Shown here: positions 1 through 25,000 of the stretch, in pieces
Layout of the letters: every line of letters begins with the position of its first letter
Position numbering within the stretch: the stretch's first letter is position 1
Assembly: GCA_030704615.1 (NCBI GenBank)
Contig: JAKLZA010000045.1
Span: 1 to 25,000, forward strand
Length of the DNA: 25,000 nucleotides
Source: Takakia lepidozioides
Lineage: Eukaryota; Plantae; Bryophyta
Direction: 5' to 3'
Notes under the pieces: model-generated
Seen by the model: only the letters and a program-made list of their open reading frames with translations
Told to the model about the DNA's origin: nothing
Databases searched by the model: none
Translations under genes and position numbers: made by a program

Positions 1-960
1 GGCGCCGAGGTCAACCTCGCCTTGAGCTCTTGAAAAGCTCGTTCTTGCTTATCTTCCCACTGTCACTCCTGGTCTATCTTGGTCAGCTTGGTTAGAGCCT
101 TTGAAATGGCACTAAATCCCTTGACAAACCGTCTATAATAGTTTGTCAACCCCATGAAAGCTCGAACTCGGCTCACATCCGTGGGGCGTGGAATATGTGC
201 AATGGCCTCTACCTTAGTCTGCTGTACCCCCAATGATCATCCAGGATATATCATGTGACCCACATACTCAATCTGGTTGTGGAAAAACTTGCACTTCCCC
301 GGATCTAACTTCAATCCGTGCGCCCTCGAGTGCTCAAATACCACCTGAAGGTGTCTCTCATGCTCCTCCACCGTTGCACTAATGATGTCATCTATGTAGC
401 ACTGAGCAAACTCCATCCCTGCTAGAATCCTGTCTATGACTCTCTAAAACTCTGCAGGAGCATTCTTAAGCCCAAATAATAAGAACCGCTACTGGTATAG
501 GCAATCCTTCCCGTACTCATTGATCCCCCAGAATGCCGTCTTCTGCTTATCCGTGCAACTGGTGATATCCGGATCGTAAATCCAAAGTGCTAAAGACCTT
601 GGCATGCCCAATGGCATCAAAGATCTCCTCTGGTGTTGGCATGACATACCTATCGGACTTGGTCTGACGATTTACAAGCCGGTAATCACCGCACATACGT
701 CTCTCCATCCAATTGCCATAGACATCCTTCTTGCCTGGCATCATTGTGGCTGAAGCATACTCTCCACCAGATAGCTCCACCAAACCAGCCTCCCAGAGGT
801 CTTGAGTCCTCATCTGAATCAAGGACCTCTCCATGTCACTGTATCTATAAGGTCTCTGAAAGATTGGCGTGTCAGTGGCCAATTCAATGCAAATCTCTTG
901 ACCCTTCAGTGCTCCTAAGTCTTTCAAACTGAAGGCAAAGCAGTTCCTGTAAGCCCTCAA
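1..960 (-). mobile_element. Ty3/Gypsy retrotransposon pol: reverse transcriptase and start of the connection region, decayed (stops and frameshifts), running off the window edge
   Basis: ORF 547-960 reads PIFQRPYRYS...EYASATM...RMCGDYRLVN...PTPEEIFDAIGHAKVFSTLDLRSGYHQL. Manual continuation gives KTAFW...FGLKNAPAEF*RVIDRIL...CYIDDI (YIDD at about 388-399)...GLKLDPGKCKF...VRAFMGLTNYYRRFVKGFS...AFQELKARLTSA. These are typical Gypsy RT motifs. In-frame TAG/TGA stops are present. Confidence 0.93.
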
Positions 961-1082
961 GAATCGCCGTATACATCGTCTCTCTCCTCCGGTGACTATG
1001 GGTCATTAGACTCCCAGTTGTCCTCCGTGATTGCAACCTTGAGTCCAGCAGGCTTAGAGGTAGAAGACGCGTCCCATGGTTG

Positions 1083-1983
1083 CTATGCTGCAACCTCTTG
1101 AGCAGTGACCACTACCTGCTCTGTCAGTGACAATGCCTCATCCTGCCCCATCATCTCATCCTTGAGGACCTCCTCAACCCGAGAAAAATCCCCAACCTCA
1201 TCCATCACCACCGCCTTGGCTGTCAACTCCCTTTGAACCTCGAGCACCTTCCACGTGTGCCATGGATGCGGCCTGCACCTTGTGGTCTTCACCTGTTCGC
1301 CCCCACTCACTGCCTGTATCGTCTCGGTAGGCAGAGAGACCATCAAGGGAATTAGTGTACTCCGTACTTTGCGCTGCTCAGCCATAGCCAAACTGATAAT
1401 CCAGGTCAAGCAATTGAGATCCATTGCTTGCCCCAACACCTGACGACGTGATGCCTCAGAAAGAGATGGCACCGCCGTGGTACCAGTGGTAAAACCCATC
1501 GCCCGCTCGTGCTCGTCAGCATTGGGCTCCACTAACTGCTGCAACTTAGCATCCCACATGAGGCCAGGTCCACTATCCCGGAAAGCATGAGATCCAGGAA
1601 AGCTGAGCAGTGTAGGTAGTGCTACTCGTGGTTGATCCATCCTGTTGACCAATGCCAAAGGTGACCGGTCATCGTGTTTCACATGCTGAGACTGCCTCCC
1701 TATGTCCAGAATGCTATCAACTGTCAGGTGCGTTGGGCGTTGTACCCCATCAAAAGCCCGCTTGAGCAGTGCGGGTGGCATCAAGTTGGTCCACCATAGC
1801 CGTGGACGATGAGCCTGTGACCCCACTGCAGCTGCATCCAGCAACACTGCCGATCCCAGCCAAGACCGGACTTGATGCACACTGGCCATCACCGTGGCCT
1901 AAGAATTATCCATCAATGGCACATTCTCCACGATATATGCCGGAGAGTCTGTCTGCTGAAGATGTAAATATCGCAATAGAAAC
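1083..1983 (-). pseudogene. C-terminal half of a DNMT3-like C5-cytosine DNA methyltransferase domain, directly upstream of RT in the Gypsy pol
   Basis: Same frame as ORF 1083-1892, extended upstream through one TAG at 1899-1901. Motif VI: PAYIVENVP. Motif VIII: LLDAAAVGSQAHRPRLWWTNL (compare DNMT3A IDAKEVSAAHRARYFWGNL). Motif IX: EHERAMGFTTGTT. Motif X: RRQVLGQAMDLNCL. Motifs I (FxGxG) and IV (PC) were not found upstream. Confidence 0.82.
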
Positions 1984-2109
1984 CTAATGTAAACAAGAGG
2001 CCAGGTGACATACTACACATTTAGATCCCATTACTCCTGCATCACTTACCAGCTGAAATCCTAATCATAATTCTAAACTAGCTGCTAGTAAAACAATTCC
2101 CCAAGTCTA

Positions 2110-2559
2110 ATAATAAAGTTATCCGTTAAGTGACCATCCCTTCCGCCCCCTAATACATCCCCACTACACCTCTCATGGGCACTTTGCGCCTATCCGGGAA
2201 GTCATGCAGATAGAGTACCAATAGAAAAACTAGGGACGGCAGCAGCGGGCCTACGCACAGGTTCGCTCGGATTTTCCTTTAAGTCAAAGTGGGCCCCGAC
2301 CCAGCCTCCATGCCTGCTTCCTTCCGCACCGCGCCACGTACCCTGAGAGGAAAACCAAACAGCAAATGCAGGATGAAACTCGTTTTGCCGTCATTTTGGT
2401 GCTATTTTGAGTTTGATCCTGTCTTGTTTTCGCTCGTATTTTAATTCCTTGTTCTTTTGACATTTATTGCATCTTAACCTCTCTTTTGGCCAAACTGGCC
2501 TAACTCACCCTCCATCCCCTCACCCTCCTTCCCCTAGACTTAACGGATAACTTTAATAT
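2110..2559. repeat. Pair of short inverted repeats about 400 bp apart
   Basis: TAAAGTTATCCGTTAAGT (2114-2131) is the exact reverse complement of ACTTAACGGATAACTTTA (2538-2555). The match extends to 22 bp with one mismatch. No TSD recognised. Confidence 0.7.
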
Positions 2560-2879
2560 CCTCATCCAATTTGCCTCCATCCCTTTTCCAACTACCCAGT
2601 GTCCATCCATAAGGTTAAGGAGGGGATCTTGGCCCCACAACCAAAAGAAAATTATATGCTAGCTCCATAAGTATCTAGAATACTCTACTCGGCACTACAC
2701 ACATCCACTTAATACTAAGAGGGATCCATGGATCTCCTCATTTCTCACTTCTTGCAGCTCAGATCCCATTCGCAGTATCATGGCCATTCTAGATAAGCTG
2801 CCTCTCTAGTCTTCCATTTTGCTTCTGAGCTCCCACTTAGCATTTCCAGCACCCTTCCCTTCCCACTCCCGTCTATCTC

Positions 2880-3043
2880 TGTTCCTTTTTTACTGTTTAG
2901 CTAGTTAGCTAGGGTCAGGGGGAAGTTTCCCCTAGTAAGCCTTCACGGCCTCTGTGGTGGTTATTTTTTCCACCTTTGTGACTATTTTTTCATTAATTTG
3001 ATTAAAAGGGCCTCTGTCCCCTTTCCAAAAAAAAAAAAAAAAA
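2880..3043 (+). mobile_element. Possible 3' end of a non-LTR retroelement (LINE/SINE-like) with poly(A) tail
   Basis: A T-rich, 3'UTR-like stretch ends in an A17 run at 3027-3043. No recognisable ORF2 remnant or TSD. Confidence 0.35.
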
Positions 3044-3146
3044 GAGGGGGTGGGGAAGATTTGACAGTGTAACCGCTGAAGGAGCGGACGTTTGCATTTG
3101 TATTACTAAAATTTAAGTTTGGCCTTGAGCGTCACGTTTTCATTTC

Positions 3147-3281
3147 TCCATAGAATATTTGTGGGATTTCCGTCAAAGATGCGGAATCAAGCGGCACGGA
3201 GGAAAGAGGAAGCTACGCTCCATAGAATATTCGTGGAATTGACTCGGAATCAAGCGGCACGGAGGAAAGAGGAAGCTACGC
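3147..3281 (+). repeat. Two-copy tandem duplication (about 63-72 bp) upstream of the DJ-1/PfpI gene
   Basis: CTCCATAGAATATT...CGGAATCAAGCGGCACGGAGGAAAGAGGAAGCTACGCT occurs twice back to back. Confidence 0.9.
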
Positions 3282-3512
3282 TGTGGGGTGCTAGACTGCA
3301 GCGCTCTCTCTCTCTCCCTCGTTTTCTCACTCAAACACACGACAAAGAAGAGAAGAGGCTTAGGTGATGATCTGCTTCGTCTCCCTATCAAGTTCATAGC
3401 CCCCAGAGCAGTGTCTTATATAGATTTGAGTTCACTGGTCGTCTCTATCTTCACCCCCTTAGCTGATTGAAGGAGTGAGACGAAGCGAATTAGGCAGAAC
3501 GTGAAAGCGGCC

Positions 3513-5763
3513 ATGGCGCAAAGCAGGGAGGGGCGGGTGCTGCAGGTTGCCATCCCCATCTTCAACGATATGACAGCTCTGGACTTAGTGGGGCCTTATG
3601 AGGTGCTGCACTTGGTGCCTGGTGTGCACGTAGTGTTTGTCAGCCATAGCCAGGGCCTATACTCTGCCGATGGCATGCTCTCCTTGCAAGCTCAGGCTTC
3701 CTTCGACGAGGTATTTTCAGAATTGCGCTACACGTATTCCTGTAGAGAAGGTGTATGGCTTGCTCACGGGTTTTGCATGCAATGCGCTTCCGTAGAATTC
3801 AGGAGAATGGTGCTTTTTTGTAGGTGCCAAGCCCCGATATAGTGTTGGTGCCTGGAGGACGTGGGACGCGTGTTCTTATTGAAGATCGGCCCATCTTAGA
3901 CTGGCTTCGCAAGGTAATTACCACCTCACGACTCTCAAAGGAGCAATTTGTGTGGCCTGGTTTCTCAAACTCACTCTCTCCACCAACCCTAGAATCCCCG
4001 GTGATAATCGACAGTAATGTGAATTGCATCGCAAGTAGCTGAGGTGGCTCGACATTCAGACTTCTGAAAAACTTCAGTGGTGTCGAGTTGTCCGTGTTGC
4101 ATTAGTTCATGTCTATGCTGAGAAAGGAAATTTGTCTGTGCAAGGGAGCAGGTCATGTCAGTCTATTATGATATTTTTAATTCAAGAGAACTTTGCATTG
4201 AAGGTGTTGCTGTTCTTCATTTTGCTGGCAATCAAAGAATCCGAACTCTCAATTTGTGTGATGGACTAATTGATGTGCATGTATGGCATTAATGGAAAGG
4301 TGCATGAGACAACCTTGTATACAACCTCCGTATGTACGGGCTCTCTTCTTCTAGCTGCTGCAGGCCTTCTTGATGGACTAGAGGCAACAACTCACTGGGC
4401 CGCTTTTGACTTACTGGCAAAACTTGGTGCAAAGCCCATCAGCTCCAGAGTAGTTCACCAGGTATGTACCTTGCAATTAAGTAACCAAACTTCAAAATAT
4501 TTTAGTGTGTGAGCGGATGTGATGATGCAGCTGTTAGAATCTGCCAGAGAAAGCACGGAACACGAAATGGATCCATGGAAAAATCAGAGGGCTTGTTAAT
4601 GCTGTTTTCTCACTAGCACACTTTAACCAAAGCCTTGTCACATCTGTAGATGTCGGAGGCTACAGTAGTAGTGCCAACATCATCCTTTGTCTTGTACAAT
4701 GTAGCCTTTATATCAGCTGTCAATAACCCCTTCAGCGGATCGTGTGAATTTGGGTGTGAGCCAATAACATAGAAAATCCAGGCTGAGTTTCATTCCTGGT
4801 TAGTTTATTCCGCAAGCCCCACAATTTGCTCCGAAATTGAAAAGGGTCGTTCCCCGATGTCATATCATACTACAAGGATGGTCAACGAGTACAGCAACTC
4901 TTTATAGCAGGAGGGGGTATAGCAGCAGTGTCATGATGAACCTCCATGTTTTCTACCATGAGGTCAACTCCAGCGTTTATATTAAGCTAAAGCCGAAGTA
5001 ACAAGTCTGTTATTGGCTGTGCATGGTATGCTTGGTTGAACCTGGTGCGCTGAAACCCTGGAACTACCTCCTGGAGGATCATTATCCGTTGTTGACCATG
5101 CCTTTGGAAGGATACCTCATAGTGAATGTTTGCTGTGGACATTGAGAATGAGTATATCTTTTCTCTCTTGCAATGATGATGGGTCTAGAGCCCGGTTCTG
5201 CATGACCTGGTCGACCTAATCAAATCATCACTGATCTTCAAGCAGAAGGTCCTCGCATTGTTGATTTTGTAGTTTCTGTTGAGCAGCATTATAATTATCA
5301 CAATCTATGTTTGATAGCTGTACGCCTGAATTTTGTTGAGCTTGTTTGATAGATCTATTACACATCTAGAGGTACTTGTAACAACTTAACTTATCAGTGG
5401 ACTGAATATACCTGTAGTTAAGTCACAAAATGGTAGAACCCCCTCTACCCCCTCACAGCCATATGAGTGCCATTCTACTGTCCATACAGTGGTAGAACTA
5501 ACCATAATGCATCATGTTCAATTGCCTGGGCAAAGGGAAAGATCATCACTGCAGCAGGAGTTGCATCGGGAATCGATATGGCTCTCGAGCTTGCGGCTCT
5601 GATTTCCGATGAAACAACAGCCAAGGCATTGCAGCTATTTATTGAGTACGACCCTCAGCCTCCATACAACACAGGGTCTCCAAGCAAGGCAGGTCCTGAA
5701 ATCGTAAGCAAGGCTAAGGAGCTTATGGCACGCGGACTGGCTTCCAAGTTGCGGGCTTCTTAA
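3513..5763 (+). CDS. DJ-1/PfpI family protein, isonitrile hydratase (InhA)-like, 225 aa; exons 3513-3710, 3824-3913, 4300-4461, 5536-5763
   Basis: The exons join in frame across three phase-0 GT-AG introns (678 nt). Motifs: [89 protein letters not shown]. Confidence 0.92.
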
Positions 5764-6671
5764 ACTGATGAAGACTCAGAATCCTTGGTTTCTGCAGATC
5801 TTCTCTCTCAATTGAGCCACTTATTTGGACTACTCAATTCTCTCTAAGAAAACTGAAATGCAATTTTTGGTTGATGTGTACAATTAAAATATCTTTTGAT
5901 ATATTACATATTGGTTGTCAATATGAACACCTAGCCATTGGTTGCGACAACCTGCACAAGGACGTGGGGGCTGTCTTTGAGATACAGTCATGCAAACTAG
6001 CTCTTTAATTCCTCCTCACAAATCCCTCTTCTCAATTGCTTTCAAAGATTAGCCCTACAAGCAACCCTGCTGATAAAGCTAGGGGGACTGTCAAGCTTGG
6101 GGCAGGTAGCCCATGGAGAACTGGCCAGCAGAATTGACTACCCATCTTCAAACATTATTTCCATCGCTCAAGATTAGTATGAAAGCGGACACAACAGATA
6201 TGATACATGTATGGGGGTGATCTAGGTGATTTTTTTTTTCGACAGACAAGGAACGGAGGCCCAGAGGTGTACTTTCATGGATTGTATTCACGCAAGACCG
6301 ATGAACAAAAACTGCTTTGCATGACTGGAAACGCGGCTTCCATCTAAAAATGTCGCAGTTCTGTTTCTGGGTTTTCGCCCATTTCGGGAAAAGACAAGCT
6401 CCAACTTCCAAGGATGGCCCAACTTTTTCTAGCCGTTAACTGTATATTAACGGATGGCTTAGGAACAAGGCGTGGAATTGAAAATCCGATGGACCACAGC
6501 GTTTAAGTTCTTTTCTTTGGGCAATGAGGAGTTGGGCTTTTGGTCTCGGGTCCACAGTTTTCTGTAGAGAGAAGCAGGCCTGCGGGATTCATAGCAAGGT
6601 AGCAGGAACGAAGCACATGGAGGCCAGCATGTGTGTTTGATACCCTGGGCTTGGAGTTTTAGATTGGGAAG

Positions 6672-9600
6672 ATGGCAGGCATGATGCGGGGAGGTGGAAC
6701 TCCTCAGAGATCCACCCTCCCTTCTCAGGAGCTTCTGGATGATCTTTGCAGGTGGGTCAAGTTTTTAGTTCTCATTGTTTTGTGGGTTCGGTTGCAACTG
6801 TCAGCGGTAGTGCTAGCATCTGAGAGTGAATAGTTTATGCTGTGTGCAGCCGGTTTGTGTTGAATGCCCCAGAGGAGGAGCTCCAATCATTTGAAAGGAT
6901 TCTGTTCCTGGTGGAGCAAGCGCACTGGTTCTATGAAGACAACACAATGGAGCAAAATCACTCCTTAAAGACTCTGTCATTACGTGACTTCACCTCTTTA
7001 AGTATCCTATGGAATGCATATTTGCTTGAGTGTACGGTGGTTATCAAGTTTTCCAAGTTAAGATTGCTCTTGAAAGAAATGCAGAGAGGAGAGAAGACTC
7101 TGACCAGTCAAACTAGGCCATAACAATGAGACAAGATTCAAGCGCAGGTGATAGTGGTGCACACGGAACTTAGTAAAGAACAGGCATTGACTATCTGTAA
7201 GGCCCATTTTCTGGAGAGTTTCTCTAGGTATCCATCGAAATCACAGCTGCAAATGGCCGTTCATGAGTCCTCTCGAAGTGACTCCCGCGTCGAAGGATCA
7301 GGTGTAAGTGTGATCTATTCAGGGGGTTAAACTGGAAGACGTAATAGATGGCTACTGGGGTTGTATGATTGTTGTGTATCCATTGGTCTGCAGAACTTGC
7401 AATCTGCAAGAATTACATGGGATTGGGCTCAATCAGGCTTGTGTCTGTCTGTCCCAATCAATTGAAAAGAAAACTATTTGCTAAGCCATAATTTGTCTTG
7501 GTGGGATACTTTTTTTAGGATATAATGGAGGCTGCTAGGATGACACTATGTAATTTTTACTTTGCCTTAACCTTGCTATGCTGCAAGTGTTTCAGAGCTG
7601 TTCAGCATTGCGACCATACATAGGACACATTGATGATATCTATAAAGACTTCAAAGATTACAAGACTCGTGTGCCTGTGACTGGTGCCATAATTCTTGAC
7701 GATTCTTATGAGAGGGTGGGTACTGTTAGTACCTTTAGTGATTGACTTTCATGTGCTCTTAAAGTGAAGGATATAAATCAAAGGAAAAGGAAAGAATAGT
7801 AGGGAAGCATGCATGGAGATTTCACTTGCAAAGGTGGAGAGATGCTTATGAGTTGTGGCATGAAGATGATGTCGCCTCTGGAGGTGCAAGTGGGTTATTT
7901 TTGGCTTCCCACTAGGCTGTAGGTCTGGAATTTGTCTGAAGCTCTCCTCTGGTCATGCAGTGTTTGCTGGTGAAGGGTTGGAAAGCTGGTGCAAGCTGGA
8001 GCTTCCCTCGAGGCAAGAAGAACAAAGATGAGGAGGATTCCAACTGTGCCGTAAGGGAGGTAAGTTTTAGATTTTTTGTTGCACATGAAAACTATCCTTG
8101 GAGTGGACTGAAGCTCGAGTCTTCTACTAGGCTTCTCTAACTGTTCAACTGTCAGATGTCGTCCTCGGGTATTAGAGTGGTTGGCTAAAGGCTTGCTTAG
8201 CTCTGGGGGTCTTTACGACTTGATATAGCTCGCTTGTGCAAGACCTCTTGCAGTATGAGGCAGCTTCTCGGATAGACTGTTCTCTTGAGACTTTGTTTGC
8301 CATAGCCTTGTGTTCATAGACCCCTTCTCTGATAGAGATATGTAGACAGTGGTACATCGGCAGTACGTTGCCTGTAAATAACAATAAACATTGAAAGATT
8401 GGCATCCAGGATCAGAGTCAAGGACATTTGCTCACCCATGTAGCCTCTCAAAGTGTCGATGCTGGGATAGAATAAGCCTAGTATTGATGTGGATGTGCCC
8501 AACTTTGCAGGTATGGGAAGAGACAGGGTATGATGTGTCAGGGCAGCTGAAGGTGCAAGATCACCTGGAAGTGGTGATTGCGCAGCAGCGAATGCGCCTC
8601 TATATTATTGGGGGTGTCAAGGATGACACCCCCTTTGCTCCTCAAACCAAAAAAGAAATAAGTGTATGTTTCACAATGTGGCACACCTTGTATTTTATGC
8701 GCACCTTCTTAACCCTACCTTTCTGATCTGGAGAAATAATACGGCCTTGCTTAAAGGCTGAAAGGTGTGCTTGCTCAGTTAGAGTCATGTAAGTTATACA
8801 TTTTGTTCTATGCCAGATTACACCCACTCTGTCATGACCTCTCTATTGCAGCTGTGGTGTGCAGGAGATAGCCTGGCACCGAGTGGACGAACTGCCAACG
8901 GGAAGCAATGAGACCTCATCTCATCATCGGGGTCCAACTGGGCTCAAGTACTTCATGGTCTGGCCGTTTGTTGGGTATGTGTCCTACATTCACACTCAGA
9001 CTTTCTCATCTCTCCATCCTGGTAATAACAGCTGGGATGTTGCTGCGTTGAAAAACAGAGTCCTGAAATTCTCATGTTCTGTGCAACTGTGTGAGCTGTT
9101 CTGCTCAATAGTTCAGGTTTCCTTCTCATGAAGAAATCATGAGTCTCTATCATAGAGATCAGTTCAATCTGCTGTACAATGCCTTGAAGGAACTGGAGAA
9201 TTATGAGTAACTGATGATTAGATTCATGTGTGATTTCCCATGACTTGTTGGAGTGTGTTGCAAATAACAACGCTGTCTGCTGGGTGATACAGACCATTAC
9301 AAGAGTGGATAGTCACACACCGTCCTCCAGGGCTCCCAAGATCCGAGACTCCCATTAAAGGCACGGATACTTCCATGCTGTGTCTATTGTAGGAACTTCC
9401 CTTTACTGAATTGAGAAATCTAGGATTTCAGGGATGTGATTTCTGTAACCTTAGATGCGAGAGCCTTGTGCCCACTCTGAAGAGTTGGGGAAGAGGGGGA
9501 AGGGGGATGGAGAGGTAGGGGGGTAGAGACATGACCCCAACTGAAGTCATCATTGAGAGCCTCCTCCCCTTGCAGGTACTCTTTCGGGGGTGGGCATTGG

Positions 9601-10071
9601 GATGGATGGAGAACAGGATGGGGGCCATCACTATGGTGGAAGGCTTGCTATAATGTAACCAAGCTGTGTGGGTTAGCATTTCTTTACTGACAAATGTCAT
9701 GATTTAGGTTTACGGATTATGAAGTTTGCTATGGGTTGCTTCCCCTTTCCTTGCAGAAGTAACAGCAAGGGGGAAGGTGGGTGTGGCAAGTGAGGGCAAT
9801 ATGTCTGATGTATACACCATGTTGTCATTTTCATGCAGGAACTACAGTTTGGAAGGTGAAGAACGTGTCTTCCAGCAGTTCTGGGTTTCTGGCCCCTCCT
9901 GGTCAAAGCATACCTTTATTGCCGACACCCATTGCCATCTCTGCTTCCCCTTCTGCACCCCCTGAATCAGGGGAGAGCCAAGTCAATAGTCCTAGTCAGG
10001 ACCTTCCTGGGAAGGCGTTTCGAAATTTTAGATTTGATTTTGCTGTTATTCTGCAGCAGCTGGAAGGCTAG
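6672..10071 (+). CDS. DCP2: mRNA-decapping enzyme subunit 2 (Nudix hydrolase), 340 aa; exons 6672-6751, 6850-7001, 7588-7715, 7961-8059, 8511-8663, 8865-8974, 9293-9360, 9839-10071
   Basis: Box A: [38 protein letters not shown], followed by [14 protein letters not shown]. Nudix box: [26 protein letters not shown]-terminus: [11 protein letters not shown]. Exon lengths sum to 1023 nt with consistent phases. Confidence 0.95.
7002..7587 (+). other. U12-type (minor spliceosome) GT-AG intron, DCP2 intron 2
   Basis: Donor GTATCCTAT (U12 consensus GTATCCTT). Branch site TGCCTTAACC at 7563-7572, about 15 nt before the acceptor CAAG, with no polypyrimidine tract. Confidence 0.85.
9361..9838 (+). other. 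GC-AG intron, DCP2 intron 7
   Basis: AAAG|GCACGG donor and TGCAG|GA acceptor give in-frame [14 protein letters not shown]. Read-through hits TAG, and no convincing GT donor lies nearby. Confidence 0.7.
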
Positions 10072-11775
10072 TGATTTTTGGTATGTCCCGAGGGACTATG
10101 TGGGTGCTGGTAGCCTTGTGCCTGCTGTTCCTTTCGTCTCCTTGGATGTTATGGGGCAAAGGAACAGGAGGCTTGCTTCTATAAAAATGTAGCATCTCAT
10201 CAGTTTTGAAAACAAGGTCCAAGTGATCTTGGAAAATTTGTAGAGGTTTCATGAGCGTTCGCTTGTAAATTTCATTGTACTGTACCAACAATTATTTGAT
10301 GCTCCCTAAATTTTCATCTGATCTGCAATGTCTACTATGGATTGAGATCCCCACTCCGAAATGACTTGACAACTGGACAGTGTAGGAGTACATTTTCTTT
10401 TCACACATAAAAGCAAGGTTGGAGGTGCAAAAGCAAAGGTTCTCTCATGCTACTTCTGACCATGCATAGGTCAGTTATAGAGTGTTTGCAGCCTTCATTT
10501 CAACTGGTAGAAAGGGGCTAACTGAGGGCGTGGGTGCGGTGCGGTTGGGGTATGTGATCCCCCAATTTCATGCTCTTTGTGTTTCCGGAATCTGCTGGAG
10601 TGTTTGGAACACAGCCTGCAATTTTGGTAGGGTTACTTGGGCAAAGGTCAAGGAATTTTACTAAGTTTGAGATCGGTTGATGCACTGTCTATTGAGATTC
10701 ACCTGCTCAGCTTATCAGGTGAGAGAATTTCGAGCTCTTATGAGGTCTCTTGTGCGGACTCTTTGGCACATCTGGAAATGTCGCTGCGATCATTTTTTCG
10801 CTCACACCTCTCCCAATGTGTCTGCTGTAAGTACTTTAAGATTATTGTGATCTACTAACTGAAGGGCATATTGAAGGCTTTGGGAGTTTTGTCTGCAGCT
10901 TTGCTTTGAGGTTCTGAAGGTAGAAGATTCAGTCTTATCAATGATTTTGACTCCATGTGGGGCTGACGCGGGATTCTTTCACCTAACGTTCTGACTCGAG
11001 AAAACTCTGAACTTACCAGCATTCCCACTCGAGGTTCCCCTAACCTTTGGTGGTCCCGGTTATATATAGTGTAAGATTCCGTTGGTTTTTGGGGTGATGC
11101 AGGTGACCGCTACAAATATCTCACAGCTCGCTGCTCTCTACCCGCTCGCTCTCAATCACAGAGAGATCAAGATTGGGAAACTTCAAACGTCTTCACTTTA
11201 GAATTTTGACATGAGGTCCGCCGTACTGTCACCCTTCCTTCTTCTATCAGACGAGTTCCCTTTTTCTTACAGTCCTATTTGCTCTACCAACGTACTTGCT
11301 TGTAGACGAGCTCAAGGCACCAAGAATGAGCGGACCCTGTACCGTCCGCGCCTAAATCCTATCCGCCCTTATTCATAGTCTAACCATATCAAGTCTAGAA
11401 TTGTACCACCTCTATCAGAAAATCAAAACTACCAACGAGGCACCCAATTGCCCTCCTCCAAGAATTGGTGGCTCTAATCATCTTGCCTGCAAATTCTTAG
11501 AAATATTCAGGCTAGAATCCCTACATAACAAACTTGAATGCATCAAAATAGGGGCGGATGGCCCAGGCTTTCTGAGTTGTCTCAGTCACCTGCAAGTTCC
11601 GGTCCACAGCAGCCCTTCGTTCCCTCTATTAAAGCAGCACGCTTGAGATCTGTATGGCCGTTCTGCACCGGTACTTCACCAGAGATCTTGTCAACAACCC
11701 ATTTTCACCCTACAAATGTAACAAGATTTCCTTGCTCAAGTCTCACAGTTTTTGTTCTGGAGAATGTTTCAAAGG

Positions 11776-14700
11776 CTATCTTGTTTTCGTGGTGTTCATG
11801 GTCAATCCAAATCCAAATGGGAAAAGCGGATCGTAGTGTTTGTCCCCGACGTTCATGGGTAGCTGGTCAACAGATCGGAACCATGTGTGAGGCAGCTTCC
11901 CTACGAAATCATAGTCCCCAAAAATCACATCAGCAATGCCATTGGCCTCACTGCCGGGGAGCCAAGCTGCAACAAGCGCGTCCATCAAGGGCAAATGGGG
12001 TTCCACCACCAGCGGCCTTCCAGAAACCAGTACTACTAAACACTTGACCGAGCCACAGACATTTTTGACGACCTCAATGCCTGGATGGGGGATGGTGAGG
12101 TTGAGGTTGTCACCCATTGTCTCTGCATAGGGTTCCTCTCCTATCACCACAACTGCATAGGCAAATCCTTTGTCCTTGGAAAATTCTCTGTTGGGAAATG
12201 GCTCGTACACTACTTCTGTTGAGTTGCTCACTGCCACTTTCAATGCCTTCCAAAATAGTTGCCATAGAAAAACCCATATCACCATTTCACGTGACTATTA
12301 CACATGACATGCATGTGCGTGTAAAATGGTGCTTTATAACGTCCGCGGAAAGCTCATAGAGCTTATGGGACAAAATGGAAAGAGAGAAAGAGAAAGGGCA
12401 CTTGGAGACAAAAGAGTCCGATAATGATATCGGAGACACTTGGAAGTTCAAGGATAAGCAAATGAAAAGAACGAGCAATCCTACCGAGTGTAGTGTTGCC
12501 CGAACTCCCTTGCCAAGTCATGGTCCATCCTCCACATTGCAAACCTATGTCATTCGCATGGAAGCCGACGACCAGAATCTTGTGTGCATCTCTATGCAGA
12601 GGTAACAATGGGGCTGACTTCGCAGTCTTCCCATTTTTCAGCAGCACGATGGACTTGCGCACAGCCTCCCGCGCGAGCACCCTATGTGACTGAGCACCAC
12701 CATGATAGAAATGCATTCAAATAACGTTGGTGTTAGGCGAGGAGTTGAGACAGGGTAGTCTAGAGCGAGAAATCTCGCAATCACAAAGATTAGCCGGGAT
12801 ACTGAACATTACAACCTCGATACAACAGCATCTGAGTAGCTAATTGCACTGTAAAAAGCAGCAAGTATGTGAGCGAGGATTACATGTTGCCCGATAAGAG
12901 ATGAGCGAAGCTTTCTGTCCGCAAGAGGCTTCTCAAAAAGACCCGTTTGGAGCTTGACTCGTAAGATGCGGCTAACAGCATCGTCAATCCGTGACATGGG
13001 TATATTGCCTAACCGAACTTCGAGCAGTAGATCCTCGATAAAGGTAGTATAACTCTGATTATTACATCACCTGTAGTGCCATTGAAAATTTCGGGCCGGT
13101 TCATAGAATCAGTGCATTGTGATATGAGAATTATAGATCTCCTAGATAGAAAGAGAGAGGACTTCGGAAGCTTGACTTCCAGCGATGTACAGAAACTTTA
13201 TAATCTGCACTTAAGGCCCTGGGCATTGGACAACGTATGCACAGCAAACCAAGAAGGAGAATCCATTTAGCAGTAACCTCGAGGGAGATAATGAATGCAT
13301 CAATTTTTAGGCTTACCATGTCAATGCCTGCATGAATTGACGTGAAGACAGAGTAGGTGTAGTTAGCATCGGGTGGAGTTGTGATTTTATCAATCCCATC
13401 GTAGTCTGAGATCGTAAACCCCTGCCACAACATGTAGCACCACAAACAAATCAAGACTAGGTCACATTATCAAGTGTGTCGATGCTGTAATTGTTGGAAG
13501 TCTTACATTAGCAAACTCCAGTGGCCCAGAACTGGATCAGAACACCTGCGAGCACGGTCTCACTAGCGAGGAATCGGATATAAATCCTCAGCTAGAATTC
13601 GCAGAGCACTTGTGGACACTGGTATTGTAGGAAAGTGGGAGAGGTCCTTCCTCCAGGTATCATTAGGTAGAGTAGACAAATCTTGGCATTGCAGGAAAAT
13701 CAGAAACACTCTAGGTCCTTATGCTCCCGGTATCATTAGCTACAGGTCTTGAGTTTAAATCTGTGCTTGTAACCAAAGCCAGAGATCGTGTAGCCATCTA
13801 TTGAACTGCTACATATGTGACTTGATTTAAGTCGTGCAGATCTTAGAAATTGTTCCATGAGATCATCTCTATCTAGAAACATTCAAGTACTTAGCCAATT
13901 GTCGACATTTGGGGTTTGCTTGAGATCTGCACAACAAACTACTTTGGAAGTCGTACCTTGAAGCCTATCTGGCCTTTAAGGACATCAGTAATGAGAAAGT
14001 GGTTGGCGTGCATCTTTATGCCGTTCCAGCTGGAGTAGGAAACCATAATAGTAGACACACCCTTGGCAACGGCATCGAAATAGGCCTTCATGTGGATGTC
14101 CACCAGGCCTTGGTAGCTAATCACTGTGTTATTCTCGTTGATGCCCTTCGTTGTGGCTCCATCTCCTACAAAATGCTTTGCGCAGGCAGCAACCTTGCGG
14201 CTTCTTGGGCCAACACATCCATCCCAGCCAGAGATGGATCATTGTGCGAGTGCTTATGCAGGTCTACATCGTGCTTGCATACTTCTAACATGTGTACATG
14301 TATGCGCATGTGTAAGTGATGGAGAATGCGGCAAAGGCCAGATAGATTTCAAACCACCATATAGACTTCGAGGTTTTTCAGAAAAGGTCCAACTGGAAAT
14401 TAACAATTAAACACTACATCAAGTAGGAAAGATCAGGAGAAGATCGCGCACCGGTTTTTCACATAAGGTCCTTTCCACCCCGCTGGAGCCTCACCCTGCA
14501 GTCCGTCAATGATTGAGGTCATGCTGCGAACCACTTCGGGGTTCTCGCTGTAGCTCTCGTAGCAGCGCCCCCACCTTGGGTCTCGAATACCTGCGCTCGA
14601 CCAAAGCACATAATTTGTAAACATTCATGAACAAATCCATCCTTCATTGCCAGTTTCACGCGAAACTCGTAAGGATATGCAAGAGATCTGACAGTGCTCA

Positions 14701-14984
14701 ATTCATAATTTAATGGTGTATTCATCTTGTTCCTGTTGTGCAATGATTGAGCACTACTGCACCCTACCCAAGAGAGCTCCAGGTGGACCTGACCTACAAT
14801 TCAGGGCTGTTCAAATCAGCAAATGTTTATTGACAAGCACTTCAGAAGATCTCGAAAAGTAATTTTGATCTCAAAAGGGCAGATCGTGCTGCATACCGCA
14901 ATGCAGGAGCAAACACAAGAGATTCCAGTTGCCCGAACCTCGAGGGCTGTGGCAGTCCCTATACGCTTGACCAATTCAGGCTCC
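11776..14984 (-). pseudogene. Glycoside hydrolase family 3 beta-glucosidase / beta-D-glucan exohydrolase pseudogene, 5' exons missing; exons about 14984-14897, 14590-14452, 14200-13957, 13421-13317, 13070-12884, 12689-12485, ~12262-11776
   Basis: Motifs: [140 protein letters not shown]. Lesions: exon 14590-14452 is 1 nt short; exon 13070-12884 is out of phase with TAA at 13064-13062; the last exon lacks an AG acceptor and has a frameshift near 12240. Confidence 0.88.
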
Positions 14985-15254
14985 CTGTACATAAGTGCAA
15001 CAGACAATCCAAGGTTACGTCGGGAGTGTCTGGAAGCAACATGCAACTACTGCAACCCGCAATTCTCACTCAGCAAAGATGGAGAATTTAAGGAGAAATC
15101 TGCTCAAATTGAAAGGAAGGACGAAAGCATGGATGATCCGACCTCCAGATTTGATATAGTCTATAATTTATTGAAGGAATAAGTTCAAGTATTATAATTA
15201 CTAATTGAAATAGATTTCCAAATCAAAAATCATAAATAAAATTTGAATTATTAC

Positions 15255-15563
15255 GTCGTGGAGTAGCAAGTGGTTTCAACCACTTCCCATCAGTGAGGTG
15301 TCTCTAACCACTCATAATGTACCACTGCACCCGTCCACGTGGAATACTAAATTTATTAACTCAAATATATTATCAAATGAAAAATAATAAATAATAAATA
15401 AATTATTACACGTGGACTGCTGAGTGATTGAAACCACTTTGTGATGCCACCGTGGCATTTCATTGGGATTAACCACTGACAAGTGGTTACTAGTGGTTTA
15501 TAGAGTGGGAAAAGACAGTAGTGGTTAAGGGGCTAGTGGTTATTCCGCGTTTTTCTTATAGTG
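15255..15563. mobile_element. One terminus of a CACTA (EnSpm) DNA transposon with subterminal repeats; the other end was not found
   Basis: TTTTCTTATAGTG at 15551-15563 is the reverse complement of CACTATAAGAAAA. It is preceded by about nine AACCACT/AGTGGTT motifs in both orientations. Confidence 0.75.
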
Positions 15564-16617
15564 GCAAAGAGGAAGAGAAACATAAAGAAACGCGATAGAT
15601 AGGAGAAACATGAATAGACAAGACGAGAGGTGTGGCACTTAGATGTATGCACCAAGTGAGCTACATATACTTACGGAAGGTGAACCCTAAAGGTCTCCAC
15701 TAGTACCGGCAATCATTCCTAAATATAGTATTAGGGGATGAGCGTTGTTGGTGAGTAGGTGAGCGGTCAAATTTTTGTTGGTTATATGAGAATATAATGA
15801 GACCTACAAGTTTGGGAATTTTTTTAGGTTCGGAACCACTAAGTTTGCTTCGGCAATATGGTTTGGAAGTAGGTTCCGGATAGGTCCGGGATTGGGGGAT
15901 TGGTTTGTCGGCAAACCATACTACATATATTGTATAGCCTTTGTTAATCACCTAGATAAAATGAATGCAACAAAAAATTTATCTATACATATAACATATT
16001 TAGGAAGTATGTGTGTCTCTTTTATTCAAAAATTGGAGTTTGAACTTCTGAATCATACAAGAATGTAGATTTTCTCAAAGTTTACTGATCCGCAAGACTT
16101 GAGTGACTTGTTTTTTGAACCAAATGAAATGCAAATTCTATAATGCACAAATAACTTGGTGGGGTTTTCACTTACTGGTGTTCATTTCTCATTCCCTGGC
16201 TTGGATTGCATGAAACAGTGAATGTTTTACTTGAATCTGACCTGTATGTATCCACTTTGGCTAAACACGTTGCCTATAAACAAGCTGGTCTCTGCTACAC
16301 GTGATCTTCAGTACTTGAAAGACAAAACTTGCACACTACCAATCTCTTCAGACTAAACCATAGTTGTTCAACCTCTATGAATTTGTTGCTCAAGTTGAAG
16401 GTTCTAGCTGAACTTACAGTTGAAACAACTAAGTGGTATGTATGCTTCACTTAAAGAGCAAGATATCAATCAATGTGGTTTTTTCAAAAGAGCTCGCAAG
16501 AGGAATTTTAATTTCCTTCTCACAAGTATCTTGCTTTCTGATTTTCACTTGTGTTACAGCATGTTGGCATTTGAAATTGCTTTAAACCAAGATCATGTTG
16601 CTAGAAAATTGAAGTTA

Positions 16618-17825
16618 ATTACACATACGATTAAAAAACGGAATGAAAAAAAAATCATGAGCACGCGAAACACAGTCCAACAAGTCTCAAAGTAATAGCA
16701 GATCCAACGGAATTCATTCAACGGGCCAAATCATTTTTGTTTTATTTCAAACTTTGTCAGTATGTTTGGGATACCCTCTCACAGGTCCTGCACTAGGTAT
16801 TCTTCATACGTACCACTCCCCCAGCACCAGGAGTTGTGTACCAAGCGTGTATGCAACGTGCGTGCCAAATTTGGGAGCGAACAAAATTCATTTGGACCCA
16901 AAACCACAGTTTCTTCCCTGTTTTGCACTCTAAACTTGATTTGTGTTCTACTTCATGCACTCTTCATAGAGAGTTCTGCAATAGTGAGTGAAAAAAACAT
17001 TTTTTTTTTCGACATTTTTGGCGGGGGAGTAGAGGTGGGATGCTTGAAGCCGCAGAACAAAATCGAGTCAAAAACAAAATCGATACGTGGCAGAAACCCC
17101 CAATCAAAGGCAGTGTAAACCTAATTATTGGCTTAAAATTCATTCAAATTCAATTAAATTCTCGAATGGGTTGAGGGCTGAGCGCGTCGATGGGGAGGCA
17201 AATGATTTGTTGTTCTGTTGTGTCTCCGCACATGTGTCGCACACATGTTCAAGCACATGCTGGCAAAAGATGGGCGTCAACCACATCCGTTCAATGGGTG
17301 CAATAGTCGTGCACGCATTGCAGGATTTTTTTTTTCCGCAATGAACAAAAACTGGATGACAGGTGAACGCTTCATTGGCCCATCGAACAAATTTCAATTG
17401 ATCTCATACTACTCTGGGGCCTGTCAGATGGTACGTTGAACATGCTGGCCAAGTCTCGAAGCGAACGAAAGCCATTTGGATGGGAAACCATCCATTGGGC
17501 CATCAAACGAATTTCGTTTTATCTCATATTACTCTGGGACGTCTTAGATGGTACATTGAACATACCGGCCAAGTCTCAAAGCGATCCAAAATCATTTCGG
17601 TGGGCAACTATCCGTTGAGCCATCGAATGAATTTCGATTGATCTCATATTAGTCCGGGACCTGTGAGAGGGTGTCCTGAACGTACTGGCAAAGTTTGAAA
17701 GCAAACAAAAATGATTTGGATGGGCAACTCTCGTTGAATCTGCCATTACTCAGGGACCTGTTGGACTGCGTTTCGCGAGCTCATGATTTTTTTTTTCATT
17801 CCGTTTTTTGAACCGTATGTGTAAT
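16618..17825. repeat. About 177-bp inverted repeat arms (16618-16795 and 17650-17825)
   Basis: ATTACACATACG...AAAAAACGGAATGAAAAAAAAATCATGAGC...CCCTCTCACAGGTCC is matched, with scattered mismatches, by its reverse complement at 17650-17825. Confidence 0.9.
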
Positions 17826-18056
17826 GACTCCATATGCAACGTGCGTGCCAAATTTGGGAGCGAACAAAATTCATTTGGACCCAAAACCACAGTTTCTTCT
17901 ATATTTTGCACTCCAAACTTGATTTGTGTTCTACTTCATGCACTCTTCATAGAGAGTTCTGCAACAGTGAGCGAAGAGAACATTTTTTTTTTCAACATTT
18001 TTTATTGGTCCAAATTTTGGCGGGGGAGTAGTGGTGAGATACTTGAAGCCACAGAA
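16850..18056 (+). repeat. About 210-bp direct repeat (16850-17057 and 17833-18056)
   Basis: Both copies start TATGCAACGTGCGTGCCAAATTTGGGAGCGAACAAAATTCATTTGGACCCAAAACCACAGTTTCTTC and end CTTGAAGCC(G/A)CAGAA. Confidence 0.92.
17370..17740 (+). repeat. Tandem array of about three diverged 120-bp units
   Basis: ATCTCATA recurs at 17401, 17521 and 17641. Flanking motifs (CCATCGAA, TGAAC, GGCCAAGTCT, ATTTGGATGGG) keep the same spacing. Confidence 0.88.
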
Positions 18057-18439
18057 AGTGACTACTTGGCAAATGACATAGTAGTAGAAGCTGAAAGATG
18101 TGCTGGTGAATTTATTGTGTGGTGCTGTCCCCACAAATGCTCCGTCCTTATCATGAACACTATCTGCAAGATTTACATGGAGTAATTATAAGTGCCAAGT
18201 TCCTTGTACTTGTTCGTGATCAACAAACATCAATAGCTCTTAAATATGATACAGCCCTGCACCTACTGTATAACACAATGTACCAAATCTAATTTATTAC
18301 AAACAAACTCCTACCATGATCCAGCTCAGTTGGGGAAATTCGCACGCCACACGTTGCAAGTGAAAGATATTAAAAAAAGAAGCCAAAGATTGATCAATGC
18401 CCAATCCACAAGCTTTGTTGACTTTGCAATGACTGTCTA

Positions 18440-19700
18440 GAAAGTCATGAAGGCACCAAGCCAACATCCAACTTGACAAATCGTTGGCATTGTTTCTTGA
18501 AGATATTGTGTATGCAACAGGGGTGCCATTCAGCCAAATGTCGAAGACCATAAGAGTATACATGGCATACTGCATACAAAGACGAAAATGTGCATTGTAA
18601 GTACTTTTGTTTTGAAAATAGGCAAAACATTTTACTGAAATTAATGACAAGAAATCACAGGAGGTGAACCCCGAACCCTGTAACCCCTTCTGTTCTCATT
18701 TTAGTATTATGTGATCCCCCATGTGGGCTATGCCATGATCCCCCGGAAGGAGACCATCCCTCCATCATTCCTCTCTATAACCCCCCAAGGCATGCATTTG
18801 CTAAGTTGTCTTCCCTTCTGCCGGCGCACCCCTCACTACGAATCACACAAGTACACGTCATGGTCCCAAAATGGTCCCAACATATACAGAGCAATATACA
18901 TAATGGAGTTTGGCCCATGTGTCTGGTCCCCTAATGGGCTGAGGCAGCCGTGGTGTCGAATTCGATAGGGGGATTAATAGGTCACTGGTGATGACCCAGT
19001 GTCGTGATCCCCTACACATCGGATAAAGCTATGCTCCCCCTGTGCCCCTGCTCTCCCTACTCCCCACTCAGTGACAGATGCTATGCTCTCATGCTCCCAA
19101 GAGTCCACGCCGTCAATTCACACACCTTGTGTTCATTGGTTCCAAAGGTTGCATCACAAGAGACGATTCGTTTGTCACCCATTTCGAACATTGTTTTTTT
19201 CTGAAATTATGTTTGAATGTCAATGGCAAATTTGAGGTCGACATTGCCGCGCCGTGTTCTTCCAACAGGGGCATCGGGCGTGTCCTCTCGATAGAAGAAA
19301 ACACTTTGGGGCTGGGCCTCCTTCCACATCTTCATATTGGTCCCCTCGTCCTTATGTCGCTTGAAAGTCTCACATGCAAGCTTGTCCATGATGTTTCTAA
19401 TGTCATGCTCAAGCACAACATCACAATGCGAATAAGCAGCATGCCATTACAAAGAACACACAGAGACCATCCAGAAACCACAGAGGTGAAGGCGGACTTT
19501 ATCACAAGAGAGCAACTATTGGCCCTTGGAGCTAAGAGCTCGCCTTCCTCATGCTTTCCCTTTTTAGGCACCGTTCTGTTGAAGTGAGCGGGAGCCTCTG
19601 CCCTTACTTCCTCCCCTCTCACAAAATCGTCAATCTTGCTCCAAGGAATGACCGCAACATCCATATTTACATGATGTCCACCTCCACTTGAAATAGTTGG
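18440..19700 (-). mobile_element. Decayed, intron-containing Mutator-like (MULE) transposase gene
   Basis: Fragments in order: VAVIPWSKIDDFVRGEEVRAEAPAHF; HDIRNIMDKLACETFKRHKDEGTNMKMW...SVFFYRE...FAIDIQT*FQKKTMFEMGDKRIVSCDATFGTNEHK|GT; and YAMYTLMVFDIWLNGTPVAYTISS. DATFGTN followed by Y.LYTL.VFD...G.PVA is the MULE DDE domain start. Premature TAA at 19207-19209. Confidence 0.82.
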
Positions 19701-20009
19701 AGTCATATAAGCGACCTGTGGTTGAAGGAACCATCCGGGGGGATTTGCAACGTGCCACGCATCTGTGATAGAAGGAATGACGTGCACAACTACGAACATC
19801 CAGTCATGATGCCCGGCACCTATGCAGGAACCGTACACAGCAGCAAACTACACGCACAAGTGCAGCATACACGCGTGCAAAGATGATCAAATCTGTGAGC
19901 AGCCGGAAACCCTAAATTTCATACATCCACTCCGTTCATCTCGCAGACCAAAATGGCGGGAGACGTGAATGGCCGTTGGATGGGGGAGGATGACACAGAT
20001 GAACAGAAT

Positions 20010-21880
20010 GATAGCCACGTGCAAACAGCCCTGACACTTGACACATGGAAGGGGGATGGCGGATGGGGGATCACGCCTGGTGGTGTGGGGGATGAACGGA
20101 GAGAAGACCGCCATGGGGGGGACGATCCCCTGTTCTGCCGTTGATTGGGGGGGGGGGGGGGGGGGAGCGACGGCTCGGGGGATCGCATCTTGGATGGGAC
20201 AAGGGGATTGACGGCTATGGAGACCGCCACGTGGTGGTAGAAGACGAGAGGGGGATCAATTGCCGGTTTGGACAGGGGATCAACCGGGGGGGGGGGGGGC
20301 GGGCAGGGGATCACCACGTGGATGGGAGGCCGGGATCGAATGCAGGGGAACCGCGGATGACCTAGTTTTGAGGTTGGATGGATGCGCAGGGGATCCGCAG
20401 TTCAGGGGAGCACCATGTGGCGGCCGATGGCTGGAGGGAGATCAGTAACCGCATTGGACGGGGATCAACCGGGGGGGGGGGGGGGGGGAGTGCCACGTGG
20501 CATCTCAGTGTCATGGGGCCTTCATCCGGCCATCGTCCATCCCCTGCGCGGGAGGATGGCGGGGGGATGAGGGGCGGATGACCCAGAACATCCATTATTT
20601 TGAGGTTGGATGGATGCGCAGGGGATTGACGGTTCAGGGGAGCAGCACGTGGCGGGCGATTAGGGGTGGGGGATCACTCCCGGTCCGGAGGGGGATCAAG
20701 CTAGGTCGGGGGAGTGGCAACGTCTCAGGGGATCGCACCGTGGATGGGACGAGGGGATCGGCGGTGGGGAGGGGGGAGCGCCACGTGCCGGCCGATGGAT
20801 GGAGGGGGATCGGTCACCGCATTGGACGGGGGATCAACCGAGGGTGGGGGGGACGTCTCGGGGGATCGGGCCATCGATGGGAAGAGGGGATCGACGGCGG
20901 GGGGAGCGGCACGTGGCCTGTCAATGTCATCAATGTCATCGGCCCTTCATCCGGCCGTCATCCATCCCATGCGTGGGAGGATGGCAGGGGGATGAGGGGC
21001 GGATGACACACAACATCCATTGTTTGTGAGATTGGATGGATGCGCAGGGGATCGACGGTTCGGGGGAGCAGCACGTGGCGCGCGATTAGGGTTGGGGGAT
21101 CACTCCCGATCCGGAAGGGGGATCAAGGCACGTCGGGGGAGCGGCGACGTCTCGAGGGATCGGGCCGTCGATGGGAAGAGGGGATCGACGGCAGGGGGAG
21201 CGACACGTGGCCTGTCAGTGTCATCGGCCCTTCATCCGGCCGTCGTCCATCCCCTGCGCGAGAGGATGGCGGGGGGATGAGGGACACACAACATCCATTG
21301 TTTGTGAGGTTGGATGGATGTGCAGGGGATCGACGGTTCGGGGGAGCAACACGTGGCGCATGATTAGGGTTGGGGGATCACTCCCGGACCGGAAGGGGAT
21401 CGAGGCACGTCGGGGGAGCGGCGACGTCTTAGGGGAGCGCGCCGTGGATGGGAGGAGGGGAACGACGGCGGGGGGAGCGCCATGGACGCGTCATGGGGCC
21501 TTCATCCGGCCGTCATCCATCCCCTCCGCGAGAGGATGGCGGGGGGGGGGTGTGGTGAGGGGCGGATGACCGACATCATCCATTTAATTGAGGTTAGATG
21601 GATGGGGAGGGGATCGACGGTTCGGGGGAGCGGCACGTGGCGTGGAGATGGGGATGGGGGATCACTCCGGCACTGGACGGGGGATCAACCCAGTGAGGGG
21701 ATCCACAGCGGGGGGCCGCCACATGGCTGGAGATCGGGCGGTGTTGTGGGGCGCCGCGTGGCCAGCGGTGGGGCAGGGATCAGGGGTCCCGGGCGGAGGC
21801 GGGCGGGCGGGGCAGCGGGCGGAGGGGTCGGAGAGGGGGGGGGGGGGGTGGGGATGATTTGACATGGGGGGGGGGTCCAG
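20010..21880 (+). repeat. GC-rich, G-skewed compound tandem array with about 230-430-bp units, upstream of the MULE transposase
   Basis: The unit anchor GAGGTTGGATGGATG(C/T)GCAGGGG (with minor variants) occurs at about 20370, 20602, 21028, 21306 and 21590. GCCCTTCATCCGGCC.TC.TCCATCCC and GGGGATC recur, along with several long G runs. Confidence 0.9.
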
Positions 21881-22021
21881 CTCGCCGATGTGGCTGTCGG
21901 GAGCAGGGGGTTCCCCGGCTGTACCTCGCGGGCTGTCAGCTCACACCCTTGCAATAAAATCAAGCCACATCCATATTGGGTACCACTACACAGTCCCATC
22001 ATCCATATACTGATGCCATAC

Positions 22022-22153
22022 CTAGACAAGGTTGTAAAATATGCAGAGCCCCTCTGGATCTTCGCTGCTCTGCACATCAAGCAAAGAGCCAATCTTGGAC
22101 GTTGTGAAGGAGATGTGCTCAGTTCCATCACAATGTCGGCCTATTCTATCAGG
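22022..22153 (-). pseudogene. MAGO: Mago nashi (exon junction complex core) exon fragment, decayed
   Basis: Manual translation gives [41 protein letters not shown], matching the conserved Mago sequence [48 protein letters not shown]. It is followed directly by a GTATGG splice donor at 22021. It is not shown in the ORF track. Confidence 0.88.
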
Positions 22154-22167
22154 GCAATGGATAGGTT

Positions 22168-22678
22168 GCCTCAGAATTTTGTGTGGCCTCGTCGTAATGA
22201 GGCCGCAGGGTGCAGAGGGGACAGGATCTAACAGCGGCCCCGCTACATTAAAAGGATCCCTATTCCCCTGTTTCTCTTATATATTGAAAAAAACGTCAAA
22301 TTGTTGGTATGGAGGAGGTTGTGGTCTGGTGGTAGGTGGATGGCGATGTGGCGATGCAAATCTCGGGTTCCATTCCTTGAACGTAGTTCCGGTGTTTGGT
22401 GGTTGGCGGTTGGCGAGTTTTGGTGGTTGGCGCTTACTGTAACTACCTCCACGGAGGTGGTATACAACTACTCTCATGCAGGTAGTTCAGCTTGGTTTTG
22501 CAACTACCTTCATGTAGAAAATCCTGAAACTACCTGCATGGAGGTAGTTGTAAAATTCATATGCCAAAAAAATTCTACGTCCTTGACGCATGAAGGTAGT
22601 TTGCTCCTATATTAATGAGACGGCCTGACGGTCGTCTGACCAGCCTCATAACGACGAGGCCACACATAATTCTGAGCC
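22168..22678. mobile_element. 511-bp non-autonomous Mutator-type element (MITE) with about 36-bp TIRs and a 9-bp target-site duplication
   Basis: The left end GCCTCAGAATTTTGTGTGGCCTCGTCGTAATGAGGC pairs with the right end GCCTCATAACGACGAGGCCACACATAATTCTGAGCC. Perfect GGATAGGTT direct repeats lie at 22159-22167 and 22679-22687. Confidence 0.9.
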
Positions 22679-22986
22679 GGATAGGTTTAAGCACTTCATT
22701 ATTAAGCTCTTAGACCTTGAGGTTGACTCTTGAGGCTTGAACCCTTCCTTATTAAGCACTTGTACCTTGAGGCTTGAACCCTTCATTACTAAACTTAGAC
22801 TTTCTTTTTCTTTTTTTAGCCCTTCACGATGAAAGGTTCATTTTTTATCTGGCCTTTCTTTTGAAGGGCCCTGATTTTTTTGCCCTTCATATGGAACATT
22901 TTTGCAAGTTGAAGGGCGTTGCAGACTGTAGCCATGACGTTGCAGCCAAATTTGCAGTCTTAAAAAATAGACACTCCCCACCCACA

Positions 22987-23231
22987 AACCAAGCCTTTTC
23001 AGGGCCTTTTCACATCTGTAGATGTCTTATACAACGTCAATGTCAGCTCTATTCAGCGGATCGTGTGTATTGGTGTGAGCCTAGAACGTAGAACTAAAAA
23101 AAACCCAGGTTGAGTTTCATTCGTGGTCAATTTATGAGTCTGCAAGCCCCACACAATTTGCTCCCAAACTGTTAAGGGCCACATAAGCTAAGCTTACACC
23201 TGTAGATGGTCAATGAGTACATACAGCAACT
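22987..23231 (+). repeat. Diverged copy of sequence found in intron 3 of the DJ-1/PfpI gene (about 4625-4899)
   Basis: Collinear shared blocks: TCACATCTGTAGATGTC; TTCAGCGGATCGTGTG; GGTGTGAGCC; CCAGG.TGAGTTTCATTC.TGGT; GCAAGCCCCACA; CAATTTGCTCC; GATGGTCAA.GAGTACA; CAGCAACT. Confidence 0.85.
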
Positions 23232-25000
23232 TGTGATGCCCCAAACTTTCCTCATCACAGATTTACCCGTTTCATCCAAAACGGCGATACACATTCATCG
23301 TATATTTTTTTGGCGTATAAAGCCGTTAATCCGTTACAATGATGTTTAGGTTAGGGTTGGTTTAGGCTGGTGGATTGATCCTGGCCCTTCGTTAGATCCA
23401 GGGCTGCAAGGCAGCACCATGGGCTTGGGCCTATAATGCCTCGCCACGCGGCGGGCCACTAAGGTTAGGGCTTTTGTATAAAGACGGCGCCCTGACACAA
23501 GGTCGGGGCGGTGTACTCGGGTGTTGCTATATATGTGATTTGGGTGTACAAGTTTTTGGATGAGCGTTGCTTAGTGTCTGATTCGTGTGTTTGATCCTCC
23601 TCTCGCGCACTGCTTGCTCTTTCCGCTTGCCCCTTTGTTGTGCAAGTTCACTTCTTGAAAGGAAAGGAGTATATGCTTCAGGCTTGTTTTATGGTGGAGT
23701 GAAGTCAGGTACTCTAGGCGTGGTGGATCCTGCCCGCACTATCAGGATCAGTTAGGTCCTTCGCGGGATTTGCTCTACGTCCTGCTGCCTAAGTGGTTCG
23801 CTAATGCGTGTTATCGATGGCGGTTCCTCACTTTGCCCTATTTTCTCCTGATGCTGTGATTTTGTCGTCTCACGATGTGCATTGGGGGTGATTGCAGGGG
23901 ATGGCTACAGTTCGTGATTTGTCTTGTGTAGCTCGCAGAGAGGGGGAGAGCCTATTCCTTCATATTAGCGTGGCACTTGCTATCGAGGCTAATCCTAGTG
24001 TAGAGACTGAACCTGCTGCTTCTCATTCTGCTGGTGTTGTTGTGGTTGCTCCTCCCGTTGTCTCTAACCCTATTGACACTCTTGTTATTACTAACACTAC
24101 CAACGGCGTGCGGCCTGCCATTGTTGCCTTGCCGGCATCGCCTCTTCCTGAGCCTGCTGCTGGCGTTCCAGCCCTTGTTGTTTCATTGGGTTCTCCTAGT
24201 GGTAGTGATTATGATGATCTGGGGGAGGCAGAGGCGTGGTCGCCAAGGTTTGAGAGGTCTGACAGCTCTCTAGATAGCTGTGACCCGGACTACTATAACT
24301 TTGACAATTTTGTGGATCCAGGCCCTGAATATTTTGAGAGTAGGCAGCAAGCAGCCGAATTGGAGAGAGACATTGAATTGTCAAAAGAATTAGATGATCT
24401 GCTGTGTGAAGTATGTGACGAAGATCAGCTTTGGTTTGAGCATGTAGAGAGAGCTGTTGCAGGTGATCTTGCTGCACTGACCAGTCATCACGAGGCCCTG
24501 TTCACACGACCTTTGCTTGAGCCTGGTGTGGTGATATCCAGGGCCAGACAGCTTGTTAAGCGCGAATTTGAGCTACAAAATGAAGAGCGTCTACCATCCA
24601 AGGCGATCAAGTCGCGTTTTCTAAACCATCGTGAATTAACCTGGTTGGAAGTTGGTTTGTATCTGCCTCTTTCTGGTGTTCGAAGTACAGAGCTTCATCA
24701 TGGCCCTGGCGTGGTAGGGAGAAGTTGGTTGTCGTTAATGTTACAGGGCACAGGGGCTTTGATCTTGAGGACACTACGGTTTCAGCTCCGGCCTTGCGCC
24801 TTGGCACCTACCTATTCATAGTTAATTGATGGTCTGACGGGAGGGGCCTTGATAGTACAGTCGTCTGATCTAGTGGTCTTGGGTGTGGGCACTGCCTTTG
24901 CTTCACAGCGAGTGGCTCGCCCGAGCGCGTTTGAGAGACTGAGTGATTGTTCAAACTCGACTGTGCTTTTGCGCACCTGGAGAGAGGGTGACACCACCCG
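23232..25000 (+). mobile_element. Probable 5' part of an LTR retrotransposon, continuing beyond the window
   Basis: It begins TGTGATGCCCC (a Gypsy-like LTR start) exactly where homology to the DJ-1 intron stops. It has TTAGGG motifs, TATAAA at 23477 and a long ORF downstream. No PBS or LTR end was identified. Confidence 0.5.
23892..24821 (+). CDS. Unknown protein of about 306-309 aa (first ATG 23901), probably encoded by the transposon
   Basis: 930-nt uninterrupted frame with a Pro/Ala/Val-rich N-terminal part, an acidic middle and a helical-looking C-terminal part. Coding-like sequence continues past the TAG. No recognised motif. Confidence 0.45.
   Translation: MQGMATVRDLSCVARREGESLFLHISVALAIEANPSVETEPAASHSAGVVVVAPPVVSNPIDTLVITNTTNGVRPAIVALPASPLPEPAAGVPALVVSLGSPSGSDYDDLGEAEAWSPRFERSDSSLDSCDPDYYNFDNFVDPGPEYFESRQQAAELERDIELSKELDDLLCEVCDEDQLWFEHVERAVAGDLAALTSHHEALFTRPLLEPGVVISRARQLVKREFELQNEERLPSKAIKSRFLNHRELTWLEVGLYLPLSGVRSTELHHGPGVVGRSWLSLMLQGTGALILRTLRFQLRPCALAPTYS

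Follow-up and report, generated by a model that had tools for sequence, protein, structure and literature searches.

Does a land plant carry a retrotransposon that brings along its own cytosine methyltransferase, and what would such an enzyme do for the element? The question is raised by the beginning of a 25,000-nucleotide stretch of DNA (hereafter, the window), where the original prediction, made from the letters alone, had recognized a DNMT3-like domain directly upstream of a Gypsy reverse transcriptase (RT). Cytosine methyltransferases borne by retrotransposons have been reported in dinoflagellates and in a single charophyte alga, organisms that are not easily manipulated. We hold it as nearly certain that the element is a Gypsy retrotransposon with a DNMT3-type domain. 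The fuller reading, which we favor to a modest degree, is that the copy in the window is dead and has lost its 5' part, that it belongs to a highly repeated Gypsy family, likely of a moss, with the methyltransferase placed between protease and RT, and that live copies would methylate their own new DNA before integration. For this last part, self-methylation as the role of the domain, the sequence evidence tips the balance slightly beyond even.

The features of the window copy and of its surroundings are collected in Table 1. As had been claimed, the C5-methyltransferase motifs ENV, VIII, IX, and X follow each other in order upstream of the RT, all of them in a common single frame on the minus strand of 1975-1377, and the TAG said to hide ENV is present as well. 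Whole relatives compared to the window by tblastn give an unbroken match from 1979 to about 1200 that makes an intron unnecessary, in keeping with the predicted lack of introns. Between the domain and the RT lie, also much as predicted, only one stop and one net frameshift. The spacing between motif X and the RT motif is 740 nt in the window versus 675 nt in seven of eight relatives, and other copies in the host reads have indels near 1107, within this linker. The RT itself has a frameshift near 553 and four stops (491, 446, 239, and 65), and is recognized by Pfam RVT_1 on 240-443 (E 2e-10) and by 66-73% identity to the Marchantia protein P0011.

The upstream limit of the domain had to be redrawn: homology to the methyltransferase had been taken to reach 1983, whereas the real homology ends at 1975/1976. 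Other copies in the host reads run on upstream past 1975, matching the helix that precedes ENV in Marchantia proteins (30 letters are visible), and single contigs of the read runs X1 and X3, possibly the sample from which the window itself came, span the joint without difference. A search of the window upstream of the break with the relatives gave no match to motifs I-IV, protease, gag, or the repeats (A, B, or LTR). The window copy is dead and 5'-truncated, as had been proposed: with motifs I-IV lost it cannot be active, and stops, frameshifts, and the missing protease and gag complete the picture.

Table 1. Features of the window copy and its flanks, by position in the window.
Feature	Position	Strand	Remark
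Gypsy RT and start of RNase H region, decayed	3..1002	-	runs off the window edge
RT YIDD	398-387	-	
Linker, DNMT to RT	1003..1376	-	stop at 1085-1083 and net frameshift
DNMT3-type C5 cytosine methyltransferase, C-terminal half, motifs VI-X	1377..1975	-	one stop inside; motifs I-IV absent
Motif X, LGQAMD	1436-1419	-	
Motif IX, ERAMGF	1508-1491	-	
Motif VIII region, DNMT3-type AHRxRxxWxNL, DAAAVGSQAHRPRLWWTNL	1838-1782	-	
In-frame TAG stop	1901-1899	-	private to the window copy; other letters in most family contigs
Motif VI, ENV	1928-1920	-	aligned to the DNMT3A ENV via P0001
Break point, 5' part of the copy lost	1975..1976		loose ends of other copies begin at 1975
Unrelated sequence, low-copy for the most part, with a 17-A run at its end (3027-3043)	1976..3043		
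DJ-1/PfpI, intron-bearing host gene	3471-5763	+	
DCP2, intron-bearing host gene	6830-9100	+	
GH3 beta-glucosidase, intron-bearing host gene	11779-15019	-	

Taken by itself, the half-domain in the window scores weakly, with only E 0.12 against DNMT3A and no match in a Pfam scan, where the original prediction had proposed to look for PF00145; its identification as a DNMT therefore rests on whole relatives. A search among proteins of 476-2000 residues found 27 of them, with a best E of 1e-88, far beyond chance (12 from Marchantia polymorpha, one from Calypogeia fissa, one from Sphagnum fallax, and the rest without a plant name), and 22 of these 27 do match PF00145. The half-domain is 59-68% identical to the Marchantia and Calypogeia proteins, and 73% identical to the metagenome locus L001. 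The uninterrupted Calypogeia domain, P0001, is closest to DNMT3A (E 8e-11), followed by DRM2 (2e-4) and HhaI (3e-3), and a profile of the family repeats this order (6e-17 against DNMT3A; 1e-6 and 8e-6 for DRM2 and HhaI, respectively). The AlphaFold model of P0001 reaches block pLDDT values of 86-98 across the domain, and its top Foldseek matches are DNMT3B, DNMT3A, and DNMT3C (E 4e-17). By sequence and by fold, the methyltransferase of the whole relatives is thus of the predicted DNMT3 type, matching DNMT3A/B ahead of DRM2 and the bacterial enzymes, and is not rearranged in the manner of DRM. As judged from alignments and the modeled structure, the relatives are shown to keep all the catalytic motifs together with the DNMT3 fold.

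A host DNMT3 pseudogene lying by chance beside an unrelated Gypsy RT could look similar, the more so in a truncated copy with lesions between DNMT and RT, but the recurrence of the arrangement leaves this explanation practically negligible. Of 144 confirmed metagenome loci, 80 were kept, representing 61 clusters at 97% identity. Among these, the RT follows the DNMT, with recurring order and spacing, in 56 of the 63 loci with room for it, the N-terminal half of the DNMT lies upstream in 65 of 66, and a protease lies upstream in 38 of 50; DNMT and RT share a frame in seven of the eight loci checked. Repetition in the host was gauged on contigs of public read runs. Run X1 gave 15,925 contigs on 1-3600, and the summed depth in host reads is 3.6e5-1.0e6 over 1-1920 versus 73 at 1980-2049, a measure that is not a copy number and supports only the statement that the element is highly repeated. 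Allowing for the overlap of short contigs, we infer at least hundreds of host copies. The DNMT and RT parts are equally repeated in the host reads, and the trees of the two domains place the window beside the same bryophyte elements. The expected linkage of DNMT and RT is therefore a recurrent one, and a single-copy domain, which had been named as grounds for giving up the prediction, is not what was found. Run X8, only guessed as RNA, gives one contig that covers 1-1463 with 105 differing letters, and run X9 gives none on 1860-2140; nothing is concluded from either.

The closest loci are of the Sphagnum type: the integrase stretch of L001 is 100% identical to S. fallax P0015, and its DNMT is grouped with S. 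troendelagicum with a support of 100. The window element is about 70% identical in DNA to these loci. Across the relatives, the domain order is gag-protease-DNMT-RT-RNase H-integrase, with the RT-RNase H-integrase part seen in L001, L010, L049, L056, and L080, and P0156 is a single 2188-aa protein with the order CCHC-DNMT-RT-RNase H-integrase. These relatives carry an rve integrase, and not the tyrosine recombinase that marks DIRS and Ngaro elements. Contrary to a host gene, which would be intron-bearing, low-copy, and unfused to an RT, the domain is intronless, RT-fused, and highly repeated. By eye, the end of the integrase (L049:11700-11900, also in L056 and L080) is a C4HC3 PHD-type finger, with no chromodomain; Pfam PHD matches occur in distant relatives only. 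Some old copies (L059, L062, and L064) have internal inversions, with pieces of DNMT and RT on both strands.

The flanks agree with the land-plant genome that had been predicted, since the neighboring genes are of land-plant type and GH3 is grouped with Sphagnum (99 SH-aLRT, 71% identity). The host is likely a moss, a placement drawn from one gene, GH3, and a quickly built 32-row tree that includes a single named moss. We consider it very improbable that the element stems from an algal contaminant or a misjoin, outside the land-plant genome: even though none of the contigs listed reaches from the element into the host genes, the joint at 1975/1976 is crossed by the contigs mentioned above, and the closest named relatives sit on multi-megabase sequences of Marchantia, Calypogeia, and Sphagnum.

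Several other segments of the window were noted. A repeated segment (2880-3043) closes with the 17-A run and is possibly a LINE or SINE 3' end. A PF00145 match at 8388-8723 (E 0.039) was rejected as likely due to chance, as it falls inside the DCP2 gene. The segment 16618-18056, with three 120-bp tandem copies (17373-17728) within inverted and direct repeats (170 bp, 95%), is possibly a non-autonomous DNA transposon, and the decayed frames at 18300-19850, with a weak ZSWIM RNase H-like match (E 0.09), are possibly the remnant of a Mutator-type transposase. Further on lie a degenerate, G-rich array (20050-21700, 65% GC) whose units measure about 140 and 280 bp, and an open frame of 309 codons (23892-24821, plus strand) with no Pfam match and no usable Atlas match.

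No intact land-plant element was seen: all 80 metagenome loci are decayed, the longest stop-free frame among them has 508 codons, and the gene models of Marchantia may have been joined across lesions. Of 54 decayed copies, 52 retain the catalytic PC, and LFGG is present in 47 of 51. Between the window and the Sphagnum-type copies, pN and pS are 0.20 and 0.76 for the DNMT, and 0.19 and 0.82 for the RT; the DNMT is under purifying selection, like the RT. The signal is weaker within the Sphagnum-type copies, where dN/dS is 0.73 for the N-terminal half of the DNMT and 0.47 for its C-terminal half, versus 0.33-0.34 for RT, RNase H, and integrase, all of these values being inflated by decay after insertion. 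A weaker constraint on the DNMT within this lineage is possible. The value of the N-terminal half, the highest of six domains, would suit a domain kept for a non-catalytic role (nucleic acid or SAM binding, or a decoy for the host DNMT3) or for RNA methylation, and so would the domain of the Klebsormidium nitens element, KnitGypsy-Dnmt3, which did not methylate DNA in yeast, a result that its authors call inconclusive (PMC5890265). We regard such a role as quite unlikely, given that 38 divergent relatives share without exception the catalytic C, the E in ENV, and the R in motif VIII, and that the fold is that of DNMT3 and not of DNMT2.

As for the role of the domain in live copies, the DNMT would be translated and packaged along with the RT and, since both are in the same polyprotein, the element's own new double-stranded DNA would be the most likely substrate. 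Methylation would probably take place at CG, as for other DNMT3 domains, and the mark may disguise the new copy as host DNA, or may set its silencing state. De Mendoza et al. argue likewise that the new DNA of the element is the likely substrate, and the Symbiodinium DIRS-Dnmt3 domains, the only members so shown, performed de novo CG methylation in yeast (PMC5890265). Alternatively, an active DNMT could have host chromatin as its main target, in trans or at the insertion site and its surroundings, and be steered there by the PHD finger of the integrase. Sphagnum-type integrases do end in such a finger, and in the distant relatives that match Pfam PHD the DNMT lies directly before the integrase; in the window family, however, it lies between protease and RT, away from the integrase, and the Klebsormidium methylome is not unusual (de Mendoza et al. 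2018, PMC5890265), which makes action on the host a somewhat unlikely role. The CpG observed/expected ratio is 0.54-0.59 in the element versus 0.43 in the host genes; as depletion in the element is no stronger than in these genes, it is uninformative on self-methylation.

Both element ends are missing from the window copy, and the split repeats are known from the Sphagnum-type relatives. The arrangement A-coding-B-A-B is whole in L048, L049 (3416-12621), and L056 (1766-10971); the 3' B-A-B part is found in L011, L012, and L042, and L001 is cut after B-A. All five distinct loci with two ends have a 4-bp target duplication, and the ends are TG..CA or decayed forms of it. The inner B|A joint reads CA-NN-TG, with a 2-nt spacer, in seven of seven loci; L001 and L012 have it as a perfect palindrome of 10 bp. 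At the second A|B joint the repeats abut without a gap in five of six loci, and this is the very point at which L056 carries a filler of 19 nt. A G-rich tract stands directly before the first B. In the alignment of relatives, no tRNA-type TGG follows the first A; a 12-nt segment found there has its complement within A, which resembles the Tcn1 elements, for which self-priming is predicted (PMC6317226), though this segment also makes up one arm of a hairpin formed locally.

The structure of these ends suggests that the element integrates from a circle with two LTRs, opened within the LTR. Reverse transcription, perhaps self-primed, would define an LTR made of B+A; the cDNA ends would then be joined into a two-LTR circle, and the DDE integrase would cut the CA-NN-TG palindrome inside the LTR to give the A-coding-B-A-B form. 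In the literature found on split-repeat Gypsy integration, including the available text of PMC11899658, this route was not found described, and the end structure of the relatives makes it a testable, if unusual, one. Elements of the form A-coding-B (L010, L044, and L080) were considered as evidence for a one-LTR circle and rejected: since the same flank is found beside L042 (B-A-B) and L044 (B only), these elements are accounted for by recombination or by collapse in the assembly.

The family extends well beyond the closest relatives. A profile search of shorter proteins added, among the best 120 of 645 matches, M. paleacea, Riccia sorocarpa, S. troendelagicum, and S. tenellum, and cluster look-ups added Closterium and Scenedesmus. 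No named vascular plant was among the matches listed, which is weak evidence of absence, and no named Klebsormidium sequence was among those listed by the protein, profile, and cluster searches. P0340, with a bacterial-MAG label and a 2.4-kb contig, is probably misbinned. In 92 related proteins of at least 900 residues, the DNMT lies after RT/RNase H in 50, before RT in 13, after gag/protease without an RT in 17, and before the integrase without an RT in 11, with one unclassed. P0188, P0182, P0161, and about 50 alike have a Gypsy Pol with the DNMT between RNase H and integrase, a type whose only named member is from the chlorophyte Scenedesmus. This type forms one side of a branch with a support of 98 in the DNMT tree and 99 in the RT tree, both of them quick, midpoint-rooted trees of hand-chosen rows (53 and 51, respectively) with no host DNMT3 sequence included; the row "noDNMT" of the RT tree begins at a contig edge, and its label is uninformative on DNMT presence. 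The window groups with elements of liverworts and mosses (support 99, 16 rows), and the Sphagnum members fall into two subgroups, which fits an old lineage. UniRef names P0002, P0319, and P0341, transposon pieces from Marchantia and Sphagnum, DNA (cytosine-5)-methyltransferase; some such entries would therefore be pieces of transposons, and could inflate counts of host DNMTs.

A broader picture can be put forward tentatively, even though we remain inclined to doubt it: an ancient green-plant Gypsy lineage, abundant in some mosses, that would integrate from a two-LTR circle by the palindrome cut, with its DNMT3 methylating the circle before insertion, and whose DNMT would have changed its place in Pol (following RNase H in the chlorophyte type, preceding RT in streptophytes), rather than a capture confined to Klebsormidium. 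If this is true, the carriage of a methyltransferase would be linked, in DIRS and Gypsy elements alike, to circular intermediates.

No report of a land-plant Gypsy-Dnmt3 was found in the literature searched, which leaves out most subscription journals and Repbase, and includes the available texts of PMC12344493, PMC6453930, PMC11982613, PMC10952607, 10.1101/363937, and 10.64898/2026.05.21.726589. The name "KnitGypsy" occurs in this literature in PMC5890265 only, whose main text makes no mention of Marchantia, Physcomitrella, or embryophyte, and whose genome table gives nine DNMT genes for Physcomitrella and 10 for Selaginella. Two later papers speak of "streptophytes" with no species named, and their supplements, like the large one of 2018, may include bryophytes; the preprint 10.64898/2026.05.21.726589 lists "streptophytes (Gypsy-DNMT3)" as a separate, earlier case. 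This is, then, a known kind of element, whose occurrence in land plants (moss and liverwort) is new to the literature found. Also new here are the integration route that the relatives' ends suggest, and the distant relatives that, by their sequence, carry the DNMT after RNase H. With the same kind of element in Marchantia polymorpha, where CRISPR mutants of the maintenance methylase exist (10.1101/363937), self-methylation becomes testable, if a naturally intact copy exists.

Among known systems, the original prediction had correctly named the retrotransposon methyltransferases of Symbiodinium and Klebsormidium (de Mendoza et al. 2018, PMC5890265). As described there, KnitGypsy-Dnmt3 resembles the window family in its intronless, unrearranged Dnmt3-type domain within the Gypsy Pol frame, in its purifying selection, and, as far as the relatives of the window copy go, in its conserved catalytic residues and its DIRS-like split repeats with Gypsy domains (A-coding-B-A-B in the Fig. 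4 legend), a comparison by description that does not extend to the position of the DNMT in the KnitGypsy Pol. The differences are that the family studied here belongs to a land plant, in which it is repeated far more often, and that the window copy is truncated. SymbioDIRS-Dnmt3 shares the Dnmt3 domain in an RT polyprotein and, with the Sphagnum-type relatives, the A-coding-B-A-B repeats (PMC5890265), but is a DIRS element with a tyrosine recombinase, whereas here there is a Gypsy RT, with a DDE integrase and 4-bp target duplications in the relatives. The EpiLTRs/DAM-LTRs are likewise Gypsy-like LTR elements with DNA methyltransferases and a chromatin reader, but their DNMT is sister to DNMT4 and is accompanied by DAM and a chromodomain, unlike the window family (10.64898/2026.05.21.726589). 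Finally, PpDNMT3b, a host DNMT3 of non-flowering plants, has the same linear-order DNMT3-type catalytic domain, distinct from DRM, but is a host gene outside any retrotransposon Pol, unlike the element in the window (Yaari et al. 2019, PMC6453930).
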